A DNA stretch of 39,903 nt. It comes from a virus. Its lineage: Duplodnaviria > Heunggongvirae > Uroviricota > Caudoviricetes. Numbering within the stretch: position 1 is the first letter of the stretch; each line of letters begins with the position of its first letter. The stretch lies in IMG/VR virus record IMGVR_UViG_2654587728_000015; one strand, written 5' to 3'. The notes under the pieces were generated by a model. That model made no database searches. It was not told the origin of the DNA and worked only from the letters and a program-made list of their open reading frames with translations. Positions 1-39,903 of the stretch are shown piece by piece. The position numbers and the translations under genes were made by a program.

Positions 1-8
1 AAGAAATT

Positions 9-37
9 GGGCTTCCACCTGGGAAGCCCTTTCTTTT
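9..37. terminator. Hairpin terminator downstream of pspG (GGGCTTCC-loop-GGAAGCCC followed by TTTCTTTT), likely bidirectional
   Basis: Perfect 8-bp GC-rich inverted repeat with T-rich flank read directly; lies 3' of pspG. Confidence 0.5.
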
Positions 38-164
38 ATAGTTCGGCTGTATGTAGGGTACAGCTCGATGAATTTGTTTGACACGCAATAGTGACAGATT
101 TGATTATCAATTCCTATTTTGTTCTAAGGATAAAACCTTAGGTTGTGATCATCCGCACAATCCC

Positions 165-407
165 TTAGTAACGCCAGCGGTCATAACGCTGATATTTCGG
201 CACTTTTGGTGCTTTTATCGCCCTGATCACCCACACCACCGCAACCGCCAACAGCAGCCACGGCAGCAACTTAATCATCAATGCCAGCATACCGCCGAGG
301 AACATAAAGGCCGTCGCCACAATCAGCGCGGCGATAATACCCAGCAACGAAACACCGGTGACCATCAGCATGACAAAAAAGCCAATTACAAAAAGTAGTT
401 CCAGCAT
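165..407 (-). CDS. pspG: Phage shock protein G (host gene)
   Basis: C-terminal 80 aa of ORF 165..617 (MLELLFVIGFF...KYQRYDRWRY) is a small two-TM protein matching PspG; genomic neighbour of dusA as in E. coli; start taken at internal ATG 407. Confidence 0.85.
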   Translation of the reverse strand: MLELLFVIGFFVMLMVTGVSLLGIIAALIVATAFMFLGGMLALMIKLLPWLLLAVAVVWVIRAIKAPKVPKYQRYDRWRY

Positions 408-440
408 GATGCTCTCCCAAATATGAAATCTCTTGCTGGC

Positions 441-458
441 ATTACAAGAATCATGCCA
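441..458 (-). promoter_or_regulatory. Candidate sigma-54 type promoter for pspG (TGGCAT-N4-CTTGT on minus strand)
   Basis: Near-consensus -24 GG / -12 element about 35 nt upstream of the pspG ATG; pspG is known to be PspF/sigma-54 dependent. Confidence 0.35.
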
Positions 459-480
459 AAAATAATCTATTGATTTAACA

Positions 481-502
481 GCAAAACGCCCCGCGACGGG
501 GC
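481..502 (-). terminator. Candidate terminator hairpin after dusA (GCCCCG-loop-CGGGGC then GTTTTG)
   Basis: 6-bp GC stem followed by short U-run on minus strand, about 40 nt 3' of dusA stop. Confidence 0.35.
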
Positions 503-540
503 GCAGGGCGTGGTGAATTTGACTACTTTTTGGTGAAAAG

Positions 541-1578
541 TTAACGCTTATCCGCCACCAGTTTGAGCGCGTGTTCCAGCACATTAATGTCTGCACCCGC
601 TTTATGGGCATTTTCACTTAAATAACGCCGCCACTGCCGCGCGCCAGGAATACCCTGGAACAAGCCCAGCATATGCCGGGTAATATGGCCGAGATACGTA
701 CCCTGGCTGAGTTCACGCTCAATGTACGGATACATGGCGCGCACTACCGCCACCGGATCAGCATCAGTATCCGAGGAACCAAAAATCTCTCGGTCTACCG
801 CCGCCAGAATACCCGGATTCTGATACGCCTCGCGCCCGACCATCACGCCATCCATATGTTGCAAATGCGCTTTAGCTTCTTCCAGCGACTTGATACCACC
901 GTTAATCGACATCGTCAGATGCGGAAAGTCACGCTTCAGTTGATACACACGCGGATAATCGAGCGGCGGGATCTCACGGTTTTCTTTCGGACTTAACCCA
1001 GAAAGCCAGGCTTTACGTGCGTGGATGATGAACATCTCACACTCACCTTTGCCGGAAACGGTGTTGATGAAATCGCAGAGAAATTCATAGCTGTCCTGAT
1101 CATCGATGCCAATACGCGTTTTCACCGTCACCGGAATCGACACCACATCGCGCATCGCTTTCACGCAGTCGGCAACCAGCTGCGCATTACCCATCAGACA
1201 CGCACCAAACATGCCGTTCTGCACCCGGTCAGACGGGCAGCCGACATTCAGGTTGATCTCATCGTATCCACGCGCTTCTGCCAGCTTCGCACACTGTGCC
1301 AGCGCCGCCGGATCGCTACCCCCGAGTTGCAACGCTACCGGATGTTCTTCTTCACTGTACGCCAGGTAATCACCTTTACCGTGAATAATCGCCCCTGTGG
1401 TCACCATTTCGGTATACAGCAACGTATTGCGGGAAAGCAGACGCAAGAAATAACGGCAATGTCTGTCCGTCCAGTCGAGCATAGGAGCAATGCTAAACCG
1501 AGAATTCCAGTAAACACCAGTTTTTTCAGGCATCACGCTGGTTTGATTAATTTTTTGTGTTTCATGATTATCGTGCAT
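541..1578 (-). CDS. dusA: tRNA-dihydrouridine synthase A (host gene; 5' end is the known target of DusA-associated integrases)
   Basis: 345-aa ORF with Dus family motifs ([31 protein letters not shown]); divergent integrase immediately upstream. Confidence 0.9.
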
Positions 1579-1610
1579 TTTTGAACATTTCAGGCTATTT
1601 TTCTCGCGTT

Positions 1611-1646
1611 AGGTTCCCGCTCAGGTTCCCACGTTTTATGGGAACC
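1611..1646. promoter_or_regulatory. Three copies of GGTTCCC (two direct, one inverted) between dusA start and int start; candidate integrase-binding or int-promoter control sites within the attL region
   Basis: Motif copies at ~1612, ~1624 and inverted at ~1640, read directly. Confidence 0.3.
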
Positions 1647-1666
1647 CGAAATAACGAGGTCGTGTA

Positions 1667-2764
1667 ATGGCGTACTATAACATAGAGAAACGACTAAAAT
1701 CCGATGGCACACCACGCTATCGCTGTAATGTGATTATCAAAGAAAAAGGTGTTATCACTTACAGGGAAAGCAAAACATTCCCTAAACATGCTCATGCCAA
1801 AACATGGGGCACACAGAAAGTGATGGAATTAGATCTATATGGCATTCCATCATCAAATGCAGTTGACGGACTTACAGTCCGTGACTTACTACACAAATAT
1901 TTAAATGACCCAAATGCCGGAGGTAAAGCAGGCCGTACTAAAAGATATGTGCTGGAACTGCTTATGGATAGTGACATCTCCGCGATCAAACTATCTGAAC
2001 TGACAGAAAATGACGTAATTGAACATTGCAGGCTAAGAAACAACGCTGGCGCAGGTCCAGCAACAGTCAGCCACGATGTTAGTTATCTTGGCAGTGTTCT
2101 GGATGCGGCCAAACCTGTATACGGAATTAATTACACATCAAACCCGGCGAAAAGTGCTCGTCCATATCTACTTAAACTTGGTTTGATTGGTAAATCAAAC
2201 CGTCGTAATCGTAGACCAGCATCTGATGAACTGGACATGCTCATTGAAGGCCTTCAACAACGATCTACTCATAAATGCTCAAAAATTCCGTTCGTTGATA
2301 TCCTCAAATTTTCTGTGTGGTCCTGTATGCGAATCGGAGAAGTATGCCGGTTACGATGGGAAGATCTCGACCAGGAACAAAAATCTATACTCGTAAGAGA
2401 CAGGAAAGATCCACGCAAAAAGGAAGGCAACCACATGAAAGTAGCCTTGCTTGGGGAAGCCTGGGATATCGTCCAACGACAGCCCAAAAAATCGGAATTC
2501 ATTTTTCCATATAACAGCACTTCTGTTACTGCGGGATTTCAGAGGGTAAGAAGCAAATTAGGTATTAAGGATCTGCGATACCATGATTTGCGTAGAGAAG
2601 GGGCAAGTCGCTTATTTGAGGCTGGTTTTAGTATTGAGGAAGTAGCCCAGGTTACAGGGCATCGTTCATTAAACGTGCTATGGCAGGTATATACCGAACT
2701 GTATCCGAAATCTTTACATAATCGTTTTGAAGAGCTCCAAAGGAGCAGAAATAAGACCCCTTGA
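1667..2764 (+). CDS. int: Tyrosine-type site-specific integrase (DusA-associated integrase family likely)
   Basis: 365-aa ORF; C-terminal catalytic region with R...HDLRR...GHRS...Y pattern; located at prophage end divergent from dusA; SD ACGAGG 7 nt upstream of ATG. Confidence 0.85.
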   Translation: MAYYNIEKRLKSDGTPRYRCNVIIKEKGVITYRESKTFPKHAHAKTWGTQKVMELDLYGIPSSNAVDGLTVRDLLHKYLNDPNAGGKAGRTKRYVLELLMDSDISAIKLSELTENDVIEHCRLRNNAGAGPATVSHDVSYLGSVLDAAKPVYGINYTSNPAKSARPYLLKLGLIGKSNRRNRRPASDELDMLIEGLQQRSTHKCSKIPFVDILKFSVWSCMRIGEVCRLRWEDLDQEQKSILVRDRKDPRKKEGNHMKVALLGEAWDIVQRQPKKSEFIFPYNSTSVTAGFQRVRSKLGIKDLRYHDLRREGASRLFEAGFSIEEVAQVTGHRSLNVLWQVYTELYPKSLHNRFEELQRSRNKTP

Positions 2765-2812
2765 CACTGTTTATCCATACAGTTAAAAATAATACTGTAT
2801 ACAAACACAGTA
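2761..2812 (+). promoter_or_regulatory. SOS-regulated promoter: -35 TTGACA followed by two tandem LexA boxes (CTGT-N8-ACAG) upstream of dinI-like gene
   Basis: CACTGTTTATCCATACAGTT (~2765..2784) and TACTGTATACAAACACAGTA (~2793..2812) both fit LexA box consensus TACTGT(AT)4ACAGTA. Confidence 0.7.
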
Positions 2813-2825
2813 TAGAGGGACTTTT

Positions 2826-3074
2826 ATGCGTATTGAAATCTGCATAGCCAAAGAAAAAATGACTAAAATGCCAACCGGTGCTGTGGATGCGTTAAAGGAA
2901 GAATTAACCCGACGCATCAGTAAACGTTATGACGATGTAGAGGTGATCGTAAAAGCCACCAGCAACGATGGCCTTTCTGTTACACGCACCGCAGATAAGG
3001 ATTCTGCAAAAACTTTTGTTCAGGAGACTCTGAAAGATACCTGGGAATCTGCTGACGAGTGGTTTGTTCACTAA
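2826..3074 (+). CDS. dinI: DinI-like DNA-damage-inducible protein
   Basis: 82-aa protein with conserved DinI C-terminal motif ([15 protein letters not shown]); LexA boxes upstream; SD AGAGGGA. Confidence 0.8.
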
Positions 3075-3217
3075 TTAACACGTAAAATCGGTAACGGCTG
3101 GAAATCATTCAATAATCGCACTATCGAAAGTTCGCCAGCCAGCCGCAGCACGTTCTTGCATACGACGTGGCTGCGGCTTCCAACATTAGACAAATAACTC
3201 TTTAAATTGCTTTTAAA

Positions 3218-3781
3218 TTATTTCGTTTGAATGCCAGTAACAGGAAATCGTTTATATAGGGTTGATAGCCCAACGTTATAGATACGTGCAACATAACGCC
3301 GTGATTTCCCTGCCGCTATGAGCGCTCCCATCTGTTGCCACTGCTCGTCGCTAAACTTCGGTCTACGCCCACCAATCCGGCCTTTGGATCTGGCAATAGC
3401 CAAACCAGCTAAAGTTCGCTCGCTATTCAAATCAGATTCATACTGCGCAGCAGAAAGAATATTACGGAAATTATAGCGACCACTTGCTGTTTTCAGGTCT
3501 ACGCCATCTGTAATACTCCGAAAATTAACACCTTTTTCGTGCAGATTTTGAAACATCAATAGCGCATGCAGCACATTTCTCCCTATCCGATCTAACTTCC
3601 AGACAATCAACTCATCTCCACTTTTCATCACCGTAATTAATTCCTTTAACACAGGGCGATTAGCTGTTCTGCCACTGGCATATTCTTCATAAATTCGCTC
3701 ACAGCCAGCTGACTCAAGTGCAAGACGTTGCAACTCTGTATCCTGATGATTTGTTGATACACGAACATACCCGTAAATCAT
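3218..3781 (-). CDS. Serine recombinase, DNA invertase of the Gin/Pin/Hin family
   Basis: 187-aa ORF starting YGYVRVSTNHQDTELQ with catalytic serine, resolvase core and C-terminal HTH (VGLSTLYKRF); position after tail fibre and tfa as in Mu gin / e14 pinE. Confidence 0.9.
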   Translation of the reverse strand: MIYGYVRVSTNHQDTELQRLALESAGCERIYEEYASGRTANRPVLKELITVMKSGDELIVWKLDRIGRNVLHALLMFQNLHEKGVNFRSITDGVDLKTASGRYNFRNILSAAQYESDLNSERTLAGLAIARSKGRIGGRRPKFSDEQWQQMGALIAAGKSRRYVARIYNVGLSTLYKRFPVTGIQTK

Positions 3782-3786
3782 GAGTG

Positions 3787-3813
3787 CTTCTCCTGTTGTA
3801 AAAACAGGAGAAG
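3787..3813 (-). promoter_or_regulatory. Perfect 10-bp hairpin (CTTCTCCTGT/ACAGGAGAAG) whose 3' arm contains the invertase Shine-Dalgarno; candidate translational sequestration element
   Basis: Inverted repeat read directly; AGGAG lies inside the stem, ~8 nt upstream of invertase ATG; no U-tract after the stem. Confidence 0.35.
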
Positions 3814-3949
3814 AGGCGAAATATCACCTGATTCAGAAAAATATTTCAAAGGTTCGTTTCGAACAGGAGGAGTAGCGGAGGGCTATGTTGCTTAGTTTGA
3901 AAATAGCTGGTCTTGCTGATGCGCATTGATGTAGCAAGACCAGTATGGT

Positions 3950-4318
3950 TTAAAGTTCCGGGATGACAGGCCAGTTAACATGCTCAGGGTCGGTTGTTAC
4001 ATCAACAGCCTTAACCTGATTCTTATATAAAAGCCACGCCGAAAGTTTAGCTCTGTTGGCATCGCTGATTTCACCCAGCATCAGCTCTGTGCGCCAGTCG
4101 AGCATAATTGCATCAGCGGCGGACAGTAATCGCTGTCGCTCATTTTCAGCAGCCTGGATGAGTTGTTCATGAGTCGGTGGGGGATTAATAATTGCCATAG
4201 CCTCACTTCTGGTGATTGGCACAAGCCCTTCTTTGATAAAAGCATCCTGTGTGCCATACGCATCGTAGGCATATACGACGTTATTTTCATCTTTGTAATG
4301 CTTCATCATTGTTATCAT
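3950..4318 (-). CDS. Tail fibre assembly protein (Tfa/U-like chaperone)
   Basis: 122-aa ORF with Tfa motifs ([11 protein letters not shown]...PTHEQL...[16 protein letters not shown]); ATGA start/stop overlap with tail-fibre gene. Confidence 0.85.
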
Positions 4319-5295
4319 TTTTTATCCACCTCTACCCAGGTAACATCTGACACTGTTCCTGAAAACTGCTGCACAATATAGGTCGCACCGGCAGGAACCA
4401 TGAATGCGATAGTTGCTCTTTGCCCTGCAAGATTTGTTGTCTGAGAGCCGCGAAAATTAGCCGAATTACCATCCACATTAACGTTGGCGCTCAGAAATGA
4501 ACTACCGTCAGACAGCACCGCATTGACGCTTACAAATATGGCGAAAGACTGGCTGTTGGTGTATACGACACCGAGATTTCTAGATTTCATTCCGCATTGA
4601 CCAAACAACCCTTTCATATCTGAATAGTTTTGTGATGCAGCAAGTGATGATGCAGCAACACCAGATTCCGTCGATGTTCTGGAATCAGATACGCGGATAA
4701 TTCCCTTGTTTGTTGGGGTCGCATCATTGGTCTTGCCTTGCAACGCCTGTATATCCGCATAATTCATCGCTGCCGCTTTTGCTGTTGCAGCAAGCGTTTC
4801 AGATTCGGATACCCTTGATGATGTAAGTTGAACAATTCCTTTCTGTGTCGTAGTTGAATCCTGAGTTTTGTTTTGCAAAGATTTTATGTCCGTATAGTTT
4901 TGCGCGACAGCATTAGCTGTGGCTGCAATATCCTCTGCACCCGATACCCGCGATGACGTTAACCGGACTAAACCCACCTGTGTTGTTGATGCGTTTTTAA
5001 TACCAAGGTTTTCGAGAGCCGTTTTCACCGTGCCATCCGATTTGATATCACCAAACGGATTCTTGCGGCTTAACAGCAGCGCACGAAGCGCGGTAAGCAG
5101 CTGATCGTGCCGCGCCTTCTCCAGACTGGCACCGGATGCCTCCACCACGCTGCAAAGCTCCTCCTGCAACATGTCAAAGTAGTCATCATCCAGATCGGTG
5201 GCAGGCGTGCCGGTCTGGGGGTTACCACGGGTAAAACCGTTCTTACCCGCGCCGAACTTATCCTTCTGCGCGGTTTTCGTGTCTATACGATGCAT
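4315..5295 (-). CDS. Tail fibre protein (Mu S / e14 Stf-like)
   Basis: 326-aa ORF between gp48-like gene and tfa; internal tandem repeats; C-terminus typical of side tail fibres. Confidence 0.8.
4606..4989 (-). repeat. Three diverged tandem ~40-aa coding repeats inside the tail-fibre gene
   Basis: Repeated units [38 protein letters not shown] / [38 protein letters not shown] / [34 protein letters not shown]. Confidence 0.7.
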
Positions 5296-5298
5296 GGA

Positions 5299-5886
5299 TT
5301 ACTCCGGATATTTAAAAATTACGTAGGTATGCGACGGGCAGAGTTTGTTAAGCACACACTCGACAACGGTGTCGCCCCAGATACGCAGTGCGGAATCACA
5401 GGGATCGCCACATGTCATCCAGGTGGTGTTGGTGGTGGTGGTTGGCATGTTGACCTGCCAGTAATACCGCCATTCCGGCGCATTCACCGCGTCAGTACAG
5501 GCCGATGAGCAGGTGAACGTGCTTTTGTCGTATCGCGTGATGGTGGCATCTGGTCTGCCCAGGGCAGCAAGCTGTGCAAGATAAAAATCCTCGTTGATGC
5601 CGCCCGCCAGGTTAACCTTCGCATCCAGCCGTTGCTGACGCTGGCGAAGGGTCTGCGTTCCCGCCGGAATACATTCATCCGGCAGACCGCACAGACGCTC
5701 CCAGCGGTTTATCAGTTCAGTGGTGGTGCGCGGATCCAGCTCCCGCATCAGGGCATCCGCACGCTGATGAGCGCGGGTTAATGACGGTGCCGCACCGGCA
5801 ATCGCCGGATCGCTGGCTGACCACGCCGGACCGGGGGGCAACAGTGCCGACAACAGACGGATGTAATCATCGTTTGTCACGTCCAT
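5299..5886 (-). CDS. Tail protein, Mu gp48 / e14 YmfQ-like (DUF2313)
   Basis: 195-aa ORF; position between baseplate J and tail fibre exactly as in Mu/e14. Confidence 0.7.
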
Positions 5887-6935
5887 GAAATCGTCCCCAG
5901 TACCGCCAGTTCATTTTTTGCAATGGAGATATTGTCTGCCGGTGCAAGCAACTGATGGCTGTATTCCCCGTTCGCACCGGAAATCGCTTCACTGATACGT
6001 GACACCTTCAGTTCTCCCTGCGGATAACCATCACGCAGCAGGAACGAACGCAACTCCGCGGTAATGGCAGCCCGTATTTCCGGTGTGTCCGGCGTCACGC
6101 GGATATGAAAATCCACCGTATGTGCCACCGGCCTGAATACATACAAATCAGAGCCTGCCACCGGGGCCAGTGGCCCGATATGTTGTCTTGCTGCCGTTTC
6201 CGTTGATTCTTCCGGAATGGGATTAATCAGGTCACTGCTGGCAATCATCACACCGACAGTTCCCGTTCCCATCCAGTGACGGTATGTCCATGCGCGGGTA
6301 ATGCCGGGCACTTCTTTAGCCCAGACGACATAGTCCCCGTCAGCCCCGCCCTGCGGCGTCCAGTAATACCGCTCAATGACGCGGGCGCGCCACGTTTCCA
6401 GCTCTTCAGTATCAAATCCGCCTGTCAGGGTGTCAGCCACACCGGAAGACGGCAGACCATTCACCGGCGTGACCAGGATTAATGCCGTACCGTCGTCAGC
6501 GTTACCGACCGCGCCTGTAGTTGAGCAAGTGATCGGCACACGCAGGACACCACCAGTGCTGGTTGCATCGGCAGTTGCCGTGTACTGAACCAGGTCATCG
6601 CGCTGAATAACACTCCCGGCGGTCACCTTCAGGCCATCGCTGACACCTTCCCAGCGCATATACCCGCTGGCAGCCGTGGCCCCCTTGCGCGGACACCGTT
6701 TCATCGCAGCATGTCGCGCCAGCCAGGACTCATCGCACAGGTCAGGCAGCATATTCATTGCCAGATAATCGATGTACCCGTAAACCGTATGCAGCGCCGC
6801 CGCATACACCTTTGCCCGCACGTCTTCATCCATGCGCCGGAGCGTGTCGCTGACGTCCAGCCTGGCGAATAAATCGTTACGGAGCATACTGATATTTTCT
6901 GCCAGCGTCGGGCGCTGAAATTCACTGTCCGCCAT
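5877..6935 (-). CDS. Baseplate J-like protein (Mu gp47-like)
   Basis: 352-aa ORF; gene order and size match baseplate wedge J family. Confidence 0.75.
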
Positions 6936-7350
6936 GCGTTATCGCACTCCACAGATCATCAAAAGAAATCATTACCGGTCCGTCACGACGCCAGAGAGTG
7001 ATACTGTTACCCAGTTCATTAATCCCGGTGCGGCGGATATCCAGATCAATACGGGACACCACGCCGTCATCAATCATCCATTGCAGGCATTCGCGGATAT
7101 ACCCCCTTACCGTCTGCACCAGCTGATTGGTCAGTTTGCTGCGCTGAAGCAGCCACAGTCGGGAGCCGTAACGGTCATTCTGTACCGCAGGCCAGGTATC
7201 CCCCCACCATCCCATCGGGACGTCGGCATTGTCATCAGGTTCAGCCCGCCGCCAGGTGAACAGGGAAATCACCACGGCACGGGTCAGCGGATCCAGCGGT
7301 GCGCTGGCGCAGGTGCGTTTACCGTTCACCGTCAGCCACAGTTCCATCAT
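6922..7350 (-). CDS. Baseplate protein (Mu gp46-like)
   Basis: 142-aa ORF in conserved position between gp45-like and J-like genes. Confidence 0.65.
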   Translation of the reverse strand: MMELWLTVNGKRTCASAPLDPLTRAVVISLFTWRRAEPDDNADVPMGWWGDTWPAVQNDRYGSRLWLLQRSKLTNQLVQTVRGYIRECLQWMIDDGVVSRIDLDIRRTGINELGNSITLWRRDGPVMISFDDLWSAITHGGQ

Positions 7351-7895
7351 GCCTCCATCGCTTTATCAGGTTTGTCGGTGTTACTGCCCTGACCGTTCTC
7401 TCTGTGACGATGCCCGTTATAGGCAAGCCGCATCGCTGACATGGTGGTGCCGCTGGAGTCGCACAGGTCTTTCACCTGTCCGGTCACTTCCAGGTCCATT
7501 TCAAAACGAGCCTTAGGCGCATTGCGAAACGTGATCGTTTTACCTGCACCGTCCACCACGATCCCCTCCCGGGTCAGCGTCACGGACTGCCCCTGATCGT
7601 CATAGACAGCCACCTCACCCGTCTGCAGCCCTTTCAGGCGGTAGCGCCGGTCCGACACCGTAACAACCACCGCATGAGAACGGTCGCCATCCGGAAACAA
7701 CACCACCGCTTCCGCACCGCTGTTTGCCCTTGAGGTAAAACCGTAGGGTTCAAGATGTTCAACCCCGGCTTTGGGTTCACCGGCAATCAGAGACACATCC
7801 ACGGTCTGACATTTCGTGGCGGCACTGATGCTTTTCACCACTGCCCGCCCAATCAGGCCGAGGAGTTGTCGCTGCATGGCTTCAATCGTCCTCAT
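7347..7895 (-). CDS. Baseplate assembly/spike protein (Mu gp45 / gpV-like)
   Basis: 182-aa ORF in conserved position after baseplate hub gene. Confidence 0.65.
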   Translation of the reverse strand: MRTIEAMQRQLLGLIGRAVVKSISAATKCQTVDVSLIAGEPKAGVEHLEPYGFTSRANSGAEAVVLFPDGDRSHAVVVTVSDRRYRLKGLQTGEVAVYDDQGQSVTLTREGIVVDGAGKTITFRNAPKARFEMDLEVTGQVKDLCDSSGTTMSAMRLAYNGHRHRENGQGSNTDKPDKAMEA

Positions 7896-8974
7896 CAGAA
7901 CGGGTCCTCCTGTACTCTGGCTTTTTTCTTTTTCCGCGCGCCGGGGGCTTCGGGTTCAGGCAGATAAGCATCAGGTGGGCCGACACGGATTTCCGTCAGG
8001 GTGCCGTTCTGGTCCTGAGTAAACGTGACTTCCGAAACAAGCAGTTCGGTATTGTCGAAACCACAGACCGGATCGAAGACAATCACCCGCTGGTTGGGCT
8101 GCCACAGCGTACCGTTACCCTGTCGCCAGCCCTGCACCACATAGGTGGTTTCATCCGTCCGCGCCGCCCGTTGTCGGGCTTCAAAGTCAGCACGCGCAAT
8201 ACAGCCTGCCCCCGTGGCCTGCCCTGTCTGCCTGATATACATCGGACGGTAACGGGCAATAAATGCGTCCTCTGTGCGGGCCCGCAGCGCGGTGGTGGTG
8301 GCCTCACCGAAATCATCGTCGTTTCCGGCACGCTGCCCCGCCACCTGGTAAACAGAAAACCGCTCCCGGATACTCTTCTCCGTATCGCAGGAAAGGATGT
8401 TTTCCCCGAGTACCAGCGCGGTATGTGCCCGCGTTGAGCCAATACCGCCAATCACCAGCCTGCCGTGCGGGTCGTCGTAAGCCAGTGCCTGCTGCTGACC
8501 GAGTATTTTGTTGATCACCTCAATCACCGTTTCGCCGTGATCGGGCTGGACGTCAGGAATAACACCCGACGGCGCACCGTTGTTCACCACCTCAATGCCG
8601 AAAGGCGCAGCAAGCGCCTGCGCTATCTGTACCAGCGATCGTCCGTTAAACTGTGTCGGTTCGGCTGCACAGTCAATCAGGTCAGCGGTCAGACTGCGTC
8701 CGGCAATACCGGTGCTGACCGAACGGGCATCGTAACGAACGGGCGTCGCCTCCACCCAGCCGGTGATCACCAGCTCATCACCAATCAGCACCTCCACTTT
8801 TGAACCGTTTTTAATGCGCGGCTGAAGCGTGGTGATACCCTCATCTCCCGGCCACTGGCGAGTGATCTCCACACTGAAATCCCGCGCCAGCCGTTCAATA
8901 CCGGCACCGATGCGCACCGATGTCCAGCCATTCCACTCCCGGCCATTTACCCGTAGCGTGACATTGTCGTTCAT
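7895..8974 (-). CDS. Baseplate hub / late control D-like tail protein (Mu gp44-like)
   Basis: 359-aa ORF following DNA-circulation-like gene; order as in Mu. Confidence 0.7.
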   Translation of the reverse strand: MNDNVTLRVNGREWNGWTSVRIGAGIERLARDFSVEITRQWPGDEGITTLQPRIKNGSKVEVLIGDELVITGWVEATPVRYDARSVSTGIAGRSLTADLIDCAAEPTQFNGRSLVQIAQALAAPFGIEVVNNGAPSGVIPDVQPDHGETVIEVINKILGQQQALAYDDPHGRLVIGGIGSTRAHTALVLGENILSCDTEKSIRERFSVYQVAGQRAGNDDDFGEATTTALRARTEDAFIARYRPMYIRQTGQATGAGCIARADFEARQRAARTDETTYVVQGWRQGNGTLWQPNQRVIVFDPVCGFDNTELLVSEVTFTQDQNGTLTEIRVGPPDAYLPEPEAPGARKKKKARVQEDPF

Positions 8975-10299
8975 TGCACTGGCACCTTCAGAGGGATCAC
9001 CGGCACAAAGCCGGGATGCGTAATGGCATTACGCCGGATAATGTCCGCATCACGCGCCGCGTTATCAAACCAGGTCGCCGCCAGCACCAGCGCGGGTAAA
9101 ACCTCATCCGGCGTGCGCTGAATGATCCGTGCAGACTGTTCAAGGCGCGTGTTGATATCCGCATTCAGATCTGCTTTCACCCGGCGCAGCGCCAGAAACA
9201 GCGCATCACTGGTTGTACGGGACAACTCCTTATCAATTGCCGTATTCAGTGTGTCGCGAATGTCAGTCAGTTCTTCCCACGTCGGCAGGTCAACTGTGTT
9301 TTTCACCGCCGGTGCATTGTTCAGTGCCGGATGCGTGACGGAAGGCCAGCCAGTGCTCTGCGCAGGTGTTGTTGCCTGCCCCACTGCGGAATTCTGCATC
9401 ACCGCGGAAGTTGTTGGCGCAGGCAATCGGGTGACGGCATACGCCGCTTCGCTGATTGCGGTCGTACGAAGGGTGCTGGCAACCACGTTACGCTGCTGCG
9501 TCGCCGTGGCGGTGGTTTTACTGTCCGTTTTCCAGACGCCGCGCGGTTGCAGATCGCTGCCGAGGCTGACACCGGAAAGCGTTTTGATCATGGTGACCAG
9601 GTCGCTGGCGTTACCATAAAGGCGTTTCCCGGTACGCCACATTTTCTGCACCTGCTCAACGAAATTTTTGCCTGACGATGGCGGCGGCAGAAGTACCGAG
9701 ATATCCCCCTGCAACAGCCTGGCGGCATCCGATACGGCAGAATCCACCACTTTCATCGCATCAGAAACATACCCCAGCATTATGCTGGCATTACCGATAA
9801 CGTCGTTCTGCACGAAATCCGCCACGCCATCGATACTGAAACCGCTGAAGCTGTCACTGATGCAGTCATCCAGTGCAGAACAGGATGACATCAGCGTCTG
9901 CGCCGTCGCCGCACCTGATGTGGGGTAAGAGAGTTCTCCTGCTTCGACAAACTTCAGGTCAAAGCGGACAATACGCCCTTCACTTTTCGATGTGCTGACC
10001 CGAACTTCCCCGTCAACACAGACTTTCAGCTCACCATATGTCGGGTGGACAAGCGTGCCGGGACCGGGTTTATTCAGCGCTTCAATCAGGCGATCGCGCT
10101 GGTCAAAGCAGTCATCTCCCACCACATAAGCTGTGATGGACGGGCGGAAAGTGACTTTTCCCAGATCTTCGGTATAGGGCTTGTCGCGGTTCGGGTATTC
10201 ATGTGTTTCCACACGGCGACCGGTTCCCGCACTTTCTTCTTCAACCTTAAACGGTACGCCGCGAAATGACGCATCCTGAAGCCTGTCTTTCCACGTCAT
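8971..10299 (-). CDS. Tail/DNA circulation protein (Mu gp43-like)
   Basis: 442-aa ORF immediately downstream (in transcription order) of tape measure region; N-terminus MTWKDRLQDASFRGVPF typical of this family. Confidence 0.7.
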   Translation of the reverse strand: MTWKDRLQDASFRGVPFKVEEESAGTGRRVETHEYPNRDKPYTEDLGKVTFRPSITAYVVGDDCFDQRDRLIEALNKPGPGTLVHPTYGELKVCVDGEVRVSTSKSEGRIVRFDLKFVEAGELSYPTSGAATAQTLMSSCSALDDCISDSFSGFSIDGVADFVQNDVIGNASIMLGYVSDAMKVVDSAVSDAARLLQGDISVLLPPPSSGKNFVEQVQKMWRTGKRLYGNASDLVTMIKTLSGVSLGSDLQPRGVWKTDSKTTATATQQRNVVASTLRTTAISEAAYAVTRLPAPTTSAVMQNSAVGQATTPAQSTGWPSVTHPALNNAPAVKNTVDLPTWEELTDIRDTLNTAIDKELSRTTSDALFLALRRVKADLNADINTRLEQSARIIQRTPDEVLPALVLAATWFDNAARDADIIRRNAITHPGFVPVIPLKVPVQ

Positions 10300-10314
10300 A
10301 TAAACTCCGGATAC

Positions 10315-10370
10315 AAAAAACCCGCCAAATCTGCTTTGTCAGTTATTTACATCGCAGAAGATGTGGCGGG
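10315..10370 (-). terminator. Candidate terminator after the moron gene (imperfect long hairpin CCCGCC...GGCGGG followed by TTTTTT on minus strand)
   Basis: GC-rich imperfect inverted repeat plus 6-T run between moron stop (10390) and gp43-like start (10299). Confidence 0.35.
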
Positions 10371-10389
10371 AACCTAATATTTTTAATTA

Positions 10390-10884
10390 CTATCTGAGTT
10401 GAACATCAATGGAATAAATATCACCACTCTTTATAAATTTAGAATCTGTCCTTTCATCAAAAGATTCAAATGACTGTACCTTTAAAAACTTTTTCATTTT
10501 ATTTTCAAAAATACTTTCATTAACACCAGTTAAATACTTGAACGCTCTACCAGCAAGGACCTCATTACTTAAATCCATTGTGTTTTTATTGTCTTTGAAA
10601 AACCAAACAATAACCTTTTGTGGGCATGATGGATTATAAACAGATATATAAAACTGCGGCTCATATTTTTCATCAGCGTCATCACTAAGCATTTCTTCAG
10701 AAGATAATTCTCTTCTGAATTCATATTGCCGCTTAGTTATTCCTTCATCCTTTATTATCTCTTGCTTAACTGGTGCAATACCTATAGAAGAGATTAATTC
10801 TGACTCATTAAAGCTGAACTTACACTCCTCCGCGGCCAAGTTAAAAGATAAAAGTGCAGATATAAAAAAAACAAAGATACGCAT
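10390..10884 (-). CDS. AT-rich moron: secreted/periplasmic protein of unknown function with N-terminal signal peptide
   Basis: ORF 10390..10902 with best RBS at internal ATG 10884 (MRIFVFFISALLSFNLAAEE...); hydrophobic signal peptide without lipobox; strongly AT-rich relative to flanking tail genes. Confidence 0.7.
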   Translation of the reverse strand: MRIFVFFISALLSFNLAAEECKFSFNESELISSIGIAPVKQEIIKDEGITKRQYEFRRELSSEEMLSDDADEKYEPQFYISVYNPSCPQKVIVWFFKDNKNTMDLSNEVLAGRAFKYLTGVNESIFENKMKKFLKVQSFESFDERTDSKFIKSGDIYSIDVQLR

Positions 10885-10904
10885 AATCATCCCTTCAATC
10901 ATTT

Positions 10905-10945
10905 GTAAGGAATGATTATATTAACTACTTAAAGCTGAAAACCCA
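10905..10945 (-). promoter_or_regulatory. Candidate moron promoter (perfect TATAAT -10 on minus strand ~25 nt upstream of RBS; weak -35)
   Basis: TATAAT hexamer (plus-strand ATTATA at ~10915..10920) in AT-rich intergenic region between tape measure stop and moron start. Confidence 0.3.
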
Positions 10946-10983
10946 AATTATGCCAGACAAAAACACATTAATCATTTTGTACA

Positions 10984-12816
10984 CTACCTGAACCGCGTAT
11001 AGCCAACATCATGGCTGACATCAAAACCGCTGGATCGCGTTTCCATAACCCGCATACCCGGAGGCGAATTCACAAAAGATACCTTGATCTCACCATCAAC
11101 TTTTGGCACAGAAGCTTTGTTAATCATGAAGGGATTCGAGCCTGTGGCATCGGAGGCGTTGTTTGCCTGAGCCGGATCCACCACCGGATAAGGAGTGTAT
11201 CCCCGTGGCGGTATTCCCGTCCCATAAGCATCATAAGCACCCGCGCCCCACTGCGCCGAGTTAATGGCATCGACCGTGTCACCGGAACTGTCGGTAAACC
11301 ATTCAATAATCGGCTTCAGCTTATCCCACATATCCTGAAACCACTTAACAACCGGTCCCCAGTTATTGATCACCATCCCAAGCGGCGACCAGGCAAAAAC
11401 CTTCTTCAGAAGTTCCCAGCCTGCCTCAAAATAAGGACCAATGGTTTCCCAGAGCTTCTTGAAATAAGGTCCGACAACATCCCAGTTAGTGATAATTAAT
11501 CCCGCAGCCAGAGCAATCGCCGTCGCAATCATGCCAATCGGCGTCATCGACATAATCCTGCTGACAATACTGATGGCACTGCCCACGCCCATCAATCCCA
11601 GTTTCAGAATCGCAAGACCGGCAGCAAGCCCGACGACGCCGCGAATAACCCGGGGATTTTCATCCGCAAACTTCGTGAATTTCTCCCCCAACTCCCCCAG
11701 CCATTGTGTGATATTTTTAGCGTCACCAGAAAATGCGCCGCCAATAGCCGCAAGGCCGTTAGTTGCGGTCCCTGTCATTGCCTCCCACAGGTTGGACAGC
11801 GTACCAAGCTGTGCCTGAACACGTTTATTCAGGCTGGCCTGTTTATTCATCTTCTGCTGGATCTGATCGTAGCCATCCTTTCCTTTATCGATTAGTGCAT
11901 TGACCACCTGAAGGGTTTCGGCATCATCACCAAATATTGCCTTAAGTACACCTGTTCGCTTAACGTCGGTCAGTTTTCGCAGCTTTGCCAGTTGCCTGAA
12001 CATGTTATCAAGACCGCCAAAACTTCCTTTGCCGTCAGTAAAATCGAGCTGTACCCCGAGTTTCTGGCGGGCCATAACTTTATTAACGTCCCTGATTTTC
12101 TTAACGCTTAATCCGGACTGGATAACTTTTCGCAGGGCATTACCTGCCGACTCCCCGTTCATCCCCATCTGATCCATCATGACGCTGATGGGGGCAAGGC
12201 TCTGTGCAGCCTGAAGACCGTCCTTGTTCACCATCTTCAGAACAGAACTGGTTTTAGTGAAGAAGGACAACATGTTGGTATCGTCAACGCCCAGATAAAA
12301 CGCCTTCTGGATAGTGTCGAACAGCCCCATCATGTCTTCTGACGCCGTTCCGGTAGCATCCTGCATCTTTGCAGCAAACTCAGCAGCCGCTTCCGGTGTT
12401 TTTTTCAGTTGTACCGCAAGATAAGCTGTCGCTTTACCCACACCGCCAAGAATGTTTTCTGCCGGGATCCCCTGACGCACCAGCATCTGCATCATGTTCT
12501 GGAAATCAGCCGTTGTACCGGGTAGCTGGTTACCCAGGCCAATAGCCAGTTTATTGATGTCCTGAAAGCGCTTTCCAACCTCGCCGTTCGCATCCATCAT
12601 GGCGACTTTCAGCCCGGTGGCGGCGTTTTCCTGATCGGCATAAGATTTCAGGGAAAGCGTCAGACCCGCTGCCAGTCCGCCACCAAGCGCCAGCCCACCC
12701 TGTGACGCTTCTTCCGCCTGGCGTTTAAATCCCCGGATTTTCTTTTGCATTTTCGACAGCGCGGGAGAAAGCCTGTCGACACCGGTGATCAACGCCTTAA
12801 GCTCAAATTCCGCCAT
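10984..12816 (-). CDS. Tail tape measure protein
   Basis: 610-aa ORF with long helical N-terminal part and glycine/hydrophobic C-terminal region; follows tail chaperone with frameshift. Confidence 0.85.
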   Translation of the reverse strand: MAEFELKALITGVDRLSPALSKMQKKIRGFKRQAEEASQGGLALGGGLAAGLTLSLKSYADQENAATGLKVAMMDANGEVGKRFQDINKLAIGLGNQLPGTTADFQNMMQMLVRQGIPAENILGGVGKATAYLAVQLKKTPEAAAEFAAKMQDATGTASEDMMGLFDTIQKAFYLGVDDTNMLSFFTKTSSVLKMVNKDGLQAAQSLAPISVMMDQMGMNGESAGNALRKVIQSGLSVKKIRDVNKVMARQKLGVQLDFTDGKGSFGGLDNMFRQLAKLRKLTDVKRTGVLKAIFGDDAETLQVVNALIDKGKDGYDQIQQKMNKQASLNKRVQAQLGTLSNLWEAMTGTATNGLAAIGGAFSGDAKNITQWLGELGEKFTKFADENPRVIRGVVGLAAGLAILKLGLMGVGSAISIVSRIMSMTPIGMIATAIALAAGLIITNWDVVGPYFKKLWETIGPYFEAGWELLKKVFAWSPLGMVINNWGPVVKWFQDMWDKLKPIIEWFTDSSGDTVDAINSAQWGAGAYDAYGTGIPPRGYTPYPVVDPAQANNASDATGSNPFMINKASVPKVDGEIKVSFVNSPPGMRVMETRSSGFDVSHDVGYTRFR

Positions 12817-13227
12817 GTGTGCGTTTCTCCTGCTCTATCCTGTTTGCCTGACTGACCAGTAAGGGAATTTCACTGATCGGCATATTCAGCAATTCGAAAG
12901 GATTAATGCGCCAGTAGCTGGCGCAGTCAAAGAAGCGATCAGTGAGGTATTCAGCCGTCAGGCCTGGAGGAAAAAACCAGCCACAAGCCACGCCGCTGCA
13001 TTCAGGTCTGCCGGAGACATCTGGTCGACAGAGCTTTGCGGCACTTTCGCCAGCCGCACAATGTATTTCGACACCACATGTGCCAGAAGTCTGACGGACT
13101 CATCCTGATTCATCTGGTAGGGATACCCCAGCTCGCGGACATCCTTCCCGGTGGGCTCATCAAACTCCAGTACGGAGAGTGTCTCACCATGAGCGATAAT
13201 CGGTTTCTTTAACTCAAGCTCTTTCAT
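12803..13227 (-). CDS. Tail assembly chaperone, predicted -1 frameshift-extended form (GT-like)
   Basis: -1 frame ORF 12803..12991 overlaps the 3' end of the chaperone gene and the tape-measure start; fusion reads ...GWFF then PPGLTAEY... Confidence 0.6.
12958..13227 (-). CDS. Tail assembly chaperone (short form; lambda G / Mu gp41 analog)
   Basis: 89-aa ORF between tail tube and tape measure genes; ends at slippery site. Confidence 0.8.
   Translation of the reverse strand: MKELELKKPIIAHGETLSVLEFDEPTGKDVRELGYPYQMNQDESVRLLAHVVSKYIVRLAKVPQSSVDQMSPADLNAAAWLVAGFFLQA
12970..12976 (-). other. Programmed -1 ribosomal frameshift slippery heptamer T_TTT_TTC
   Basis: Minus-strand sequence GCT GGT TTT TTC CTC; 0-frame encodes ...AGFFLQA*, -1 frame encodes FFPPGLT; matches X_XXY_YYZ. 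Confidence 0.65.
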
Positions 13228-13583
13228 TACTGGTAATCCCCTTCTTCACCGTGGAACTCAAGATCAACCGTGCCTTCTTCGGCATTATGGTTCGCTTCGC
13301 CGTGCAGCCAGGCGGACGACAATACATAGACCTGACCGTTCGCCAGCTCGGCAGTGATGGTCATCTCATCAGACGAGGTGATTTTGCTCACCGGAAAATT
13401 CTTCGGCACCTTGAAGGTCCCTTTGACATAAGGCGCACGGTGAGTTTCCTTGCGGTCCACTGAACCGTCCAGGCCGATGATGTCATCATTGACCGTCCTG
13501 TTCATGGGCACCTCAATGCCGCCGGTCAGCGATAGCTGTTGACCGTCAATTTTGAAATAACAGGTTCCCCCGATACGGGCCAT
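13227..13583 (-). CDS. Tail tube protein (Mu gp40-like)
   Basis: 118-aa ORF immediately after sheath gene. Confidence 0.8.
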   Translation of the reverse strand: MARIGGTCYFKIDGQQLSLTGGIEVPMNRTVNDDIIGLDGSVDRKETHRAPYVKGTFKVPKNFPVSKITSSDEMTITAELANGQVYVLSSAWLHGEANHNAEEGTVDLEFHGEEGDYQ

Positions 13584-15079
13584 TATGCAGACTCCTCTGA
13601 ATACTGAAGACGGAACTGGTTAACCACGGCAAAAACACGCAACTGGTTAACATAGTCAGGCGGGAACAGCGTGTTCAGGCGGTTCGGATCGCTGGCATCA
13701 CGCTCCACAACCAGGTACTGCTTAAACAGTTCGTAGTTTTCCACGATCCCCGCACGCTCAAGCTGACGGTAGGTTGCCAGCAGTTCCCCTTTGATCACCG
13801 CCGGTGTGACAATCGCCTGACCGGGACCAAAGCGGGTACCGTCGCTGGCAAGCTTGTGACGCCCGTACTTACTGGTAATGACGGATTTCAGTTTGCGCAG
13901 CACATACGCGCTGGTATGCAGCGTCTCGCTGTCGAGGTAGCTGTTATCCGCAACACCGTAAGCGTTTTTCCTGTACGTGGTGACATCACGCTGAATGCGC
14001 AGCACCCCGCTTTCGACATACGCCGTTGCCACGCCATGAGACAGCAGGGTCTGTTGTTCGGTCATCGTGAACCGTTTCCCCTTCGGCGCAGGCAGCATAC
14101 CCACCAGCTCACCGGTCTGCGTGGGACGTGCCGGATCGTTGCGAATAAACACCGCTGCGCGGGCGGTACGGCTTGCCGCCAGCTCATCGGCAGGCGTCTG
14201 GGTGTCTTTTTCGTACCCAGCCAGGGTAATGTGCTGCTGGTTAAACTGGTCACCTGCGGTCACCAGTTCTGACAGCGTGCCGATCTTTGCCGTATACACA
14301 TGACCATACAGCTGACGCGCATAGCTCCAGCGACCGCTGGTATCGTTCATCTCGGTCACCAGCGTGTTAACGGAGGCCGTGTCGTTGAACGGCAGACCGA
14401 TATAATCAAACGGCTCATCCGCCATTGCAGCCACCGCGCCGGTGAGAACCGGAGCGCCCGTTCCGGCGGTCCCCGTCGCCACGGCAATCTGTACGCCCGC
14501 TGGCAGCACTTCGCCCCCACCGAAGCCGTAGTAATTGAGGCTGACAGGAATTTCATTCCCGCAAAGCCCCTTATGACGCGCGGTCAGTGTGACCACGCCT
14601 GCCGAAGATGAGGCAGTAAACGGCAGGGCCGGAACGGCATTGATGGCATCCTGGATACTGCTGGCAATCGTCGCGACGTTATCGCCGTTGGTCACCGGAG
14701 CCTGCACGCGGGTACGTCCCACATAGACATTCACCGTGCCGGTTTCGGTTGCCGCCCCGGTCACCGTCAGCGTAACCGTTGCCGCCGCGCCTGTGGCTTC
14801 CGGAACGGCAATCACATACAGCTCACCAAACGGGTCGGTCTGGCGATAAGCCTCGACCATACGCGCCAGCTGACTTCCCGCACCACAAATCTGGCGTGCA
14901 TAGTCTGCCGACGGCATCAGCACCAGACTGTTGGCAACAATCTCTGCACCGTTATTGGCGTGACCAATCAGCAACGATGCCCCGCTGTCCTGTGCAGTAT
15001 TCGCCGCCTGGTTATCCATTTCCGCATAAAACAGCGGAACCAGCGTATTCGACGGAATGGTGTTAAAGCTTATCGTCAT
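13583..15079 (-). CDS. Contractile tail sheath protein (Mu L-like)
   Basis: 498-aa ORF preceding tube gene; size and position typical of sheath. Confidence 0.85.
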   Translation of the reverse strand: MTISFNTIPSNTLVPLFYAEMDNQAANTAQDSGASLLIGHANNGAEIVANSLVLMPSADYARQICGAGSQLARMVEAYRQTDPFGELYVIAVPEATGAAATVTLTVTGAATETGTVNVYVGRTRVQAPVTNGDNVATIASSIQDAINAVPALPFTASSSAGVVTLTARHKGLCGNEIPVSLNYYGFGGGEVLPAGVQIAVATGTAGTGAPVLTGAVAAMADEPFDYIGLPFNDTASVNTLVTEMNDTSGRWSYARQLYGHVYTAKIGTLSELVTAGDQFNQQHITLAGYEKDTQTPADELAASRTARAAVFIRNDPARPTQTGELVGMLPAPKGKRFTMTEQQTLLSHGVATAYVESGVLRIQRDVTTYRKNAYGVADNSYLDSETLHTSAYVLRKLKSVITSKYGRHKLASDGTRFGPGQAIVTPAVIKGELLATYRQLERAGIVENYELFKQYLVVERDASDPNRLNTLFPPDYVNQLRVFAVVNQFRLQYSEESA

Positions 15080-15241
15080 CGGTGTTCACCTTTTTATTCA
15101 CGCGCCGGATATCACCCGCTACTTCACGGCGCAGCCAGTAGTTGTTCTCGTCAACATTTCGCCCTTCGGCGGGCAAAAGGTCGCCGCGGGCAGGGTCAGG
15201 AACTGACCGCCCTTTAACAGGTTTGACAAACATGAGGATCC

Positions 15242-15802
15242 TCAGGAAGGAAGGGTTATTTCGATGTGATGTTCGATATCGCCGTCAGGCCCGTTACCGG
15301 GCTCGAGATAATCAACATCAATCGCCAGCGTTTGCAGTTCATCCAGACTGTTCAGATCATCCTGCTGGCGGGTATCGTCTTCAGTCAGCTCGCTGATGAC
15401 CGAAAAATCGAACTGATAAATCAGCTCATGACGATTCAGATCCAGCAGCGTGCCGCCGTCATAGGTAATCGGGTTACCGCACGCTTCCGGGTTCCAGCCC
15501 AGCAGGGCCTTAAAGAGCATCTGCCGGACATCGTCCACCACATCATACGAGGCAAACTGACCGCGCTCATCACGCCCGTTACTCAGTATGACAACCACGG
15601 AGAAGCCCTCTTTCAGCTCCTGCCAGTAGTCGGTCTGGCTTTTGTTTTCTCCCGGAGAGTCATCACCCGGTACCACATACGCCGCCGGGAGTCTCAGCTT
15701 TCCGACCTCCGGCAGATTTTTGAACTGTGCCGCGCCTGCCACCCGGTTTTCAAAATACGGGCAGCGGGCACGCAGCGCAGCAATAACAGGCGTCAGTTTC
15801 AT
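15242..15802 (-). CDS. Virion morphogenesis / tail completion protein (Mu gp38-like)
   Basis: 186-aa ORF upstream of sheath gene in structural operon. Confidence 0.55.
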   Translation of the reverse strand: MKLTPVIAALRARCPYFENRVAGAAQFKNLPEVGKLRLPAAYVVPGDDSPGENKSQTDYWQELKEGFSVVVILSNGRDERGQFASYDVVDDVRQMLFKALLGWNPEACGNPITYDGGTLLDLNRHELIYQFDFSVISELTEDDTRQQDDLNSLDELQTLAIDVDYLEPGNGPDGDIEHHIEITLPS

Positions 15803-16305
15803 CTGTGTCGTCGCTCCGGCTTCAGTGATTTACGCAATTCCCGCGCCAGAAAATAGCGTGTCCAGCTGCGGTTCTTTTCAAGCGTTTCCACCATGAAGTT
15901 ATTACGTGGAGCCAGTCGCCAGCCGCTGCCACCGGATGCACCACGATGATGACTACGACGACGTTTTGCTCCTCCCCGGACACCAAAAAACAGAAATGCC
16001 GGATAGAAGTCACCAGAGATCATCCGGTTCCCCTTCCCGTTGCGCTGGTTAGGGGCAATGCGTGTCATAAAACCGGCTCTCTTTTTACTGGCTCTCGGCA
16101 CCATATAACCAATCGAACGAGCCAGGCGTCCGGTCTGATAACCGGGGTTTTCACCTGGTGCCGACCGCGCACGGCGCATCACCAGCCGACGGGCATCACG
16201 CATATGACGCTGCCCAATCGTGACAAACGCCCGCCGGACACGGGCGCGGTTAAAGCGCATCTCGGCGGGCTGCTGAACATCAACGTGAAAAAAGGGAGTC
16301 GCCAT
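15799..16305 (-). CDS. Virion morphogenesis protein (basic, arginine-rich; tail completion or head-tail joining)
   Basis: 168-aa ORF in structural operon between head-tail adaptor and tail genes. Confidence 0.5.
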   Translation of the reverse strand: MATPFFHVDVQQPAEMRFNRARVRRAFVTIGQRHMRDARRLVMRRARSAPGENPGYQTGRLARSIGYMVPRASKKRAGFMTRIAPNQRNGKGNRMISGDFYPAFLFFGVRGGAKRRRSHHRGASGGSGWRLAPRNNFMVETLEKNRSWTRYFLARELRKSLKPERRHR

Positions 16306-16690
16306 TGCTGCCTCCGTGACTCTGCCTACATTCGCCCAGCTCCGTACACTCCAGCAGCAGAAAGCGCCGCGCCCCGTTCAGATCACGCTGACGTTTCACC
16401 CGGTACACACTGTCATCACAGACCACCTCATAATCAGCAGTGATCCCCCGGCGGTAACGAATGGTGATGTAATGGGTGATGGCGTCCCCGGTCTGCGCGG
16501 TTTCCTGCCAGGTGGTGGCACTGGTCTGGATAACCTTCGCCCATGTCCGGAACGTAACCGGGTATTGAGACTCCACGCCAAAGTTATCCGCGGGCATATC
16601 CACCCGCTGGCGGATCAGGACGCGTTTATTCAGTTCACCGGGATCCGGCAGAATGTAGGTTGCGCTGGTCTGCGCCTGACGAATTTTCAT
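16280..16690 (-). CDS. Head-tail adaptor / head closure protein
   Basis: 136-aa ORF following connector-like gene in HK97-type order. Confidence 0.55.
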   Translation of the reverse strand: MKIRQAQTSATYILPDPGELNKRVLIRQRVDMPADNFGVESQYPVTFRTWAKVIQTSATTWQETAQTGDAITHYITIRYRRGITADYEVVCDDSVYRVKRQRDLNGARRFLLLECTELGECRQSHGGSNGDSLFSR

Positions 16691-17010
16691 TGCGGAAAGT
16701 ACCTGTACGGGCCGACAAGCCAGCCAAAACTCTGCGGCATGTCGAGTTTCTCCACTTCCGTAACCGACGAGCGGTTTTCGTAAAAATGGCTGATAAGCAT
16801 CAGCATCCCCAGACGAATATCATCCGACAGGTGCAGCCCGTCCGGATCGCTGTCCGGAATGGTTTCATCCGGTGCATAGAGCTTCCGGTTCAGATACGTT
16901 TCCGTCCGCTTTTGCGCCGCACAGGCCAGCAGTTGCAGATGGCGGTCATCAGCATCGAAATCCTCATCCAGCCGGAGTTGGGCTTTAATCTCTTCCATTG
17001 TCAGAAGCAT
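16687..17010 (-). CDS. Head-tail connector protein (HK97 gp6-like)
   Basis: 107-aa acidic protein directly after capsid region, typical gp6-like position. Confidence 0.6.
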   Translation of the reverse strand: MLLTMEEIKAQLRLDEDFDADDRHLQLLACAAQKRTETYLNRKLYAPDETIPDSDPDGLHLSDDIRLGMLMLISHFYENRSSVTEVEKLDMPQSFGWLVGPYRYFPQ

Positions 17011-17012
17011 AC

Positions 17013-17213
17013 TCAGCCCTCTTTACTGGTCGTGGCTTTTTTCTCTTTTGCTGCTTTACTGCTTTTTGTACTGGTTCCGCGCTCTGCTAACCCGGCCTGA
17101 AGTGCAATCTCCTGCACCCGGGCAGGAAGCGTCCCGTCGTCATACTCACCGGCCCGAATGACCTCAACACGCATACCGTCCGGTGACCATTTCAGATCTT
17201 GTTTCAGGATCAT
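17013..17213 (-). CDS. Small lysine/alanine-rich protein of unknown function (possible head decoration or scaffold-related)
   Basis: 66-aa ORF between major capsid and connector genes. Confidence 0.4.
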   Translation of the reverse strand: MILKQDLKWSPDGMRVEVIRAGEYDDGTLPARVQEIALQAGLAERGTSTKSSKAAKEKKATTSKEG

Positions 17214-17234
17214 GATTCTTCACCCGTCAGAACA

Positions 17235-17255
17235 GGGGGCGCGGTTCCGCGCCCC
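17235..17255 (-). other. GC-rich hairpin 8 nt downstream of major capsid stop (GGGGCGCGG-loop-CCGCGCCCC), no strong U-tract
   Basis: Inverted repeat read directly between MCP stop (17263) and next start (17213). Confidence 0.35.
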
Positions 17256-17262
17256 TGAATGA

Positions 17263-18468
17263 TTACGCCGCTGCAATCTTCAGCAGTTTGATGGCCTGCG
17301 AATCGACCAGCATCCCGCCGGTGCGCTTGGTGGTATAAAAACCGACAAACGGTTTATTGGTGTACGGGTCACGCAGAATGCGGGTGCCGATACGGTCAAC
17401 GATGGTGTAACCCCGTTTGAAGTTACCAAATGCAATGGCTTTCGCATCAGCGGCGATATCCGGCATCTGTTCGTTTTCAGCGATACCGTAACCCGCCAGA
17501 GAGGACGGCTGCCCCAGTTCCAGCCCAGGACGCCACAGATAGTTACCCTCGGTGTCTTTCAGCAGACGGATGGCAAACAGGCTGTTGTTGTTCATCATGA
17601 ACTTCGCGCCAGTGCGGTGTGCCTTTCGCAGCGTGTAAATCAGTTTGATAATGGCGTCTGCGGTCACCGCAGTCGCGTCGCCGGATACAATATGCTGAAG
17701 TTTGCCGAACGCCCGGACCTTATCGGTTTCATCAGTGGACTCATACGCCAGGAACCCTTTCGGCTTCTTGGTGCCATCGCCGGAGGTAAAGGCAATTTCT
17801 TCCTGTTCGGCAAATTCGGTTGCCAGCTCGCTGTTGATCCAGGCCTCCACGTTGAAGAATGCATCGTCCAGCATTTTCTGGGTAGCCTGCGGGTTGCCGT
17901 AGATTTCCCCCATGAGAGGTTCAATCAGCTCCAGTCTGGAGGTGGCAGTCTGGGATCGCGTATCCGTTTCCCCCACCCATCCGGAAGCCGTACCGCCCAG
18001 ATTCACCAGTTTTTTGTAGTCGGAACCGCCAACGGTGATCACCGTGGCTTCCTGACGCATCACCACTTCATCTTTCAGCAGGTTAAGAATGTTGCGATCC
18101 AGTTCTTCCGGCACGGCGTAGCCACCGTCTTCATCGGTGCCCACCTGCAATGCCTTACGCTCCAGATCGCGCAGACCGTCTTCACGGCCTTTACGCAGGA
18201 AGCCCACAAACGCCTCTTTATGCTCGGTGGCCAGTTTATTTTGCGCTCCACCTGCCGGACGTTTCAGCTCAAGCAGCTCTTTTTCAAGGTCGCTTTTGAG
18301 ATTTTCCAGCTCGCTGAGTTTTCCGTTCAGGGTTTCCACCTGCCCGGCAAGTTTGCCTTTTTCCTGCTCAATCGCCTCAACGCGCTTGTCGTTCTTTGCT
18401 TTGAAGTCGTCAAACTTCTGCTGCAGCTCCTGCGCGACCTGTTCGACATCTTTAATATCAACCGCCAT
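17263..18468 (-). CDS. Major capsid protein, HK97 fold
   Basis: 401-aa ORF with coiled N-terminal delta-like region followed by capsid domain; follows prohead protease; SD AGGAG 7 nt upstream. Confidence 0.9.
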   Translation of the reverse strand: MAVDIKDVEQVAQELQQKFDDFKAKNDKRVEAIEQEKGKLAGQVETLNGKLSELENLKSDLEKELLELKRPAGGAQNKLATEHKEAFVGFLRKGREDGLRDLERKALQVGTDEDGGYAVPEELDRNILNLLKDEVVMRQEATVITVGGSDYKKLVNLGGTASGWVGETDTRSQTATSRLELIEPLMGEIYGNPQATQKMLDDAFFNVEAWINSELATEFAEQEEIAFTSGDGTKKPKGFLAYESTDETDKVRAFGKLQHIVSGDATAVTADAIIKLIYTLRKAHRTGAKFMMNNNSLFAIRLLKDTEGNYLWRPGLELGQPSSLAGYGIAENEQMPDIAADAKAIAFGNFKRGYTIVDRIGTRILRDPYTNKPFVGFYTTKRTGGMLVDSQAIKLLKIAAA

Positions 18469-18482
18469 CGTATTTCTCCTGA

Positions 18483-19133
18483 TTAGAAGTTCAGATTTTT
18501 CAGTGCATTCAGTGCAGAGCCCACATCCTCAGCGTCGCGCAGGGACAGTGCGCCATAGCCCCCGGCCATGAATGCTTTGGCCTGGGTACGGGAGAGTCCG
18601 ACATCACGCAGGACTCTTTCGATTTTTTTCTGTTCGGGGATTTCCCCGCGGGCCAGTGCGTTCTTGACGTCGCTGATCCGCGCCTCGTCGTTAGACGGGA
18701 ACGTCACCAGGCTGACTTCCCAGAGGTCGATTTCTTTCAGCAGAAAGGCTTCTTTGCTCCGGTCGTATTCCCAGTCTTTCAGGACGTACCCAATAGAAAG
18801 GCCGGTTAACGAACCGGCCTTCATGTGTGCATGTGCGCGTTTTGCGAGGGGATCATCATCAATAAGCAACCGTCCCCTGACGTAAAGCCCGACATCGTCT
18901 TCCTTCATTTCGGTGTAAACACCGATGGGTTCATCCATGCGGTGCTGCCAGAGCAGCGCAGGTAACGCTTTTCTGTCACTCCACGCCCGCAGGGAAGCGG
19001 CAAATGCCCCTGACATCACCACATCATCGTGGCTGTCCTTTACACCAAAGACGGAGCCATACCCTTCAAACTCACCGGAGTCACTGACAGATTTCAGACT
19101 CAGCGGTACATCAAGACGTTGTTTCGTCTGCAT
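18483..19133 (-). CDS. Prohead protease (HK97 family)
   Basis: ORF 18483..19169; better RBS (GAAGGA) precedes internal ATG at 19133; located between portal and capsid genes. Confidence 0.75.
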   Translation of the reverse strand: MQTKQRLDVPLSLKSVSDSGEFEGYGSVFGVKDSHDDVVMSGAFAASLRAWSDRKALPALLWQHRMDEPIGVYTEMKEDDVGLYVRGRLLIDDDPLAKRAHAHMKAGSLTGLSIGYVLKDWEYDRSKEAFLLKEIDLWEVSLVTFPSNDEARISDVKNALARGEIPEQKKIERVLRDVGLSRTQAKAFMAGGYGALSLRDAEDVGSALNALKNLNF

Positions 19134-20352
19134 TGGCGTTATCCTTCTGCTTACCGGCTTTACTGCCATCGGAGGGTTTCGTGGTCATGTTCATCGGTGT
19201 GAGATAGACATCACCACCGGGACGCGGATTCATATCTTCCAGGTCGCGGCAGTCATTGGGAGAGTAAATTCCCCAGTTAATCCCGGTAGCGTAGGCTTCA
19301 AAACGGGACTTCATATCCCCGCGCAGTAAGGCCCCGGCGTTAAATTTGGCGTAATAAACGCCCTGCTTACTTTTTCGTACCAGTCCGGTGTTGATCCGCT
19401 GCTCAATGCGGGTCAGATACGGCACCAGTGAATAGTTGATAAATCCCAGCCCCAGCTCTTCGATATTGTTGAAGGTGGCGCGATCGGTGTTCTGCACCAT
19501 GTGCAACGGCACCCGGAACAGACGACAGATTTCTTCAAGCTGAAACTTGCGGGTTTCCAGGAACTGGCTGTCCTCGGCGTTCAGCGCCATCGACTTCCAG
19601 TCCAGCCCCATCTCAAGGATCATCGGGCGGTGAGCATTGCCAAGCCCGGTGTGACGCTCCTCAAAATCTTTCTTCAGGCGCTCATAAGCCTGATCTGACA
19701 GCGTCTGCTCTGTACGCAACACACCCGACGTCACCGCGCCATTGCTGAACAGTCTGGCCCCGTGCTCTTCGGTCGCAGCTGCCAGCGATATTGCCTCGCG
19801 GGCATAGGCGATGGGATTCAGCCCCACCAGTCCGTCCAGCGTCAGCGTGCGCACATGCCAGATATCCTCCTGGCTCAGTACATCCGTGGAGCCATCCGGG
19901 AATGTGACCTGATAGATCGGCTCCCAGCTACTGTTAAGCTTCGGTACCACACAGCCGGGATCGACGGGCAGCAGTTCAGCCACTTCGCCAAATGCTTTCA
20001 CTTTGTAGGCGTAAAAGTTTCCCCGCAGGCACAGACAGGTGACCACCAGCTCCCAGAACTCCTGCGGCGTCATATAGCCATTGGGATGCGTGGAGATCAG
20101 CTTATGCAGACGTTCGCCGGTGGCTCTCTGTTTCAGGCTGCCGTTCAGGTGATACAGGTTGCAGGGCAACATCCCGACCGACTCCGCCAGCACCCTGACG
20201 CAGGAAAAAACCGCCGTCAGTCGCATGGCCCGCTGGCTGCTGATCTGCTTTCCGGTATAGGTGTCATATGACAGCCCGATAGCATCCGCCAGCTCTGCTG
20301 GCGTGGTCACCGGTGCGTCACTTTTTCGTTGAAATAATCCCGAAAAAAACAC
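19111..20352 (-). CDS. Portal protein (HK97 family)
   Basis: 413-aa ORF after terminase large subunit; apparent GTG start with strong SD GGAGGT. Confidence 0.85.
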   Translation of the reverse strand: MFFSGLFQRKSDAPVTTPAELADAIGLSYDTYTGKQISSQRAMRLTAVFSCVRVLAESVGMLPCNLYHLNGSLKQRATGERLHKLISTHPNGYMTPQEFWELVVTCLCLRGNFYAYKVKAFGEVAELLPVDPGCVVPKLNSSWEPIYQVTFPDGSTDVLSQEDIWHVRTLTLDGLVGLNPIAYAREAISLAAATEEHGARLFSNGAVTSGVLRTEQTLSDQAYERLKKDFEERHTGLGNAHRPMILEMGLDWKSMALNAEDSQFLETRKFQLEEICRLFRVPLHMVQNTDRATFNNIEELGLGFINYSLVPYLTRIEQRINTGLVRKSKQGVYYAKFNAGALLRGDMKSRFEAYATGINWGIYSPNDCRDLEDMNPRPGGDVYLTPMNMTTKPSDGSKAGKQKDNANADETTS

Positions 20353-20534
20353 TATTTACCTCCGCCGACAGACGACTGTGTACGCTCAAGATATCGCGCC
20401 ACCAGCCACGACCAGAACAGGCACAACGCCCCGGCAACAACAAACCCCGCCGGGGGATAAATCAGCCAGGCACCATACGCCAGCAAAAGCGCCCCCAGCA
20501 CGCCCACCAGAGGCGCGAGAATCAGCATGATCAT
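20352..20534 (-). CDS. Small two-TM membrane protein between terminase and portal
   Basis: 60-aa hydrophobic ORF ([26 protein letters not shown]...), SD GAGGT upstream. Confidence 0.45.
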
Positions 20535-20545
20535 AATTACCTCAG

Positions 20546-22279
20546 TTAAAGCGAGCGGATCCCATAGGACTCAATGTGGTCAGACAACGTGTCTTCTTTC
20601 TCGTACAGCATGGCTCTGCCAACCGCCATAATCAGCGCAACTGCACCATCGATTTTGTTTTCCGCCTGCTCTTTGACGGGCTTCACCACATCATCGTTAC
20701 CCGGAATGGTTTTGCCGACCACGTTGCCGATACACCAGGTCATGATGGGATTGCCATCATGATGAAAGCGCCCCGATTCAATTGCCGCTTCCAGCTCTTT
20801 CATCGGGTCGGACATGTTGGTGTAGTTCTGAATGATAGTGACGGGATTCAGGTCTTCATCAGCAAGGTCATGTGACAACCCGGTCGCCCCGAAGGGGTCG
20901 ATGGGTGACTCACTGACCGGGCTGATTTTGTTCGCCGCTTTGGCCTCCTCGAGGATGTAGCGATAATCCACCTCCGCACCATCGGTAACGGTCAGAACGC
21001 CCATTTCCACCCATTTCTGAAAGCGTTCGGCTGTCCGGCGATCTTCATTTTTCTCGACGCTGTACACCGTGTCATACGGTACCCAGAAGCGCGGAGCCAC
21101 ACTGTAGTAATGCGTTTTACCGTCAATCTCGCGGGTATAAAGTCGCGCCATGCTGTTCATATCCAGCTTACGCGCCAGGTCAAAGGCCAGAATGCACGGT
21201 TGCCCCTCGAACTGCTCAAGGGTCAGTGATTTATCCTCGCAGCTCTGCCAGCTCACCAGGTTGAAATACGCCGAACGCGCCGACACCCAGATATTGAGGT
21301 GTTTTGTTTTAAAGACGTTTGCCAGACGGGCGTTATTTTTCGCACGCTGCTGCTGACTTAACAAAAATTCGCGATAAACCGACACGCCAATATTCGGGTT
21401 AGCTTTTTCCAGCACCTGCGGGTCGGTCCAGTCATCACCTTCATCAACGGTATAGATGATCCCGAACAGTTCATCGTTGGGCACCGAGCCGTTGAGCATC
21501 TCGATGACTTCCCGCCGCTTGTCGTAGCACGGCCCCTCAATGTTGTACCCGGCAGTAGTAATGGCCCACATCAGTGGCTGACGTCGCGCCCCCATCCCGG
21601 TAAGCATCGTGGTGTAAAGCGCATCGGTGGCGTGCTCGTGATATTCATCCACCACCGCACAGTGGGGTGATGATCCATCACCGGGGTTACCGATCAGCGG
21701 TTCAAACCGCGCGCCATCCTCCGGACGGTTCATGTTTGAGGCGTTAACCTCAATCCCGAACGCTTCCGTCAGCATGGGTGTGCGTTTACACATCAGTCGC
21801 GCCGGGCGAAAGACTTCCCACGCCTGTTTCTCTGTCGTGGCACCAGAATACACTTCCGCGCCAAACTCGTTATCACAGGCAAAACAATACAGGGCGACAC
21901 CGGCAGAGATTGCCGATTTGCCGTTCTTACGGGGGATTTCGGTATACACCTCACGGAAGCGGCGCAGCCGGGAGCCTTTATTGACCCAGCCAAACGCGCA
22001 GCAGATCACAAAGAGCTGCCACGGCTCCAGCGTGATGGGCATCCTCTTAAATGCCCACTCACCCTTGGTGTGCGGCAACAGCTGAATAAATTTGGCGGCC
22101 CGTTCAGCCAGGTCCTTGTCGAAGCGGTAACGAAACGACTTACTTTTTTCCGCCATCAGGTCATCAAGATGGCGCTGGCAGGCCTGAATCACAAACTGGC
22201 AGGCCACAATCTTTCCGCGCACGACATCCCGGGCATACTGATTGGCAGCATTTACGTTGGGGTAAGATTTCCGGCTCAT
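20546..22279 (-). CDS. Terminase large subunit
   Basis: 577-aa ORF with ATPase Walker A-like (EIPRKNGKS) and nuclease domain; follows small subunit. Confidence 0.9.
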
Positions 22280-22292
22280 GATTCGATGATTT

Positions 22293-22778
22293 TCAGATTG
22301 TCAGAAACGGGTTAGTGGCTTTCTTCTTCCCCGCCAGGCCAATCAGACGCTGGCGGCTGCTGGGGTCGAGTCCGAGCATTGCCCCCGTGCTGCTCATCTC
22401 GGACTCCTGTTCTTTTTTGGCGGTCAGCTCCGGATTTTTGACCATGCCACCCATTGCACCGGTGATGGTGTTACCCTGTCTGGCAATATTTTTCACGGCA
22501 CGTCGCCAGAACTCATAGGCCACACACCACCGCTCAAGTACCGCCAGGTCAGTCACGCACAGCAGGCCCTGACCGCAGAGTTCTTTGGTTGTCAGTTGCC
22601 ACATGATCGTGGCGAGAGGGAGATCTTCTTCAGCGAACCACTCCGGTGGCTCAACACCTTTGATGGGCGTAAAAACAGGTTCATCTTTATTCAGGGCTCG
22701 CTTGCCGGGGTTTCCGGCCAGCGCCTTGCGCGCCGTTGGCTTGGGGCGACGCCCGGAACGCCCCGCCGTTCCAGCCAT
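22293..22778 (-). CDS. Terminase small subunit
   Basis: ORF 22293..22787; ATG at 22778 has better RBS; basic N-terminus, position upstream of terL. Confidence 0.75.
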
Positions 22779-22828
22779 ATGCGGCACTCCAGGTTAAATT
22801 TCATTTTTCGCGGGTATAAAAAAACGAT

Positions 22829-22877
22829 GGGGCGGGCAGTCCGGAAGACGTCAGGCCGCAGGGATTTGACCCGCCCC
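22829..22877. other. Candidate cos/packaging site: 8-bp GC inverted repeat GGGGCGGG...CCCGCCCC around a GACGTC palindrome
   Basis: Read directly in the HNH-terS intergenic region, the position of cos in HK97-like phages. Confidence 0.35.
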
Positions 22878-22903
22878 TCCCCTCAGGCAGTTGAGAATTA
22901 TTA

Positions 22904-23254
22904 TCACTTCAACCGTTCACGGGCCGTCTTCGCCTTATGACACGGCCAGCACAGGCTCTGCAGATTACTGTCGGCATCAGAGCCGCCATGCGCTTTAGGG
23001 ATGATGTGATCAACGGTTTTCGCTTCACGCACCACACCGGCACGCAGGCACAACTGGCACAGTCCTTTGTCACGCTTCAACACACGCACGCGGATAACAT
23101 CCCACTTCGAACCATAACCGCGCTGATGACGGGATTGTCCTGGCTTGTATTGCTTCCAGCCTTCGCTTTTGTGGCTTTCGCAGTAGCCTGACGGGTCTGT
23201 CGTGGTATTACGGCAGCCGCGAACGCGGCAGGCTTTTGGAGTTCGAGGGGGCAT
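22904..23254 (-). CDS. HNH endonuclease (terminase-associated)
   Basis: 116-aa ORF with Cys-rich HNH motif (CQLC...VDHIIPKAHGGSD...NLQSLCWPCH); located just upstream of terS as in HK97. Confidence 0.85.
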   Translation of the reverse strand: MPPRTPKACRVRGCRNTTTDPSGYCESHKSEGWKQYKPGQSRHQRGYGSKWDVIRVRVLKRDKGLCQLCLRAGVVREAKTVDHIIPKAHGGSDADSNLQSLCWPCHKAKTARERLK

Positions 23255-23280
23255 AAATATATTCCTGTTCTTTATCCGGA

Positions 23281-23553
23281 CTATTTGACTGCTGCCAGCA
23301 AAGCGTTACGGCGCATCTCGATACTTCGAATCCCCGCTTTGTCAATATTGCATTGTCCCAACGCCGAAAGCAGGCTCACATTCAGATCCAGACTGGCCCC
23401 ATAGGTCAGCGGCTCGGGAATGACTGGCTGGGGAGTTTCAGTAGTCAGGCTTGCTGGCAACGGTACCGCCGGAATCGGTACGTAAACTGTTCGCGTACTT
23501 CCGCAACCGGTCAGCAGCGGCAGCAGGCACATGACGTGAAGCACAATCATCAT
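23281..23553 (-). CDS. Rz1: o-spanin (Rz1-like outer-membrane lipoprotein), overlapping Rz in another frame
   Basis: Internal start MMIVLHVMCLLPLLTGC with lipobox LLTGC and proline-rich mature region; overlaps 3' end of Rz. Confidence 0.65.
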   Translation of the reverse strand: MMIVLHVMCLLPLLTGCGSTRTVYVPIPAVPLPASLTTETPQPVIPEPLTYGASLDLNVSLLSALGQCNIDKAGIRSIEMRRNALLAAVK

Positions 23554-23830
23554 CCGCAACAGCCACTTTGATATCTTCCTGGGTTCTCTGTGACTCCAGT
23601 GCGATCTGCTGTTTTGCATGCTGGTTAGCCTCCAGAACTGTATTGACGATTTGCAGTGATTGCAGAACGTTACGGGTAATGGCAGTTGCTGATTCAGCAT
23701 TTCGTACAGCCTCATCAGCACGCTCCTTTTCGTGCTGATATTTGCTGTAGTAATGCCCGGCAGACCAGATAAAAGAACCGATGACGGTAACAAAGAAGGC
23801 AACAATAACCAGCTTATATCTCAGCTTCAT
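23438..23830 (-). CDS. Rz: i-spanin (Rz-like)
   Basis: 130-aa ORF with N-terminal TM segment and coiled-coil periplasmic domain; follows endolysin. Confidence 0.75.
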   Translation of the reverse strand: MKLRYKLVIVAFFVTVIGSFIWSAGHYYSKYQHEKERADEAVRNAESATAITRNVLQSLQIVNTVLEANQHAKQQIALESQRTQEDIKVAVADDDCASRHVPAAAADRLRKYANSLRTDSGGTVASKPDY

Positions 23831-24290
23831 TTACCACCCCACCCGCTTCTTTAAATCGGGCAATCAGGTCACCGATTCTATGTTCATACTGACCGTAACC
23901 AGCCCCCGGCAACGAAGCCCAGATATTGCTGCAACGGTCGATTGCCTGACGAATATCGCCGCGGTCAATCATCGGTAAAGCACCACGCTCTTTAATCTGC
24001 TGCAGAGCTACAGCGTCCTGGCTTTCTGGAGAAAAATCTTTCAGGCCAAGCTGTTTACGGTAAGCATCCCACCAGCGTGAAAGAAGCTGGTAACGTCCGG
24101 CGGCTGTTGATTTGAGTTTGGGGTTTAGCGTGACAAGTTTGCGAGGGTGATCGGAGTAATCAGTGAACAGTTCGCCACCAACAATAACATCATAACCGTG
24201 GTTACGTGTCGGTTGTCGCCCGTTATCCGTTCCTTCTGACCATGCCACCATATCCAGGAAAGCTTTACGCTGGGAATTTAGTGCCTGCAT
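23814..24290 (-). CDS. R: Endolysin, lambda R-type lytic transglycosylase
   Basis: 158-aa ORF (NSQRKAFLDMVAWSEGTDNGRQPTRNHGYDVIVGG...) closely resembling phage lambda R; SD AAGGAG. Confidence 0.9.
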   Translation of the reverse strand: MQALNSQRKAFLDMVAWSEGTDNGRQPTRNHGYDVIVGGELFTDYSDHPRKLVTLNPKLKSTAAGRYQLLSRWWDAYRKQLGLKDFSPESQDAVALQQIKERGALPMIDRGDIRQAIDRCSNIWASLPGAGYGQYEHRIGDLIARFKEAGGVVNEAEI

Positions 24291-24293
24291 AAA

Positions 24294-24629
24294 TTACTCC
24301 TTCGAGCTACCAAATTTGTTACCGATTACTCGCATTGCAGCCCCACGAATAGCATCGACACCGATCAGCCCCACGCCACCACCAATGGCAACAGAAAGCG
24401 ATTTAGGCCATCCGACATACTCAAGAGCGGATGCAAAGGTCAGCGTCAGAGCGCCACATAGCAAAATCTCGAGCGTTTTTCGCTTCCAGCCACCACCACC
24501 GCCAAAATAGGCGATGCGCAAACCAGCCATAACGATCGACATAATCACTGCACCCAGCGGTGTGTCTCCACGCCACCAGCTCTGAAACAACTCCAGCCAG
24601 TCCGGCCAGGTATTTGGGTTATGAGGCAT
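24294..24629 (-). CDS. Holin (three predicted TM segments)
   Basis: ORF 24294..24725; start taken at ATG 24629 with SD GAGAG; three hydrophobic helices; immediately upstream of endolysin. Confidence 0.65.
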   Translation of the reverse strand: MPHNPNTWPDWLELFQSWWRGDTPLGAVIMSIVMAGLRIAYFGGGGGWKRKTLEILLCGALTLTFASALEYVGWPKSLSVAIGGGVGLIGVDAIRGAAMRVIGNKFGSSKE

Positions 24630-24672
24630 TTCGTCATCTCTCACCTCGCGATATTTGCGGGTGCTGTGTTGG

Positions 24673-24698
24673 AAATAAAAAGGCCACGCAACGTGGCC
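24673..24698 (-). terminator. Rho-independent terminator between methyltransferase and holin (GGCCACG-loop-CGTGGCC followed by TTTTTATTT)
   Basis: Perfect 7-bp GC stem with U-run on minus strand. Confidence 0.6.
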
Positions 24699-24705
24699 AC
24701 CAGAA

Positions 24706-25758
24706 TTATTTCCCCACCAGTTCACTTACCTCTTTCACCGTCTGATTAAACCGCTCTGACTCAAGTTCAACACCTAACGCCCGACGCCCCAGCGCCATTG
24801 CTGCTTTTATTGTGGAACCGGATCCCATAAAGAAATCAGCAACCAGATCGCCTGGTCGACTACTGGCATTGATTATTTGCCGGAGCATATCCGCCGGTTT
24901 CTCGCACGGATGTTTACCCGGATAGAACTGAACGGGCTTATGCGTCCAGACATCGGTATAAGGCACGGAGACTGATACGGAGAAATAGCGCCGGAGTGAT
25001 TTAAACTCATCCAGCAATTCAGAATATTTGCGATTCAGTGAATCATAAGATGCCACCAGCTGGTGGTGTGGTTGTTCCAATTGCTGTTCCTGAAACTTCT
25101 CTGCCGCTATACGGGAAAACAGTGCCTGTAACTTCCGGTAGTCAGCCTCATTCGGCAACTGCCACTGACTGGCACCAAACCAGTGGGAAACCATATTTTT
25201 CTTACCTGTGGCTTCGGCAATTTGTTTTGCCGTTATACCCAGTTCGGCACGAGCATCCCTGAAATACGATATCAGCGGTGCCATTATGTGCTGTTTGAGT
25301 TCCCTTTCTTTTGCCGCATAGCCGTCACTTTTGCCACGATATGGCCCATGGTAATGTTCAGCAAACAGAACGCGCTCTGTGGCAGGAAAATATGCACGCA
25401 GACTTTCTTTATTACACCCATTCCAACGTCCGGACGGCTTCGCCCAGATGATATGGTTAAGCACGTTGAAACGTTCACGCATCATGATCTCAATATCAGA
25501 TGCCAGGCGATGTCCACAGAACAGGTAAAGGCTTCCGGCAGGTTTCAACACCCGCCAGAACTGGGCCAGACAGTGATCCAGCCACTTAAGGTAATCTTCG
25601 TCCCCTTTCCACTGATTGTCCCAACCGTTGGGTTTCACCTTGAAGTAAGGCGGATCGGTAACAATCAGGTCAATGGAATCATCAGGCAGGGACTGAATAA
25701 AATGCAGGCAATCAGCGTTGATTAAATCAACACTGTTTATTTTTACAGTATTTTTCAT
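24706..25758 (-). CDS. DNA methyltransferase (N6-adenine or N4-cytosine, DPPY motif, beta-class order)
   Basis: 350-aa ORF with motif IV DPPY near N-terminus and AdoMet-binding FxGxG (FFMGSGST) near C-terminus; no adjacent restriction endonuclease. Confidence 0.8.
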   Translation of the reverse strand: MKNTVKINSVDLINADCLHFIQSLPDDSIDLIVTDPPYFKVKPNGWDNQWKGDEDYLKWLDHCLAQFWRVLKPAGSLYLFCGHRLASDIEIMMRERFNVLNHIIWAKPSGRWNGCNKESLRAYFPATERVLFAEHYHGPYRGKSDGYAAKERELKQHIMAPLISYFRDARAELGITAKQIAEATGKKNMVSHWFGASQWQLPNEADYRKLQALFSRIAAEKFQEQQLEQPHHQLVASYDSLNRKYSELLDEFKSLRRYFSVSVSVPYTDVWTHKPVQFYPGKHPCEKPADMLRQIINASSRPGDLVADFFMGSGSTIKAAMALGRRALGVELESERFNQTVKEVSELVGK

Positions 25759-25907
25759 GGATCAGTAAGCGTAACTCTGGTAGGCTCACTCTGCTTTTGC
25801 GCTAAAGCAGTGGGCCGTGGTTCGCTTGTGACCAGTAAGCATGAGCGAATGGCTGGCAGGTGCTACCAACACCCACCAGCCGCCCATTTTCACAAATTAA
25901 AAGCCCT

Positions 25908-26126
25908 TCATTGCTGAAGGCGTCTGTAACAGCCGAACTGGTAATCTGCCAGCCCCGCCATAACCAGCTGGGTCAGTATTAACTGACAGCGTTCGCGTGA
26001 AAGGTATGTGTTTTGTGCTATCTCCCCGACTGTTGCCGGTTCGACGCTTAATTCATTAAAAACAACTTTCGCCGTTTCTGTCATATCTAGCTGTTTTAGC
26101 ATGTCTTTTTTCCTTCTGGTTAACAT
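25908..26126 (-). CDS. Small hypothetical protein, first ORF downstream of the late promoter
   Basis: 72-aa ORF with ATG start; weak RBS; function unknown. Confidence 0.45.
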   Translation of the reverse strand: MLTRRKKDMLKQLDMTETAKVVFNELSVEPATVGEIAQNTYLSRERCQLILTQLVMAGLADYQFGCYRRLQQ

Positions 26127-26221
26127 GACATACCAATAACTCTTGTCTAAAAAGCCAGCAAGATAAAAAGTCAGTATTCACGACCACCAGCGTGTTTACC
26201 GTACTGCCAACATCAAGGCAC

Positions 26222-26246
26222 AAAAAAACCCGCTCAGCGGCGGGTT
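26222..26246 (-). terminator. tR'-like rho-independent terminator downstream of the late promoter
   Basis: Minus strand AACCCGC-loop-GCGGGTT followed by TTTTTTT. Confidence 0.7.
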
Positions 26247-26292
26247 CTTAAATCTTATCAACGGTAGACATACAAAGCCCATCGTTGGGAAA

Positions 26293-26321
26293 ATCTTATC
26301 CATATTTTTTGAAAAATGCAA
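26293..26321 (-). promoter_or_regulatory. pR'-like late promoter (-35 TTGCAT, 17-nt spacer, -10 TAAGAT) about 65 nt upstream of tR'-like terminator; expected Q-utilisation region
   Basis: Hexamers read on minus strand just downstream of Q gene; arrangement mirrors lambda pR'-qut-tR'. Confidence 0.5.
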
Positions 26322-26352
26322 GCATCATGTCGCCATCTTCGGCGAAAATCAT

Positions 26353-27111
26353 TTATCTTGTCACTTTTCTCAATTGTGTCTCTGCATATGCTTCTTCCTG
26401 CCAGCACTTTGTAACCAGTTTATCAATGACATCTGCATATCCTTTGTACCACTGATAATCCGTCAAATCTGGTACCAGTTTCTGTACATGATGCCGCGCC
26501 AGTGTGGTTGGTAAACGGCTAAACCGGTTTCCATTGCAACGTCCACAAATCTTATAAACAGGCGTGCCATGAAGCCGGGTCCTTTTTTCATCCAGGACAA
26601 TACCTTTACCCTTACACCCTCTGCACGCTGTGCTGACTTCTCCCTTACCATGACAATGCTGACATAGTTCCTTCACCCACTCCTCCTTGATAACAGATTC
26701 ACCGCTTCTGGAGTGTTTCACCACTTCGCGCAATACATTATGAAATCCAGTACCTGCACAATGCTCACAGCGAGCCTTACTTGCCGCAGACCTGGAATAA
26801 TCAGCAAAGGCAAAATTCACAAGGTAAGGGATGATCTGTAACCGGGTTTCTTCACTCAATTTATTCAATGTCGGGTTATCCAGTGCCATCGCGTAATTGA
26901 GCAGACCTTCAATCGCAAACTGAGGATCCTGAACACCAACTTTTGCCAGGAATAAGGCAAAACCCAGTGGTGCTTTCGACTGCACCATCCCCTGCGCAGC
27001 CATCACATCCGTAATCGTTAAACCACCAGAGCCTGTCGCCGGTGCGTCATCGCTCAATTTTGGAGATTTTGGGGAGTAATATTTTGGTAAGGCTTCAAGG
27101 TTCATGCTCAT
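26353..27111 (-). CDS. Q: Late-gene antitermination protein Q-like (Cys-rich zinc-binding region)
   Basis: 252-aa ORF with CEHCAGTG...CQHCHGKG...CRGCKGKG...CGRCNG motifs; located immediately upstream of pR'/tR'-like unit and lysis genes. Confidence 0.7.
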   Translation of the reverse strand: MSMNLEALPKYYSPKSPKLSDDAPATGSGGLTITDVMAAQGMVQSKAPLGFALFLAKVGVQDPQFAIEGLLNYAMALDNPTLNKLSEETRLQIIPYLVNFAFADYSRSAASKARCEHCAGTGFHNVLREVVKHSRSGESVIKEEWVKELCQHCHGKGEVSTACRGCKGKGIVLDEKRTRLHGTPVYKICGRCNGNRFSRLPTTLARHHVQKLVPDLTDYQWYKGYADVIDKLVTKCWQEEAYAETQLRKVTR

Positions 27112-27118
27112 TCTCCAC

Positions 27119-28114
27119 TTACGCCAGTACGCCTATTGCCAGCGCACGATCGATAAAACGAAATATCAGCTCCAGCTGGGAGCCATACTTCTCTTCAAAT
27201 GCCACGGTATCCGCATGCAGCTCGTCGTGATGCTTTCTGCACAAAGGCAACACAAAGAGGTCATGCGCTTTTGTACCCATTCCCCCCTGACCGTGGCCTA
27301 TCAGGTGGTGGGGATCATCAGCGGGCTTTCCACAACATGCACACGGCTGTGTCTTAACCCAGCGCGTGTACTTTTCATTAACCCAGCGGCGACGTTTTGG
27401 GCGTAACATAAAAGACTCCGGCGACTCCGGATCCACTTTCAGCGCCAGCACCTTTTTTGCCTTATCCTGGATGATGCTGGTGGCAGGAACCGAAGGCACA
27501 AGGTCACTTTCCCGGGTGACAGACGGCACAACAGGCTTTGGTAATCTCAGTGCCTTACGGGCTGCACTTTCCGGTAAGGCATCCGCCAGGTCATTACGAA
27601 TCAGCCACCAGCACAGTTCCGGCATTGTCACAACGTGACTATCATCAAAACCGAGATCCCGACGCACAACAGACAACACCCAGCGGGCACAGTTATCCGT
27701 TGCCATTGATTCCAGCCGTTCCGTGAACTGATCGCGCAGCTGGTTATCACAGTGCCAGCACAGACGGATTGCGCCCGGAGCGTGTCGCATTGTGGTCATG
27801 TTCTCGCTGTGCCAGTCGGAATGAGGCCACTGGCAGCCTTTTTCACGAAGTAACCAGCTTTCAAGACATTCCACGCCACCAGCACGACGGATCACTGCCT
27901 CATTGCGGAACACGGCCCGAACAGCAGGATCATCCGCCAGCGGTTGTGATGCCGCGGGAACGGCACCACTGGCGAAAGATGAATAACGTTCCGGCTCAGG
28001 CTCCAGCAGTACACGCCCCTGCATAAACAGGGGCATCAGCTCTGAACCTGGTCTGAACAATACGATCCCCATACGCGGGGCTATTTCAGGGGTCAGTAGT
28101 GCTCTCACGGTCAC
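27119..28114 (-). CDS. DUF968-family prophage protein with C-terminal HNH-like zinc-finger
   Basis: 331-aa ORF ending CACCGKPADDPHHLIGHGQ...CRKHHDELH; apparent GTG start. Confidence 0.6.
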   Translation of the reverse strand: MTVRALLTPEIAPRMGIVLFRPGSELMPLFMQGRVLLEPEPERYSSFASGAVPAASQPLADDPAVRAVFRNEAVIRRAGGVECLESWLLREKGCQWPHSDWHSENMTTMRHAPGAIRLCWHCDNQLRDQFTERLESMATDNCARWVLSVVRRDLGFDDSHVVTMPELCWWLIRNDLADALPESAARKALRLPKPVVPSVTRESDLVPSVPATSIIQDKAKKVLALKVDPESPESFMLRPKRRRWVNEKYTRWVKTQPCACCGKPADDPHHLIGHGQGGMGTKAHDLFVLPLCRKHHDELHADTVAFEEKYGSQLELIFRFIDRALAIGVLA

Positions 28115-28115
28115 C

Positions 28116-28913
28116 TCAATGAACGGTATCGAGCAACTTTAACAGCTCAGGGAATCGGGATTCGAAAAAGTGCGGCTGCGTCTCGCGCGGATTTGCGGGA
28201 CTGGTGATGTTCTTGCCGAACATGCAGCCTTTCGCTGTCAGCGACCAGAATTTTTTGATGTTGTTAATCGCGGTACGGCTGTATCGTTCGCGCTGCTCGA
28301 CGATCCCCAGCTTCACCATCTGGTGATATGCCTGATTAGCTGTCAGGCGGATACCATACTGCTTCAGCAGTGCACTCAGTGACAGCGTGGGGCGGCTTGA
28401 GCCATCAGGCGCGTCAGCAGGAGCATCAATGGCATAGCGCGGTGCCAGATTCGGTAAGCCAACAGCCTCCTGGAGTTTCTGACAGGCTCCAAGCACTGAA
28501 GAGTTAGACAGGTTTAATTCCCGGCGCATAAAGTCCAGCAGAATCACACCAGCCTGCATCTTGTCAGCAGCCTGTCCGGATAATTTTTCCGGTGCGCTGG
28601 TTACCATGTCGAAAGTACGGATCACCTTCAGATGGAATGACGGGCTTATCCACATTGCATAGGCATACACCAGTTCTTTGCAGACATACGTCCCCTGGTT
28701 ATTTCCGCCACGAATAACGTTAACTGGCTCTATATTGACCGAGTTGCAAATCTGCAACTCGCTTATTAAACGTTCAGTTTGCTCATTGCGGAGCCAGAAT
28801 GCAGGCTTATGCTTATCCAGAGAACCGGCAGCCCTGTGCAGATCGTTCAGGCTGTAACGACCATAAGCATCACGACGAACTTCAATACCATCAATGACCA
28901 TCAGATTATTCAT
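28116..28913 (-). CDS. KilA-N domain protein
   Basis: ORF 28116..28946; start taken at ATG 28913 with SD AGGAG; N-terminal KilA-N-like region (MNNLMVIDGIEVRRDAYGRYSLNDLHRAAG). Confidence 0.7.
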   Translation of the reverse strand: MNNLMVIDGIEVRRDAYGRYSLNDLHRAAGSLDKHKPAFWLRNEQTERLISELQICNSVNIEPVNVIRGGNNQGTYVCKELVYAYAMWISPSFHLKVIRTFDMVTSAPEKLSGQAADKMQAGVILLDFMRRELNLSNSSVLGACQKLQEAVGLPNLAPRYAIDAPADAPDGSSRPTLSLSALLKQYGIRLTANQAYHQMVKLGIVEQRERYSRTAINNIKKFWSLTAKGCMFGKNITSPANPRETQPHFFESRFPELLKLLDTVH

Positions 28914-28932
28914 ACTTCGTTTCTCCTCTTGA

Positions 28933-29322
28933 TCAGGCGGCTGCACCCGCCGTTTTCTCGTACTTACTGATGGTGATCTCGACCTTCCCTTTCGGGATAA
29001 CCGGTCCCCACTCCACCAGCATTCTTTTCACCTGTCTGTCGTCTTCCCACACACCCGCGTGGGTCAACGCGTCAAACAGCGCCTTGTTATAGTTGTCCAG
29101 ATCGCGGATCCGGTTATCCGGAGGAAACAACACGATCTCCACTGAAGCAGGTGCCGACGTTGGTTTTGGCAGACGACGTAACTGCTCAACTATTGCTGCG
29201 CACGCCGCGCTCTGAAATTTTCGCCCCGCCGCGCTTATCAGGCTCTTACCAGCAAATTCCCCCTTGTTGGGGTGTCGCCAGTACGAGTTCACGCTGGGCG
29301 GGAAAGGCAGGATCAGCTTCAT
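28933..29322 (-). CDS. rusA: Holliday junction resolvase RusA
   Basis: 129-aa ORF with RusA motifs (PPSVNSYW...DLDNYNKALFDALTHAGVWEDD). Confidence 0.85.
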   Translation of the reverse strand: MKLILPFPPSVNSYWRHPNKGEFAGKSLISAAGRKFQSAACAAIVEQLRRLPKPTSAPASVEIVLFPPDNRIRDLDNYNKALFDALTHAGVWEDDRQVKRMLVEWGPVIPKGKVEITISKYEKTAGAAA

Positions 29323-29645
29323 ACTTTCAGGCCTCTCTCATGTAACCAGTGGGCTGCACGCAGCCTGGCGTTTTCCTCACCGGCAAGCAGTGAGCGGATA
29401 ATCCCGACCGCCTCGCTGTCGTCGTCCTTCACCGCGGTATGAAGAGTGATACCCCGGGCCACGCCACGCTTTATCGTGATGACTCCTTTTTTCTCCAGTG
29501 CGCGAAGATGTTCCACCGCTGCATTCACTGAACGGTATCCCAGCATGGTTGCCACCTCCTGATTGGTTGGCGGGAAGCCACGTTCTTTCTGGTAAGAAAT
29601 CAGCATATCCAGCACCTGCTGCTGGCATTGAGTTAACGTCGTCAT
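29319..29645 (-). CDS. LexA N-terminal DNA-binding-domain-like protein lacking the S24 peptidase domain
   Basis: 108-aa ORF; pattern LT..QQ.V.D.I...GFPPT..E.A..LGYRS.NAA.EHL.AL.KKGVI.I..G.ARGI.L parallels the LexA winged-helix domain including the recognition helix. Confidence 0.7.
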   Translation of the reverse strand: MTTLTQCQQQVLDMLISYQKERGFPPTNQEVATMLGYRSVNAAVEHLRALEKKGVITIKRGVARGITLHTAVKDDDSEAVGIIRSLLAGEENARLRAAHWLHERGLKV

Positions 29646-30295
29646 GCCGCCATCTCCCTGACAAGTTTTTCCGCCTGCTGGCGAACCTGCGCCAGAAACG
29701 CCTCACCACATGCCTCAAGTTCATCGCGCCCGATGTAGCTGATTGCCGGTCCCTTCCAGGTCTTGTCGAAAACAGCAATAGCACCAGCGAAGAAAGCGCC
29801 TGTCGGCACCTGCTTCTCATCCTTCGGGATAAACCAGGCAGGCAGTTCAAAACCAATACGCCCGCGAATAAAAGCAATATGGTCTGCATCTTCCGGCCAC
29901 CAAACTTCGCTGGTGGCAGCTTTGATCAGGAAAACATAGCGCCCGCCTTTATCACGCATAGCACTGGCATGTTTCATGATGTAACGCATGCCGGTGATGT
30001 ATTGCCCCTCATGCTGACTGGCGCGGCTGTACGGGGGATTACCAAAGGCAGCACCTTTAAGCTCCGCAAGACGTTCTGACCAGTCATGCGCCAGCGCGTT
30101 GTCTTCCGCAGTGTAATAAGCGGCACATTTGGCGTTATCACCATCAGTAAACAGATCCAGAACAAACGGGCCAAACAGGGTGTTAATTCCCCAGAAAATG
30201 TTGTCCGGCGTGCGCCACTGATCGCCCACTTCCTTCAGTTCATGGGCTGGTTTGTTCCGCAGCTCCACCAGCGCCTGGCAATATTTATTACTCAT
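29642..30295 (-). CDS. Phage Dam-type DNA N6-adenine methyltransferase
   Basis: ORF 29642..30328 with ATG at 30295; motifs WRTPDNIF and NPPY. Confidence 0.8.
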   Translation of the reverse strand: MSNKYCQALVELRNKPAHELKEVGDQWRTPDNIFWGINTLFGPFVLDLFTDGDNAKCAAYYTAEDNALAHDWSERLAELKGAAFGNPPYSRASQHEGQYITGMRYIMKHASAMRDKGGRYVFLIKAATSEVWWPEDADHIAFIRGRIGFELPAWFIPKDEKQVPTGAFFAGAIAVFDKTWKGPAISYIGRDELEACGEAFLAQVRQQAEKLVREMAA

Positions 30296-30783
30296 TAAGC
30301 CCCCACGTAATTCCCTGACAGATACCACTCTTCACCCGATGCAGCGCGCTTGCTGCTTTTCCGTAAGCACCGCTCACGATGCGCCAGAAAATTGTTTCGT
30401 TCTGGCTGGGAGTGGCTTTCACGGAATGCCTCCATCCACACCGTTGCAGCTCGACGGAATAAGCCCCTGGACTCCAGTTCTTCAGCCTGGCGGGTCAGGC
30501 ACAAAATCACCCGGGGGTCGTTAGTGCCGACATAGAAATTGCGCACAGGTCTGGTTTCACGAACAGATTGTGGTTCCGGCTCCTGCGCTCTCTCAGTCAG
30601 GCGCGGGAAATGTCTGCGTGTATCTCCTTCACAACGGTGAGCCACACGCCCACTCTGACGTAACTTGCTTGCTGACTGCAGAACGCGCTGCCGTGAGTAA
30701 CCTGCAAAAGCATCCGCAATGTCTCCGGAAGTACACCCCGGATGGGCTTCAATGAATTTCTGAACTTCATTCAAAAGACTCAT
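30295..30783 (-). CDS. Hypothetical early protein with possible PerC/ANR-like C-terminal motif
   Basis: ORF 30295..30789 with ATG at 30783; segment AEELESRGLFRRAATVWMEAF resembles ANR/PerC signature; assignment tentative. Confidence 0.45.
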   Translation of the reverse strand: MSLLNEVQKFIEAHPGCTSGDIADAFAGYSRQRVLQSASKLRQSGRVAHRCEGDTRRHFPRLTERAQEPEPQSVRETRPVRNFYVGTNDPRVILCLTRQAEELESRGLFRRAATVWMEAFRESHSQPERNNFLAHRERCLRKSSKRAASGEEWYLSGNYVGA

Positions 30784-30785
30784 GA

Positions 30786-31592
30786 TCACCCCCTGAATCC
30801 TGCCGGGATCTGGCTGTAGTCCACGTTGTCGTAACTGGCTTTGAAGTACGGGTCCTCACGTCTGACTGCAGATACCGCAGGAACTTCCCAGGATTCTTCG
30901 AAATGACGATCCGGACCAAAGAACGTGACAGCCTGTTTCACAAATTGTGTGCCGCTGTTACCCATCGCAGATACCCAGCCCGCATAGCGTTTCACACCTT
31001 CCAGCATGGTTTCGGGGTTTACCCCCTCATTCAAACGGGCTTTCCAGGCTTTGAAGGCTGCAGATTTTGAATTGCCACCAGCACGTTTGGGATATGCCAG
31101 CCATGCCTGCTCAAACTCCGGAGAGTATTCCGGTCGGTTTGAACGAACTCGCACAGACTCATCAGCAGATGCACCAACAGCTATTGGTTCATTGACTGGT
31201 TCAAAAGAGTGACTGGTTCTGGGTGAATCTCCTGCACTACCCCCTGGTGCAACTCCTGCACTACCTGGTGAATTTGCTGCACCAGATAGTGAATTATTTG
31301 CACTACCCCCTAGTGAATCTCCTGCACCATCAAGATGAAGAAGATAGATATTACTTGAGTTACCTTTTTCACCTTTCCGGGTGACTTTTTTTACCAGCCC
31401 GGACTCACAGAGGGCCGCAATATGATTCATCACAGAACGTTTGCTAATCTCGCACTGATCAGCGATATGCTGATAGCTGGGCCAGCACTCGCCCTGATCG
31501 CTGGCATTATCAGCCAGCTTGATCAGAACCAGTTTTCGCAATGGATTACCCACTCGAATTTTCATCGCTTTAACCATCAGCTCCATACTCAT
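30786..31592 (-). CDS. Replication initiator (lambda O-like organisation: N-terminal HTH domain, repeat-encoded linker, C-terminal domain)
   Basis: 268-aa ORF; N-terminal winged-helix region; iteron array embedded in the central linker coding region; SD GGAGGTG. Confidence 0.65.
   Translation of the reverse strand: MSMELMVKAMKIRVGNPLRKLVLIKLADNASDQGECWPSYQHIADQCEISKRSVMNHIAALCESGLVKKVTRKGEKGNSSNIYLLHLDGAGDSLGGSANNSLSGAANSPGSAGVAPGGSAGDSPRTSHSFEPVNEPIAVGASADESVRVRSNRPEYSPEFEQAWLAYPKRAGGNSKSAAFKAWKARLNEGVNPETMLEGVKRYAGWVSAMGNSGTQFVKQAVTFFGPDRHFEESWEVPAVSAVRREDPYFKASYDNVDYSQIPAGFRG
31222..31327. repeat. Iteron array: about five ~20-bp direct repeats (consensus RGTGAATCTCCTGCACTACC) inside the initiator gene, flanked by an AT-rich stretch (31328..31375); candidate origin of replication
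   Basis: Direct repeats read at ~31222, 31245, 31266, 31287, 31311; encode Gly/Ser/Ala-rich linker. Confidence 0.6.
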
Positions 31593-31813
31593 GCTGCACC
31601 TCCGAGATGCTTCATGTTTTTTCCGGAGCGAAAGGCTATAAGCGGCATACTGACGCGGTAACTACGGCCCAGCGGTTCACAAATCACCTTCTGACATTCA
31701 CGGTCAACCAGGCTAACACGTAGAACATGCCCTGCAGGTGTGGTGTACCACTGACCCGGACGAGGACAACGGAAAGTCTGATTGGTAAACCGTTTGAAAA
31801 TATTCCGGATCAT
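31589..31813 (-). CDS. Hypothetical small early protein
   Basis: 74-aa ORF, ATGA-type overlap with downstream initiator gene. Confidence 0.45.
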   Translation of the reverse strand: MIRNIFKRFTNQTFRCPRPGQWYTTPAGHVLRVSLVDRECQKVICEPLGRSYRVSMPLIAFRSGKNMKHLGGAA

Positions 31814-32046
31814 TTGCGCCCCCTTACCTCTGAAGGGTTCAGCGACAAATTTATGAGGCAGGCCAGTGCCGAAGCATCATTAATATAGTCATACAAGCTA
31901 ACAGCCAGCGGAGATTCGGCTTTTGCCAACATAGGATAAAGCTGCTGCAGCCAGACCTGATGAATTGATGAAATGTAGGAATAGAGAACGCTGGCGTTAT
32001 GTGCAACGTCGCTCAGTACAGAGGGATTTGAAAGTTGTTTCTCCAT
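31810..32046 (-). CDS. Hypothetical small early protein
   Basis: 78-aa ORF in early operon, overlapping neighbours. Confidence 0.45.
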   Translation of the reverse strand: MEKQLSNPSVLSDVAHNASVLYSYISSIHQVWLQQLYPMLAKAESPLAVSLYDYINDASALACLINLSLNPSEVRGRK

Positions 32047-32961
32047 CTAGTTAAAGGCATTGATGTATGCCTCTTTGAACTGGGCAGCACGTTTACCCGT
32101 GAAACCCATAGCAAGAAACGCAAAGCCGTCGCGGGTTATTTGGTAGCAAGGAAGTTTGCGACCTGTGCAATCAGTGTAATCACTCACCGAAAAATTGCGG
32201 GCAGTGAATGATGCTGAGCATTCAAGCGTGCGGATCTTTTTCAGTACATCGTCATGACGTTTGGAGAAGAAGTTGGCAACAGCCAGGGATGAAGTAACAG
32301 CCTGACCATCAACGATGGCAATTTCAGGTTGAGTGAGGGTTGGGATCGTAGCCATGATGGCAGCCTCTTTGGTGATTTTTAATAACTCACCACCAAGGCT
32401 TTCCACGACCTTATTGGTGGTGAGACGTACAGGGGTGGAAATACCGGTCACCAAAGAACCCGGCCCAACCGAAGTTGGCCCTGTACGCCCCACCATAATT
32501 TGGGCGTAATGCTGCTCATGACACAAAAAAACCGCAAGAGCGCGGTTGTGCGCTTTGGTGAATTCCGGGTTTCCACGCCCGGCACCCGTTTTATAAGGTG
32601 CCTGAACAGTGTAACGTCCCGGAATGGCAGAATCAATGTGCTGGTGGTCCTTCACACTCAACAAAATCACGCCTGAATTTCCACAAAGGACTAAAGCACT
32701 CATGCGGGTAGTCTTTGCGAAGATAGATAACGCGCTGTGTTTCTGGTTCCCAACGAATAACATGGACATAAAGCCCTCTTCCGTCACGAAACCAGCGGTT
32801 AAGTTCCTGCACAACTCGCCCCCCACAGTCAGGTAAAGTTCTCTGTGGTTACTTACAGCCAGGTGATTTGGTAATCTGCATTCATGCCGTAACAACAAGT
32901 GTTCAGCGACACTGACCACCAGCTGTTGCGACAAACGGTTATTTGCCGTTAAACTGTTCAT
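32047..32961 (-). CDS. Rha/AntA-family phage regulatory domain protein (domain in C-terminal ~100 aa; N-terminal 200 aa unknown; possible internal start at 32355)
   Basis: C-terminal segment ...SSLAVANFFSKRHDDVLKKIRTL...YQITRDGFAFLAMGFTGKRAAQFKEAYINAFN matches Rha-type domain; internal SD AAGAGG plus ATG at ~32355. Confidence 0.55.
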   Translation of the reverse strand: MNSLTANNRLSQQLVVSVAEHLLLRHECRLPNHLAVSNHRELYLTVGGELCRNLTAGFVTEEGFMSMLFVGNQKHSALSIFAKTTRMSALVLCGNSGVILLSVKDHQHIDSAIPGRYTVQAPYKTGAGRGNPEFTKAHNRALAVFLCHEQHYAQIMVGRTGPTSVGPGSLVTGISTPVRLTTNKVVESLGGELLKITKEAAIMATIPTLTQPEIAIVDGQAVTSSLAVANFFSKRHDDVLKKIRTLECSASFTARNFSVSDYTDCTGRKLPCYQITRDGFAFLAMGFTGKRAAQFKEAYINAFN

Positions 32962-33509
32962 GCGTTAGTTTCTCCACAGACACAAAACGCCACGACGCCC
33001 GGAGCTGCACACTCGCGGGCGTCACTCTTTTCTGGAGCGCAGAAGATTTTGTAGACCAGTGCTGCATGTTCCTGGAGCTTCGAAATTGACAGATACAACT
33101 CATCATTAATTGCTGTCTGCTCGTGTGGCTCCACGACCCCATCTTCGATTGCCGAACGAATCTGCTTTGAGTAATTCCCGATCTGTTCGATGACTTCCAG
33201 CAGGCGCTGGTTTATATCGGCGTTCTCTACTTCATCAATTTCAGGAAGCGATACGAACACCCCACCAGCAGACTGTGCGACAGCATCCGCAATGTAGTGA
33301 GTGCCAGCCGCACGCTGTAAAACCATTGCCCATCCCAGCGGGAAAATCTGATCGCCATCTGCACGAAGGCGGTTGAATAAAGCGTTCTCTGTTACATCCA
33401 GCCAGTCAGCAGCTTCAGCGTAACCCCCAGGCAATGCCGCGATAGTTTTTCTGACAGCTTTCACGTACCACTCAGGTTGTTTTTCCACTTTCCAGTGATG
33501 CTTACCCAC
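32958..33509 (-). CDS. Hypothetical protein in the cII-equivalent position (possibly YdaT/CII-analog family)
   Basis: 183-aa ORF immediately after cro, apparent GTG start with strong SD AGGAGGT; family assignment by position only. Confidence 0.5.
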   Translation of the reverse strand: MGKHHWKVEKQPEWYVKAVRKTIAALPGGYAEAADWLDVTENALFNRLRADGDQIFPLGWAMVLQRAAGTHYIADAVAQSAGGVFVSLPEIDEVENADINQRLLEVIEQIGNYSKQIRSAIEDGVVEPHEQTAINDELYLSISKLQEHAALVYKIFCAPEKSDARECAAPGVVAFCVCGETNA

Positions 33510-33762
33510 GGCTTACCTCCTGTTCCTGTGGTTTAAACCCATTCTGGTTTTGGCTAGATTGAAAACGTGCCGGATAAAGAATCTGCATTTCGCTGATTTC
33601 ACCCTTAAAAAAATTGGCCAGACGTTCTGCAAGATCGATAGATGGAATTTGTTCCAGTCTTTCAATACGACTCAGCGTCGCTGGATTGACCTGAACGCCC
33701 GCAGCAACATGCTGCAAAGTAAATCCGTGCGCCTTACGCACATTCCGTAATGGTGATTGCAT
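33502..33762 (-). CDS. cro: Cro-like HTH repressor
   Basis: 86-aa XRE-type HTH protein (FTLQHVAAGVQVNPATLSRIE) divergent from cI; SD GGAGGT. Confidence 0.8.
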   Translation of the reverse strand: MQSPLRNVRKAHGFTLQHVAAGVQVNPATLSRIERLEQIPSIDLAERLANFFKGEISEMQILYPARFQSSQNQNGFKPQEQEVSRG

Positions 33763-33859
33763 ATAACCTCCACATATTGCGTGATGAGCATATTATTTCA
33801 CGCAAATATTTTGCGCAAGTTGATTTGCTTAACGCGCAATAAAGAAATGTAATAAACGC
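33763..33859. promoter_or_regulatory. OR-like operator/promoter region between cro and cI with TTGC-N7-GCAA sites (perfect at ~33825..33839, one-mismatch at ~33777..33791) plus additional TTGCGCAA palindrome
   Basis: Inverted-repeat half-sites read directly; divergent genes on both sides. Confidence 0.6.
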
Positions 33860-34552
33860 ATGAACATAGGAAATCGAGTCAGACAACTTCGCCAGGCGAA
33901 GAACATGAAAATCGCCGATCTCGCTGAAGCAATAGGAGTGGATGCGGCGAATATCTCGCGCCTCGAAACAGGTAAGCAGAAACAATTCACTGAACAAGCC
34001 CTGAGTAATATTGCCAGGAGCTTAGGTGTTGATATTGCTGATCTCTTTACCTCAGACCTCAAAAGTAATACTGTATGTAAAAACAGTATTAGTGAGGATG
34101 TTGCGCAGGTGAAGGATGTATTCCGTATTGAAATGCTGGATGTCAGTGCCAGTGCGGGAAATGGCCTTATCCAGGGCGGTGATGTCATTGATGTGATTCA
34201 TGCCATTGAATACAGAACTGATAATGCTGTATCGATGTTTGGTGGACGACCAGCAAATCACATTAAAGTTATCAACGTTCGTGGGGACAGTATGTGTCCA
34301 ACCATTGAGCCAGGAGATCTCATCTTCGTTGATATCAGTATCAATCAGTTTGATGGGGATGGTATATATGTATTTGGTTTTGATGATAAAATTTACGTCA
34401 AACGACTGCAAATGATACCTGATAAACTGCTGGTAATTTCTGATAATCAGATTTACCGCGAATGGGGAATTACCAGCGAAAACGAACACAGGTTTATGGT
34501 CTTTGGAAAGGTCTTAATCAGTCAGTCACAAACCCTTAAGCGACACAATTAA
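33860..34552 (+). CDS. cI: CI-like prophage repressor (HTH plus LexA-like S24 autopeptidase domain)
   Basis: 230-aa ORF; N-terminal HTH (IADLAEAIGVDAANISRLE), C-terminal GDSM serine and KRL lysine of S24 fold; no obvious SD, consistent with leaderless PRM-type transcript. Confidence 0.85.
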   Translation: MNIGNRVRQLRQAKNMKIADLAEAIGVDAANISRLETGKQKQFTEQALSNIARSLGVDIADLFTSDLKSNTVCKNSISEDVAQVKDVFRIEMLDVSASAGNGLIQGGDVIDVIHAIEYRTDNAVSMFGGRPANHIKVINVRGDSMCPTIEPGDLIFVDISINQFDGDGIYVFGFDDKIYVKRLQMIPDKLLVISDNQIYREWGITSENEHRFMVFGKVLISQSQTLKRHN

Positions 34553-34574
34553 CCCCCTACCTCAACATCAATTA

Positions 34575-34598
34575 GCCACCAGAAGGTGGCTTTTCATT
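34575..34598 (+). terminator. Rho-independent terminator after cI (GCCACC-AGAA-GGTGGC then TTTTCATT)
   Basis: Perfect 6-bp GC stem and T-run immediately 3' of cI stop. Confidence 0.6.
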
Positions 34599-34608
34599 AC
34601 TCACGCTA

Positions 34609-34646
34609 TTGCATATCTCGCAATAAAATACTTGCACGTTACGCAA
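34609..34646. promoter_or_regulatory. OL-like operator pair: two perfect TTGC-N7-GCAA sites (~34609..34623 and ~34632..34646), likely overlapping a rightward PL-type promoter
   Basis: Same half-site architecture as OR sites; located upstream of the rightward early operon. Confidence 0.55.
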
Positions 34647-35071
34647 TTTCATTTTATCTTTCTTTCCAGACCAACAAACAAGGTCCTGACAAAATTTGGT
34701 TGTAACACGGCGTATGGCACATGCGTCGTTAGCGGTCTGGGGACGTTAAAGGGGACAATCCACTCCTTGCTCGGGCAAACAAACCAGGTAGCCGGAATGT
34801 GCAAGTCAATGAGGATGCTGATAAGACGCCTAACCAGCGTGGCGATTCGGTTTGACGCCTGGGAAGAGACCAGGGTGCAACGATGAGGGCATTTATGGAA
34901 CCTCGACAAAGTGTGGTGCCGTAACTGGCTAAGTGCTCTCAGCGTTGTGGTAATCCGCGAAATGGCGCGGCGGTAAGTATGGCGGGGTTACTCTTTCCCC
35001 GTTGAGGACACCGGATTGTCAGGTTGACCATACGCCTGAGTGACAACCACACCACAACAGCCACTGCTTTG

Positions 35072-35206
35072 GCGGTACCAGTTTGTACACTTGCTTCCGG
35101 CTGGTACCGCTCTTTTTACAAAACAGAGAAGAGCATCACCGGACGACTGGCTCATAACCCAATCCATCCGGGCGGCTACCACCGCAGGTGTTCTTCTCTG
35201 TTTTGT
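35072..35206 (+). other. Structured element in untranslated leader: 10-bp hairpin (GCGGTACCAG...CTGGTACCGC) followed by CGCTCTTTTTACAA (boxA-like) and a 15-bp long-range inverted repeat (ACAAAACAGAGAAGA / TCTTCTCTGTTTTGT)
   Basis: Inverted repeats read directly; no convincing ORF between cI terminator and 35255. Confidence 0.4.
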
Positions 35207-35254
35207 GGAGAAACCAACCGACCTTGCAGGGTCGATATGATGAGGAGCAGCAAA

Positions 35255-35617
35255 ATGGCTAGCGAACGCAGTACCAACGTGCAGGAATTTATCGGGGAGC
35301 TGGACGGCGGCGTATTTGAAACCAAAATCGGCGCAGTTCTCAGTGAAGTCGCTTCCGGTGTGATGAACACGAAAACCAAAGGTAAGGTCTCACTCAACCT
35401 GGAAATCGAACCATTTGATGAGAACCGTGTGAAAATCAAACACAAACTCTCATATGTTCGCCCGACTAACCGCGGGAAAATTTCCGAAGAAGACACCACC
35501 GAAACGCCGATGTATGTCAATCGCGGTGGTCGCCTGACTATTCTGCAGGAAGACCAGGGACAATTACTGACTCTTGCCGGTGAACCTGACGGAAAACTCC
35601 GCGCAGCAGGTCATTAA
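35255..35617 (+). CDS. Hypothetical early protein (YfdP-like size and position)
   Basis: ORF 35024..35617 with best start ATG 35255 preceded by SD AGGAG; 120 aa. Confidence 0.6.
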   Translation: MASERSTNVQEFIGELDGGVFETKIGAVLSEVASGVMNTKTKGKVSLNLEIEPFDENRVKIKHKLSYVRPTNRGKISEEDTTETPMYVNRGGRLTILQEDQGQLLTLAGEPDGKLRAAGH

Positions 35618-35682
35618 TATCGTTCTTAATTAACTGATTATTTATCTCATCACTGAATATCTTAATATAGTGAGGACTTATT

Positions 35683-36507
35683 ATGTCTCAGAACTTAGAC
35701 TCAACCGCAATTAATCAAATCCATGCCCTTATTTCTGCTCAGGGTGTTAATGAAATTATCAGTAAGATTGGTGCCGATGCTGTGGCATTGCCTGAGAATT
35801 TCCGCATTCATGATCTGGAAAAATTTAATTTAAATCGTTTCCGTTTCCGTGGTGCACTTTCCACTGCCAGCATCGATGACTTTACCCGTTATTCTAAAGA
35901 TCTTGCAGATGAAGGCACCCGCTGCTTTATCGATGCCGATAATATGCGAGCCGTCAGTGTGCTTAACCTGGGTACTATTGATGAACCAGGTCACGCAGAT
36001 AACACCGCCACTCTCAAACTGAAAAAGACAGCACCGTTCTCTGCTCTGTTGTCTGTTAATGGCGAGCGTAACTCCCAGAAGTCACTGGCAGAATGGATTG
36101 AAGACTGGGCAGACTACCTTGTGGGCTTTGATGCTAATGGTGACGCCATTCAGGCAACCAAAGCGGCTGCGGCGATCCGTAAAATCACAATTGAAGCGAA
36201 CCAGACCGCTGATTTTGAAGACAATGACTTCAGCGGCAAACGCTCCCTGATGGAGTCTGTCGAAGCGAAGACCAAAGACATTATGCCAGTGGCATTTGAA
36301 TTTAAATGCGTTCCGTTTGAAGGTCTGAAAGAACGTCCGTTTAAATTACGCCTCAGCATTATCACTGGCGATCGTCCTGTACTGGTTCTGCGCATTATTC
36401 AGCTGGAGGCGGTGCAGGAAGAAATGGCTAACGAATTTCGTGATCTGCTTGTTGAGAAATTCAAGGACAGCAAAGTAGAAACCTTTATTGGTACTTTCAC
36501 CGCCTGA
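35683..36507 (+). CDS. yfdQ: DUF2303-family prophage protein (YfdQ-like)
   Basis: 274-aa ORF; length and sequence recall E. coli CPS-53 YfdQ; SD GTGAGGA. Confidence 0.6.
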
Positions 36508-36634
36508 TTTCATTACTGCAAATGCCCCTGCGGGGGCATTTATGGAAACGTAATTTACTCAATAATCGCCGGATGGTGAGGGATTCTTTTTACCAGAATT
36601 CAGCGCGGTGCAGCGCATATACGTGGAGAACAAA

Positions 36635-37171
36635 ATGTCATTTATCAAAACTTTTTCTGGGAAGCATTTTTATTATGACAGGATAAATAAAGACGACATC
36701 GATATTAACGATATCGCGGTTTCCCTTTCAAATATCTGTCGCTTTGCCGGTCATCTTTCGCACTTCTACAGCGTCGCCCAACATGCGGTTCTTTGCAGCC
36801 AGCTGGTGCCGCAGGAATTTGCTTTTGAAGCGTTAATGCATGATGCAACAGAAGCGTATTGCCAGGACATTCCCGCACCACTGAAACGCCTTCTTCCTGA
36901 CTATAAACGGATGGAAGAAAAAATAGACGCCGTAATCCGTGAGAAATACGGGTTACCACCGGTTATGAGTACGCCCGTGAAATATGCCGATCTCATCATG
37001 CTGGCAACCGAACGCCGCGATCTCGGGCTTGATGATGGCTCTTTCTGGCCTGTACTGGAAGGTATCCCGGCAACAGAGATGTTCAACGTGATTCCACTGG
37101 CTCCAGGCCATGCCTACGGGATGTTTATGGAACGCTTTAACGAATTATCGGAGTTACGCAAATGCGCATGA
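36635..37171 (+). CDS. yfdR: HD-domain phosphohydrolase, YfdR-like 5'-deoxynucleotidase
   Basis: ORF 36608..37171 with ATG at 36635 (SD GGAGAA); HD motif (HLSHFYSVAQHAV...MHDATEAYCQD); 178 aa. Confidence 0.7.
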   Translation: MSFIKTFSGKHFYYDRINKDDIDINDIAVSLSNICRFAGHLSHFYSVAQHAVLCSQLVPQEFAFEALMHDATEAYCQDIPAPLKRLLPDYKRMEEKIDAVIREKYGLPPVMSTPVKYADLIMLATERRDLGLDDGSFWPVLEGIPATEMFNVIPLAPGHAYGMFMERFNELSELRKCA

Positions 37172-37524
37172 ATGTTTTCGAAATGGAAGGATTTCTTCGC
37201 GGGAAATGTGTACCGCGAGATCTGAAAGTGAATGAAACGGATGCTGAATACCTGGTGCGTAAATTTGATGCGCTTGAAGCTAAATGTGCAGCACTGGAAA
37301 ACAAAGTAATACCAGTGTCAGCTGAACTGCCGCCAGCGAATGAAAGTGTTCTGTTATTTGATGCTAATGGAGAAGGCTGGCTGATTGGCTGGCGTTCTCT
37401 CTGGTATACATGGGGGCAAAAAGAAACCGGAGAATGGCAGTGGACATTTCAGGTCGGGGACCTTGAAAACGTCAACATCACTCACTGGGCAGTAATGCCA
37501 AAAGCACCGGAGGCTGGAGCATAA
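37162..37524 (+). CDS. yfdS: Hypothetical protein (YfdS-like)
   Basis: 120-aa ORF following HD hydrolase gene, as in CPS-53. Confidence 0.55.
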   Translation: MRMNVFEMEGFLRGKCVPRDLKVNETDAEYLVRKFDALEAKCAALENKVIPVSAELPPANESVLLFDANGEGWLIGWRSLWYTWGQKETGEWQWTFQVGDLENVNITHWAVMPKAPEAGA

Positions 37525-38333
37525 TGACCACATTTACCGATAAAGAACTGATTAAAGAAATCAAAGAACGAATCAGCAGCATGGACGTGCGAGACAATGT
37601 TGAGCGCCGTGCTTATGAAATTGCTCTGGCATCGCTGGAAGAGGATCCGGTGGCATGGCTGCATTCAGACAATGGCTTAGGTATTCCGGCAATAACCAGG
37701 AGTAAAAACATTGCTGACAGTTGGTTATCAAAGGGCTGGTATGTTCAGCCGCTATATATAGCCAAGCCAGTGCCGGTGGTGCCAGATGCTCGTCCGTCTT
37801 TAAATAATGGCATAGTCGGTTTTGATGAAGGCTGGAACGCCTGCCGCGCTGCCATGCTCTATGGTGCCGTACCTGCAAGCCAGGCTTACAAGTTGCCACA
37901 AACGCAGTTTAAACAGGTTGCTGACCTCTACGAAATGCAATTTGATGACGGTCGCACTTGTGCCTTTCACACTGATGCGCAAAAGGCTGTGCAATGGCTT
38001 CAGGCGTGCGACGGAAACAGGGTTCAGGAATACGTTAAGCTGGAACGATTGCAGAACGCACTGTCTGGCAACTCTCCGGTAACTCCGGATGGTTGGGTTA
38101 TGGTGCCGAAGAGACTAACAGCCGAGAACGGCGCTAAGGGGGCGCTATCCGGTGAATTTTCAGAAACTACGTTTATAAGCTGCCTGGAATGCTTTGGCGA
38201 TGATGATTGCGATACCTGTGACGGGAGCGGACGTATTGAAATTAAAGTGCCAGTCACGTGGTCGACCATAAAATCTATCTGGGATAAAGGTATCGAGTAT
38301 TTTGCAGCAAAACCATCACAAGAGGTGAAGTGA
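37524..38333 (+). CDS. Hypothetical protein with C-terminal DnaJ-like CxxCxGxG zinc-finger
   Basis: 269-aa ORF; C-terminal CLECFGDDDCDTCDGSGRIEI. Confidence 0.6.
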   Translation: MTTFTDKELIKEIKERISSMDVRDNVERRAYEIALASLEEDPVAWLHSDNGLGIPAITRSKNIADSWLSKGWYVQPLYIAKPVPVVPDARPSLNNGIVGFDEGWNACRAAMLYGAVPASQAYKLPQTQFKQVADLYEMQFDDGRTCAFHTDAQKAVQWLQACDGNRVQEYVKLERLQNALSGNSPVTPDGWVMVPKRLTAENGAKGALSGEFSETTFISCLECFGDDDCDTCDGSGRIEIKVPVTWSTIKSIWDKGIEYFAAKPSQEVK

Positions 38334-38905
38334 TGAACAACTTAATGATCGACCTTGAGACGATGGGGAAAAATAAGGATGCACCGATCGTTTCCATTGG
38401 CGCGGTGTTCTTCACTCCAGAAACCGGAGACATCGGACAAGAATTCTATACGGTTGTTAGCCTGGAAAGTGCTATGGGGCAAGGAGCTACACCTGACGGC
38501 GATACCATCCTGTGGTGGTTGAAACAAAGCCCTGAAGCACGAGCTGCAATCTGTATTGATGATACTTTGTCGATCAGCGATGCTCTCTCAGAACTAAATC
38601 ATTTCATTAACCGGCACGCAGACAATACGAAATATTTAAAAGTCTGGGGTAACGGAGCCACCTTCGACAACGTAATTTTACGTGGAGCTTATGAGCGAGC
38701 AGGACAAATCTGCCCGTGGGCATACTGGAATGACCACGATGTACGCACGATCGTTACGCTTGGGCGTTCCATCGGATTCGACCCCAAAATGGACATGCCT
38801 TTCGATGGCGAACGGCACAACGCCCTGGCTGATGCCCGTCATCAGGCAAAATATGTTTCCGCTATCTGGCAGAAATTAATTCCTGCCACCAGCACAGAAT
38901 TATGA
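38333..38905 (+). CDS. DnaQ-like 3'-5' exonuclease (DEDDh family)
   Basis: ORF 38330..38905 with ATG 38333; motifs MIDLETMG, WGNGATFDNVIL, HNALADARHQAKY. Confidence 0.75.
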   Translation: MNNLMIDLETMGKNKDAPIVSIGAVFFTPETGDIGQEFYTVVSLESAMGQGATPDGDTILWWLKQSPEARAAICIDDTLSISDALSELNHFINRHADNTKYLKVWGNGATFDNVILRGAYERAGQICPWAYWNDHDVRTIVTLGRSIGFDPKMDMPFDGERHNALADARHQAKYVSAIWQKLIPATSTEL

Positions 38906-38941
38906 TTTTCCCGGGTGCAGCCGGTTTTGATGGAGAAAATT

Positions 38942-39223
38942 ATGAACACCTTGTTTTTACTGATGGCTGAATTCAATACCCCTAACATTGAACTCTCAGC
39001 AGTTAGCCAAAAGTACTTTGGCATGAGTCCAGCCACGGCAGAAGCAAAAGCAAACGCTTGTAAGTTGCCCGTTCCAACATATCGCATCGGCACATCACAA
39101 AAAGCAAAACGTTGCATCAATATTCAGGATCTTGCGGAATACATAGACAAAAGACGAGAAGAAGGACGTATCGAGTGGGAACAGGTCAGAACAAGCAAAC
39201 AGAAGGGCAAAGAACATCACTAA
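38942..39223 (+). CDS. PrtN-family / excisionase-like small DNA-binding protein (candidate recombination directionality factor)
   Basis: ORF 38915..39223 with ATG 38942 (SD GGAG); last gene of rightward operon, which in the circular phage lies next to attP/int. Confidence 0.45.
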   Translation: MNTLFLLMAEFNTPNIELSAVSQKYFGMSPATAEAKANACKLPVPTYRIGTSQKAKRCINIQDLAEYIDKRREEGRIEWEQVRTSKQKGKEHH

Positions 39224-39227
39224 ATAA

Positions 39228-39252
39228 AAAACCCGCCTAAAGGCGGGTTTTC
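39228..39252. terminator. Bidirectional rho-independent terminator (ACCCGCC-TAAA-GGCGGGT flanked by A-run and T-run)
   Basis: Perfect 7-bp GC stem between convergent genes. Confidence 0.75.
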
Positions 39253-39270
39253 AAAAAGCACCAGCTATGA

Positions 39271-39434
39271 TCATGCTGCTTTGCGACGACGAAGCTTACC
39301 CTGCTGCTCTTTACCAGAGACAGTAGCGTGAGTGAACGCATTAGGAGCAGCCTTCATCAGAACTTCAACAGCAGCACCCATACCTGCGAATGCTTTCATT
39401 GTGTCGAACTTAACCTGTGGCTTGGTTGCTTTTT
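39271..39434 (-). CDS. Small hypothetical protein (54 aa), convergent with phage early operon
   Basis: ATG with SD AGGAG 7 nt upstream; MEDQKATKPQVKFDTMKAFAGMGAAVEVL...; not in ORF track because under 60 aa. Confidence 0.45.
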
Positions 39435-39483
39435 GATCTTCCATAGAAAACTCCTGAAGTTATACCGAAACAATTCCTGTTGT

Positions 39484-39903
39484 TTACTCATCATCAATAG
39501 ATGATACGCAATATTTATTTTTAAATTTAAGGTTCTTTGGCGTAACTTCATCAGAGATATCAAAACCGTCCAGAATTCTATTGAATGTAGCTTCTGGCAT
39601 ATCATCATGAACAGAAATCTCACCCGATCGCTGCTTTCTAACCATGTTATCCACTCGCCAAATTATAGCTTCAGCGTAAACAACATAACTTGGATGCTTG
39701 ATAAAGCGATGATCACCAGAATTCAAGACGCAAGACGGATCGTGGGGGACACCATCCTTGATACTAGAAATATTAACAACTAAAACACAATAACAATCGT
39801 TAACGGGGTAATAAACAGGATCATTACAAATCACATGAAGATGATTGCATGGCCCAGTTGGGGCAAGCACAGTTCCTTTCCTGTATGGCTGATAATCCGT
39901 CAT
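39484..39903 (-). CDS. AT-rich hypothetical protein (139 aa), start coincides with window edge
   Basis: ORF with ATG at 39903; clearly AT-rich relative to neighbouring phage genes; Cys/His-rich N-terminal half. Confidence 0.5.
   Translation of the reverse strand: MTDYQPYRKGTVLAPTGPCNHLHVICNDPVYYPVNDCYCVLVVNISSIKDGVPHDPSCVLNSGDHRFIKHPSYVVYAEAIIWRVDNMVRKQRSGEISVHDDMPEATFNRILDGFDISDEVTPKNLKFKNKYCVSSIDDE

Follow-up and report, generated by a model that had tools for sequence, protein, structure and literature searches.

In the 39,903-nucleotide stretch of DNA that we analyzed (here called the window), positions 1475 to 1666 are, as judged by alignment with related sites, the attL of an SfV/SKA5-like prophage lying in the 5′ end of Escherichia coli dusA. 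We hold with good confidence that this is the attL of an SfV/SKA5-like phage with a dusA-associated integrase (DAI) and that the GGTTCCC repeats beside the integrase gene act as arm-type integrase sites in the mechanism proposed below; on the comparative evidence, the integrase most likely docks at these repeats. To our knowledge, the DAI family has so far been described only through its 21-bp core and has been likened to the simple recombinase Rci, and we found no description of an arm-type site architecture for DAIs in the papers covered by the searchable literature.

Integration site, crossover core, and surrogate dusA start

The left part of the window is E. coli chromosome, with pspG followed by dusA on the minus strand. 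As it stands in the window, dusA (541 to 1578, 345 codons; PF01207, E 8e-105) is a hybrid gene. The neighboring int gene (1667 to 2764, plus strand) encodes a dusA-associated tyrosine integrase of 365 amino acids (PF00589, E 1e-20, 74.6 bits). The ATG codons of dusA (1578, minus strand) and int (1667, plus strand) are divergent and separated by an 88-bp spacer (1579 to 1666), as a sequence-only reading of this DNA had noted when it placed int about 90 bp from dusA. Rightward of int lie a DinI-like gene, a DNA invertase gene, tail fiber genes, and a complete phage body that continues to the end of the window.

Two LexA-box-like sites of the form CTGT-N8-ACAG (2767 to 2782 and 2795 to 2810) lie past the int stop codon and ahead of the DinI-like gene (2826 to 3074). 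Within this region (2761 to 2812), the pair overlaps a promoter-like sequence, TTGACA-N18-AAAAAT, where the mEp460 record also annotates a promoter, suggesting that the dinI gene directly downstream of int is SOS controlled. Farther right, at 3218 to 3781 and 3950 to 5295 (both on the minus strand), a resolvase/invertase gene (PF00239 plus HTH_7) adjoins tail fiber and tail fiber assembly genes, an arrangement that we take to be the usual invertible host range switch of the Gin/Pin type.

We aligned the window with a prophage-free, K-12-like dusA locus as a refutation test of integration at the dusA 5′ end, which the sequence-only reading had proposed. The two 5′ ends were not identical, in support of that proposal: there was a single mismatch in the 103 nucleotides from 1380 to 1482 but 18 mismatches in the 99 nucleotides from 1483 to 1581, with weak residual similarity as far as ~1601 and unrelated sequence farther right. 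The host-derived body of dusA thus spans 541 to 1482 (minus strand), and the departure from the empty site at 1483 implies that dusA codons 1 to 32 (1483 to 1578) were supplied by the phage. Over these 32 residues, DusA differs from the product of the empty site by nine amino acid changes, with length and reading frame kept. Together with a leader of ~20 nucleotides, the codons make up a phage-borne surrogate dusA 5′ end (1483 to 1601, minus strand) that shares ~80% identity with the native E. coli gene and also constitutes the inner portion of the P′ arm. The attP of the free phages SKA5 and mEp460 contains this segment without change, and the SKA5 record annotates it as “tRNA-dihydrouridine.”

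It had been held that the crossover core could not be located because the other att copy lies outside the window. The second part of that statement stood, since a direct-repeat search found no second att copy inside the 39.9-kb window, placing attR beyond it; the first did not, since sequences from outside the window identify the core as TCGAGCAT (1475 to 1482, without strand). In a five-way alignment of attL (window), attB (the K-12-like locus), attR (the related lysogen NY1601), and attP (SKA5 and mEp460), TCGAGCAT was the only stretch identical in all, and it sits within the published dusA att motif TCCAGTCGAGCATAGGAGC (1470 to 1488). The ends of the 1720a-02 record carry TCGAGCAT in the same arrangement. 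For this phage (Phi-stx2dact), integration ~100 bp into dusA with a 7-base core and the formation of attP circles have been shown experimentally, and the same attB motif was reported in Citrobacter rodentium (PMC6328086). Comparison of the sites thus shows recombination to have taken place within TCGAGCAT, inside dusA codons 33 to 35, and shows the DNA rightward of the core to be phage DNA that starts with the in-frame surrogate codons 1 to 32.

What became of the original dusA 5′ end can be read from relatives. In NY1601, attR lies ~825 bp beyond the position that matches the window's end, and the right prophage end carries an annotated remnant, “tRNA-dihydrouridine synthase, missing C-terminus,” which corresponds to the dusA 5′ end. 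By this comparison, from which its position is taken, the original 5′ end of the window's dusA has been displaced to attR, at a distance of ~39 kb and a little beyond the window, where TCGAGCAT is predicted to precede the native dusA 5′ end, TGGTGCAACGC.

Toward that end of the prophage, we found an rdfN-like gene of the PrtN family (38942 to 39223, plus strand; PF11112, E 4e-23), a candidate excisionase gene whose mEp460 homologue is annotated as an excisionase. In dusA-specific elements, RdfN has been shown to act as the directionality factor (PMC8409611). In the window, int and rdfN lie on opposite sides of attP, with rdfN ~1.5 kb from the attR position predicted by comparison with NY1601, and a terminator-like hairpin (~39227 to 39253) follows rdfN. 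Between rdfN and the predicted attR are leftward-transcribed cargo genes (39227 to 39903 of the window; 6371 to 7572 of locus L003), which in the relatives NY1601 and SKA5 include a gene for a Panacea-domain protein. Panacea domains are associated with the antitoxins of toxin-antitoxin systems, and the region next to an att site is where morons usually accumulate.

Repeats on both arms of attP and their layout in divergent phages

The sequence-only reading had also noted three copies of GGTTCCC, two direct and one inverted, upstream of int, and all three are where it had seen them. They are the putative arm-type sites P′1 (1612 to 1618, plus strand), P′2 (1624 to 1630, plus strand, 12 bp from P′1), and P′3 (1640 to 1646, minus strand), the last of which is inverted and ends 20 nucleotides before the int ATG. 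Over the whole window, GGTTCCC occurs 8 times against 4.5 expected, a count within the range of shuffled sequences; the three copies upstream of int are packed into 35 bp. There are only two places in the 39.9-kb window where any 7-mer occurs at least three times within 40 bp, and first-order Markov simulations gave an expectation of 0.13 such clusters per window. The other cluster consists of three copies of ATTTTGG within 31 bp (27057 to 27087), at the 5′ end of an open reading frame on the minus strand (26353 to 27111) and near another (27119 to 28114, minus strand), and it could be a regulator or iteron site.

The same heptamer is found on the other arm. The P arms of SKA5, mEp460, NY1601, and 1720a-02 carry GGTTCCC-N4-GG(C/A)TCCC, a pair whose starts are 11 bp apart, which is oriented like the direct copies in the window, and which ends 43 nucleotides from the core. 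When we compared SKA5 with mEp460, the P arms were unrelated up to exactly this GGTTCCC pair and nearly identical from there on; in these sequences, then, the pair is the outer edge of the conserved attP. From the P-arm motif to the inverted copy ending at 1646, attP spans ~230 bp. Extrapolating from the relatives, we infer that the window's own P arm, next to attR, would read GGTTCCC-N4-GGCTCCC.

Beyond SKA5 and mEp460, we compared eight more phage attPs, with integrases ~34 to 69% identical to that of the window. One layout recurred in 9 of the 10 phage attPs (integrases 34 to 100% identical to the window's): the P arm had two copies in direct orientation, 11 to 12 bp apart and ~40 to 80 bp from the core, and the P′ arm had direct as well as inverted copies immediately upstream of int. 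Seven of the eight further attPs kept this layout with a motif other than GGTTCCC: CAGCACCCC in YeP1, GTGCTCC in Marinobacter phage AS1, GTGGTAA in Pseudomonas phage Haddon, TTGCTAC in BcepIL02 and E220, TGTACCA in Marinobacter phage PS6, and GTACGAC in Rhizobium phage RHph_Y3_56_1. In Ralstonia phage NK-7, the P′ set was present and the P arm had no recognizable copy of the P′ motif.

We extended the comparison to 87 loci, namely, 78 genomic loci found via an integrase alignment, the window, and the eight divergent phage loci. An 8-mer repeated at a distance of 11 or 12 bp, with at most one mismatch, was present in the 90 bp upstream of int at 72 of the 87 loci, compared with 68 of 870 Markov shuffles (7.8%) and 19 of 348 pieces of 90 bp taken from inside int (5.5%). 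A strict test for the order direct-direct-inverted was positive at 25 of the 78 genomic loci and at none of 312 coding controls or 390 shuffles; the third, inverted copy is thus clear in only about 25 of the 78 genomic loci under strict criteria. These mismatch-tolerant tests with controls replaced a first detector, based on exact 7-mers in the order direct-direct-inverted, which recovered 17 of 77 loci and, owing to a single substitution, failed to detect an Escherichia locus of 99% identity.

The motif changed together with the integrase. Over the 87 loci, the motif class tracked the sequence of the integrase N-terminal domain, an association that is descriptive and made without phylogenetic correction. 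Taking the β2-β3 segment of that domain as the label, VITYRES (...KGVITYRES) goes with GG(T/C)TCCC, KYIYREN (...GKYIYREN) with AGCACCCC (the YeP1 type), KHLHRET (...GKHLHRET) with GTACACC, KRIYNES (...GKRIYNES) with AGGACACC, and AIVYQES (...AIVYQES) with GTATCCC.

At loci L064 to L091 (Vibrio, Shewanella, and Colwellia), the 120 bp upstream of int also contained tandem repeats of a second family, such as two copies of AATTTCGTTG, on the far side of the putative arm-type pair from int. Where a clear inverted third copy would be expected, these loci instead show a conserved GTAGGAC(A/G)A that immediately precedes the int start. The second repeat family may be the site of a different accessory protein.

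Integrase domains and the reading of the repeats

Across 61 homologues of the integrase, R222, H332, and Y342 were invariant and H306 and R309 nearly so, and by motif position these five residues are assigned as catalytic. An AlphaFold model built from the 61 homologues (mean pLDDT 86) placed strands at residues 2 to 10, 16 to 26, and 29 to 38 and a helix at 41 to 58 (pLDDT 83 to 94 over residues 2 to 58), followed after residue 58 by a low-confidence linker and two helical or mixed domains. The predicted order is therefore an N-terminal domain of three strands and a helix, a flexible linker, a core-binding domain, and a catalytic domain. The N-terminal domain took the same fold when modeled on its own (pLDDT 88).

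The best fold matches of the integrase model were the Tn1549 and lambda integrases, and the alignment to full-length lambda Int covered 358 to 370 columns, compared with ~290 for lambda Int(75-356). Fold searches with the isolated N-terminal domain gave no decisive match, and a sequence search of the PDB with the integrase returned matches to the catalytic domain only. In Pfam searches of residues 1 to 189 at E values up to 10, no arm-domain family was found, and none in residues 1 to 70; residues 72 to 165 gave a weak match to the core-binding family PF24624 (E 0.03).

In the mechanism that we propose, the small N-terminal domain of the integrase would bind the three GGTTCCC copies of the P′ arm and the two heptamers of the P arm, while the C-terminal domains would act at the core. 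The integrase would in this way bridge arm and core sites in the fashion of lambda Int and build an integrative complex; together with the PrtN-type RdfN, which would redirect the reaction toward excision, it would build an excisive complex. The suggestion of the sequence-only reading that the GGTTCCC copies could be integrase-binding sites has gained comparative support from the presence of the motif on both arms, from a layout that stays constant as the motif changes, and from the co-variation of the motif with the N-terminal domain.

That reading had also raised promoter control as a role for the repeats, and judged by position this is plausible. Counted from the int start codon, the three P′ sites fill −55 to −21 of the spacer between int and dusA, which must also supply transcription for the rebuilt dusA, and integrase bound there could damp transcription of int, dusA, or both, although this remains speculation drawn from where the sites lie. 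A sigma-70 promoter and terminator scan of 1400 to 2900 and a relaxed scan of 1480 to 1760 found nothing convincing on either strand of the 88-bp spacer, and the best sigma-70 matches fell inside the coding 5′ end of dusA. No promoter was therefore assigned, and the regulatory part of the proposal is without support from these scans. When the SKA5 attP was scanned for the IHF consensus WATCAANNNNTTR, one weak match with one mismatch was found, on the P arm.

Among other explanations, the one that survives best, with perhaps one chance in eight by our estimate put loosely, is that the GGTTCCC copies are operators through which RdfN or a phage or host transcription factor controls divergent int and dusA promoters. 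The sites do lie in the 88-bp divergent spacer directly upstream of int, and copies 2 and 3 together make up an 8-bp palindrome, a type of site that dimeric regulators use. Excisionases, moreover, typically recognize direct repeats arranged in tandem on one att arm, as lambda Xis does, and RdfN co-occurs with DAI integrases; because int and rdfN travel together, the co-variation of the motif with the N-terminal domain would also be compatible with RdfN as the reader of the motif. What speaks for the integrase over such a regulator is that the motif is present on both arms in the 2 + 3 layout typical of integrase arm sites and that its class co-varies with the N-terminal domain of the integrase itself.

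It is improbable that the inverted pair, GGTTCCCA-N7-TGGGAACC (1624 to 1646), functions as an RNA or single-stranded DNA hairpin, for instance in the int 5′ untranslated region, with the remaining direct copy incidental. The pair could form an 8-bp stem with a 7-nucleotide loop 20 nucleotides upstream of the int ATG, and at the Escherichia sp. locus L012 both arms have changed together (GGTCCCC and GGGGACC), as a stem would demand. At L013, L014, and L069, however, the second direct copy (GGCTCCC) is not complementary to the inverted one (GGGAACC or GGGGACC), and the P arm carries direct pairs with no inverted partner. As a terminator, the inverted pair was ruled out, since no T-run follows the stem. 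A chance cluster without function would fit the unexceptional window-wide count of GGTTCCC, but it is effectively refuted by the cluster simulation and the 87-locus repeat test, in which the layout recurred with changing motifs against 5 to 8% in controls, and the repeats are conserved in phages and lysogens.

Returning to arm-type sites bound by the integrase, we consider it somewhat better than an even bet that the whole DAI family uses a lambda-like heterobivalent attP of ~230 bp and that integrase occupancy couples int autoregulation and expression of the rebuilt dusA to the recombination machinery, because the P′ sites lie in the divergent int/dusA control region. In this family-wide form, a DAI attP may have two P-arm sites and two or three P′-arm sites, one of them inverted, read by the N-terminal domain.

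Distribution of the module and comparison with known systems

A 601-nucleotide probe spanning the junction matched all 5,426 complete E. coli genomes over its dusA part and 742 of them over the integrase side as well, so that the int module is present at dusA in about 14% of complete E. coli genomes. In ten free-phage records, among them SKA5, mEp460, Lys8385Vzw, phiSTEC1575-Stx2k, and 1720a-02, the equivalent of 1483 to 3100 (surrogate dusA start, repeats, int, and dinI) was 95.9 to 99.8% identical to the window; for 1720a-02, nucleotide identity over 1483 to 3072 was 95.9%. The integrase itself was 99.7 to 100% identical to those of SKA5 and Lys8385Vzw. The rest of the prophage resembles the myoviruses SfII, SfI, and vB_EcoM-689R6.

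The attP-int-dinI block is thus nearly identical in phages that are lambdoid (mEp460), Stx (1720a-02 and phiSTEC1575-Stx2k), or SfV-like (SKA5 and the window's prophage). As the phage bodies differ, this points to a cassette common to unrelated phages. The left edge of the cassette coincides exactly with the outer heptamer of the P arm.

As a genome feature, the module is routine, being present in several sequenced phages that include Shiga toxin phages. What the analysis adds is the precise core, TCGAGCAT at 1475 to 1482, for the element in the window; a map of five putative arm sites, by which the minimal attP of dusA-targeting integrases would measure ~230 bp; and the co-variation of the motif with the integrase N-terminal domain across the DAI family. 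Possible uses are the annotation of the boundaries of dusA islands and Stx prophages and the design of orthogonal integration tools, and the map could help in asking whether prophage carriage alters dusA expression. The literature already covers the element type, this module, replacement of the dusA start, and the family of the excisionase, and to that extent the finding is known.

The heterobivalent integrases of lambda, P22, HP1, P2, and L5 have arm-type sites. Lambda-type systems, like the one described here, have a short motif that differs from the core and is present on each attP arm in a 2 + 3 distribution, a small N-terminal domain on a flexible linker (predicted in our case), and a separate directionality factor. 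They differ from it in that the integrase of the window belongs to the Rci-like or DAI family and not with lambda Int, that its int gene is transcribed away from attP, with the P′ sites in int's own upstream region, that one P′ site is inverted, and that there is no clear IHF site beyond the single one-mismatch match. By analogy, the system in the window most likely works like the heterobivalent integrases of the lambda type.

The closest phages are 1720a-02, mEp460, SKA5, Lys8385Vzw, and phiSTEC1575-Stx2k, which share the same attP-int-dinI module, including all five heptamers; their bodies are those of lambdoid or Stx phages, whereas the window has an SfV/SfII-like myovirus body. DAIs were defined as tyrosine recombinases beside the dusA 5′ end, carried by elements that replace this end, that have semiconserved 21-bp att repeats, and whose closest characterized relative is Rci; examples from E. 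coli were among those listed (Farrugia et al. 2015, PMC4482086). Neither arm-type repeats nor an N-terminal arm-binding domain is described in that paper, where the term “arm-type” has no occurrence. These elements are of the same kind as that in the window, with a divergent integrase next to dusA, insertion in the conserved 5′ region, a replacement 5′ end, and a semiconserved att sequence around the crossover. The match to the described dusA-5′-end class that the sequence-only reading had drawn was borne out by the position of the integrase, the in-frame replacement, the relatedness to 1720a-02, and rdfN; the integrase of the window is a dusA-associated integrase.

For IMEVchUSA3, Int and RdfN suffice for excision (Durand et al. 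2021, PMC8409611), and in this and other Vibrio dusA-specific elements, int and a PrtN-family rdfN likewise face each other across attP (PMC8409611). IMEVchUSA3 is a mobilizable island under the control of AcaCD from IncC plasmids, whereas the element in the window is a tailed prophage. In the Vibrio-clade loci and phages that we sampled, the integrases are only ~55% identical to that of the window.

Follow-up and report, generated by a model that had tools for sequence, protein, structure and literature searches.

Based on our analysis of a 39,903-nucleotide stretch of viral DNA (the window), we propose that the promoter immediately downstream of the integrase gene drives a LexA-repressed moron, which encodes a paralogue of DinI and is expressed in response to SOS. 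We consider this explanation probable as a whole, and very probable for its operator and DinI-paralogue parts taken jointly. The prophage is of the SfV/SKA5-like type and is integrated in dusA of E. coli. The cassette, at about 2761-3180, is, on sequence comparison, a self-contained and horizontally mobile moron that lies near att in many enterobacterial prophages. Its predicted parts are a sigma-70 promoter with a 17-18 bp spacer, two LexA operators and a monocistronic gene for the DinI paralogue (Table 1). LexA control of prophage dinI homologues has already been established experimentally in the Gifsy phages of Salmonella, and this cassette is another instance of it.

Table 1. Features of the prophage discussed in the text (positions in the window; HI, heterology index)
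Feature	Position	Strand	Basis or detail
dusA	541-1578	-	adjoins int
dusA-associated tyrosine integrase (int)	1667..2764	+	ORF list; Pfam Phage_integrase, E = 1e-20
-35 hexamer TTGACA of the dinI-like promoter	2761-2766	+	promoter scan; TTGA invariant in 13-sequence alignment
LexA box 1, CACTGTTTATCCATACAGTT	2765-2784	.	HI 7.20; CTGT-N8-ACAG core 2767-2782
-10 region, between the boxes, A/T-rich	2784..2790	+	TAAAAA (17-bp spacer) or AAAAAT (18-bp spacer)
LexA box 2, TACTGTATACAAACACAGTA	2793-2812	.	HI 5.22; CTGT-N8-ACAG core 2795-2810
Shine-Dalgarno GAGGGA	2815-2820	+	direct reading; 5 nt upstream of ATG (2826)
DinI-like protein, 82 aa, putative RecA-filament groove binder	2826..3074	+	Pfam DinI; PHROG 189; PDB 1GHH/7YWA
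Strong stem-loop in the gap between the convergent dinI-like and invertase genes	3141-3178	.	RNA fold
LexA box at the 5' end of a late-region DNA methyltransferase gene, codons 3-9	25731-25750		HI scoring
LexA-DNA-binding-domain paralogue, 108 aa, without cleavage domain	29319-29645	-	LexA model, PHROG 362
LexA box inside the cI ORF, linker-coding part	34069-34088		HI scoring

The TTGACA hexamer and the two tandem palindromes can be read directly from the DNA where the preliminary description had placed them, and the GAGGGA and the ATG follow. Both boxes are exact CTGT-N8-ACAG palindromes of 20 bp with CTG-N10-CAG arms. They had been called near-consensus, a term that is fair for box 2, which matches TACTGTATATATATACAGTA at 17 of 20 positions, and somewhat generous for box 1 (15 of 20). 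Five CTGT-N8-ACAG motifs are found in the whole window against 0.46 expected from shuffles, and none of 100 shuffles reached five; the fifth match, at 32843, has an HI of 16.6 and is probably a chance occurrence. The HI matrix was recovered by regression on the 20-mers of PSOSP Table S1 and their HI values (largest residual 5e-5), a table in which 20-mers with HI up to 13.6 are all in the authors' LexA-binding class. In the LexA-box matrix scoring proposed for them earlier, their HI values (7.20 and 5.22) fall within that LexA-binding class, lie in the range given for the strong SOS boxes of E. coli K-12 and are typical of medium-to-tight SOS operators. The same matrix assigns an HI of 6.24 to the chromosomal dinI box of K-12, and the next unrelated site in the window has an HI of 16. 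In a simulation of 1000 first-order Markov windows, sites with HI <=9.6 occurred at a mean of 0.006 per 40 kb, and none had an HI <=6.5.

The position of the boxes is that of operators. A promoter scan returned TTGACA-18-AAAAAT with 10 of 12 matches, the predicted -10 element being weak (4 of 6), and the record of phage mEp460 marks the same promoter. Box 1 fills the -35/-10 spacer of this predicted promoter, and box 2 lies over the predicted transcription start, which falls inside it at about 2797. The earlier statement that the boxes sit between TTGACA and the ribosome-binding site is right overall, save that the final two bases of the -35 hexamer also belong to box 1. From box 2 to the start codon there are 15 nt; the single box of K-12 dinI, also directly upstream of its ribosome-binding site, is 21 nt away. 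Because of the HI values, the promoter overlap, the conservation of the arms and the precedent of the Gifsy dinI genes (PMC3121763, PMC8072944), we interpret both palindromes as bona fide LexA-type operators positioned to shut the sigma-70 promoter of a DinI-family gene, and the preliminary description of them as LexA operators on the dinI-like promoter has good support in silico.

How well is the two-box layout conserved? It persists in diverged versions from E. coli, Salmonella and Enterobacter. Thirteen diverged cassettes from E. coli, Salmonella, Enterobacter and Citrobacter were aligned. The TTGA of the -35 hexamer, the -10 positions A2786, A2787 and T2790, the CTG arm of box 1 and the TGTA and CAG columns of box 2 are invariant, and the CAG arm of box 1 is kept in 12 of the 13; to the left of the -35 hexamer these cassettes have unrelated sequences. 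A scan of viral contigs with the alignment returned mostly relatives of at least 93% identity and served for counting box retention: two boxes are present in all 51 further loci, which are close relatives representing 14 sequence variants. A scan of genome contigs with the single DinI-like protein yielded just four near-identical loci. Box 1 is lost in BP-4795 and box 2 in Citrobacter, and the boxes of a Stx2_EH2201-type variant stand at HI 11.4 and 8.9; given such weak or broken boxes in natural variants, two operators are therefore not strictly required. Stx2_499 carries a truncated dinI remnant without boxes. The centre-to-centre spacing of the boxes is 28 bp here and varies between 26 and 29 bp in homologues, which counts against phase-locked cooperative binding.

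The earlier assignment of the downstream gene as a DinI homologue is borne out by concordant Pfam, PHROG and PDB matches. The protein covers Pfam DinI (PF06183) over profile positions 1-63 of 63 with E = 1.1e-19 (70.9 bits against a 24.2-bit cut-off), and matches PHROG 189 'RecA filament binding protein DinI' (E = 6e-31) and the DinI structures 1GHH/7YWA (E = 4e-13). It is 47% identical to K-12 DinI and scores 73 bits against the NCBIfam DinI equivalog NF007893, under the 111-bit cut-off, and is therefore a paralogue of chromosomal DinI rather than its orthologue. In E. coli DinI the residues that contact RecA form a hydrophobic pocket (L13, L21, W71, W77 and F78) and an acidic patch (E24, E69 and D76) (PMC9926225). 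On alignment to K-12 DinI, their equivalents in the 82-aa protein are M15, L23, W73, W79 and F80 for the pocket and E26, D71 and E78 for the patch, so that all eight are identical or conservatively replaced.

Similarity to other phages and genomes sets in at 2758-2761, which makes the -35 hexamer the left boundary of the cassette. Of 5,426 complete E. coli genomes, 1,831 (34%) carry it, at up to seven places per genome. Its neighbours include ssrA, yehU, prfC, aspS/yecD and dusA-int, it is convergent with tail-fibre genes, and its backbones comprise siphovirus-type lambdoid phages (mEp460 and Stx phages) as well as SfV/SKA5-like myovirus-tailed phages. A promoter of its own (predicted), a sharp homology boundary and unrelated backbones together mark it as a moron. 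The preliminary description had stressed its location next to int, whose counterpart is labelled integrase in the records of phages SKA5 and mEp460. This adjacency has no special meaning for an att-proximal moron with homology starting at the -35 hexamer; in most phages the neighbours of the cassette are the att site and tail-fibre genes, and no integrase adjoins it. By direct reading, the int stop codon TGA (2762-2764) falls within the -35 hexamer. No convincing inverted repeats that could be invertase crossover sites near the cassette were found in 3000-6200. At the other end of the cassette, the RNA fold of 3060-3225 has a free energy of -40.7 kcal/mol (z = -2.8). Its stem-loop lacks a U-tract and a terminator scan made no call; the structure may nevertheless act as a terminator.

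We envisage the following mechanism. In an undamaged lysogen, host LexA dimers would occupy box 1 in the spacer and box 2 at the start and keep the gene off, a step that we infer from sequence, position and conservation. Upon DNA damage RecA filaments would form and LexA would cleave itself, and the promoter would fire only once both operators are free. The product would be an extra dosage of DinI, proportional to damage, by which RecA filaments would be stabilised. As it builds up, DinI would compete with slowly cleaved substrates, namely UmuD and the prophage's own cI, a repressor of the self-cleaving type (S24 domain, E = 6e-19, with the Ala-Gly site, the GDSM serine and the VKRL lysine). 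Mutagenesis and prophage induction might then be damped or delayed during transient SOS, a consequence that we put forward tentatively. DinI stabilises RecA filaments at stoichiometric levels and inhibits only in excess, when it reduces UmuD cleavage (PMC6590174); with such dose-dependent behaviour, it is uncertain whether cI cleavage would be raised or lowered. A role of the DinI-like gene in tuning induction is plausible. This copy may add little, given that the host chromosome encodes a dinI and that several prophage copies are often present as well. The preliminary description went further and saw in the cassette, the cleavable cI and the LexA-domain protein a multi-layered control of induction, which is unsupported as stated: non-polar dinI deletions in Gifsy-1 and Gifsy-3 left induction levels and rates unchanged (PMC3121763).

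By HI scoring the prophage contains four strong LexA-type boxes, the dinI pair and those in the cI and methyltransferase genes (Table 1). The latter two are absent from the preliminary description and bear more directly on the idea of multi-layered control than dinI does. The cI-internal box occupies the same codon position in phage repressors of E. coli, Salmonella and Klebsiella, despite changes in the peptide that it encodes, and the methyltransferase box is also conserved in phiP27, a Morganella phage and phiKO2. These boxes are more unusual than the dinI pair, and the one inside cI is the more promising lead. A literature search, with many subscription journals outside its coverage, returned no account of the tandem boxes of the E. 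coli prophage cassette or of a LexA box lying inside a cI gene. The dinI boxes were also considered as operators of the phage cI and rejected, since the cI/cro intergenic region (33763-33859) has unrelated palindromes of the TTGCG...CGCAA type.

Other explanations of the cassette deserve consideration. That the palindromes arose by chance or have decayed and play no regulatory role, next to a gene that is constitutive or silent, might be argued from the degraded boxes of BP-4795 and Citrobacter and from the boxless remnant of Stx2_499, but the rarity of such sites in simulated windows, the arms conserved across genera amid diverged flanks and the retention of both boxes in every further locus make this a negligible prospect. 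It is also very improbable that the gene belongs to a LexA-controlled antirepressor module of the Gifsy (gfoA/gftA) or 186-Tum type, in which a repressor is inactivated by binding. The Tum antirepressor of phage 186 does include a DinI-like half (PMC3121763), and the PHROG 189 profile has 151 positions of which the match covers only 71-149. However, the protein is DinI-only with its 82 aa, the prophage repressor is of the S24 self-cleaving type, and between the dinI-like stop and the convergent invertase there is no plus-strand ORF of at least 20 aa; this anatomy effectively refutes the module. A reading that is compatible with our preferred explanation, and that we find quite conceivable though somewhat short of probable, retains the same regulation and regards the cassette as lysogenic-conversion cargo of benefit to the host, and not as a control of the phage's own induction. 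By modulating RecA filaments, an added supply of DinI would keep UmuD cleavage and SOS toxicity in check and so aid survival of the lysogen under damage, for example by quinolones. The inhibition of UmuD cleavage by surplus DinI (PMC6590174), the moron-like, att-proximal spread irrespective of backbone through a third of complete E. coli genomes, the lack of an induction phenotype in the Gifsy deletions, and the presence of a prophage DinI-like gene among accessory genes linked to emerging quinolone-resistance mutations in E. coli (PMC10575684) are in keeping with this idea. The last association is correlative, though, the chromosome already has a LexA-controlled dinI, and DinI and lambda-type cI engage shared elements of the RecA groove (PMC9926225), so that an effect on induction would be hard to avoid if DinI accumulates.

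The remaining alternatives involve the LexA-domain paralogue of the phage. This protein gives a match to the LexA model at positions 3-91 (E = 5e-19) and falls in PHROG 362 'transcriptional repressor'; it shares 44% identity with LexA residues 4-86, the recognition-helix segment SxNAAxEHL among them. With four strong boxes available in the prophage, the paralogue might also, or mainly, bind the dinI operators, re-occupying them after loss of host LexA and placing the cassette under an uncleavable phage-encoded repressor during lytic growth. We regard this as doubtful: the boxes suit host LexA perfectly well, the same boxed cassette is present in many phages and isolated remnants, and the paralogue has no LexA dimerisation domain, which makes high-affinity binding to palindromes questionable. 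Broader still, and unlikely though a shade less so, is the notion that the dinI double operator is one arm of a 'mini SOS regulon' run by the phage, in which the DinI-like moron, cI and the methyltransferase, together with the LexA-domain paralogue, would time and buffer the decision to induce. With LexA lost, cI would be expressed differently and would face competition from the DinI paralogue in the RecA groove; by re-occupying the boxes once host LexA is gone, the LexA-domain protein would close the window of induction.

What are the implications of a LexA-repressed DinI moron? Taken alone the dinI finding is ordinary and its importance modest. Enterobacterial prophages, many Shiga-toxin phages included, carry SOS-repressed DinI paralogues as standard cargo, and a genome often has several copies. 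Through their summed dosage, these LexA-controlled modulators of RecA could alter SOS dynamics and mutagenesis and move the induction thresholds of other prophages in the cell, Stx prophages among them, and such dosage effects are invisible to K-12 studies. A promoter with tandem operators is a clean, testable system for graded versus switch-like SOS control. Moreover, HI-based classifiers of 'SOS-dependent' prophages will count morons of this kind as LexA control of induction, and may mislead.

The closest parallel is found in the Gifsy prophages, where a DinI paralogue likewise lies directly 3' of a promoter-overlapping LexA box and is damage-induced. The Gifsy homologues accumulate after mitomycin C, SOS control of the dinI operon is gone once the LexA-box region is replaced (PMC3121763), and nalidixic acid induces them 4.6- to 23-fold (Merida-Floriano et al. 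2021, PMC8072944). Gifsy dinI genes have one box, whereas this cassette has two; they follow the replication genes in the early region and are the first genes of an operon that also contains an antirepressor gene and irsA, whereas the gene described here is monocistronic and att-proximal; and the Gifsy repressors are uncleaved, in contrast to the self-cleaving repressor of this prophage. Tum of phage 186 and the split tum/dinI of PSP3 and Fels-2 are also LexA-repressed phage genes with a DinI-like domain, but the antirepressor half is missing from our protein and the induction logic here is cI cleavage, not antirepression. In K. pneumoniae a ChIP-confirmed LexA box covers the dinI start site, as box 2 covers the predicted start here, and the sRNA DinR depends on a Klebsiella-specific 3' segment (PMC10907235). 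A DinR-like 3'-UTR sRNA is unsupported in the phage cassette, where the 3' hairpin has no U-tract and Rfam gives no match above threshold, only a CssrB match on the opposite strand at 22 bits against a 76-bit gathering score. Chromosomal dinI of K-12 belongs to the same fold family (1GHH, 7YWA) and has its box just upstream of the ribosome-binding site, like box 2; it has a single operator, and the phage promoter adds a second one in the spacer. More than one LexA dimer per promoter, as at lexA, recN and the colicin genes (box counts in PMC8072944), generally goes with tighter repression and later or more switch-like induction; the lexA boxes are about 21 bp apart and those of colicin genes overlap. 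With a centre spacing of 28 bp, the boxes of the phage promoter are neither that close nor overlapping.

Based on the sequence, the promoter of the DinI-like gene carries two strong, conserved LexA-type operators, placed where bound repressor would exclude RNA polymerase. Reading of 2700-2830 recovered every element listed in the preliminary description: the TTGACA hexamer, both boxes, GAGGGA and the ATG. The last two bases of the hexamer are shared with box 1, and the TGA that ends the integrase gene (2762-2764) also falls within the hexamer. A simple promoter scan returned TTGACA-18-AAAAAT (10/12 matches), and TTGACA-17-TAAAAA is an equally good reading; under either -10 choice the whole spacer is taken up by box 1, and the predicted start site at ~2797 falls within box 2. 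The GenBank record of mEp460 already carries an annotation of this promoter.

Features of the dinI-like locus, its neighbours and the other LexA-related elements of the window
Feature	Position	Strand	Detail	Source
dusA	541-1578	-		
Tyrosine integrase	1667-2764			
-35 hexamer TTGACA	2761-2766	+		sequence reading
LexA box 1	2765-2784		CACTGTTTATCCATACAGTT	sequence reading
A/T-rich gap			8 nt, between box 1 and box 2	sequence reading
LexA box 2	2793-2812		TACTGTATACAAACACAGTA	sequence reading
GAGGGA	2815-2820			sequence reading
DinI-like ORF	ATG 2826, end 3074		82 codons	ORF list
Serine invertase, Pin/Gin-type	3218-3781	-	convergent with dinI-like gene; adjoins tail-fibre genes	
LexA-type box in methyltransferase gene	25731-25750		CACTGTTTATTTTTACAGTA, HI 6.84; codons 3-9 of minus-strand ORF 24706-25758	HI scan
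LexA DNA-binding-domain paralogue	29319-29645	-	108 aa	
LexA-type box in cI	34069-34088		TACTGTATGTAAAAACAGTA, HI 3.31; inside plus-strand ORF 33860-34552	HI scan

Box strength was expressed as the heterology index (HI), the score used in the SOS field, on which stronger boxes have lower values. An additive matrix was recovered by linear regression on 106 E. coli K-12 20-mers with HI values (supplementary table, PMC12527982), with a maximum residual of 5e-5 and reproduction of 34 held-out rows. On this matrix box 1 scores 7.20 and box 2 5.22, compared with 6.24 for the single box of chromosomal K-12 dinI. The 20-mers with HI 4.31, 4.65, 6.98 and 8.80 in the table are those that we take to be the recA, sulA, uvrA and uvrD boxes. 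The low-HI class of the table, treated as LexA-binding by its authors, reaches HI 13.6 (PMC12527982). Only four sites in the whole window fall below HI 16, two of them the dinI boxes, and 1000 simulated first-order Markov windows contained a mean of 0.006 sites with HI <=9.6. The core CTGT-N8-ACAG occurs five times against 0.46 expected, a number reached in 0/100 shuffles. Matrix scoring and chance tests thus confirm the LexA-type boxes of the preliminary description.

Conservation follows the operators. When the 110 nt 5' of the start codon were taken from diverged cassettes (the self-contained segment of promoter, two boxes and DinI-like gene) and 13 distinct versions were aligned, there was no conservation 5' of the -35 hexamer. 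From there on the invariant columns are TTGA, CTG of box 1, CA of its right arm, two A's and a T in the -10 region, TGTA and CAG of box 2, and the ATG, while the versions differ at the eight central positions of each box (ATACAAAC, ATATAACC, ACATAACT, ATATCCAA). Both boxes are retained, at HI 6.3-9.7, in Salmonella and Enterobacter cassettes, whose proteins are 73-76% identical; in BP-4795 the G of box 1 has been lost, and one Citrobacter version no longer has box 2. Among close relatives with enough upstream DNA in IMG/VR and genomes, two boxes are present in 51/51 loci (14 sequence variants). The centre-to-centre spacing is 28 bp in the window and 26-29 bp elsewhere, a variation that makes independent LexA occupancy of the two boxes more likely than phase-locked cooperativity.

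The ORF encodes a full-length DinI-family protein (Pfam E = 1.1e-19; PHROG 189, 'RecA filament binding protein DinI'; PDB 1GHH/7YWA, E = 4e-13), as had been proposed. It scores 73 bits against the NCBIfam chromosomal-DinI equivalog model, under the 111-bit cut-off, and is 47% identical to K-12 DinI; it is therefore a paralogue of the chromosomal protein. Cryo-EM of RecA-DinI places contacts in a hydrophobic pocket (L13, L21, W71, W77, F78) and an acidic patch (E24, E69, D76) (PMC9926225). The aligned residues are M15, L23, W73, W79 and F80, and E26, D71 and E78, respectively, so that all eight positions are identical or conservative relative to E. coli DinI. Binding of RecA filaments by the paralogue is thus a well-founded inference.

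Sequence matches identify the window as an E. coli prophage. Over segment 1600-3220 it shares 99.8-99.9% identity with many E. coli chromosomes and with phage SKA5; the corresponding figure is 98.7% for the int-dinI pair against phage mEp460 and 99.5% for the late region against Shigella phage SfV. The gene order is dusA, tyrosine integrase, DinI-like gene, serine invertase and then Mu/SfV-type tail genes. Phages lacking this integrase match 2700-3120 from query position 60-62 (window 2759-2761), and matches in complete E. coli genomes without an adjacent integrase begin at 2758-2761. These boundaries mark the cassette as mobile, with the -35 hexamer as its left edge. The junction of the int module with this moron is only a few bases wide, the homology boundary falling at 2758-2766 and the int stop inside TTGACA. 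The cassette was found in 1,831/5,426 complete E. coli genomes, in up to seven places per genome. Its neighbours in other elements include ssrA (CP-1639), yehU, prfC, aspS/yecD or the att duplication of Stx phages, and in every one inspected it faces, in convergent orientation, genes for tail fibres, tail-fibre assembly or effectors. The adjacency to int emphasized in the preliminary description is present, but is a by-product: the cassette adjoins att, and this integrase chances to lie on that side too.

Some features of the surroundings are recorded here. Just past the dinI stop, 39 bp (3082-3120) are 95-97% identical to non-coding DNA near attP in HK97, phi80, HK106, mEpX2 and several Stx2 phages, all without dinI, and a strong stem-loop lacking a U-tract (3141-3178) lies between the convergent dinI and invertase genes; together they may mark a conserved junction between modules or form a terminator of atypical type. 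Some Stx2a phages (L005, that is Stx2_499, at 1477-1719, and L006) have a dinI-like gene whose 5' end has been replaced (MPHRYPAAKINKMPKG...), which has no LexA boxes upstream and adjoins IS629; these look like rearranged cassette remnants. At the invertase and the adjoining tail-fibre genes (3218-3781 and 3950-5295) the window, unlike SKA5, lacks alternative fibre genes on the other strand, and no convincing inverted crossover repeats were found in 3000-6200; this prophage may have a reduced or fixed invertible segment.

What are the implications for the lysogen? Host LexA would repress the dinI-like gene and DNA damage would derepress it, as sequence and precedent suggest. In the Gifsy prophages of Salmonella a LexA box lies between promoter and start codon of the dinI homologues, the protein accumulates after mitomycin C, and with the LexA-box region replaced the operon was no longer under SOS control (PMC3121763); nalidixic acid induces these homologues 4.6- to 23-fold (PMC8072944), and the K. 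pneumoniae dinI promoter is a LexA target by ChIP (PMC10907235). As no plus-strand ORF of at least 20 aa precedes the convergent invertase, the gene is monocistronic on sequence grounds. We suggest, tentatively, that added DinI dosage might damp or delay cleavage of slow substrates, including the phage's own cI, which is S24-type with Ala-Gly, GDSM and VKRL motifs. Authors of work on Stx phages have speculated that the DinI-like gene would limit induction (PMC8456039). DinI stabilizes filaments at stoichiometric levels and inhibits the coprotease only in excess (PMC6590174), and Gifsy dinI deletions have no induction phenotype (PMC3121763). About equally likely, the cassette is conversion cargo benefiting the host (PMC10575684), a role compatible with damping of induction.

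The other two LexA-type boxes may be of more interest than the dinI operators. The box in cI, the strongest in the window and better than both dinI boxes, lies in the stretch encoding the HTH-S24 interdomain linker. A box also occurs at this position of the gene in Salmonella phage F1055 (76% DNA identity, HI 5.80) and Klebsiella phage 1 LV-2017 (69%, HI 5.89). The encoded peptides differ (TVCKNS, TVCKHS, TVHINS), and the linker around the box aligns only with gaps and frequent mismatches, the flanking DNA having diverged. Retention of the box while peptide and flanks change points to selection on the DNA motif. No convincing promoter was found around it, and no description of an intragenic cI LexA box was found in the literature searched; it could act as a roadblock, an internal promoter or an antisense promoter. 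Separately, the cI/cro intergenic region (33763-33859) carries TTGCG...CGCAA-type palindromes, presumed cI operators unrelated to the LexA boxes; motifs of this kind appear again just 3' of cI (~34595-34650), possibly an OL-like or distal operator set. The other box lies in a gene for a 350-aa DNA adenine methyltransferase, situated downstream of Q and ahead of the lysis genes. This box starts 8 nt past the ATG and recurs at the same offset in phiP27 (HI 7.8), Morganella phage IME1369_02 (HI 8.3) and phiKO2 (HI 9.2). Here the peptide NTVKINS is conserved too, so selection on DNA is inseparable from selection on protein and the case is weaker than that of cI. The LexA paralogue is 44% identical to LexA residues 4-86, including the recognition-helix motif, and has no S24 domain for cleavage and dimerisation; the prophage's four LexA boxes, or host SOS boxes, are sites for which it could compete. 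Taken together, both boxes and this paralogue make the earlier idea of 'multi-layered' control of induction one that merits a test, although the dinI cassette is probably the least distinctive part of such a scheme.

The locus does qualify as a prophage moron with a putatively LexA-repressed DinI paralogue as its cargo. The gene is annotated as DinI-like in many records, and the increment over what is known is small: the tandem operators of the E. coli cassette, of which no description was found in the literature searched. The closest system is the Gifsy dinI locus, which has one operator where the window cassette has two. Unlike Gifsy, the window has no antirepressor downstream of its dinI-like gene, and its prophage repressor is cleavable. 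With two operators, no antirepressor and a cleavable repressor, the locus therefore falls outside the antirepressor class of Gifsy and of 186 Tum, an antirepressor with a DinI-like half.

What the first reader, a model, noticed from the sequence alone, without database searches (positions are those of the whole stretch)
12803..13227. Programmed -1 frameshift in the tail assembly chaperone (T_TTT_TTC)
The chaperone ORF ends immediately after GGT TTT TTC, and a -1 frame ORF continues from exactly this point across the gap into the start of the tape-measure gene. The two ORF-track translations share the overlap (...AGFF versus ...GWFFPPGL), confirming the slippery heptamer at ~12970..12976 (minus strand). 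This is the conserved G/GT-type frameshift of long-tailed phages, here in a Mu-like tail module.
Basis: partly seen in the sequence, partly recalled or inferred. Interest (0 to 1): 0.45.

Follow-up and report, generated by a model that had tools for sequence, protein, structure and literature searches.

The report
Tail chaperone -1 frameshift, P2-type
This prophage makes a short and a long version of its tail-assembly chaperone from one start codon, by a ribosome slip at TTTTTTC; this is a well-known phage trick, correctly spotted here but not annotated in public records.

Summary
On the minus strand, an 89-aa chaperone gene (13227..12958, Pfam PF10109) lies between the tail-tube and tape-measure genes. 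It carries an in-frame T_TTT_TTC at 12976..12970, three codons before its stop. The -1 frame stays open from there to 12803 and overlaps the tape-measure start. A slip gives a 141-aa fusion.

A lone heptamer is not significant, so the case rests on comparison. Among 115 distinct close-clade sequences, 114 keep GGT_TTT_TTC and one has CGT_TTT_TTC, while neighbouring synonymous sites vary. A second clade keeps T_TTT_TTT at the homologous codon, and phage P2's proven E/E+E' site (T_TTT_TTG) aligns there too. The extension is under purifying selection only in the -1 frame. The apparent GTG start of the -1 ORF is not conserved.

The window is an SfV-like prophage. Its tail is Mu-like, but the recoding is P2-like; Mu itself is reported to shift by -2.

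No conserved RNA structure lies at the usual 5-9 nt spacing. A codon-invariant 8-bp hairpin (12925..12907) lies 44 nt downstream in this clade only; its role is unknown.

Verdict: ordinary, a new member of a known kind. Public records do not annotate the long form.

The parts
12958..13227 (-). Tail assembly chaperone, short (frame-0) product, 89 aa, ending AGFFLQA*
   Evidence: ORF. PF10109 Phage_TAC_7, E=2.4e-15, 56.7 bits. phrog_166 'tail'. PGAP calls it 'phage tail assembly protein'.
12970..12976 (-). Slippery heptamer T_TTT_TTC, phased as GG[T TTT TTC]
   Evidence: The codons GGT TTT TTC CCT are invariant in 30 representatives below 97% identity, while neighbouring synonymous sites vary. 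Of 115 distinct sequences, 114 have GGTTTTTTC and 1 has CGTTTTTTC.
12958..12960 (-). Frame-0 stop codon TGA, 9 nt after the heptamer
   Evidence: The stop position is conserved in this clade as TGA or TAA, except L216, which stops one codon earlier at TAG. This explains the near-invariant GGC CTG codons of the -1 frame, which are dual-coding.
12803..12970 (-). -1 frame extension (E'-like), 55 aa plus stop: PPGLTAEYLTDRFFDCASYWRINPFELLNMPISEIPLLVSQANRIEQEKRTHGGI*. The long product is join(13227..12970, 12970..12803), 141 aa.
   Evidence: phrog_32181 (function unknown), E=5e-40. pN is far below pS only in the -1 frame. It aligns with P2 E' in the full-length fusion alignment. It does not reach PF06528.
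12907..12925 (-). Stable hairpin U-GCGCCAG-cua-CUGGCGC-A (8 bp, 3-nt loop, -12.9 kcal/mol). It starts 44 nt after the heptamer, 32 nt after the frame-0 stop and 90 nt before the tape-measure ATG. Role unknown.
   Evidence: pair probabilities 0.93-1.0. The codons TGC GCC .. TAC TGG CGC are invariant in 30 representatives while the loop and flanking synonymous sites vary. The only stem changes among 115 distinct sequences are two C-to-U changes that keep G.U pairs. All cells are paired but there is no covariation. It is absent from the SfIV/ST64B clade. P2 does not share this sequence; a different 6-bp hairpin is predicted at the homologous codons there, and its conservation could not be tested. 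There is no Rfam match and no T-run.
10984..12816 (-). Tail tape measure gene. Its ATG (12816..12814) lies 11 nt upstream of the stop of the -1 extension.
   Evidence: PF10145, phrog_28 and phrog_17727. An AGGAG lies 10 nt upstream of the ATG.
13227..13583 (-). Tail tube gene, immediately upstream; its stop overlaps the chaperone start.
   Evidence: PF10618, E=2.4e-33.
13583..15079 (-). Tail sheath gene
   Evidence: PF04984, PF17482 and PF17481. SfV orf11 is annotated 'similar to phage Mu GpL'.

Best explanation
The region is the tail-assembly-chaperone recoding cassette of an SfV-like temperate myovirus prophage. Most ribosomes that start at 13227 read frame 0 and stop at 12958, which gives the 89-aa chaperone. 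A minority slip back one base with tRNA-Phe on UUU and UUC of U_UUU_UUC (12976..12970). These ribosomes continue in the -1 frame to 12803 and make a 141-aa protein with the same N-terminal domain plus a 55-residue E'-like tail.

By analogy with lambda gpG/gpGT and P2 gpE/gpE+E', the shared domain would coat the tape-measure protein and the extension would recruit the tube subunit. A fixed short:long ratio would then be set by slip frequency.

Shown here: the anatomy, the family of the N-terminal domain, conservation of the site, coding selection on the -1 frame, and the absence of a conserved independent start. Inferred: that the slip is ribosomal, its efficiency, and the protein functions.
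For: Anatomy and phase of the heptamer.

Family and gene order: PF10109 for the N-terminal part, with sheath, tube, chaperone and tape-measure genes in that order.

P2 comparison: the RefSeq-annotated -1 site of P2 E+E' is T_TTT_TTG at codon 83, against codon 84 here. The two fusion proteins align end to end, and the FF at the junction is invariant across 8 lineages down to 21% identity.

Survey: 331 fetched loci contain both parts, and 324 have the extension in the -1 frame. All 23 distinct SfIV/ST64B-clade sequences in the -1 arrangement keep T_TTT_TTT. In the close clade GGT TTT TTC is codon-invariant although pairwise identity falls to 62%. In the SfIV/ST64B clade the only run of adjacent invariant codons is TTT TTT TAC at the shift site; one isolated CTG is the only other invariant codon.

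Selection: in the extension, pN/pS is for example 0.049/0.535 and 0.141/0.812 in the -1 frame, and about 1 or higher in the other two frames.

No independent start: the GTG at the head of the -1 ORF is replaced by ATG or CTG in relatives, and no Shine-Dalgarno sequence is conserved.

Protein databases: nearly all relatives are the 89-aa form, and full-length in-frame versions are rare singletons.

Motif competence: U_UU.U_UU.C is an experimentally shift-competent heptamer in E. coli and is used by IS elements (PMC4066793).
Against: No protein, ribosome-profiling or reporter data exist for this phage group in anything I could read.

In an E. coli reporter the bare UUUUUUC heptamer gave only 0.12% frameshifting without a stimulator (PMC4066793 Table S3). 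No conserved stimulatory structure or SD-like element lies at the canonical distance. A biologically useful level would therefore need a stimulator I could not identify.

The extension does not reach the Pfam model of P2 E' (PF06528), and the profile comparison with P2 is weak (E=0.035). Homology of the extensions therefore rests on position and a few shared residues.
Confidence: 0.88

Rival explanations
1. The same long protein is made by transcriptional slippage. RNA polymerase adds one extra U at the T6 run, so a fraction of mRNAs carries the two parts in frame and the ribosome does not slip.
For: The site is a pure homopolymer in every lineage: T6 here and in P2, T7 in the SfIV/ST64B clade. 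The protein product would be identical (GFF-PPGL). Genomic or assembly variants with one extra base at or next to the run exist (L105 with T8, L025/L026 with an extra G). PMC4066793 notes that U7 runs are avoided in E. coli genes, possibly because of transcriptional slippage.
Against: From my own knowledge of the field, not tested here, appreciable slippage by E. coli RNA polymerase is described for runs of about 8-9 or more. The run is kept in the exact X_XXY_YYZ phase in all lineages, which the transcriptional model does not require; this is confounded, however, by conservation of the Phe-Phe dipeptide. The P2 homologue is annotated as a translational frameshift in RefSeq, and Christie et al. 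2002 describe it as such in their title, as cited in PMC3091744 and PMC5009743.
Confidence: 0.07
2. The -1 ORF is an independent small gene (62 aa, GTG at 12991) translated from its own start. One phage record annotates it this way, as a 'hypothetical protein'.
For: the ORF listing reports a GTG-initiated 62-aa ORF at 12991..12803. ON470584 annotates the equivalent 60-aa CDS. A PHROG family (phrog_32181) exists for such ORF calls.
Against: The GTG is not conserved: relatives have ATG, CTG or nothing there. No Shine-Dalgarno sequence precedes it. What is conserved is the heptamer and the frame relationship. In the SfIV/ST64B clade and in P2 the -1 frame has no consistent start either.
Confidence: 0.03
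3. There is no recoding. The downstream open frame is a chance ORF, or the remnant of a mutation in a decaying prophage.
For: In-frame XXXYYYZ motifs are common in this window (54 in ORFs of at least 100 aa), and some spurious ORFs also have longer -1 continuations. RefSeq and PGAP leave the 141 nt unannotated.
Against: Purifying selection acts on the -1 frame only. The arrangement is identical in plaque-forming or inducible phages (SfV, SfII, SfI, EPP-1, AH07) and in 324 of 331 loci. The region is present in 918 of 5426 complete E. coli genomes.
Confidence: 0.02

Closest known systems
Phage P2 gpE / gpE+E' (-1 frameshift at T_TTT_TTG in the FETUD tail operon)
   Same: The N-terminal domain belongs to the same Pfam family (PF10109). 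The sizes match: 89/141 aa here against 91/142 aa in P2. The position is the same, after the tube gene and before the tape-measure gene, which the extension overlaps. The slip is on a T6N heptamer at codon 84 against 83, right after a Gly-Phe. The extension shares a W-x2-P-x-E-L...A-x-R pattern. No canonical downstream stimulator is present in either; for P2 this is stated in PMC3091744.
   Different: The last base of the heptamer is C, not G. The frame-0 stop lies 3 codons after the site, against 6 in P2. The extension does not reach the P2 GpE' Pfam model PF06528, and overall identity is about 21%. This lineage has a codon-invariant hairpin 44 nt downstream, whose sequence P2 does not share. 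The surrounding tail genes are Mu-like rather than P2-like.
Phage lambda gpG / gpGT (-1 frameshift at G_GGA_AAG)
   Same: The logic is the same: two chaperone forms with a shared N-terminus, encoded between the major tail and tape-measure genes, with the long form made by a low-frequency -1 slip. The ratio is reported to be critical for tail assembly (PMC5009743).
   Different: No detectable sequence similarity. The heptamer and the slipping tRNAs differ. Lambda has a non-contractile tail, whereas this is a contractile-tail phage.
Phage Mu gp41 (tail assembly chaperone, reported -2 frameshift)
   Same: The tail module is related: SfV sheath, tube and gp38 homologues are annotated as similar to Mu L, M and gp38. 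The gene order is the same. The Pfam family name covers 'E, or 41 or 14'.
   Different: Mu gp41 is 144 aa and has no in-frame XXXYYYZ heptamer. Mu is cited as using -2 rather than -1 frameshifting (PMC5009743).

Membership tests
Phage_TAC_7 (PF10109; P2 gpE / Mu gp41 tail assembly chaperones) | Sequence match to the family model above the curated cut-off | tested here: met
   56.7 bits against a cut-off of 25, E=2.4e-15, residues 4-86 on model positions 2-78 of 79.
Tail-assembly-chaperone programmed frameshift (lambda G/GT and P2 E/E+E' kind) | The gene lies between the major tail (tube) gene and the tape-measure gene | tested here: met
   Tube gene 13583..13227, chaperone 13227..12958, tape measure 12816..10984.
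Tail-assembly-chaperone programmed frameshift (lambda G/GT and P2 E/E+E' kind) | [quoted passage not shown] | tested here: met
   T_TTT_TTC at codons 85-86 of 89. The -1 frame is open for 55 further codons and ends 14 nt inside the tape-measure gene.
Tail-assembly-chaperone programmed frameshift (lambda G/GT and P2 E/E+E' kind) | The slippery site is conserved in relatives beyond what the protein sequence requires | tested here: met
   GGT TTT TTC is codon-invariant in 30 representatives (62-97% identity) while adjacent Ala and Val codons use 3-4 synonyms. 114 of 115 distinct sequences have it. T_TTT_TTT is kept in the SfIV/ST64B clade and T_TTT_TTG in P2.
Tail-assembly-chaperone programmed frameshift (lambda G/GT and P2 E/E+E' kind) | The extension evolves as a protein in the shifted frame and lacks its own conserved start | tested here: met
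   pN is far below pS only in the -1 frame. The GTG at 12991 is not conserved.
Tail-assembly-chaperone programmed frameshift (lambda G/GT and P2 E/E+E' kind) | Both products are made from one start at a set ratio, and both are needed for tail assembly | not testable with these tools
   This needs protein detection and genetics. I found no data for SfV-like phages in the searchable literature.
Phage_P2_GpE (PF06528; the E' extension of P2) | Sequence match of the extension to the family model | tested here: not met
   P2 E+E' scores 76.3 bits. The window extension gives no hit even at E<=10. hhalign of the clade profile against P2 gives E=0.035, probability 1.4%. The resemblance is positional plus a few residues.
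Mu-type -2 frameshift (gp41) | Shift into the -2 (=+1) frame gives the long product | tested here: not met
   The +1/-2 frame after the site closes after a few codons (...VFSSRPDG*). The long open frame is -1.
Canonical stimulated -1 PRF (dnaX or IS3 type) | A conserved hairpin or pseudoknot 5-9 nt downstream, and/or an SD-like element 6-17 nt upstream | tested here: not met
   The weak GGCC/GGCU stem at +5 is broken by free synonymous variation. The upstream 12 nt vary in 19 ways with no SD. The only conserved structure starts at +44.

The most novel reading that the evidence does not exclude
The codon-invariant 8-bp hairpin at 12925..12907 lies 44 nt past the slip site, in a stretch that only frameshifted ribosomes translate. 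It may be a functional RNA element of a kind not described for tail-chaperone frameshift cassettes. One possibility is a distal modulator that raises the otherwise very low slip frequency on bare U_UUU_UUC. Another is a decay or processing barrier that uncouples abundant sheath, tube and chaperone mRNA from the low-copy tape-measure message.
Probability: 0.2. Interest if true: 0.5.

Novelty: new member of a known kind. Interest (0 to 1): 0.28.

Why it matters
The practical value is annotation. This prophage type occurs in about 17% of complete E. coli genomes (918 of 5426) and in the Shigella serotype-converting phages. Yet RefSeq/PGAP and the phage records I inspected either leave the 141-nt stretch blank or call it a separate hypothetical ORF, so an essential-looking tail protein is missing from proteomes.

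Scientifically it adds one more lineage to the rule that long-tailed phages make two chaperone forms by recoding. It also shows a Mu-like tail module using the P2-style -1 solution rather than Mu's -2.

One open point is worth an experiment. A bare U6C heptamer shifts only about 0.1% in E. coli reporters, so the native context must supply something. The conserved distal hairpin is the only candidate visible in the sequence.

Tried and rejected
- Downstream stimulatory structure at the canonical spacing. The 4-bp GGCC/GGCU stem 5 nt after the heptamer and the longer stems in the MFE fold (z=-2.9) are not conserved. Their third-codon positions vary without compensation.
- Upstream SD-like stimulator. 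None was found, and the region varies freely.
- Hairpin as intrinsic terminator, known RNA family or repeated DNA site. No T-run follows it, there is no Rfam match, and the window holds only one exact copy of the palindrome.
- Covariation test of the hairpin. It is uninformative because the stem never varies, so the evidence is synonymous-site invariance only. Synonymous recoding of the single sequence gave a fold at least as stable in 5.5% of trials.
- Hairpin at the homologous place in other clades. The SfIV/ST64B clade shows no synonymous constraint beyond the slip site. P2 has a different 6-bp hairpin there, but the P2-like sample was too uniform to test.
- Trailing-ribosome collision model for the +44 hairpin. 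I rejected it because about 37 nt between P sites does not fit a disome, and only already-shifted ribosomes reach the hairpin.
- Homology of the extension to P2 E' by Pfam, NCBIfam and hhalign. Not significant.
- PDB sequence search. Only spurious weak hits.
- Papers I tried to read but which are not held: Christie 2002 and the SfV genome paper. Whether Xu et al. 2004 listed SfV could not be checked.
- First attempt at search for related loci with the 8-lineage alignment failed because the alignment was too divergent.
Full report
**What is there.**

Read on the minus strand, the region holds four genes in a row:

- a tail sheath gene (15079..13583; PF04984, PF17482, PF17481);
- a tail tube gene (13583..13227; PF10618);
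- an 89-aa ORF (13227..12958);
- a tape-measure gene (12816..10984; PF10145), after a 141-nt stretch with no frame-0 gene.

The 89-aa protein belongs to PF10109, 'Phage tail assembly chaperone proteins, E, or 41 or 14' (56.7 bits, cut-off 25). Its last codons are GCT GGT TTT TTC CTC CAG GCC TGA. The heptamer T_TTT_TTC therefore sits at 12976..12970 in the phase needed for tandem -1 slippage of two tRNA-Phe.

The -1 frame reads GWFFPPGLTAEY... and stays open to the TGA at 12805..12803, 14 nt past the tape-measure ATG. A slip gives a 141-aa fusion. The only inaccuracy is that the short ORF ends three codons after the heptamer, not immediately.

**Is it more than chance?**

Taken alone, no. In-frame XXXYYYZ heptamers are common in this window (54 in ORFs of at least 100 aa). 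TTTTTTC occurs 16 times against 9.4 expected. The case rests on comparison with relatives.

**Identity of the element.**

The window is an SfV/SfII/SfI-like prophage. It is 99% identical to these phages over 12700..13700. It lies next to dusA and has an integrase. The same 461 bases occur in 918 of 5426 complete E. coli genomes.

No public record I inspected annotates a joined CDS. SfV, SfII, EPP-1, AH07 and RefSeq E. coli list only the short protein. One record calls the -1 ORF a separate hypothetical protein.

**Conservation.**

I first compared eight lineages: the window, EPP-1, AH07, SfIV, phiP27, ST64B, YeP1 and P2. All have a T6N heptamer in the same phase at the homologous codon. All have a -1 frame that encodes a related peptide. 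Their frame-0 tails are unrelated and differ in length.

The eight conceptual fusion proteins align end to end, and the Phe-Phe at the junction is invariant. P2's site is the RefSeq-annotated E/E+E' -1 frameshift (TTTTTTG, 91 and 142 aa, per PMC3091744).

I then fetched relatives from genome, viral and metagenome collections. Of 331 loci with both parts, 324 have the extension in the -1 frame. The results by clade were:

- Close clade: among 115 distinct sequences, 114 read GGTTTTTTC and one reads CGTTTTTTC, while the 12 nt upstream occur in 19 synonymous variants.
- Close clade, 30 representatives (62-97% identity): the codons GGT TTT TTC CCT are invariant, whereas other Gly, Ala, Val and Pro codons use 2-4 synonyms.
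- SfIV/ST64B clade: all 23 distinct sequences in the -1 arrangement keep T_TTT_TTT. The only run of adjacent invariant codons is TTT TTT TAC at the site; one isolated CTG is the only other invariant codon.

**Coding test.**

In the 52 codons after the site, non-synonymous differences are far below synonymous ones in the -1 frame. Examples are pN/pS 0.049/0.535, 0.141/0.812 and 0.27/0.61. In the other two frames the ratio is about 1 or above. The chaperone body behaves the same way in frame 0. The extension is therefore translated in the -1 frame.

The GTG that the ORF listing uses as its start is replaced by ATG or CTG in relatives, and no SD sequence precedes it. This argues against independent initiation.

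In a 5.8-billion-protein database almost all relatives are the 89-aa form. In-frame full-length versions are single-member clusters on short contigs. A few loci also carry a one-base indel at or near the run: L025/L026, L105 and L106. These are either sequencing errors or rare mutants. They show incidentally that the two parts can be read as one polypeptide.

**Mechanism and its weak point.**

U_UU.U_UU.C is a shift-competent motif in E. coli and is used by IS elements (PMC4066793). In that study, however, it gave only 0.12% frameshifting without a stimulator, 0.9% with the IS911 stimulator and 7.6% with the IS3 pseudoknot (Table S3). P2's frameshift is described as 2-3 times more efficient than lambda's roughly 1:30 (PMC5009743). 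Something in the native context probably helps.

I found no conserved helper at the usual places. The small stem 5 nt downstream and the larger MFE stems are broken by uncompensated synonymous changes. The upstream region varies freely and has no SD-like element. This agrees with what is reported for P2 and its relatives (PMC3091744).

**A conserved distal hairpin.**

The synonymous-site profile shows one further cluster of invariant codons that dual coding does not explain: TGC GCC AGY TAC TGG CGC (extension residues C-A-S-Y-W-R). It forms U-GCGCCAG-cua-CUGGCGC-A at 12925..12907. The stem is 8 bp, the energy is -12.9 kcal/mol, and pair probabilities are 0.93-1.0 in a 300-nt context.

- Among 115 distinct sequences the only stem substitutions are two C-to-U changes that keep G.U pairs.
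- The first loop base (C, T or A) varies freely, and so do the flanking synonymous sites.
- Because the stem never varies there is no covariation. A sequence-specific constraint cannot be excluded.
- In the single sequence, synonymous recoding gives an equally stable fold in 5.5% of trials.

The hairpin starts 44 nt after the heptamer, 32 nt after the frame-0 stop and 90 nt before the tape-measure ATG. That is far outside the spacing at which stimulators act; outcomes change with 1-2 nt of spacer (PMC3458567). It has no T-run, no Rfam match and no second copy in the window. It is absent from the SfIV/ST64B clade, and P2 does not share this sequence. I record it as unexplained. A decay or processing barrier in a rarely translated stretch, or an unconventional modulator of the shift, are speculations.

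**Comparison with known systems.**

The cassette works like lambda G/GT. It is most like P2 E/E+E': same N-terminal family, sizes, position, T6N site and approximate codon. Membership of the chaperone family PF10109 is met.

The extension does not reach PF06528, the P2 E' model (hhalign E=0.035). Its homology to E' is therefore positional.

The tail module around it is Mu-like. Mu gp41, however, lacks an in-frame heptamer and is cited as using -2 frameshifting. 'Mu-like' describes the neighbourhood, not the recoding.

**Verdict.**

This is an ordinary, expected feature of a long-tailed phage. It is new only in that this widespread lineage is not annotated with it. A small unexplained hairpin may merit one experiment.

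Noticed in passing
window 12907..12925 (minus strand): Codon-invariant 8-bp GC-rich hairpin inside the -1 extension, 44 nt after the slippery site. It is conserved in all 115 distinct close-clade sequences, but absent from the SfIV/ST64B clade, and P2 does not share the sequence.
   Followed up: yes
L025:1501-1923, L026:1501-1923, L105:1495-1910, L106:1501-1914; proteins P0001-P0003: Rare natural or assembly variants in which chaperone and extension are in one frame: an extra G before the T-run, T8 instead of T7, or a later indel. L225 and L256 carry a weakened G_TTT_TTY site. I cannot tell sequencing errors from real mutants.
   Followed up: partly
window 10300..11000; ORF 10902..10390 (minus strand): Low-GC island (30-35% against about 52% around it) between the tape-measure and DNA-circulation genes. 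It encodes a 170-aa protein with a hydrophobic, signal-peptide-like N-terminus. It has no Pfam hit and matches phrog_8976 (function unknown). It looks like a moron inserted in the tail operon.
   Followed up: partly
window 541..2764: A dihydrouridine synthase gene (Dus family, 1578..541) lies directly next to a tyrosine integrase (1667..2764). This suggests the prophage is integrated at dusA.
   Followed up: no
window 3218..5295 (minus strand): A serine recombinase/invertase (resolvase plus HTH_7, 3781..3218) lies beside the tail-fibre-assembly gene (4318..3950) and the tail-fibre gene (5295..4315). The layout resembles the Mu Gin/G-segment host-range switch. I did not look for inverted repeats.
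   Followed up: no
window 12803..12816: The extension ends THGGI* here but THG* in SfV and most relatives. The difference comes from a synonymous GCG/GCT change in codon 2 of the overlapping tape-measure gene, which removes the earlier stop.
   Followed up: yes
L010 (phage Mu) 2553..3132: Mu gp41 (144 aa) has no in-frame XXXYYYZ heptamer anywhere in the gene. This is consistent with the literature statement that Mu uses a -2 shift, so closely related tail modules use different recoding solutions.
   Followed up: partly
window 12958..12976 and the literature (PMC4066793 Table S3): Bare UUUUUUC and UUUUUUG heptamers give only about 0.12% -1 frameshifting in E. coli reporters, far below what is reported for P2 E/E'. 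The native stimulator of this whole class is therefore unidentified.
   Followed up: partly

Follow-up and report, generated by a model that had tools for sequence, protein, structure and literature searches.

Organization of the locus

The window, a 39,903-nucleotide stretch of tailed-phage DNA (IMG/VR virus record IMGVR_UViG_2654587728_000015), carries a small ORF and a DNA methyltransferase gene between a Q-type antiterminator and the lysis genes. All these genes and the signals that accompany them are found at the coordinates given in the initial annotation, and all lie on the minus strand. The region is 98.5% identical in nucleotide sequence to Shigella phage SfV across 3 kb, with point differences only. 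The order found in SfV (GenBank U82619.2 / NC_003444), which is Q, terminator, orf47, orf48, terminator, S, R and Rz, is the same here. The Q-tR'-cargo-terminator-holin arrangement is already known, since the SfV record has both ORFs annotated and both terminators entered as putative rho-independent. The original SfV record labels orf47 and orf48 as 'unknown', and the RefSeq re-annotation makes orf48 a DNA methyltransferase. The features, from Q to the holin gene, are the following.

26353..27111, minus strand: Q late-gene antiterminator, 252 aa (PF03589 E=9.5e-54, phrog_127)
26287..26321, minus strand: pR'-type late promoter, function assigned by homology (alignment with lambda pR' and five relatives)
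26281..26286, minus strand: putative sigma-dependent pause element AACGAT (identical to lambda in the alignment)
26222..26246, minus strand: predicted tR' intrinsic terminator, AACCCGC-CGCTGA-GCGGGTT followed by T7 (fold; annotated in SfV and Ayreon)
25908..26102, minus strand: predicted small winged-helix protein, SfV orf47, probably 64 aa (ATG with an AAGGA ribosome-binding site; phrog_331 E=1.9e-34)
25895..25920, minus strand: weak terminator-like hairpin CCTTCA-GCAA-TGAAGG followed by GCTTTTAATTT, over the orf47 stop codon (terminator scan, 25920-25905)
25759..25894, minus strand: conserved structured 5' leader RNA of the methylase, 136 nt (covariance model, covariation tests)
24706..25758, minus strand: predicted orphan beta-class N6-adenine DNA methyltransferase, SfV orf48, 350 aa (PF01555 E=1.5e-42, residues 29-341)
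24673..24698, minus strand: predicted second intrinsic terminator, GGCCACG-TTG-CGTGGCC followed by TTTTTATTT (top terminator-scan match; annotated in SfV and Ayreon)
24642..24663, minus strand: hairpin CACCCGC-AAATATC-GCGAGGTG covering the GAGG upstream of the holin gene (folds in all relatives)
24294..24629, minus strand: holin S, lambda family, 111 aa (TIGR01594 E=7.1e-37, PF05106)

Endolysin (24290-23814) and Rz (23830-23438) genes follow the holin gene on the same strand, and PHROG matches across the lysis cassette are to phrog_126, phrog_90 and phrog_214. The hairpin covering the GAGG ahead of the holin gene occupies the position of the lambda sdi structure, and one related locus (L004) has a compensatory version of its stem, CACTTCCG/CGGAGGTG.

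Late promoter and terminators

The antiterminator is homologous to lambda Q of the solved loading complexes (PDB sequence search: 7ubm/7ubn, E=4.4e-38; 4mo1, E=3.2e-25), from which it differs by an extra inserted CxxC zinc-ribbon segment. Column-by-column alignment with lambda pR' bears out the pR'-like promoter that had been proposed after Q. Its -35 TTGCAT (26321-26316) and -10 TAAGAT (26298-26293) are separated by a 17-bp spacer that, by analogy to lambda, would be the Q-binding region; in the alignment TTGCAT, 17 nt, TAAGAT and 6 nt are followed by AACGATGGG. Transcription probably starts at 26286, which would put the AACGAT pause element at +1 to +6 as in lambda. A generic sigma-70 scan did not flag pR' because its -35 is weak.

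The tR'-like terminator also recognized in the initial annotation ends about 65 nt downstream of this putative start. The leader that carries it folds at -21.8 kcal/mol (z=-2.6) and the hairpin is conserved in an alignment of six relatives; the generic terminator scan did not score it. Together, pR' and tR' would define a short RNA of ~65 nt analogous to lambda 6S RNA and to StxS. Promoters of this type fire constitutively, and in lysogens their transcripts are terminated (PMC7547250). In Ayreon, mEp460 and Stx2c phages the tR' hairpin is found on both sides of an inserted ORF.

The other terminator, predicted just before the ribosome-binding site of the holin gene, has the best-ranked stem of the terminator scan. 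It lies 8 nt past the methylase stop codon and folds at -12.5 kcal/mol. Its position is kept in relatives with stems that differ, and a Serratia phage has a different terminator at the same position. Both this hairpin and tR' have GC-rich stems with U-runs of 5 to 7 directly after them, and we expect both to terminate transcription.

The hairpin over the orf47 stop codon (-9.4 kcal/mol, fold not significant) was considered as a conserved third terminator and rejected, a U-run following it in only 8 of 57 related loci. This hairpin, the lack of a canonical Shine-Dalgarno sequence before the methylase gene and the structured leader described below are features additional to those of the initial annotation.

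The small ORF 47

A 72-aa product had been assigned to the small ORF. The reading frame is present (26126..25908), but the length of 72 aa, which requires a start at 26126, does not hold well: a product of 64 aa is probable because an AAGGA ribosome-binding site precedes the ATG at 26102 and because the SfV record and the phrog_331 alignment, which runs from residue 9 of the 72-aa translation, fit this start. Pfam matches to TrmB and DprA_WH are weak, and NCBIfam holds no model for this ORF. Many of its 285 homologues are named 'TrmB family transcriptional regulator'. The AF2 model (pLDDT 89) has three helices and a beta-hairpin wing, and we assign the predicted product as a stand-alone winged-helix protein. 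A PDB fold search with the model gave no E-value <1e-3 and returned generic winged-helix matches only, to MarR, IclR, O-methyltransferase dimerisation domains and SelB. The ORF is missing from 25 of 78 methylase loci. Between clades it is conserved at 92-97%, versus about 81% for the methylase.

The orphan methyltransferase

Analysis of orf48 agrees with the earlier assignment of a 350-aa DPPY DNA methyltransferase. The PF01555 domain includes the motifs TDPPYF (residues 34-39) and FFMGSGST (residues 309-316). The protein aligns over its full length with M.EcoGII (81% identity and 90% positives over 349 aa) and is 89% identical to the reconstructed ancestor Anc291, both reference sequences coming from a machine-read supplementary PDF in which a few letters may be wrong. 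By sequence it is a member of the M.EcoGII family and a relative of a non-specific adenine methylase. Divergence in the alignment is greatest in the central target-recognition region, and because roughly a quarter of the positions there differ from M.EcoGII, it is possible that specificity is relaxed rather than absent. We would nevertheless expect methylation by the window enzyme to be non-specific.

Enzymes of the M.EcoGII family are characterised biochemically and marketed as reagents. M.EcoGI and M.EcoGII are encoded by prophages of E. coli O104:H4, and M.EcoGII is a non-specific adenine methyltransferase (Murray et al. 2018, PMC5778455) that also methylates RNA in vitro (PMC5778455). Neither enzyme is expressed in the lysogen, both are toxic upon expression, and M.EcoGII is thought to switch on at induction (PMC5778455, PMC12707154). 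The M.EcoGII clade, including its reconstructed ancestors, is reported to be largely sequence-non-specific (PMC11551740), and Anc291 is a tested ancestor that is active and non-specific (PMC11551740). The closest phage copies of M.EcoGII, 93% identical to it and taken here to represent its genomic context, occupy the Q-to-stx or Q-to-lysis slot and are likewise preceded by this small ORF and leader.

The methylase had been described as having no partner endonuclease, and no restriction endonuclease adjoins it in any locus examined. A search for a Type II restriction-modification partner found the 64-aa winged-helix protein and the holin as its neighbours, and likewise in the loci examined from other genera. 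No canonical Shine-Dalgarno sequence lies upstream of the methylase start. The prophage also encodes an early Dam-type methylase, so that protection of GATC sites does not require the orf48 enzyme.

A structured leader RNA ahead of the methylase

The 136 nt that precede the methylase start codon have a conserved RNA structure. It consists of helix P0 (25886-25882 with 25815-25811), P1, a hairpin of 12-13 bp (25881-25851), P2 (25849-25841 with 25829-25821), P3 (25810-25804 with 25797-25791) and P4 (25789-25783 with 25770-25765), after which come UGAUC (25764-25760) and the methylase AUG. The structure was put together manually from the folds of individual sequences and from column statistics, and then tested; an RNAalifold consensus on the raw MAFFT alignment was poor because hairpin loops of unequal length were misaligned, and was discarded. 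In the MAFFT alignment 84.8% of the cells are paired, versus 32-42% when the structure is slid, and changes on both sides occur in 21 of the 41 pairs versus 5-12 in the control, values reached by 0 of 500 shuffles. The model-based alignment raises this to 27 of 41 pairs, with a covariation score of 0.182 versus at most 0.076. P1 is represented by 37 distinct sequences, all of which fold. The covariance model has its sole match in the window here, at 149.6 bits.

The motif is found across Enterobacterales, from Escherichia to Providencia, Hafnia and Serratia phages. A methylase ORF follows it directly in 54 of 54 viral contigs checked; in annotated loci and genome loci alike the match stops where the methylase begins, the register to the AUG being fixed. 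A 14-mer scan of viral contigs listed 80 loci, 26 of them without the motif; these are presumably chance 14-mer matches. A search of Rfam 15 returned nothing for the window region at E<=1 and nothing for the leader of six diverse loci at E<=0.1, and the RNA appears not to have been described previously. A leader peptide was rejected, the conserved AUG in AAAUGGGCG opening frames of 3 to 43 codons with no conserved peptide. Readings of the leader as an ops/JUMPStart, boxA/boxB or put-like element were set aside for want of a sequence match. Wobble-pair counts (199 G-U versus 214 A-C cells) do not decide the strand of the structure; the sense strand was chosen solely for its constant register relative to the start codon and for agreement with the way late transcription runs.

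The leader may be regulatory. Our tentative proposal, which we hold with some doubt, is that it belongs to a class of cis-acting RNA not described so far and specific to genes of the M.EcoGII family, and that it gates translation of a toxic enzyme. Base pairing is conceivable between its conserved G(G/A)UCA and the UGAUC that would serve as a surrogate ribosome-binding sequence, and the signal might come from a metabolite (SAM or SAH, for example), from the methylase, whose family acts on RNA too, or from the winged-helix protein. A degenerate relic of the motif is present in phage lambda and, on this proposal, would be a decayed copy of the leader retained upstream of S.

Modularity and distribution of the block

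Of 5426 complete E. coli genomes, 2394 carry the block made of terminator, small ORF, methylase and terminator. Comparison of the Q-to-S content across related phages finds the same block behind different Q genes and ahead of different holins. Its homology extends exactly from the tR' hairpin (26246) to the ribosome-binding site of the holin gene (24642). The Q genes upstream are entirely different (PF03589, PF06530, DUF1133 or short Q proteins of about 120 aa), and differing holin families, tRNAs or stx2 lie downstream.

The proposal that the cargo occupies the stx slot is well founded: in Stx2c phages and in the Stx2a phage WGPS2 the small ORF and the methylase are followed by tRNAs and stx2AB. 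Phages of the 933W type retain a C-terminal remnant of the methylase before the tRNAs (34 residues matched; annotated as a 153-nt ORF). The methylase is not a core gene conserved at a terminator-free position in all relatives, as relatives without it or with other cargo exist. In the CH10508 prophage, Q and tR' are followed by an unrelated 67-aa ORF, a terminator and the holin gene, with no methylase, and the slot of O157 strain TX 754-1 holds other ORFs and a truncated methylase.

Presence or absence at the same position among close relatives, one of the marks of a moron, is thus observed. The site downstream of pR' in lambdoid phages is a moron site according to Juhala et al. 2000, as cited in PMC4104026, and a Q-to-lysis moron is described for phage SfIV (PMC3851460). 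The block has a GC content of 48.2%, near the phage average (window 51.3%, Q 46.4%, holin gene 53.3%), and so does not show the base composition typical of a recent moron. A search of its coding strand yielded no convincing internal sigma-70 promoter. The candidate at 26149-26122, of the extended -10 type (TAGACA, 16 nt including TGT, CATGTT) and agreeing with the consensus at 8 of 12 positions, could allow the small ORF to be expressed to some extent without Q. The reading of the block as Q-dependent cargo in the stx slot is supported and is textbook moron biology; late-expressed cargo is a more fitting description of the block than lysogenic-conversion moron, its product being one that would serve the lytic phage.

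Proposed mechanism and alternative explanations

Given the observed anatomy, homologies and modularity of the locus and the covariation of its RNA, we consider it likely, for the whole mechanism taken jointly, that the locus forms the leader of the late operon in an SfV-type lambdoid prophage and carries a common late-expressed cargo module. pR' would fire constitutively and polymerase would pause at AACGAT and, without Q, stop at tR', yielding only the ~65-nt RNA. After induction, Q would load onto the paused polymerase and render it terminator-resistant. The modified polymerase would then pass tR', the weak orf47 hairpin and the post-methylase terminator to reach the holin, endolysin, Rz and structural genes. 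The cargo transcribed on the way would be the 64-aa winged-helix protein and the orphan M.EcoGII-family adenine methyltransferase. Made only late, the methylase would modify progeny DNA at adenines, showing little if any sequence specificity, and the released phage would be pre-protected against many adenine-sensitive restriction systems of its next host. In the lysogen, the terminators, the missing canonical Shine-Dalgarno and the structured 136-nt leader would keep the toxic enzyme off. Q-dependent expression of the cargo agrees with the silence in lysogens and the toxicity of M.EcoGI and M.EcoGII, as well as with a terminated pR'. The anti-restriction role is the one we would predict for the methylase.

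An autonomous moron would have its small gene, and perhaps the methylase, transcribed in the lysogen from a promoter of its own to alter host physiology by lysogenic conversion or epigenetic effects, the terminators serving to insulate the lysis genes. Classic morons have a promoter and a terminator, and this block has a terminator at each end, a TGn extended -10 candidate just upstream of the 64-aa ORF that is conserved in relatives, and a small ORF better conserved between clades than the methylase. However, the candidate promoter is weak and nothing better is present, the GC content is not deviant, and the methylase lies behind a further hairpin with no canonical Shine-Dalgarno. M.EcoGI and M.EcoGII, moreover, give no methylation in lysogens and are toxic when expressed. 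We judge an autonomous moron unlikely. That the hairpins are recombination scars or RNA-stability elements, the late transcript entering the lysis genes irrespective of Q, is highly improbable. A constitutive pR' with no terminator after it would lead to holin expression in lysogens, a lethal outcome; the stems and their immediate U-runs are those of terminators, a terminator is retained at both positions even where its sequence is replaced, and the logic of Q, pause site and terminator is conserved with lambda. Such a reading would nonetheless account for the location of tR' exactly at the mosaic junction and its duplication around inserted ORFs, and would fit its absence from the scores of the generic scan.

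The methylase could also do something other than broad anti-restriction: it might have a defined specificity, set a packaging or replication mark, counter a phage HNH/DUF968 nuclease or modify RNA. Its divergence from M.EcoGII is greatest in the target-recognition region, M.EcoGII itself methylates RNA in vitro, DUF968/HNHc_6 proteins are often encoded just upstream of Q in these loci, and an HNH gene adjoins the gene of the small terminase subunit. Against these points stand the full-length identity to enzymes shown to be non-specific, the reported lack of specificity of the whole clade (PMC11551740), the Klebsiella loci that have the cassette without DUF968 and the fact that no nuclease is fixed beside the methylase. 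These other roles are, in our view, quite improbable, and protection of progeny DNA by a late, largely non-specific methylase is the function we retain.

Significance

Morons and stx classically sit in the slot after pR', and this region is annotated in SfV, so that the cassette as such restates known phage biology. The position of M.EcoGII-type genes behind tR' in a Q-dependent late leader would provide a concrete mechanism for their silence in lysogens. Nearly half of the complete E. coli genomes have an M.EcoGII-type copy in such a block, and the methylase remnant in 933W-type Stx2 phages shows the stx region to have been assembled beside this cassette. Our literature searches did not find the link between tR' position and silence, the prevalence in E. 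coli and the 933W remnant stated together. Should the leader control translation of a toxic, non-specific methylase, organisms that have been studied very closely would prove to hold a new cis-regulatory RNA, one that could become a useful handle on M.EcoGII expression in biotechnology.

Comparison with known systems

The locus shares with the lambda late control unit a Q homologue, an alignable promoter, an identical AACGAT, a terminator nearby downstream and then the lysis genes. The terminated RNA would be ~65 nt here versus 194 nt in lambda, and at least one further strong terminator is found before S. The version of this unit in Stx phages makes the StxS small RNA (PMC7547250). Like known morons downstream of pR', the block consists of extra genes with no lysis or morphogenesis function, is bounded by terminators, is exchanged between phages and uses a slot common with stx; unlike them, it has neither a convincing promoter of its own nor a deviant GC content.

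M.EcoGII and the methylase of the window belong to the same length class (349-350 aa), are prophage-borne orphans and have the same beta-class order of DPPY, central recognition domain and FxGxG. The 19% of residues that differ between them are concentrated in the recognition domain and linker. The small ORF resembles the controller (C) proteins of restriction-modification systems in size and in its position upstream of a methylase; its predicted fold, however, is a winged helix of the MarR/IclR/TrmB type, whereas C proteins have an Xre-type HTH. The leader is similar to cis-regulatory mRNA leaders such as riboswitches and translational operators in combining invariant junctions with helices that vary in sequence and keep their pairing, and in standing in a constant register to a start codon; it differs from them in that its consensus fold does not obviously sequester the start codon.

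Organization of the Q-to-lysis region

The window is an SfV/SfII-like myovirus prophage; its early region is lambdoid and similar to those of mEp460 and phage 1720a-02. Every gene of the Q-to-lysis region is encoded on the minus strand, with assignments that are all concordant among Pfam, PHROGs and NCBIfam.

Features of the region, in order of transcription
27111-26353 (-), Q, 252 aa
after Q (-), promoter-like region
26246-26222 (-), hairpin and run of seven T (tR')
26126 or 26102 to 25908 (-), small ORF
small ORF to methylase (-), spacer of 149 nt
25758-24706 (-), DNA methyltransferase, 350 aa
24698-24673 (-), perfect 7-bp GC-rich hairpin followed by TTTTTATTT (second terminator)
24629-24294 (-), lambda-family holin
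3' of the holin (-), GH24 endolysin, then Rz

Shigella phage SfV is 98.5% identical across this 3-kb region. Its GenBank record gives the order Q, "putative rho-independent terminator", orf47, orf48, a second such terminator, S, R, Rz and Rz1, and the same terminators are annotated in the record of phage Ayreon.

Elsewhere in the window, an HNH endonuclease gene (22904-23254, -) separates Rz from the gene of the small terminase subunit; HK97-like packaging modules usually encode at this position the HNH protein assisting cos cleavage. Rfam matches above the gathering score place a C4 antisense RNA (84.5 bits; 32413-32500, -) and the small RNA isrK (67.9 bits; 32525-32601, -) beside a regulator gene of Ash/Rha type, forming an antisense immunity element of the P1/P7 style in the early region. 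SfII, SfI and SfV structural modules cover the window from 5002 onward and have no match in positions 1-5000, where tail-fibre genes, accessory genes or host sequence may be located.

Predicted late promoter and terminators

By its match to chains of solved Q-loading complexes (E=4.4e-38), Q is assigned as a homologue of lambda Q. The initial annotation had placed a pR'-like promoter after this gene, and the sequence there indeed aligns column by column with lambda pR', including an identical sigma-dependent pause hexamer AACGAT.

The pR' promoters (-35, spacer, -10, following segments)
Window: TTGCAT, 17 nt, TAAGAT, TTTCCC, AACGATGGG
Lambda: TTGACT, 17 nt, TAAATT, TGACTC, AACGATGGG

A generic scan left this promoter unflagged because its -35 matches at only 3 of 6 positions. 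By analogy with lambda the transcript would start at about 26286; the U-run of tR' ends at 26222, giving an RNA of about 65 nt, the distance originally proposed for a tR'-like terminator. This terminator probably escaped the generic scan because flanking A/U runs can lengthen the stem and consume the U-tail. The second perfect terminator claimed before the holin is the top-scoring terminator-like site of a 5-kb scan. Both terminators are kept in relatives, and more distant phages have other hairpin-plus-U-run sequences substituted at the same two positions; such upkeep or replacement at fixed positions argues for function.

A further hairpin, CACCCGC/GCGAGGTG (24642-24663, -), spans the GAGG upstream of the holin, in the position of the lambda sdi structure. 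It is kept in a relative's locus (L004) as the compensatory version CACTTCCG/CGGAGGTG.

A mobile block in the stx slot

In BLAST comparisons of the window with the fetched loci, a single homology block extends exactly from the tR' hairpin (26246) to the holin ribosome-binding site (24642). The same edges are seen in Ayreon, phage cdtI and one prophage of E. coli, all with Q genes and holins not related to the window's own. Upstream of the block lie Q genes of PF03589, PF06530 or DUF1133 type, or a short Q of about 120 aa; downstream are holins of lambda-type, class II or other families, tRNA genes, or stx2. Among E. coli complete genomes the block occurs in 2394 of 5426, at 3419 places and in up to 8 copies per genome.

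Relatives vary over the Q-to-holin segment. In one close relative Q and tR' are followed by an unrelated ORF of 67 aa, a terminator and the holin, with no methylase, and in another the methylase is truncated. Ayreon, mEp460 and Stx2c phages have two copies of the tR' hairpin, one on each side of an extra AT-rich ORF (in Ayreon, L002 3444-3487 and 4123-4161 around an inserted ORF of 141 aa). The late leader seems to gain new modules at the terminator, or else these modules arrive with a terminator copy of their own.

The proposal that this is the slot of stx in Stx phages is borne out by the Stx2a phage WGPS2, the one carrier of a nearest M.EcoGII copy whose annotation was examined, with the order Q, small ORF, methylase, tRNAs, stx2AB. 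The 933W-type Stx2a phages retain only a C-terminal remnant of the methylase between Q and the tRNA/stx2 genes (34 residues matched, 82-85% identity; in Stx2 phage 86 an annotated 153-nt ORF, L009 2962-3114), which indicates that the stx2 region was put together beside the cassette and in part on top of it.

The methylase and the small ORF

The 350-aa DPPY methyltransferase stands as first described and has the beta-class motif order, DPPY lying towards the N-terminal end and FxGxG towards the C-terminal end. It shares 81% identity over its full length with M.EcoGII (reference sequence from the supplement of PMC11551740) and 89% with the reconstructed ancestor Anc291, which was expressed and found active and largely non-specific (PMC11551740). 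M.EcoGII resides in a prophage, methylates adenine in any context, is silent in the lysogen and is deleterious under constitutive expression (PMC5778455). The nearest phage copies of M.EcoGII (93% identity) are in Stx2a phages. The methylase is an orphan: as had been noted, it lacks a partner, and no endonuclease gene adjoins it in any locus examined.

The nin-like part of the early region contains a second methyltransferase gene, of phage Dam type (29642-30328, -; PF05869, E=1.1e-45), so that the prophage has an early Dam-like and a late M.EcoGII-like enzyme. Directly upstream of Q, 27119-28114 (-) encodes a DUF968 protein that weakly matches the HNHc_6 nuclease; this gene recurs in many, not all, loci with the methylase cassette.

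The small ORF is present, as initially annotated, and its length needs correction from 72 aa to probably 64 aa. An AAGGA ribosome-binding site precedes the ATG at 26102, which is the start used in the SfV record (195 nt, 64 aa), and the PHROG alignment opens close to this ATG (residue 9 when 72 aa are translated). The database holds 285 relatives across Enterobacteriaceae, many named "TrmB family transcriptional regulator" by NCBI. A confident AF2 model (pLDDT 89) shows a winged-helix domain of three helices whose wing is a beta-hairpin, and a structure search with it returned only generic winged-helix domains. Two alleles with about 52% mutual identity are both found with the same methylase. 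Of 78 genomic loci of other species, 53 have a detectable homologue in front of the methylase, making the small ORF a frequent, not obligatory, partner. A candidate extended -10 promoter 5' of the 64-aa ORF (26122-26149, -; TAGACA, 16 nt ending in TGT, CATGTT) is conserved in relatives and could allow Q-independent expression of the winged-helix protein.

A conserved structured leader before the methylase

In Enterobacteriaceae and Erwiniaceae a spacer of 146-154 nt separates the small ORF from the methylase, whatever lies upstream, and it is conserved no less than the coding sequence on either side. It is predicted to fold with unusual stability (-58.7 kcal/mol, z=-3.1). The leader element itself (25759-25894, -) directly abuts the methylase start and covaries strongly across Enterobacterales. 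It recurs among 80 loci from other species, in a shorter version in Photorhabdus and Xenorhabdus; two loci lack it. Helix P1 has 37 distinct sequences, all forming hairpins of 9-13 bp at the same place (for example GGCUGG/CCAGCC, GACUGU/ACAGUC, GAUCGG/CCGAUC and GGCGUAC/GCACGCC).

With a hand-built model of five helices (P0-P4) on a MAFFT alignment of 58 sequences, 84.8% of cells are paired, against 32-42% with slid partners, and both sides change in 21 of 41 pairs, compared with 5-12 after sliding; the observed values were not reached in any of 500 shuffles. After alignment with a covariance model, compensatory changes are found in 27 of the 41 pairs. This model matches the window once (25894-25753, 149.6 bits) and gives 73 strong matches in the other fetched loci (51-158 bits), all on the methylase strand. 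Where genes are annotated or called, the match ends at the methylase gene start, as it does in the genome loci, for which the start of the tblastn match to the methylase is known, and in viral contigs a methylase ORF of the M.EcoGII family directly follows the motif in 54 of 54 matches. Wobble-pair counts do not decide which strand folds; the sense strand is favoured because of the fixed register to the start codon. Rfam 15 contains no family matching the window or six diverse representatives, and a search for a conserved leader peptide found none.

Directly before the methylase AUG, where no canonical Shine-Dalgarno occurs, an invariant UGAUC (25760-25764, -) contains a GATC Dam site. It is complementary to the 3' end of 16S rRNA and also to a conserved G(G/A)UCA within the leader (25829-25833, -). 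The two motifs are a possible SD/anti-SD pair, and an on/off translational switch is conceivable from these complementarities. Alone among the elements of the cassette, the leader RNA looks undescribed and worth an experiment, and it moderately raises the overall interest of the cassette.

Proposed expression and relation to known systems

The best-supported reading, drawn from homology throughout, is the lambda paradigm. In the lysogen pR' would be constitutively active and transcription stopped at tR'. After induction Q would let polymerase pass both tR' and the second terminator, and so transcribe the cassette and, beyond it, the lysis and structural genes; the methylase would hence be synthesized only late. 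Broadly methylated progeny DNA would then be shielded, on entering another host, against adenine-sensitive restriction. The two to three upstream terminators, the missing canonical Shine-Dalgarno and a promoter scan that found no convincing promoter inside the cassette fit tight silencing of a toxic enzyme. The original observation of a cargo cassette is confirmed, the pattern not being due to chance, and its interpretation is supported.

In lysogens of Stx phages, pR' has been shown to fire constitutively and its transcripts to be terminated, the short product being the small RNA StxS (PMC7547250). The discoverers of M.EcoGII suggested that the enzyme is turned on at prophage induction (PMC5778455), as repeated in a 2025 review (PMC12707154). 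The position downstream of a Q-antiterminated pR' has already been named a moron insertion site (PMC4104026), and the Q-to-lysis segment of the sister phage SfIV was described as a moron (PMC3851460). The cassette is therefore already known, as SfV orf47/orf48 with a methylase of the M.EcoGII family in the pR' moron slot, and offers little surprise. Lambda itself gives a weak match to the leader model 30 nt upstream of S (25.8 bits; 45018-45155, L007 1219-1356), retaining P1, P2 and several junction motifs and having lost P0; by this likeness it looks like the relic of a lost methylase cassette in the late leader.

Follow-up and report, generated by a model that had tools for sequence, protein, structure and literature searches.

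A widespread prophage gene encodes a LexA-type DNA-binding domain without the peptidase and with a helical tail: a possible cleavage-resistant SOS repressor

The early region of the prophage studied here carries a short gene whose product resembles the N-terminal part of LexA, which raises the question of whether the phage makes an operator-binding protein that derives from LexA but escapes inactivation by RecA, and at which DNA sites such a protein would act. The gene lies on the minus strand at 29319..29645 of the window (i.e., the whole 39,903-nucleotide stretch of Caudoviricetes DNA that was analysed). It has an ATG start and encodes 108 aa, comprising a winged-helix domain, a flexible linker, and a two-helix tail, without an S24 peptidase.

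The sequence-only reading of this locus had likened the 108-aa product to the LexA N-terminal winged helix and had named a profile search as the test on which this homology could fail. The homology was upheld. Specifically, the Pfam profile PF01726 (LexA_DNA_bind) aligns along its entire length (positions 1-65/65) with residues 1-65, at E=2.9e-19 and 69 bits (cutoff 23.7), and the LexA chains 1lea and 3jso in the PDB match residues 2-69 with E about 1e-15. The AlphaFold model of the protein (mean pLDDT 83) places a winged-helix DNA-binding domain in codons 1-69 (29439..29645, minus strand), with helices at residues 6-22, 28-35, and 40-52, strands at 56-58 and 66-68, and a pLDDT of 80-90 over this block. 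Superposition on the LexA-DNA complex 3jso gives an rmsd of 1.1 Å over 68 residues at 50% identity, and the superpositions on 3jso and 1lea together range from 1.0 to 1.3 Å in rmsd and from 48 to 51% in identity. The homology of the ORF to the LexA N-terminal domain is thus far above chance.

The same reading was also correct that the cleavable S24 autoprotease domain is absent: Pfam finds no Peptidase_S24 match in the 108-aa protein, the Ser119/Lys156 dyad of LexA is missing, and the LexA equivalog profile TIGR00498 aligns only through its N-terminal half (positions 1-91/203; 70.8 bits, under the cutoff of 110.95). Its picture of a phage-borne LexA DNA-binding domain without autoprotease therefore stands, but it passed over both the existing annotation of the gene and a conserved two-helix tail. 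This tail forms a helical hairpin in codons 78-103 (29337..29414, minus strand; helices 78-87 and 93-103; pLDDT about 86) behind a linker whose residues 71-76 are disordered (pLDDT <50). In an alignment of 28 tailed family members, Ala97 and Leu101 are invariant and the hydrophobic stripes are conserved, and the tail persists between genera at 39-50% protein identity. The tail alone has no match in Pfam, and fold searches of the PDB and BFVD returned matches on the DNA-binding domain, not on the tail. Judging from the AlphaFold model and the family alignment, the hairpin is probably an oligomerisation module. A vestigial Ala84-Gly85 cleavage site, suggested by the HMMER alignment of LLAGE opposite VAAGE of LexA, was considered but does not hold up: other family members read LLANE, LLVGE, MIAEE, or LLTGG in the equivalent segment, so the Ala-Gly pair lacks conservation, and the model predicts a helix there rather than a strand.

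The time at which the protein would be made follows from its operon. The gene lies on the same strand as all genes from cro through Q, and it overlaps both neighbours by an ATGA: at 29642-29645, where the stop codon of a Dam-type N6-adenine methyltransferase gene (29642..30328, minus strand; Pfam Dam, E=1.1e-45) meets its start codon, and at 29319-29322, where its stop codon meets the start codon of the RusA Holliday-junction resolvase gene (28933..29322, minus strand; Pfam RusA, E=1.6e-14). The rightward early operon begins with a cro-like gene (33502..33762, minus strand; Pfam HTH_3 and the RefSeq annotation of homologous loci), behind a PR promoter that presumably lies within 33763-33859. 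Its delayed-early part ends with the antiterminator gene Q (26353..27111, minus strand; Pfam Antiterm, E=9.5e-54), just downstream of a DUF968/HNH gene (27119..28114, minus strand; Pfam DUF968, E=3.5e-81, and HNHc_6). A promoter-like element and a terminator follow directly downstream of Q. The gene order, PerC, Dam, LexA-like gene, RusA, KilA-N, DUF968, and Q, is the same in relatives whose proteins are just 39-50% identical. A promoter scan of the LexA-like strand upstream within the early operon found no consensus promoter dedicated to the gene. Altogether, the placement in the early operon is borne out: as the start/stop overlaps show, the LexA-like gene is translationally coupled in the rightward delayed-early operon, where it follows the replication genes and precedes Q. 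Therefore, the protein is expected after induction or infection and not in the repressed lysogen.

The module is mosaic at its left edge. Among 80 close loci, the gene upstream is Dam (an optional cassette) in 48 and PerC directly in 31, while RusA follows in essentially all of them. Homology between these loci breaks 0-6 nt before the LexA-like start codon. A mosaic-boundary analysis, which looked for a co-inherited cis site, placed the left boundary at the start codon; the module to the right extends from RusA through DUF968, and no non-coding DNA is linked to the gene.

Which DNA the protein reads depends on its recognition helix, VNAAVEHLRALEK (codons 40-52; 29490..29528, minus strand), assigned from the HMMER alignment to LexA and the family alignment. 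The alignment sets RSVNAAVEHLRAL in the ORF against RSPNAAEEHLKAL in LexA. The DNA-contact residues of LexA are Ser39, Asn41, Ala42, Glu44, and Glu45 (PMC3091678, PMC13416735); the ORF retains Ser39, Asn41, Ala42, and Glu45, and has Val in place of Glu44. The residue pattern quoted in the sequence-only reading was correct as far as it went, but one of its dots masked this Glu44 to Val change, so that the alignment it had proposed confirms four of the five contacts and not the fifth. Gly54 and the wing residues Arg64, Gly65, and Ile66 are also retained, and the E. coli-type protein differs from LexA in Arg28 (Asn) and Arg7 (Cys).

To place these differences in context, we compared the 28 tailed sequences. 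Ser39 and Asn41 are invariant throughout, which suggests that the reading of the LexA half-site is probably kept in part. Position 44, by contrast with LexA, is never Glu, and is occupied instead by V, A, T, N, F, or L, while Glu44 is present in 6 of the 7 full-length LexA representatives examined. Positions 42, 43, and 45 vary among the subfamilies (E. coli, Citrobacter, Salmonella, Cronobacter, Klebsiella, Kosakonia, and Atlantibacter); in the Klebsiella type, positions 44 and 45 are both Leu, though its gene lies downstream of a canonical LexA box. The hosts of these seven subfamilies have one common SOS box. A drift at positions 42-45 against a constant host box is not the pattern expected from selection for LexA mimicry, and the sequence evidence does not establish that the protein and LexA share their DNA sites.

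We next consider the candidate operators in the window. The sequence-only reading had pointed to two LexA boxes upstream of a dinI-like gene, and both are indeed present: CACTGTTTATCCATACAGTT and TACTGTATACAAACACAGTA (2765..2812, plus strand; CTGT-N8-ACAG at 2767 and 2795) lie in the promoter of the dinI-like gene (2826-3074; Pfam DinI, E=1.1e-19), with a TTGACA hexamer at 2761. A near-consensus box, TACTGTATGTAAAAACAGTA (34069..34088), lies inside the gene for the cI-type repressor, in the linker codons between the HTH (residues 3-64) and S24 (residues 104-218) domains, and is retained while neighbouring codons vary between alleles. Another box, TACTGTAAAAATAAACAGTG (25731..25750), lies at the 5' end of a late-region N6_N4 methyltransferase gene. 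Phage phiP27 has this last box too, as CTGT-N8-CCAG, and has no match to the LexA-like protein (in a set of 61 phage records); the box is therefore independent of the LexA-like gene, and a coupling between the two was ruled out. The prophage thus has four strong LexA boxes.

In the window as a whole, CTGT-N8-ACAG occurs 5 times against 0.46 expected, the only enriched class of N8-spaced palindromes, and ACTGT-N8-ACAGT is the commonest palindrome with 5-mer arms (4 copies). Single-substitution half-sites at the same N8 spacing (CTAT, CTTT, CTCT, TTGT, and similar) have just 0-2 copies each, and a general enumeration of palindromes in the window left the canonical LexA box as the sole outlier. 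Nothing operator-like was seen among the inverted repeats around the gene (28000-31700), nor any palindrome in the Q-proximal promoter region.

SOS elements also occur near the gene in relatives. In Klebsiella, a perfect LexA box lies 600-1100 nt upstream in most of 80 loci (about 75 by our own tally), and in both of the Klebsiella loci inspected for gene content dinI sits between the box and the LexA-like gene. In one Salmonella locus, a perfect box precedes the gene by about 440 nt, and in the Edwardsiella phage EPP-1 a CTGT-N8-CCAG site is followed by a Rha gene and then by the LexA-like gene. A Salmonella-type query (P0276) against viral contigs gave nothing useful.

Taken together, these observations make it possible, on sequence grounds, that the protein is an SOS repressor that resists cleavage. 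In the mechanism that we propose, the helical hairpin would take over dimerisation from the LexA C-terminal domain, and the dimer would sit on 16-bp palindromes of the LexA-box type, probably with an altered or relaxed reading of the base contacted by residue 44. Since it could not be cleaved, the protein would re-occupy operators while host LexA is depleted; the candidate operators are the host SOS boxes and the four strong boxes of the prophage (two in the dinI-like promoter, one in cI, and one where the late methyltransferase gene begins). The outcome would be that LexA-controlled transcription is damped or re-shaped during lytic growth. We hold this reading, a LexA-derived operator-binding protein beyond the reach of RecA, only tentatively, as somewhat more doubtful than probable. 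In its favour are the fold and homology, the four retained contact residues and the wing residues, the invariant Ser39 and Asn41, the reported activity of the LexA N-terminal fragment, the conserved helical tail, the boxes as the sole enriched palindromes, the SOS elements near the relatives' genes, and a coding constraint on the gene (both the fragment and the constraint are taken up below). Against it are the loss of Glu44, the differences between subfamilies at positions 42, 43, and 45, the changes at Arg28 and Arg7, a dimerisation by the tail that is deduced rather than observed, the methyltransferase box that occurs independently of the gene, and the precedent of the phage GIL01 protein gp6 (see below). 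A more far-reaching version, in which a hairpin-dimerised LexA mimic re-imposes or re-shapes repression, once host LexA is cleaved, at host SOS genes, at LexA-controlled elements of co-resident prophages, and at the prophage's own cI and late-region boxes, and forms an SOS-damping module with the prophage DinI, appears unlikely.

Comparison with LexA itself shows what has been kept and what has been exchanged. The protein shares with the E. coli LexA N-terminal domain (1lea, 3jso) the winged-helix fold, the flexible linker after the domain, and Ser39, Asn41, Ala42, Glu45, Gly54, and Arg64-Gly65-Ile66. In place of the C-terminal peptidase and dimerisation domain, however, it has a helical hairpin of about 30 residues, and its gene sits in a phage early operon, whereas lexA is autoregulated behind its own SOS boxes. 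The post-cleavage LexA N-terminal fragment (residues 1-84) carries as degron its new C-terminus ending in Ala84. Like that fragment, the phage protein has the DNA-binding domain as its only LexA domain, but it ends in GLKV and has the added tail. In cells, both ClpXP and Lon degrade the LexA fragment (PMC10584840, PMC3159453), which is reported to keep SOS-box binding and repression unless removed by ClpXP (PMC10584840). By analogy with this cleaved fragment, the idea of a RecA-resistant repressor is biologically plausible.

The only characterised phage LexA-domain-only protein, gp6 of the Bacillus tectivirus GIL01, suggests a different role. This truncated LexA homologue activates P3, a late promoter, where it binds its own palindrome, GaCACAnnTGTGaC, which overlaps the -35 element and differs from the LexA site (Fornelos et al. 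2018, PMC6182141). As here, the LexA DNA-binding domain is phage-encoded, lacks the cleavable C-terminal domain, and is specified just upstream of the late genes; the life cycle of GIL01 is also tied to host LexA. The protein is shorter (66 aa, tailless, versus 108 aa with the tail), its key residue Lys38 falls opposite Asn41 of the LexA-like protein in a MAFFT alignment, and BLASTP gives no alignment between the two at E<=100. Given this lack of detectable similarity, gp6 is an analogue, captured independently from a different host LexA, rather than a relative. Its example shows that evolution can give a phage protein with a LexA domain a different site and the opposite function.

The LexA-like protein could accordingly be a regulator of diverged specificity, with its own phage or host operator, that activates or represses a few promoters in lytic development and no longer reads SOS boxes. 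The family-wide loss of Glu44, which most full-length LexA representatives retain, fits this view, as do the drift at positions 42-45 opposite an invariant host box, the palindrome of gp6 at a late promoter, the position of the gene, which in each context shortly precedes Q and the late region, and the frequent occurrence of short LexA-domain-only proteins among phages of many groups. Yet the window offers no candidate non-LexA operator, as neither enriched variant palindromes nor notable inverted repeats around the gene were found, and there is no intergenic DNA beside the gene in which a linked site could lie. Late transcription is already served by Q with its promoter and terminator, and gp6 is an analogue without BLASTP similarity. 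We consider a diverged regulator rather unlikely, and somewhat less likely than the cleavage-resistant repressor.

The neighbourhood suggests yet another role, that of an accessory DNA-binding subunit, instead of a transcription factor, in the nin-region recombination and nuclease module; with DUF968/HNH and/or RusA, the protein might, for example, target or restrain a nuclease. A DUF968/HNH gene lies 0-2 genes downstream in 6/6 divergent contexts (E. coli, mEp390, Cronobacter, Salmonella, Klebsiella, and Edwardsiella), RusA is almost always adjacent in the close loci, and natural fusions join the LexA domain to DUF968 (P0158) and to HNH_3 (P0213). These fusions are singletons from one contig each, may be deletion artefacts of decaying prophages, and so carry little weight; the synteny may only mirror the fact that genes ahead of Q keep a fixed order; and the invariant Ser39 and Asn41 argue for sequence-specific reading. 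No convincing match to a known defence-system family emerged, as PADLOC returned a marginal wHTH match only and membership of such a system was rejected. Overall, an accessory subunit seems improbable. It is far less credible still that the gene is what remains, in decay and without function, of a captured lexA. The protein lacks half of its ancestor and the gene has no known phenotype, but 2233 of 5426 complete E. coli genomes (about 41%) carry it intact, it is translationally coupled within its operon, and its novel tail is conserved between genera. In addition, 39 nucleotide alleles encode just 6 proteins, with a pN/pS of 0.03 that indicates coding constraint, a value biased low because the loci were picked by protein identity.

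We note that either of the two regulatory readings would matter beyond this prophage, and the gene is a reasonable lead for experiments. If the protein occupies operators of the LexA type, the lytic programme would contain, in a very common prophage gene, a means to override the host SOS response, with a bearing on SOS-driven mutagenesis, on the induction of co-resident prophages (Shiga-toxin phages included), and on antibiotic responses; besides the E. coli genomes counted above, its carriers include Stx2a, Stx2c, cdt, and Shigella serotype-converting phages. If it has its own specificity, it would be the second independent case, after GIL01 gp6, of a LexA DNA-binding domain re-used as a private phage regulator, and its natural recognition-helix variants would form a ready series for studying how LexA-type specificity evolves.

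The gene is real, widespread, and already annotated, and its observation is not new. RefSeq lists the protein as WP_000210170, "LexA family protein", and PHROG 362 matches the ORF over residues 1-108 (profile positions 1-106/106) with E=1.4e-59. Members of this PHROG occur in SfV (orf42), SfII, SfIV, cdtI, mEp460, and the Stx2a/Stx2c phages, are 95-100% identical, and lie between Dam or PerC and RusA. The searched literature yielded no experimental study of, or DNA-binding data for, this enterobacterial family. Other labels on homologues ("transcriptional repressor", "SOS-response repressor and protease LexA", "RecA-mediated autopeptidases") were carried over by annotation transfer, and those naming a protease are wrong because the protein has no peptidase domain.

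The LexA-like gene, the 108-aa ORF at 29319..29645 on the minus strand where the sequence-only reading had placed it, is a widespread, already annotated and experimentally uncharacterised member of the known phage class of LexA-domain-only proteins. Pfam, TIGR00498, PDB and model evidence agree on a LexA DNA-binding domain that lacks the S24 protease. The homology to LexA, for which a profile search had been named as a possible refutation, is supported by such a search: Pfam LexA_DNA_bind matches residues 1-65 across its whole 65-position profile (E=2.9e-19). In addition, LexA chains in the PDB are matched at E of about 1e-15, and the LexA equivalog model TIGR00498 aligns over only its first 91 of 203 positions, with a score below its cutoff. 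With a family alignment of 28 sequences as input, AlphaFold gave a model (mean pLDDT 83) that shows the three helices and the two-stranded wing, as expected, and superposes on the LexA-DNA complex 3jso with an rmsd of 1.1 A over 68 residues at 50% identity. HMMER pairs LLAGE of this protein with VAAGE of the LexA cleavage region; we rejected LLAGE as a cleavage site, as the Ala-Gly pair is not a conserved feature of its relatives and the prediction for this segment is a helix.

The same model contains a C-terminal tail that the first reading had overlooked, in which helices 78-87 and 93-103 follow a disordered linker at 71-76. The tail has no Pfam match and is conserved among family members: Ala97 and Leu101 never vary, and each helix carries one hydrophobic stripe. 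The protein mirrors LexA's own layout of a DNA-binding domain and a flexible linker, followed by a small alpha-helical module, and from the model we infer that this hairpin may stand in for the S24 domain as an oligomerisation module. In an exhaustive HMMER search and a profile search, relatives with this tail were seen only in prophages of Enterobacteriaceae, with E. coli/Shigella, Citrobacter, Salmonella, Cronobacter, Klebsiella, Enterobacter, Kosakonia, Atlantibacter, Raoultella and Hafnia as hosts.

The window holds an SfV-like myovirus prophage whose integration site is dusA (541-1578); the tyrosine integrase gene (1667-2764) stands at the prophage end directly beside it, so that the two genes span 541-2764, and the integration point is the 5' end of dusA. 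The DinI-like gene (2826-3074) with its SOS promoter lies next to int at this end, 26 kb from the LexA-like gene; beyond it come genes for tail, head and lysis, and after these the regulatory region, all on the minus strand. The rightward early operon runs cro-like, YmfL, Rha, a small gene, a replication/HTH gene, PerC, Dam, LexA-like, RusA, KilA-N, DUF968/HNH and Q. Within it, the ATG of the LexA-like gene overlaps the stop of the Dam-type methyltransferase gene (ATGA) and its stop codon overlaps the rusA start. Since a scan found no consensus promoter upstream of the gene on its strand within this operon, we infer that its product is delayed-early and appears once the prophage is induced or a cell is infected.

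In 80 close loci sampled from viral contigs, RusA comes next downstream almost without exception, and the upstream gene is Dam in 48 and PerC, directly abutting, in 31 (e.g., L009, L011 and L015); in these 31, homology with the window breaks 0-6 nt before the LexA-like start codon. This alternation argues that the Dam gene (29642-30328) is an optional presence/absence cassette, inserted exactly between PerC and the LexA-like gene, and that no non-coding DNA travels with the latter.

The recognition helix reads RSVNAAVEHLRAL in the LexA-like protein and RSPNAAEEHLKAL in LexA. Alignment, proposed earlier as a means of confirming the DNA contacts, does so in part: five contact residues are reported for LexA (Ser39, Asn41, Ala42, Glu44 and Glu45; PMC3091678, PMC13416735), and Glu44 is replaced by Val. 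Ser39 and Asn41 are the same in all 28 family representatives compared (39-97% identity). Position 44 holds V, A, T, N, F or L but never Glu, and position 45 holds E, G, D, L, I or T; variation is also seen at 42 and 43. Glu44 is kept in 6/7 full-length LexA representatives from the same search. The SOS box is identical in all these hosts, and LexA mimics acting there would therefore be expected to keep the recognition residues of LexA. That they are not kept is the main counter-evidence to the proposed mechanism of a non-cleavable binder holding SOS promoters shut, at least as a conserved function of the family. The Edwardsiella phage EPP-1 carries a separate 71-aa, tail-less homologue that retains SPNAAEDHLKAL.

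Perfect CTGT-N8-ACAG sites number five in the window against 0.46 expected, and ACTGT-N8-ACAGT is its most frequent palindrome with 5-mer arms. Two of the four copies of the latter are the LexA boxes that had been noticed in the dinI-like promoter; the others lie in the linker-coding part of a cI-type gene and at the 5' end of an N6_N4 methyltransferase gene. Since single-substitution half-site variants are not enriched in the window, the canonical boxes would be the sole candidates, if the LexA-like protein has targets of LexA geometry in its own prophage.

The box inside the cI-type repressor gene (33860-34552, plus strand) is the near-consensus TACTGTATGTAAAAACAGTA at 34069-34088, with perfect 9-bp arms TAATACTGT/ACAGTATTA. 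It lies in codons 69-76 of an S24-type repressor, within the linker that joins the HTH (3-64) to the peptidase domain (104-218). Among cI alleles of related loci, the encoded residues SNTV[C/Y]KNS are fixed, the sole change in the box falling in the spacer (TACTGTATATAAAAACAGTA), while variation is seen in the pairs of codons that flank it (D/A, L/H/F/V and I/N/T, S/N/G), which suggests selection on the box as a DNA site. Possible roles are those of a LexA roadblock, of an SOS promoter internal to the gene, or of a site bound by the LexA-like protein.

The methyltransferase box, TACTGTAAAAATAAACAGTG at 25731-25750, overlaps codons 4-9 of a late-region orphan gene (24706-25758, minus strand). 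A possible -35, TTACTG, stands 17 nt upstream of a -10-like TAAAAA within the box, which recurs in 20 related loci and in a Salmonella prophage (L090 7741), and the sequence suggests an SOS-controlled promoter for the methyltransferase. phiP27 has the box as CTGT-N8-CCAG (78% nucleotide identity) and no LexA-like match; the box is therefore independent of the LexA-like gene. Between this gene and the terminator after the Q-proximal promoter, a 67-aa ORF (25908-26111, minus strand) heads the late transcript; it is a second small winged-helix protein, with weak matches to TrmB (E=0.003) and DprA_WH (E=0.004) and a phiP27 counterpart annotated as a TrmB family regulator. The fifth perfect site, CTCTGTGGTTACTTACAGCC at 32843-32858 inside a Rha/Ash-family gene, has non-consensus flanks and a spacer that is not AT-rich; its conservation in 18 related loci is probably coding rather than that of an operator.

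In Klebsiella, a perfect LexA box lies 600-1100 nt upstream of the LexA-like gene in about 75 of the 80 loci tallied (L091-L170), and dinI stands between the two in both loci whose genes were inspected (L087 and L088). There (4387-7243), the box overlaps the promoter of a row of closely spaced genes, namely dinI, a 96-aa gene, LexA-like, a 67-aa gene, DUF968 and one of 200 aa, with lysis genes next, and a promoter controlled by host LexA may drive the whole nin-like block. The Klebsiella protein (130 aa, with an N-terminal extension) belongs to a subfamily with Leu-Leu at 44-45 and the recognition helix least like that of LexA, so its box is most simply a host-LexA site. LexA-type sites also lie upstream in one Salmonella locus and in EPP-1, and this recurrent neighbourhood of SOS elements fits an SOS-related role.

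The sequence-only reading is thus confirmed in its observation and only partly supported in its interpretation. The best-supported reading, which we hold tentatively and at rather less than an even chance, is a RecA-insensitive operator binder derived from LexA. Made from the early operon, the protein would dimerise through its helical tail and, during the depletion of host LexA, occupy LexA-box-type palindromes; the position that residue 44 contacts would probably be read differently or less strictly. Repression by the domain alone is plausible because the cleaved N-terminal fragment of LexA is reported to keep SOS-box binding, such that ClpXP must remove it (PMC10584840). Somewhat unlikely, and next in rank, is a regulator of diverged specificity resembling gp6 of the Bacillus tectivirus GIL01, the closest characterised case: this 66-aa LexA-domain-only protein activates the late promoter P3, where it binds a palindrome of its own that overlaps the -35 element (PMC6182141). 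BLASTP finds no similarity between gp6 and the LexA-like protein, and gp6 is an independent capture, an analogue rather than a relative.

The gene could instead encode the DNA-binding partner of a DUF968/HNH and RusA module, which we consider improbable. Divergent members share the order [methylase] - LexA-like - (RusA) - DUF968/HNH - Q (mEp390, Cronobacter, Salmonella, Klebsiella, Edwardsiella), and DUF968 lies 0-2 genes downstream in 6/6 contexts; natural fusions of the LexA domain to DUF968 (P0158, with a DUF968/HNH C-terminal half) and to an HNH_3 endonuclease (P0213) carry little weight because each is a singleton. A functionless remnant deserves almost no credence, being contradicted by the conserved tail, by coding constraint (39 nucleotide alleles yield 6 proteins, pN/pS 0.03, in a sample biased by choosing loci by protein identity) and by prevalence. 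Specifically, the gene occurs in 2233 of the 5426 complete genomes of E. coli, in at most four copies per genome, and proteins 95-100% identical occur in SfV (orf42), SfII, SfIV, cdtI, mEp460, Ayreon and many Stx2a and Stx2c phages.

RefSeq names WP_000210170 a "LexA family protein" or "LexA family transcriptional regulator", and PHROG 362, labelled "transcriptional repressor", includes it; record names such as "SOS-response repressor and protease LexA" are wrong as to the protease. Full-text literature searches found no studies of the enterobacterial tailed family, and in a comparative Stx-phage paper it figures solely as a pham labelled "LexA family transcriptional regulator" (pfam01726). 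The protein would not surprise a specialist, yet experiments on it would be inexpensive and clearly defined, and it might affect how the SOS response is controlled in a large share of E. coli strains. Metagenome proteins P0158, P0213, P0132, P0148, P0186 and P0211 place the LexA DNA-binding domain in unusual architectures, and several proteins from the HMMER search carry it as a tandem pair, possibly as single-chain dimers.

Follow-up and report, generated by a model that had tools for sequence, protein, structure and literature searches.

A putative replication origin within the initiator gene of a lambdoid E. coli prophage, and a DnaT-like tail that may recruit the host helicase

How does a lambdoid prophage open its origin and obtain a replicative helicase when the usual loader gene is not found beside its initiator? 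This question arises in a stretch of 39,903 nucleotides from a virus of the Caudoviricetes (IMG/VR record IMGVR_UViG_2654587728_000015), which we call the window. A preliminary description of the sequence had read a group of direct repeats inside the initiator gene as the likely phage origin, in the manner of lambda. According to a paper on Stx-phage replication regions, nothing is known of the replication proteins of the non-lambda Stx-phage modules (PMC8951638). Our explanation combines an origin embedded in the initiator gene with capture of the host helicase through the initiator's tail, and we give it a probability of roughly three in four.

The repeats were described as about five copies of ~20 bp, and they are where they were said to be. 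Tandem Repeats Finder places the array at 31223-31327 (period 24/21, 4.6 copies, score 77) as the top-scoring tandem array of the window, and a separate repeat search recovers identical copies. Together with silent-site conservation, these searches define five iterons, (T/G)AGTGCAGGAGATTCAC(T/C)A, at 31221..31335 on the minus strand. Their dyad cores lie at 31223-31237, 31247-31261, 31268-31282, 31289-31303 and 31313-31327 and start at gene nucleotides 266, 290, 311, 332 and 356, giving a spacing of 24, 21, 21 and 24. All five fit GTGCA-N5-TKCAC on the gene (minus) strand, and this pattern matches the whole window solely at the five array sites; it is counted six times because one copy is a perfect palindrome (0.34 matches expected; none of 100 shuffles reached six). 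The array has the form known from origins within O genes, namely at least three direct repeats of ~18-24 bp with a dyad and a phasing of about two helical turns. It also has the location, since the iterons encode residues ~89-124 of the 268-aa initiator, which form its interdomain linker. Codons 71-150 of the initiator have a GC3 of 0.05-0.20 against 0.43 for the entire gene. GATC sites are not clustered: three fall in the part coding for the N-terminus, at a density not above that of the window.

The initiator gene (30786..31592, minus strand) encodes an HTH_36 winged helix, a disordered linker, a helical C-terminal domain and a flexible tail. Residues 17-67 match Pfam HTH_36 (PF13730; E 1.7e-11, 44.1 bits against a threshold of 25), the protein matches PHROG 270, 'replication initiation protein' (E 3.8e-88), and SfV orf39 and the mEp460 'replication protein' are 97% identical to it. 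In the AlphaFold model, pLDDT exceeds 90 for residues 1-88 and 155-240 and is 44-55 for residues 90-150, so that the linker is modelled as disordered between two confident domains. The N-terminal domain (aa 1-88; 31329..31592, minus strand), presumed to be the iteron-binding module on the basis of Pfam, AlphaFold and Foldseek, matches in Foldseek only proteins that bind DNA through a winged helix, the DnaD N-terminal domain among them. The C-terminal helical core (aa 151-240; 30873..31142, minus strand; pLDDT >90) carries the motif YPKRAGGN...ATFFGPD and is presumed to face a partner. It is common to 4525 representative clusters, its PHROGs matches are annotated 'DnaD-like helicase loader' and 'primosomal protein', and it has no significant match among PDB structures. 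A search of solved structures by sequence with the whole protein returned only subtilisin-like proteases, meaningless matches to the low-complexity linker. The label "O-like" in the preliminary description does not hold as homology to lambda O by sequence: Pfam gives no Phage_rep_O or Phg_2220_C match (E<0.01), and lambda O finds the window by tblastn only at E 1.5. The initiator is of the HTH_36 winged-helix type, with a C-terminal domain unlike that of lambda O.

We compared the initiator gene with those of Aeromonas, Citrobacter and Raoultella phages. In the iteron segment, third codon positions are 0.96-1.00 identical, against 0.45-0.51 in the flanking domains. The amino-acid identity of this segment (0.69-0.75) is below that of the N-terminal domain (0.88-0.90), and its nucleotide identity (0.88-0.91) is nevertheless the higher of the two. 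In the alignment of relatives the iteron columns are invariant. Relatives with other HTH_36 variants carry dyad repeats of their own at gene nucleotides ~260-380, with the same 21/24 spacing.

The repeats also change together with the part of the protein that would read them. In the related locus L353 the last 140 residues of the initiator are 96% identical to those of the window, whereas the recognition helix and wing (aa 48-74) are only 48% identical; a different iteron set replaces that of the window and the adjoining 12-mer block is unchanged, so that helix, wing and iterons diverge together. Among proteins that are 90-99% identical, all insertions and deletions fall in the iteron-coded linker, with ~1 to ~9 units. 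Silent-site conservation, co-variation with the helix, the kept position and spacing and the polymorphism in copy number all support the reading as an origin of replication. From the first two of these, we infer that the initiator binds the iterons. The five repeats are thus very probably, judging from sequence comparison, the replication origin of this prophage of the SfV/mEp460/CPS-53 type, within its own initiator gene.

The AT-rich stretch noted beside the repeats is real, with 40-nt windows down to 27.5% GC at 31329-31371 (window 51%), a value reached by just 1.4% of all such windows. The tract (31329..31395, minus strand; 27.5% GC at 31330-31369) is A-rich on the sense strand and codes for the wing of the DNA-binding domain, ...KKVTRKGEKGNSSNIYLLHLD, with a GC3 of 0.10-0.20 and three CTT leucine codons. 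It sits promoter-proximal of the repeats, whereas the flank of lambda is distal, and silent sites within it are inconsistently conserved (0.36-0.90). Conservation at the DNA level is seen instead in the promoter-distal flank, which agrees with lambda and is AT-rich in most relatives. This block, CCCAGAACCAGTCACTCTTTTGAACCAGTCAATGAACC (31165..31222, minus strand), is invariant across genera in the alignment, has a silent-site identity of 0.79-0.87 to relatives and is a candidate region for unwinding and helicase loading. It contains two GAAYCAGTCA repeats (12-mers; 31210-31219 and 31193-31202, minus strand) where 0.11 are expected. Relatives have three copies in an AT-rich distal block; the distal block of the window is ~40% GC, and the clear AT tract lies here on the proximal side, whereas the unwinding element of origins within O genes is distal. 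On these sequence features, the unwinding flank would most likely be the promoter-distal 12-mer block, with the promoter-proximal AT tract as the alternative.

The arrangement of the origin itself is ordinary, textbook lambda. As in lambda ori/O/P (locus L010; PMC8022706), dyad iterons fall midway along the initiator gene, where it encodes the linker; the gene follows cro and cII in the rightward early operon; a flank that is AT-rich or of low stability adjoins the repeats; and the number of repeats differs between relatives. The protein is built of two domains, an N-terminal one for DNA and a C-terminal one, here presumably, for the partner that delivers the helicase. The differences lie in the parts. 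Lambda has four iterons of 18-19 bp, whereas the window has five at a 21/24-bp period; the HTH_36 domain has no detectable sequence kinship to O; the strongest AT tract is promoter-proximal; there is no P gene; and O ends in ...TDWIYGVDL, while the window initiator ends in a different domain with a DnaT-like tail.

The absence of a DnaC- or P-like loader gene nearby, reported in the preliminary description, extends to the entire window. Searches by tblastn with DnaC, YdaV, two DnaC-like proteins, two DnaB-like proteins, two primase-helicases and lambda P found no DnaC-, DnaB-, P- or primase-helicase-like gene in it, and Pfam and PHROGs identified no loader among the neighbouring genes. The same queries found none in 80 IMG/VR relatives; the alignment search of viral contigs that yielded these gave solely copies 97-99% identical, which serve for this count and not as a measure of diversity. 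Loader-less, 'initiator-only' replication modules are a known category among phages, and the window falls into it: initiator and origin are present, and no phage helicase, loader or primase was detected. Therefore, the phage must use the host DnaB. The position directly downstream, which in the ori-in-O arrangement holds a dedicated helicase-delivery gene, is occupied by a PerC-like gene.

A possible answer lies at the end of the initiator. Its last nine residues, SQIPAGFRG, are identical in eight positions to those of the host DnaT, SQIPPGFRG, and both stand at the extreme C-terminus. This DnaT-like tail, NVDYSQIPAGFRG-COOH (30789..30827, minus strand), agrees with the DnaT pattern ...(S/T)xPDxxIPPGFRG-COOH and is flexible in the AlphaFold model (pLDDT 57-67). 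In more distant relatives, whose tails were read by eye, 13-15 of the last 17 DnaT residues are matched. The ssDNA-binding domain of DnaT (PF17948), which Pfam does find in DnaT and in the phage protein L160, has no Pfam match in the window protein; hhalign gives a probability of 2%, and there are no DnaT fold matches.

We then asked which genes accompany which tails, drawing the diversity of initiators from representative clusters and from a back-translated tail pattern. A DnaB-like gene is present in none of the ten lineages with an ...IPxGFRG tail and in all six with other tails (Fisher p 1.2e-4, the lineages not being phylogenetically independent and their gene neighbourhoods partly co-inherited). 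Eight of the ten continue with a DnaC family gene of 245-249 aa, and two, the window family and L108, are loader-less. Full-length identity to E. coli DnaC is 48-50% for the five phage copies measured (YdaV and L092-L095); the assignment of L109 and L110 rests on Pfam IstB_IS21 and size, and the eighth lineage is DnaT with DnaC itself. All six lineages with other tails have a DnaC-like gene of 291-297 aa together with the DnaB-like gene; the four DnaC-like copies compared and that of L008 share 30-33% identity with DnaC, restricted to the AAA+ part. L102-L105 have the upstream genes and iterons of the window and differ solely in the tail and the downstream genes.

The wider searches agree with this pattern. 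In viral contigs, all 80 matches to IPPGFRG followed by a stop are C-termini of initiators, and these initiators have at least five architectures. DnaC comes next in 36 of the 80 and DUF977 in 34, and a neighbouring DnaB-like or P gene is absent in all 80. In a sample of species genomes, chance matches dominate outside the Enterobacteriaceae and were removed by ORF length; the real ORFs with this ending are all enterobacterial, plus one MAG labelled 'Proteobacteria', and encode DnaT or a prophage initiator, in both cases with DnaC as the following gene.

The Rac pair YdaU-YdaV and similar prophage pairs of initiator and DnaC share the kind of tail (YdaU ends in VNTVSLPDSAIPPGFRG), the position after cro- and cII/YdaT-like genes and the dependence on host DnaB. 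They differ in keeping a DnaC orthologue of their own (YdaV, 50% identical to DnaC), which the window phage lacks, and in the YdaU N-terminus, which is DUF1376 instead of HTH_36. In E. coli, the order dnaT-dnaC mirrors that of tailed initiator and DnaC, although DnaT recognises forks bound by PriA and PriB and not iterons. The group of AsXd-1 (Aeromonas), the Stx2a phage 12E129_yecE and Klebsiella and Citrobacter prophages provides the converse case. Their initiators are 68-88% identical to that of the window and share its iterons, spacing and 12-mer block (AsXd-1 TAGTGCAGGAGATTCACTA, spacing 24, 21, 21, 24), but the last ~25 residues differ (...GFSEQDYGQSDCNW, ...SDDFGESGENLNF and ...KFGKSSDKLTF) and the initiator is followed by a DnaC-like protein of 291-297 aa and a DnaB-like helicase. 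A precedent for DnaT-like C-termini on O-like proteins is DopC of the domesticated lambda O/P-like pair DopC-DopE, which Brezellec et al. (2017, PMC5509034) describe as HTH_36 with a DnaT C-terminal motif. DopC differs from the window initiator in its chromosomal location, its lack of iterons and its P-like partner, and the DnaT element reported in that work is the structured domain (PDB 2ru8).

Based on these comparisons, a DnaT-like tail in a phage without a loader of its own may explain how the initiator works without one. That the tail recruits the host DnaB-DnaC is, on sequence grounds, a proposition with even odds. The broader idea, that ...IPxGFRG is a portable docking peptide for enterobacterial DnaB-DnaC, common to DnaT and at least five unrelated architectures of prophage initiator, is suggested more tentatively. 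No contact between DnaT and DnaC is documented (PMC5778457, PMC11087952), and a 2026 cryo-EM study of the preprimosome proposes the N-terminal domain of DnaT as the recruiter of DnaB/DnaC (PMC13377028).

The missing DnaT-DnaC contact would fit a different route to the same helicase, in which the origin is correctly identified and the tail binds PriA or PriB, or replaces DnaT, so that DnaB-DnaC arrives through the restart primosome. DnaT, which shares the tail, has PriA and PriB as its known contacts according to the cryo-EM study (PMC13377028), and pBR322 and phiX174 use DnaT-dependent primosomes (PMC4132743). The contacts reported in that structure, however, are made by the DnaT C-terminal domain on PriA and by the interdomain linker on PriB (PMC13377028). 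In phages and in the host operon, moreover, the tail accompanies DnaC orthologues and never PriA- or PriB-like genes, and an initiator that opens DNA itself needs no fork-recognition factor. We consider the restart route unlikely, yet it is the one that survives best beside direct recruitment by the tail.

Helicase delivery by the downstream gene is improbable. This gene (30295..30789, minus strand; 164 aa) is yfdN-like and encodes a winged helix and a PerC domain, and it could be imagined as a new, translationally coupled adaptor in place of lambda P or DnaC: it occupies the lambdoid loader slot, its start overlaps the initiator stop, and it is kept downstream in 79 of 80 close relatives. Furthermore, a PerC-like gene, overlapping by 4 nt, also comes after the unrelated DnaT-tailed initiator L168 (Phg_2220_C type). 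The suggested PerC/ANR-like motif is nonetheless borne out, which points elsewhere: residues 100-151 match Pfam PerC (PF06069; E 2.5e-8, 34.5 bits against a cut-off of 22.6), NCBIfam ANR matches weakly, PHROG 1324 is annotated 'transcriptional activator' (the gene is annotated yfdN in E. coli genomes), and there is no ATPase or known DnaB-binding domain. The gene is absent in L353, L108 and the DUF977-type solo modules, and in its place other modules that share the tail and lack a loader carry DUF977, a RuvC-like gene or Dam. The loader slot is simply the next gene, because DUF977 also follows DnaC where DnaC is present. The PerC-like protein is, from its domain matches, probably a transcription factor outside the origin.

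A 74-aa ORF upstream of the initiator (31589..31813) was also considered, as a relic helicase-binding module. It shows a weak similarity to the long DnaC-like loader of AsXd-1 over residues 32-73 of the latter (29% identity across an alignment with a 10-residue gap; E 3e-5 in the pairwise comparison and 0.014 against the window). This ORF is not a substitute for a loader, because it is also present upstream of the L102-L105 initiators, which do have DnaC-like and DnaB-like genes.

That the repeats are instead the DNA shadow of a Gly/Ser/Ala-rich flexible linker selected as protein, with the origin elsewhere in the prophage, is very improbable. They do encode a low-complexity disordered linker, GDSLGGSANNSLSGAANSPGSAGVAPGGSAGDSP, whose length is evidently free to vary. 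A linker alone, however, does not account for silent positions kept at 96-100% in the repeats against ~50% in the domains while the amino acids are less conserved, nor for alanine being always GCA and serine always TCA inside the core. The dyad in the core has a meaning at the DNA level that it lacks in a peptide. In addition, the repeats switch as a set with the recognition helix, and no second array of comparable score exists in the window.

Iteron plasmids (pSC101 RepA, R6K pi, RK2 TrfA) likewise place a winged-helix initiator on direct repeats and use the host DnaB-DnaC with no loader of their own, but their origins are intergenic, usually with DnaA boxes, and their copy number is controlled by handcuffing, whereas that of the window is intragenic and without DnaA boxes. 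That host DnaA opens the origin and brings DnaB-DnaC, with the phage protein as a specificity factor only, as the pairing of Rep-bound iterons with DnaA boxes in pSC101 and RK2 might suggest, is highly doubtful, as the array has no DnaA box (at most one mismatch) closer than 1.3 kb, those at 32970 and 28813 being the nearest. The window as a whole has 12 such boxes where 8.2 are expected.

Under the embedded-origin explanation, dimers of the N-terminal winged helix would bind the five dyad iterons, which follow one another at two helical turns, and assemble into an O-some-like nucleoprotein complex. The strain exerted by this complex, together with rightward early transcription through the gene, would open the adjacent low-stability flank. 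The C-terminal domain, above all the flexible tail ...SQIPAGFRG, would then dock the host DnaB6-DnaC6 at the opened origin, apparently by copying the very end of DnaT, the primosomal adaptor of the host.

The prophage family is very common. Of 5426 complete E. coli genomes, 2720 match the initiator gene, and in 897 the match covers 80% or more of its length; Stx2c- and Stx2k-converting phages and Shigella serotype-converting phages belong to the family. Knowing where the origin lies would help annotation as well as studies of how toxin phages are induced and what copy number they reach. C-terminal tails that are specific to the partner, carried on modular initiators, may provide a simple rule to predict the helicase system of a prophage. 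If the proposal is true, this prophage would be a loader-less replicon that captures host DnaC-DnaB by mimicry of DnaT. The tail would then also bear on the old question of how DnaT hands DnaB-DnaC to the restart primosome, and within DnaT the recruitment of DnaB/DnaC would fall to the last ~15 residues, which are unmodelled.

The initiator ORF (30786..31592, minus strand) encodes a protein of 268 aa that carries a HTH_36 winged helix at its N-terminus (E 1.7e-11); its PHROG match is 270, 'replication initiation protein' (E 3.8e-88). In an AlphaFold2 model based on a 120-sequence alignment (mean pLDDT 81.6), residues 1-88 form a confident winged helix, residues 90-150 are disordered and residues 155-240 form a confident helical domain; the tail beyond it is modelled with less confidence. 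Five direct repeats (31223-31327) encode the first part of the disordered region; they are spaced start-to-start by 24, 21, 21 and 24 nt when read on the gene (minus) strand. This is the top tandem array of the window in Tandem Repeats Finder (score 77), and a separate repeat search returned the same copies. The repeat unit on the gene strand is (T/G)AGTGCAGGAGATTCAC(T/C)A, with a dyad core GTGCA-N5-TKCAC, and one of the five copies is a perfect palindrome. Within the 39.9 kb this core occurs at the five iteron sites only (6 matches with the palindrome counted twice, against 0.34 expected; 6 was reached in 0 of 100 shuffles). An AT-rich tract (31329-31371, 27.5% GC) adjoins the array, confirming both elements where the preliminary description had placed them within the initiator gene.

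The reading of the array as an origin inside this gene also holds: codon usage, silent sites, co-variation and copy number point to a function at the DNA level rather than to a merely repetitive linker, and from these sequence comparisons we estimate a probability of roughly 0.85 that the array is the replication origin. GC3 falls to 0.05-0.20 across codons 71-150, against 0.43 for the whole gene, and within the iteron cores every Ala codon is GCA and every Ser codon TCA. We compared the gene with its relatives from Aeromonas (phage AsXd-1), Citrobacter (L097) and Raoultella (L098). The N-terminal domain shows an amino-acid identity of 0.88-0.90 and a third-position identity at conserved residues of 0.46-0.51 (0.45-0.50 for the C-terminal domain), while the iteron segment shows 0.69-0.75 and 0.96-1.00, respectively, with a nucleotide identity of 0.88-0.91. 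Conservation of the iteron segment is thus lower at the protein level and higher at the DNA level. Proteins with 90-99% identity to the query vary in length (242-302 aa) solely through indels of repeat-coded units, which number from about one to about nine per protein; such variable iteron number is shared with, and matches the behaviour known for, the lambda and P22 origins (PMC8022706).

In every HTH_36 relative examined, gene nt ~260-380 contain dyad repeats particular to that relative, again phased 21/24: CCTAGTGACAAAATGTCACC in Vibrio D67, GTAGTGACACAGAGTCAC in mEp044, GGGGCAGGAGCTGCCC in Stx2a F451, AAAGCACACCCCCTGTGCC in Salmonella S135 and TATGCCGCCAAAAAGCATAG in Stenotrophomonas BUCT708. 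The cleanest case of co-variation between recognition helix and iterons is the related locus L353, whose protein is 96% identical to that of the window over the last 140 residues but 48% identical in the recognition helix and wing (aa 48-74), and which has five repeats of another type, CTGTGYCGTCARAAAGCAYAG.

In lambda (L010), O transcription passes the iterons first and the AT-rich region after them, whereas the obvious tract of the window precedes the iterons. This tract, the alternative candidate for the unwinding site, encodes the wing of the DNA-binding domain and is inconsistently conserved at silent sites (0.90, 0.50 and 0.36 in the three comparisons); in the same comparisons the silent sites of the promoter-distal flank are 0.79-0.87 conserved. 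There, the block CCCAGAAyCAGTCACTCTTTTGAACCAGTCAwwGAAyCAGTCAwwGAAyC is almost invariant from E. coli to Aeromonas. Within this block the window has two tandem 12-mers GAAYCAGTCA (31210-31219 and 31193-31202; 0.11 expected), 68 of 80 relatives have three copies, the flank is at most 30% GC in most relatives, and in L353 the block is unaltered despite the swapped iterons. On the strength of the conservation, the 12-mers, the low GC in relatives and L353, we take 31165-31222 to be a putative part of the origin and a likelier unwinding or loading site than the proximal tract.

Within the AT tract lies a terminator-like hairpin, TCACCTTTCCGGGTGA then CTTTTTTT (31369-31391, plus strand), antisense to the initiator gene. 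Since a scan for such hairpins found 7 sites in the region against 4.2 expected, it may be due to chance; it could also be an origin inverted repeat. DnaA boxes with at most one mismatch are absent within 1.3 kb of the array, and the sole perfect box of the window, TTATCCACA (28646-28654), which lies in the KilA-N-like regulator gene at a distance of 2.6 kb from the origin, is probably fortuitous.

As first described, no DnaC- or P-like loader is found nearby: tblastn with E. coli DnaC, Rac YdaV, two long DnaC-like proteins, two DnaB-like proteins, two primase-helicases and lambda P gave no match in the window or in 80 near-identical IMG/VR loci. The C-terminus of the initiator offers a possible route to the helicase. 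Its core, YPKRAGGN...ATFFGPD, is common to a family of 4525 representative clusters, whose members can be grouped into discrete classes by their final ~25 residues. The class of the window ends in ...NVDYSQIPAGFRG and E. coli DnaT in ...VNTVSEPDSQIPPGFRG; more distant family members come closer still to DnaT (e.g. ...VNHVSEPDTEIPPGFRG), and Rac YdaU, which has an unrelated DUF1376 as N-terminal domain, ends in ...VNTVSLPDSAIPPGFRG.

Gene neighbourhoods sort by tail class. A DnaT-type tail is followed by a DnaC family gene, without a helicase gene, in eight lineages (P0149, P0151, P0167, P0192, P0216, P0135, YdaU/YdaV and DnaT/DnaC itself). The five phage DnaC copies YdaV and L092-L095 are 248-249 aa long and 48-50% identical to E. 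coli DnaC over the full length; the assignment of L109 and L110 is by Pfam IstB_IS21 and size only. Two lineages, the window family and L108, have the tail without any loader. Other tails (...GFSEQDYGQSDCNW, ...SDDFGESGENLNF, ...KFGKSSDKLTF and ...REYGQTQSPAWARGNQ) precede, in 6/6 lineages, a 291-297-aa DnaC-like gene and then a DnaB-like helicase gene, the DnaC-like copies compared showing 30-33% identity to DnaC, confined to the AAA+ part. A phage DnaB is present in 0/10 DnaT-tail versus 6/6 other-tail lineages (Fisher p 1.2e-4, the lineages not being fully independent). Especially telling are loci L102-L105, which share upstream genes, N-terminal domain and iterons with the window and have another tail followed by the DnaC-like and DnaB-like pair. 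Initiators beside primase-helicases (F451, S135) share the tail ...KPSSAITVSKTGYVFFDR, and partner-specific C-termini seem to be a general rule among initiators (loci L005, L006, L007 and L009). The tail ...F(D/L)(Y/F)L(M/L)KP(E/K)TLR(N/D)TR(E/A)G(S/A)L is shared by mEp044 and by BUCT708, whose initiator is followed by a DnaB-like helicase.

A search of viral contigs with the back-translated IPPGFRG-stop pattern gave 80 loci, all 80 being C-termini of initiator-like ORFs of at least five architectures (window-type core, HTH_36 with Phg_2220_C, DnaT-domain protein, DUF1376 and two 320-aa types). Immediately after them come a YdaV-type DnaC gene in 36 loci, DUF977 in 34, a RuvC-like gene in 3 and a PerC-like gene in 1, and no locus of the 80 has a DnaB-like or P gene. 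Since one and the same type of initiator is found both with DnaC and without it, the phage-borne copy looks dispensable. In a species-genome sample the real ORFs with this ending are all enterobacterial, plus one MAG labelled only 'Proteobacteria', and each is either DnaT or a prophage initiator, with DnaC as the gene behind it. Four contigs (L160, L169, L176, L184) encode ~270-aa proteins combining the tail with a true DnaT DNA-binding domain (PF17948; 61-63% identity to E. coli DnaT over 94-97 aa), followed by a RuvC-like gene in L160, L169 and L176; by sequence, they are DnaT homologues of phages, extended by an extra N-terminal domain.

The simplest reading would be that the tail is a docking peptide for host-type DnaC or the DnaB6-DnaC6 complex. 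Tail-bearing phages would then rely on the host's DnaB and load it with a DnaC copy of their own or with that of the host, and the window phage would depend on host DnaB loaded by host DnaC. We give such recruitment of DnaB-DnaC by the tail about an even chance. The main rival, binding of the tail to PriA/PriB, seems rather unlikely. According to reviews and recent papers, a contact between DnaT and DnaC has yet to be documented and the preprimosome's route of DnaB/DnaC recruitment is unknown (PMC5778457, PMC11087952, PMC4132743, PMC13377028). We found no mention of the tail motif in the searchable literature. Brezellec et al. (PMC5509034) had already described a DnaT C-terminal motif on the O-like protein DopC, so that O-like proteins with a DnaT-like end are not entirely without precedent. 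Neither profile nor structure comparison showed kinship of the core domain to the DnaT ssDNA-binding domain.

The gene after the initiator (30295..30789, minus strand; start overlapping the initiator stop) indeed encodes a PerC-like protein, with a winged helix and a PerC domain, and is kept in 79/80 near-identical IMG/VR loci; that it is itself the loader is very improbable, as this slot holds DUF977, a RuvC-like gene or Dam in other loader-less modules and neither domain matches nor neighbourhood comparison support such a role. A 436-aa database protein, P0028, is a fusion of initiator and PerC-like protein (Pfam HTH_36, PerC and MarR_2), probably through a frameshift or read-through where stop and start overlap; it illustrates how closely the two genes adjoin.

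The minus-strand gene order is cro, CII-like (CP76), Rha/Ash regulator, a 78-aa ORF, a 74-aa ORF, initiator, PerC-like, Dam, LexA-domain protein, RusA, KilA-N-like regulator, DUF968 and Q; a cI-like repressor lies on the plus strand (33860..34552). The Rha/Ash-type regulator (31810-32961, minus) is apparently split by an in-frame TAG (32047-32049) directly followed by ATG: a 304-aa ORF covers positions 2-245 and the 78-aa ORF positions 247-324 of the 324-position PHROG 821 profile, reflecting either a nonsense mutation or a two-gene form of a protein that is single in relatives. The 74-aa ORF (31589-31813, minus; PHROG 1153, function unknown), whose stop overlaps the initiator start, is kept upstream of this initiator in modules with and without a loader and resembles part of the long DnaC-like loader of AsXd-1 weakly (residues 32-73 of the loader; pairwise E 3e-5). 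In the late/tail region, a ~600-bp stretch (10369-10986, overlapping ORF 10390..10902) has many 40-nt windows of at most 27.5% GC, a composition foreign to the remaining prophage.

The early-left operon (35683-38333, plus strand) contains YfdQ/R/S/T-like genes and an exonuclease, and no replication proteins; among its genes are a YfdQ-like (PHROG 210), a YfdR-like dNMP phosphatase (PHROG 318) and two more ORFs. One study reports that K-12 YfdR binds DnaA and that overexpressed yfdQRST inhibits chromosomal initiation (PMC4776307); by analogy, the phage may also interfere with host initiation.

The replication module is 97% identical to those of Shigella phage SfV (orf39, 'replication protein'), mEp460, Stx2c- and Stx2k-converting phages and 1720a-02. 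Of 5426 complete E. coli genomes, 2720 have a match to the initiator gene (897 of them with a coverage of 80% or more), and there the neighbouring gene is annotated yfdN, its name in the K-12 cryptic prophage CPS-53. The finding is real and, as an origin, of a well-known kind. The prophage family that bears it is very common and of medical relevance, and its replication is yet to be studied (PMC8951638). Its wider interest, if any, would lie in the mimicry of the DnaT tail, through which comparative genomics gives a specific and testable answer to the question, raised in the preliminary description, of how the host helicase may be recruited.

Follow-up and report, generated by a model that had tools for sequence, protein, structure and literature searches.

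The flagged interval, positions 33763-33859 of the window (the whole stretch of 39,903 nucleotides that was analysed), is exactly the 97-bp spacer between the ATG of a cro-like gene (33762, minus strand) and the ATG of a cI repressor gene (33860). The window is otherwise that of an SfII/SfI-type myovirus prophage throughout. The genes and gene signals found at the switch are listed below.

32958-33509, minus strand: CII-like gene, after cro (Phage_CP76, YmfL family, phrog_101).
33502-33762, minus strand: cro-like gene, 86 aa, with an XRE-type HTH (Pfam HTH_3, E = 5.8e-10).
33767-33771, minus strand: Shine-Dalgarno sequence GGAGG of cro, 5 nt before the cro ATG (anti-SD duplex -10.0 kcal/mol).
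33860-34552, plus strand: cI repressor gene, 230 aa, with an N-terminal HTH and an S24 domain (Pfam HTH_3 and Peptidase_S24).
34574-34596, plus strand: terminator-like hairpin (34574-91) followed by a T run, past cI.

The lambdoid layout is evident from these genes, with divergent repressor and cro genes, a short spacer and a cII-type gene downstream of cro. Pfam placed an HTH_3 domain of the Cro/C1 type at residues 7-62 of CI and Peptidase_S24 at residues 104-218, and the CI translation shows Ala99-Gly100, Ser144 (in GDSM) and Lys181 (in VKRL). By its Ala-Gly site and Ser/Lys dyad, CI is a predicted LexA-like, self-cleaving repressor. The terminator past cI is conserved among relatives, and the SfII record annotates a putative rho-independent terminator. 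The CCTCC that is the plus-strand reading of the cro Shine-Dalgarno sequence is also kept in the multi-locus alignment.

Rfam identified two RNA features further along the minus strand, a C4 antisense RNA (32413-32500) and isrK (32525-32601). Both are located inside an apparent 304-aa ORF, the C-terminal part of which corresponds to Ash and Rha. The C4/isrK region, right after cII, is an RNA-controlled antirepressor module of the P1/Gifsy type.

According to the original prediction, the spacer contains a perfect TTGC-N7-GCAA site, a one-mismatch copy of it and a TTGCGCAA palindrome, and the motif is common to OR and OL. All three elements were found in the spacer, and OL was found to carry two exact copies. 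The sites around cI, including a further one inside cro, are as follows.

33727-33741: fourth operator-like site, GTGCGCCTTACGCAC, core TGCG-N5-CGCA, within cro codons 8-12.
33777-33791: one-mismatch copy, TTGCGTGATGAGCAT, OR1-like, over the putative PR -10/start, starting at -83/-84 from the cI ATG.
33811-33818: TTGCGCAA palindrome, inside the invariant block TTGCGCAAGT (33811-33820).
33825-33839: exact TTGC-N7-GCAA, TTGCTTAACGCGCAA, OR3-like, over the putative PRM -35, starting at -35/-36 from the cI ATG.
34609-34623: OL distal operator, exact, TTGCATATCTCGCAA, beyond the cI terminator.
34632-34646: OL proximal operator, exact, TTGCACGTTACGCAA, overlapping the putative PL -35.

The two full OR sites have their centres at -28 and -76 from the cI start and are thus 48 bp apart, the site within cro lies 50 bp from that at 33777-91, and the two OL sites are 23 bp apart from centre to centre.

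Five exact matches to TTGC-N7-GCAA were found in the 39.9 kb, against 1.78 expected, and 4 of 100 shuffled sequences reached five; taken alone, this window-wide excess is weak. Three of the five are located in the non-coding DNA on either side of cI, 210 bp in total (Poisson P = 1.4e-7). An unbiased palindrome search of those 210 bp, in which all repeats of the form 4-mer, Nk and reverse complement (k = 0-12) were enumerated, returned TTGC-N7-GCAA as the sole repeat present in three copies. The fifth exact match (32156-70) lies inside a Rha-type gene, and as the coding DNA around it is near-identical in relatives, the match there is uninformative. One-mismatch copies occur at chance level window-wide (30 versus 28.8 expected), so that it is solely its conservation that makes the copy at 33777-91 credible. 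No Rfam family matched in OR or OL, either in a search with the whole window or in one, at E<=1, with the DNA past OL.

Conservation was examined in 17 related loci, which represent at least seven genera of enterobacteria and have a CI 50-100% identical to that of the window; 14 loci were aligned together, and Salmonella ST64B, a Klebsiella phage and a Cronobacter phage were compared in addition. The genera of this footprint are Escherichia, Shigella, Citrobacter, Pseudescherichia, Klebsiella, Buttiauxella, Trabulsiella, Salmonella and Cronobacter. The loci from species-representative genomes (CI 96-67% identical) came from Shigella, three Citrobacter, Pseudescherichia, Klebsiella, Buttiauxella and Trabulsiella, and the distant phage records were Eeyore, ST64B (CI 84% identical), the Klebsiella phage (71%) and Cronobacter phage ENT47670 (50%).

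TTGC-N7-GCAT lies at -83/-84 and TTGC-N7-GCAA at -35/-36 from the cI ATG in all of these loci (for the Cronobacter phage see below). When the two OR sites were considered together, none of the 16 outer positions was variable, compared with 13 of the 14 central positions (Fisher P = 1.2e-7). At 33777-91 no change is seen in TTGC or GCAT, and all seven central columns vary; in the SfII counterpart four of the seven central bases are changed and the arms are unchanged. At 33825-39 TTGC and CGCAA are invariant and six central columns vary. The inner flanks favour R/Y (TTGCR-N5-YGCAA), although not strictly. Where OL is retained, it has two sites 22-24 bp apart after the cI terminator, starting 53-58 and 76-82 nt past the cI stop; the arms of the distal site are conserved and its centre varies, with TTGC-N7-GCAT in Buttiauxella, Trabulsiella and Eeyore. 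This pattern of substitution strongly supports arms that would be contacted by protein, on either side of a centre that would not.

Two other descriptions of the repeat were tried and rejected. The extended inverted repeat TTGCGTGA-N13-TCACGCAA (33777-33805) was discarded, as SfII and the diverged loci keep neither its extra arm bases nor the CGCAA at 33801-05. The stricter core TGCR-N5-YGCA misfits both OR sites of the window, and the inner R/Y positions are thus preferences only.

For the site at 33727-41, a perfect counterpart, TTGCGATTTTCGCAA (TTGCG-N5-CGCAA), is present in Buttiauxella L013 and phage Eeyore, and a counterpart with one mismatch in four other genera. The third-codon-position G is invariant in both arms, and most neighbouring third positions vary (about P = 0.07). 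The site inside cro as a fourth operator-like site is suggestive only.

Three pairs of putative promoter hexamers were assigned by hand around these sites.

33818-33813 (-35 TTGCGC) and 33795-33790 (-10 TAATAT), minus strand: putative PR, read by hand, 17-bp spacing, 7/12 to consensus.
33825-33853, plus strand: putative PRM, -35 TTGCTT (33825-30), 17 bp, -10 TGTAAT (33848-53), 8/12 to consensus.
34632-34660, plus strand: putative PL, -35 TTGCAC (34632-37), 17 bp, -10 TATCTT (34655-60), 7/12 to consensus.

All three hexamer pairs are conserved in position in all loci while the surrounding bases drift. The PR -10 TAATAT is TAACAT in SfII, ST64B and others, and GCAT(A/G)TTA is conserved in all loci; the PL-type TTGCRC-17-TATNNT is kept in 12 of the 12 loci with OL. 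The putative PL has cI behind it and faces yfdP/yfdQ/yfdR-like genes (in SfII, xis/int). In a sigma-70 consensus scan PR, PRM and PL fell below the threshold, and the lone candidate in the spacer was the plus-strand TCCACA-16-TATTAT (33769-96). This candidate is 9/12 to consensus, and its hexamers are not kept in the diverged loci. The assignment of PR, PRM and PL is thus inferred from conservation and geometry, with a sigma-70 match of 7-8/12.

The site at 33825-39 overlaps the putative PRM -35, and that at 34632-46 overlaps the putative PL -35 in the same register. The lone mismatch T of 33777-91 is the last base of the putative PR -10 hexamer, which would explain why GCAT, and not GCAA, is conserved there. 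The overlap of operator and promoter is one with conserved putative hexamers of weak consensus.

The leader that would follow PL, roughly 590 nt long (34667-35254), folds far better than shuffled sequences (z = -5.0) and holds a terminator-like hairpin at 35072-35117, recognised by eye. No convincing ORF and no Rfam match were found in 34667-35254. The leader is a mosaic, with pieces common to a P1-like Salmonella phage and an Actinobacillus phage, and when it was compared with the STnc1310 region of ST64B, homology was absent except in the last 107 nt.

As three left arms double as putative -35 hexamers (those of PRM, 33825-30, PL, 34632-37, and PR, 33813-18), the TTGC/GCAA repeats might have been kept as promoter -35s (TTGCxx), or as sites of another regulator such as a CII/YmfL-like protein or a host factor, rather than as operators of CI and Cro. 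It also fits this explanation that TTGCGCAAGT is invariant over 10 bp, beyond the needs of a -35, and could not be bound in N7 geometry. However, the right arms GCAA/GCAT, and whole sites away from any -35 (33777-91, 34609-23 and 33727-41), are equally conserved, and the two-fold symmetry with an 11-bp offset of half-sites is what a dimeric HTH protein requires. The motif moreover follows the cI/cro allele. Phage cdtI, which has homologous flanks and a different cI and cro, served as a heteroimmune negative control; it is without a TTGC-N7-GCAA-type site and carries its own palindrome instead. In the Cronobacter phage, whose CI is 50% identical (recognition helix DVGNLSRLE versus DAANISRLE), ATGCG-N5-CGCAT is found at the corresponding places. 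We therefore consider it very unlikely that the repeats serve as -35s or sites of another regulator. These two controls, the second showing partial co-variation, support a motif that tracks the repressor allele and not the neighbourhood, and the absence of the motif from cdtI, with its different cI and cro, fits the proposal that a single repressor specificity would define the immunity group.

No alignment of the CI N-terminal domain with Cro was obtained by BLASTP. In a multiple alignment of the HTH regions, with 21-27% identity, S33, R34, E36 and Q40 are invariant, and the recognition helices align as NPATLSRIE in Cro and DAANISRLE in CI, with S, R and E invariant. A shared recognition-helix motif is likewise found in CI and Cro of phage 434. 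By this alignment, a common operator specificity of CI and Cro is plausible. A PDB sequence search with CI gave remote matches only (XRE, UmuD), among them dh434, a designed 434-type domain (1sq8, E = 2e-4); neither a close solved structure nor a repressor-operator complex from which contacts could be transferred was found in that search.

The TTGCGCAA palindrome needs a caveat as an operator. The block TTGCGCAAGT in which it lies is invariant in 10 of 10 columns in the 14 aligned loci, with variable flanks; ST64B and the Klebsiella phage have it too. This block holds both TTGCGCAA and the putative PR -35 (TTGCGC, minus strand, 33818-33813), and since the palindrome coincides with that hexamer and is unfit for the N7 binding geometry, its role as an operator is putative. 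The DNA adjoining 33777-91 on the side toward 33825-39 is not conserved in the diverged loci, and the TTGCGCAAGT block is invariant. Read as the left part of a 15-mer, 33811-33825 (TTGCGCAAGTTGATT), the block is followed by a degenerate right arm (GATT, and GCTT in most relatives), and the counterpart is a full site, with GCAT, only in Citrobacter L010 (TTGCGCAAGTCGCAT). The centre of 33811-25 is at -42 from the cI ATG, equal to that of lambda OR2, and the 15-mer overlaps 33825-39 by 1 bp. It is the sole candidate for an OR2-type activating position.

Three adjacent OR sites about 23-24 bp apart were thus not found, as the full sites are 48 bp apart and the middle candidate is degenerate; a 23-bp spacing occurs at OL only. 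The best-matching OR site lies on PRM and not on PR, which is the reverse of the lambda affinity order. One reading of these data is that OR consists of three operators 50 and 48 bp apart (33727-41, 33777-91 and 33825-39) together with a non-standard invariant TTGCGCAAGT element, with the strongest site on PRM. We regard this design as possible but rather unlikely. If true, it would imply purely negative autoregulation, a different kind of cooperativity, or a separate factor acting at the palindrome; the different cooperativity would be a higher-order CI assembly, or looping between OR and OL over about 780 bp, in place of contacts between adjacent dimers. It would then also be a widespread alternative design of the switch, present in roughly one in five sequenced E. 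coli, in Salmonella ST64B and in Stx2 phages.

It had further been proposed that the cI ATG is without an upstream Shine-Dalgarno sequence, consistent with a leaderless PRM transcript as in lambda. The first part was borne out by the anti-SD duplex calculated over the 20 nt before the ATG, which is -0.9 kcal/mol for cI versus -10.0 for cro and -11.6 for cII; the median for all 1372 ATGs in the window is -2.7 kcal/mol. The 14 cI homologues scored from +0.9 to -3.0 kcal/mol, with no Shine-Dalgarno sequence before cI in any of them. The ATG is the cI start in all loci, and the PRM -10 TGTAAT is invariant in the 14 loci with both flanks variable, ending 6 nt before the cI ATG (7 nt in L014). From this placement of the -10, the predicted PRM start is the A of the ATG at 33860. 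The same 6-nt distance is found in lambda PRM (TAGATT-taacgt-ATG), the transcript of which begins at the AUG of cI, and leaderless initiation is established. In cdtI, with its heteroimmune cI, a -10-like TTTAAT is also located 6 nt before the ATG. The PaaR2 repressor of the lambdoid prophage CP-933P, which likewise has a 97-bp spacer, was found to be leaderless by 5′ RACE and protein mass (PMC8630535). The ST64B orthologue of cI, STMMW_20241, annotated from Met1, was expressed under every condition (about 65-520 TPM), and its cro neighbour was mostly low (PMC7067206, supplement). Absence of a Shine-Dalgarno sequence and the TGTAAT-N6-ATG geometry together point to a leaderless PRM transcript as in lambda; a leaderless cI mRNA fits all the sequence evidence and is probable.

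Alternatively, the operators may be real and cI leadered, with transcription starting farther upstream, for example from TCCACA-16-TATTAT (33769-96), and with SD-less, S1-dependent translation via A/U-rich sequence. That hexamer pair is the only one in the spacer to have emerged from the consensus scan on the plus strand (9/12), A and U predominate in the 25 nt preceding the ATG, and a missing Shine-Dalgarno sequence is also compatible with SD-independent initiation. Furthermore, any CII-dependent establishment transcript would necessarily be leadered and would still need to be translated. On the other hand, TCCACA and TATTAT are not conserved in the diverged loci, while TGTAAT and its 6-nt distance are invariant, and lambda and cdtI (TTTAAT) share the -10-to-ATG geometry. 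We consider a leadered cI mRNA unlikely on this balance, and a leaderless transcript from PRM the better reading.

A leader would also result if cI started at Met16 (33905), as the PRM transcript would then have a 45-nt leader and cI would be a conventional gene. The mEp460 and Stx2a_1447 records annotate such a 648-nt version, and the anti-SD score there is slightly better (-2.9 kcal/mol). But neither the Klebsiella phage, with ATT as codon 16, nor K. spallanzanii, with CTC, has a start codon there, and codons 1-15 show synonymous or conservative changes and no frame breaks in 11 loci. Alignment with Pfam HTH_3 and with PDB entries begins as early as residues 2-7, and helix 1 would be deleted by a start at Met16. 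Met1 is the annotated start in SfII, PhiR63_1 and ST64B. A start at Met16 is thus scarcely credible; by comparison across the loci, which fixes the start, the predicted cI start is Met1. No in-frame alternative start is present between the upstream stop (33830-32) and 33860.

Taken together, we are fairly confident that the interval is the immunity (lysis/lysogeny) region of a lambdoid prophage of the SfII/mEp460/ST64B type, with operators and a leaderless PRM as proposed. The genes, the motif positions, the conservation pattern, the lack of a Shine-Dalgarno sequence before cI and the hexamer geometry were observed, and from them we infer where proteins would bind, which promoters would be active, where transcription would start and in which direction regulation would act. 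CI and Cro, with very similar recognition helices, most likely both bind as dimers to the 15-bp TTGC-N7-GCAA, preferentially in the form TTGCR-N5-YGCAA, and would make contacts with the outermost 4-5 bp of either half but not with the centre. Binding at 33777-91, over the PR -10/start, would keep PR off in the lysogen, and PR (minus strand, rightward lytic) would otherwise drive the cro-cII-replication genes. Binding at 33825-39, over the PRM -35, would allow CI to repress its own gene and Cro to shut that gene off. Between the back-to-back -35s, 33811-25, with TTGCGCAA as its left arm and its centre at -42 of PRM, is a candidate OR2 that might repress PR and activate PRM, and a further site may be present at 33727-41 within cro. 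Past the cI terminator, the two perfect OL sites (34609-46), 23 bp apart, would cover the leftward early promoter PL. PRM, TTGCTT-17-TGTAAT, would start transcription at the A of the cI ATG and so produce a leaderless maintenance mRNA.

The same module is found in several known phages. The cro-OR-cI-OL DNA of mEp460, PhiR40_1/PhiR47_1, phiSTEC1575-Stx2k, 1720a-02 and Stx2a_1447 is 95-99% identical to the window, WGPS2 was grouped with Stx2a_1447 as a carrier of the same immunity module, and the DNA of Shigella phage SfII is 90% identical. Salmonella ST64B (sb38/sb39), with a CI 84% identical, has the same four sites, TTGCGCAAGT and TGTAAT-N6-ATG. From phages of the mEp460/SfII/ST64B type there is no difference in kind; their records annotate genes only, some with a wrong cI start. 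Among 5426 complete E. coli genomes, 1040 (19%) carry the module. A literature search on the operators of mEp460, SfII and ST64B, the motif and leaderless cI found no study of the operators, promoters or mRNA start of this module.

This immunity type is among the commonest in enterobacteria, being that of SfII (a Shigella serotype-converting phage), Salmonella ST64B and some Stx2-converting phages. With operator, promoters and cI start known, superinfection-immunity groups could be predicted from sequence, truncated cI annotations corrected to the Met1 start, and operator or repressor mutants designed, for example for the induction of Stx2 or SseK3 prophages. The cI mRNA would be another likely example of a leaderless repressor mRNA in lambdoid phages. 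No new mechanism is opened by this immunity module.

Phage lambda shares with the window the divergent cI and cro genes, a CI with an HTH and an S24 autopeptidase domain, palindromic operators at both OR and OL, a cI without a Shine-Dalgarno sequence, and a terminator preceding PL/OL. Its PR and PRM are also back to back, 83 bp apart compared with about 77 bp for the putative pair here. The lambda operators differ in being 17 bp long and of unrelated sequence, compared with the 15-bp TTGC-N7-GCAA. The annotated lambda OR sites have their centres at -19, -42 and -66 relative to the cI start, compared with -28 and -76 for the full sites here; the lambda OR has three adjacent sites 23-24 bp apart, whereas here two full sites 48 bp apart are accompanied by a degenerate middle site and an intragenic one. 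Here OL has two sites and the best OR site is on PRM, Cro is an XRE-type HTH protein and not of the lambda Cro fold, the CII-like protein belongs to the Phage_CP76/YmfL family, and no rex genes are present. N is absent as well, according to PMC3851460.

The PaaR2/YdaS region of CP-933P in E. coli O157:H7 resembles the module in its 97-bp divergent spacer, its operators at OR and at a PL-like promoter, and its leaderless repressor mRNA, determined there by 5′ RACE and predicted here from sequence (PMC8630535). It differs in its operator consensus, with four equally spaced inverted repeats of the GTTTAGTAA type, and in having another repressor; PaaR2 belongs to a toxin-antitoxin operon (PMC8630535).

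With phages 434 and P22 (XRE/434-type HTH) the module shares a remote HTH similarity and, as in 434, invariant outer arms with variable centres. In the 434 operators the outer 4 bp are invariant (ACAA..TTGT), and the variable centres are not contacted. The half-site sequence is different, and the spacing here is odd (7 bp), compared with 6 bp in 434. The module is a lambdoid CI/Cro switch in kind, and its sequence is already known from mEp460, SfII, ST64B and some Stx2 phages.

The repressor gene cI is annotated from Met16, with a length of 648 nt, in the records of phages mEp460 (3006-3653 of the fetched locus) and Stx2a_1447 (2006-2653), whereas SfII, PhiR63_1 and ST64B carry an annotated start at Met1. 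In the window, the two starts correspond to positions 33905 and 33860, respectively, and use of the former would remove helix 1 of the cI HTH. Codon 16 was found to be ATT or CTC in homologues, and codons 1-15 show evolution of the coding type. These data show that cI starts at Met1, giving a gene of 693 nt.

In phage cdtI, a heteroimmune module is located between the same flanks; it has its own palindrome, TTGTACC-N5-GGTACAA, and a -10-like TTTAAT lies 6 nt before the cI ATG (1855-1947 of its locus), which suggests that leaderless cI is common to several immunity types of this phage group. The CI of Cronobacter phage ENT47670 is 50% identical, with the recognition helix altered to DVGNLSRLE; upstream of it (1340-1503 of the locus), ATGCG-N5-CGCAT-type sites are found at the corresponding positions, and TGAATA is located 6 nt before the cI ATG. 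Operator and repressor may have co-varied here at the outermost base pair.

The segment carrying OR and the start of cI (33700-34100) was present at 90% identity or more in 1040 of the 5426 complete E. coli genomes, with up to three copies per genome; strains E2855 and O111:NM 14614 carry it at 100% identity.

Codons 8-12 of cro (33727-33741) also contain an operator-like palindrome, GTGCGCCTTACGCAC, at a distance of 50 bp from the PR operator. In Buttiauxella and phage Eeyore, the matching site forms a perfect TTGCG-N5-CGCAA. The palindrome of the window was also picked out by the terminator scan, as a hairpin on the minus strand. A further exact TTGC-N7-GCAA, the fifth in the window, is TTGCGACCTGTGCAA (32156-32170), located within the Rha-type gene. 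PhiR63_1 has an unchanged copy, and the copies in mEp460, Stx2a_1447 and C. braakii differ at one central position, but this retention says little because the surrounding DNA is nearly identical coding sequence.

Two RNAs were matched at the Rfam gathering level downstream of cII:

32413-32500, minus strand, C4 antisense RNA (84.5 bits)
32525-32601, minus strand, isrK (67.9 bits)

Both lie within a mechanically called 304-aa ORF (32047-32961), which is protein-like in its C-terminal part only (Ash, 117-213; Rha, 223-304); its counterpart in the mEp460 record is a 1152-nt 'Rha' gene. The RNA matches and the restricted protein-like part place a P1/Gifsy-1-type sRNA-controlled antirepressor module directly downstream of cII, the long ORF being probably over-called.

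The putative PL is separated from the first leftward gene by a leader of about 590 nt (34667-35254, plus strand), in which no convincing ORF and no Rfam match, even at E<=1, were found. Its folding energy is -230 kcal/mol, compared with -194 +/- 7 kcal/mol for shuffles (z = -5.0), and it contains two hairpins:

35072-81 / 35101-10, terminator-like hairpin plus TCTTTTT
about 35119-35207, long hairpin

Parts of the leader are also present in Salmonella phage SJ46, which is P1-like, and in a phage of Actinobacillus. The N gene has been reported absent from phages of the type found in the window (PMC3851460). In ST64B, the sRNA STnc1310 occupies the analogous position, but its DNA is non-homologous to the leader described here.
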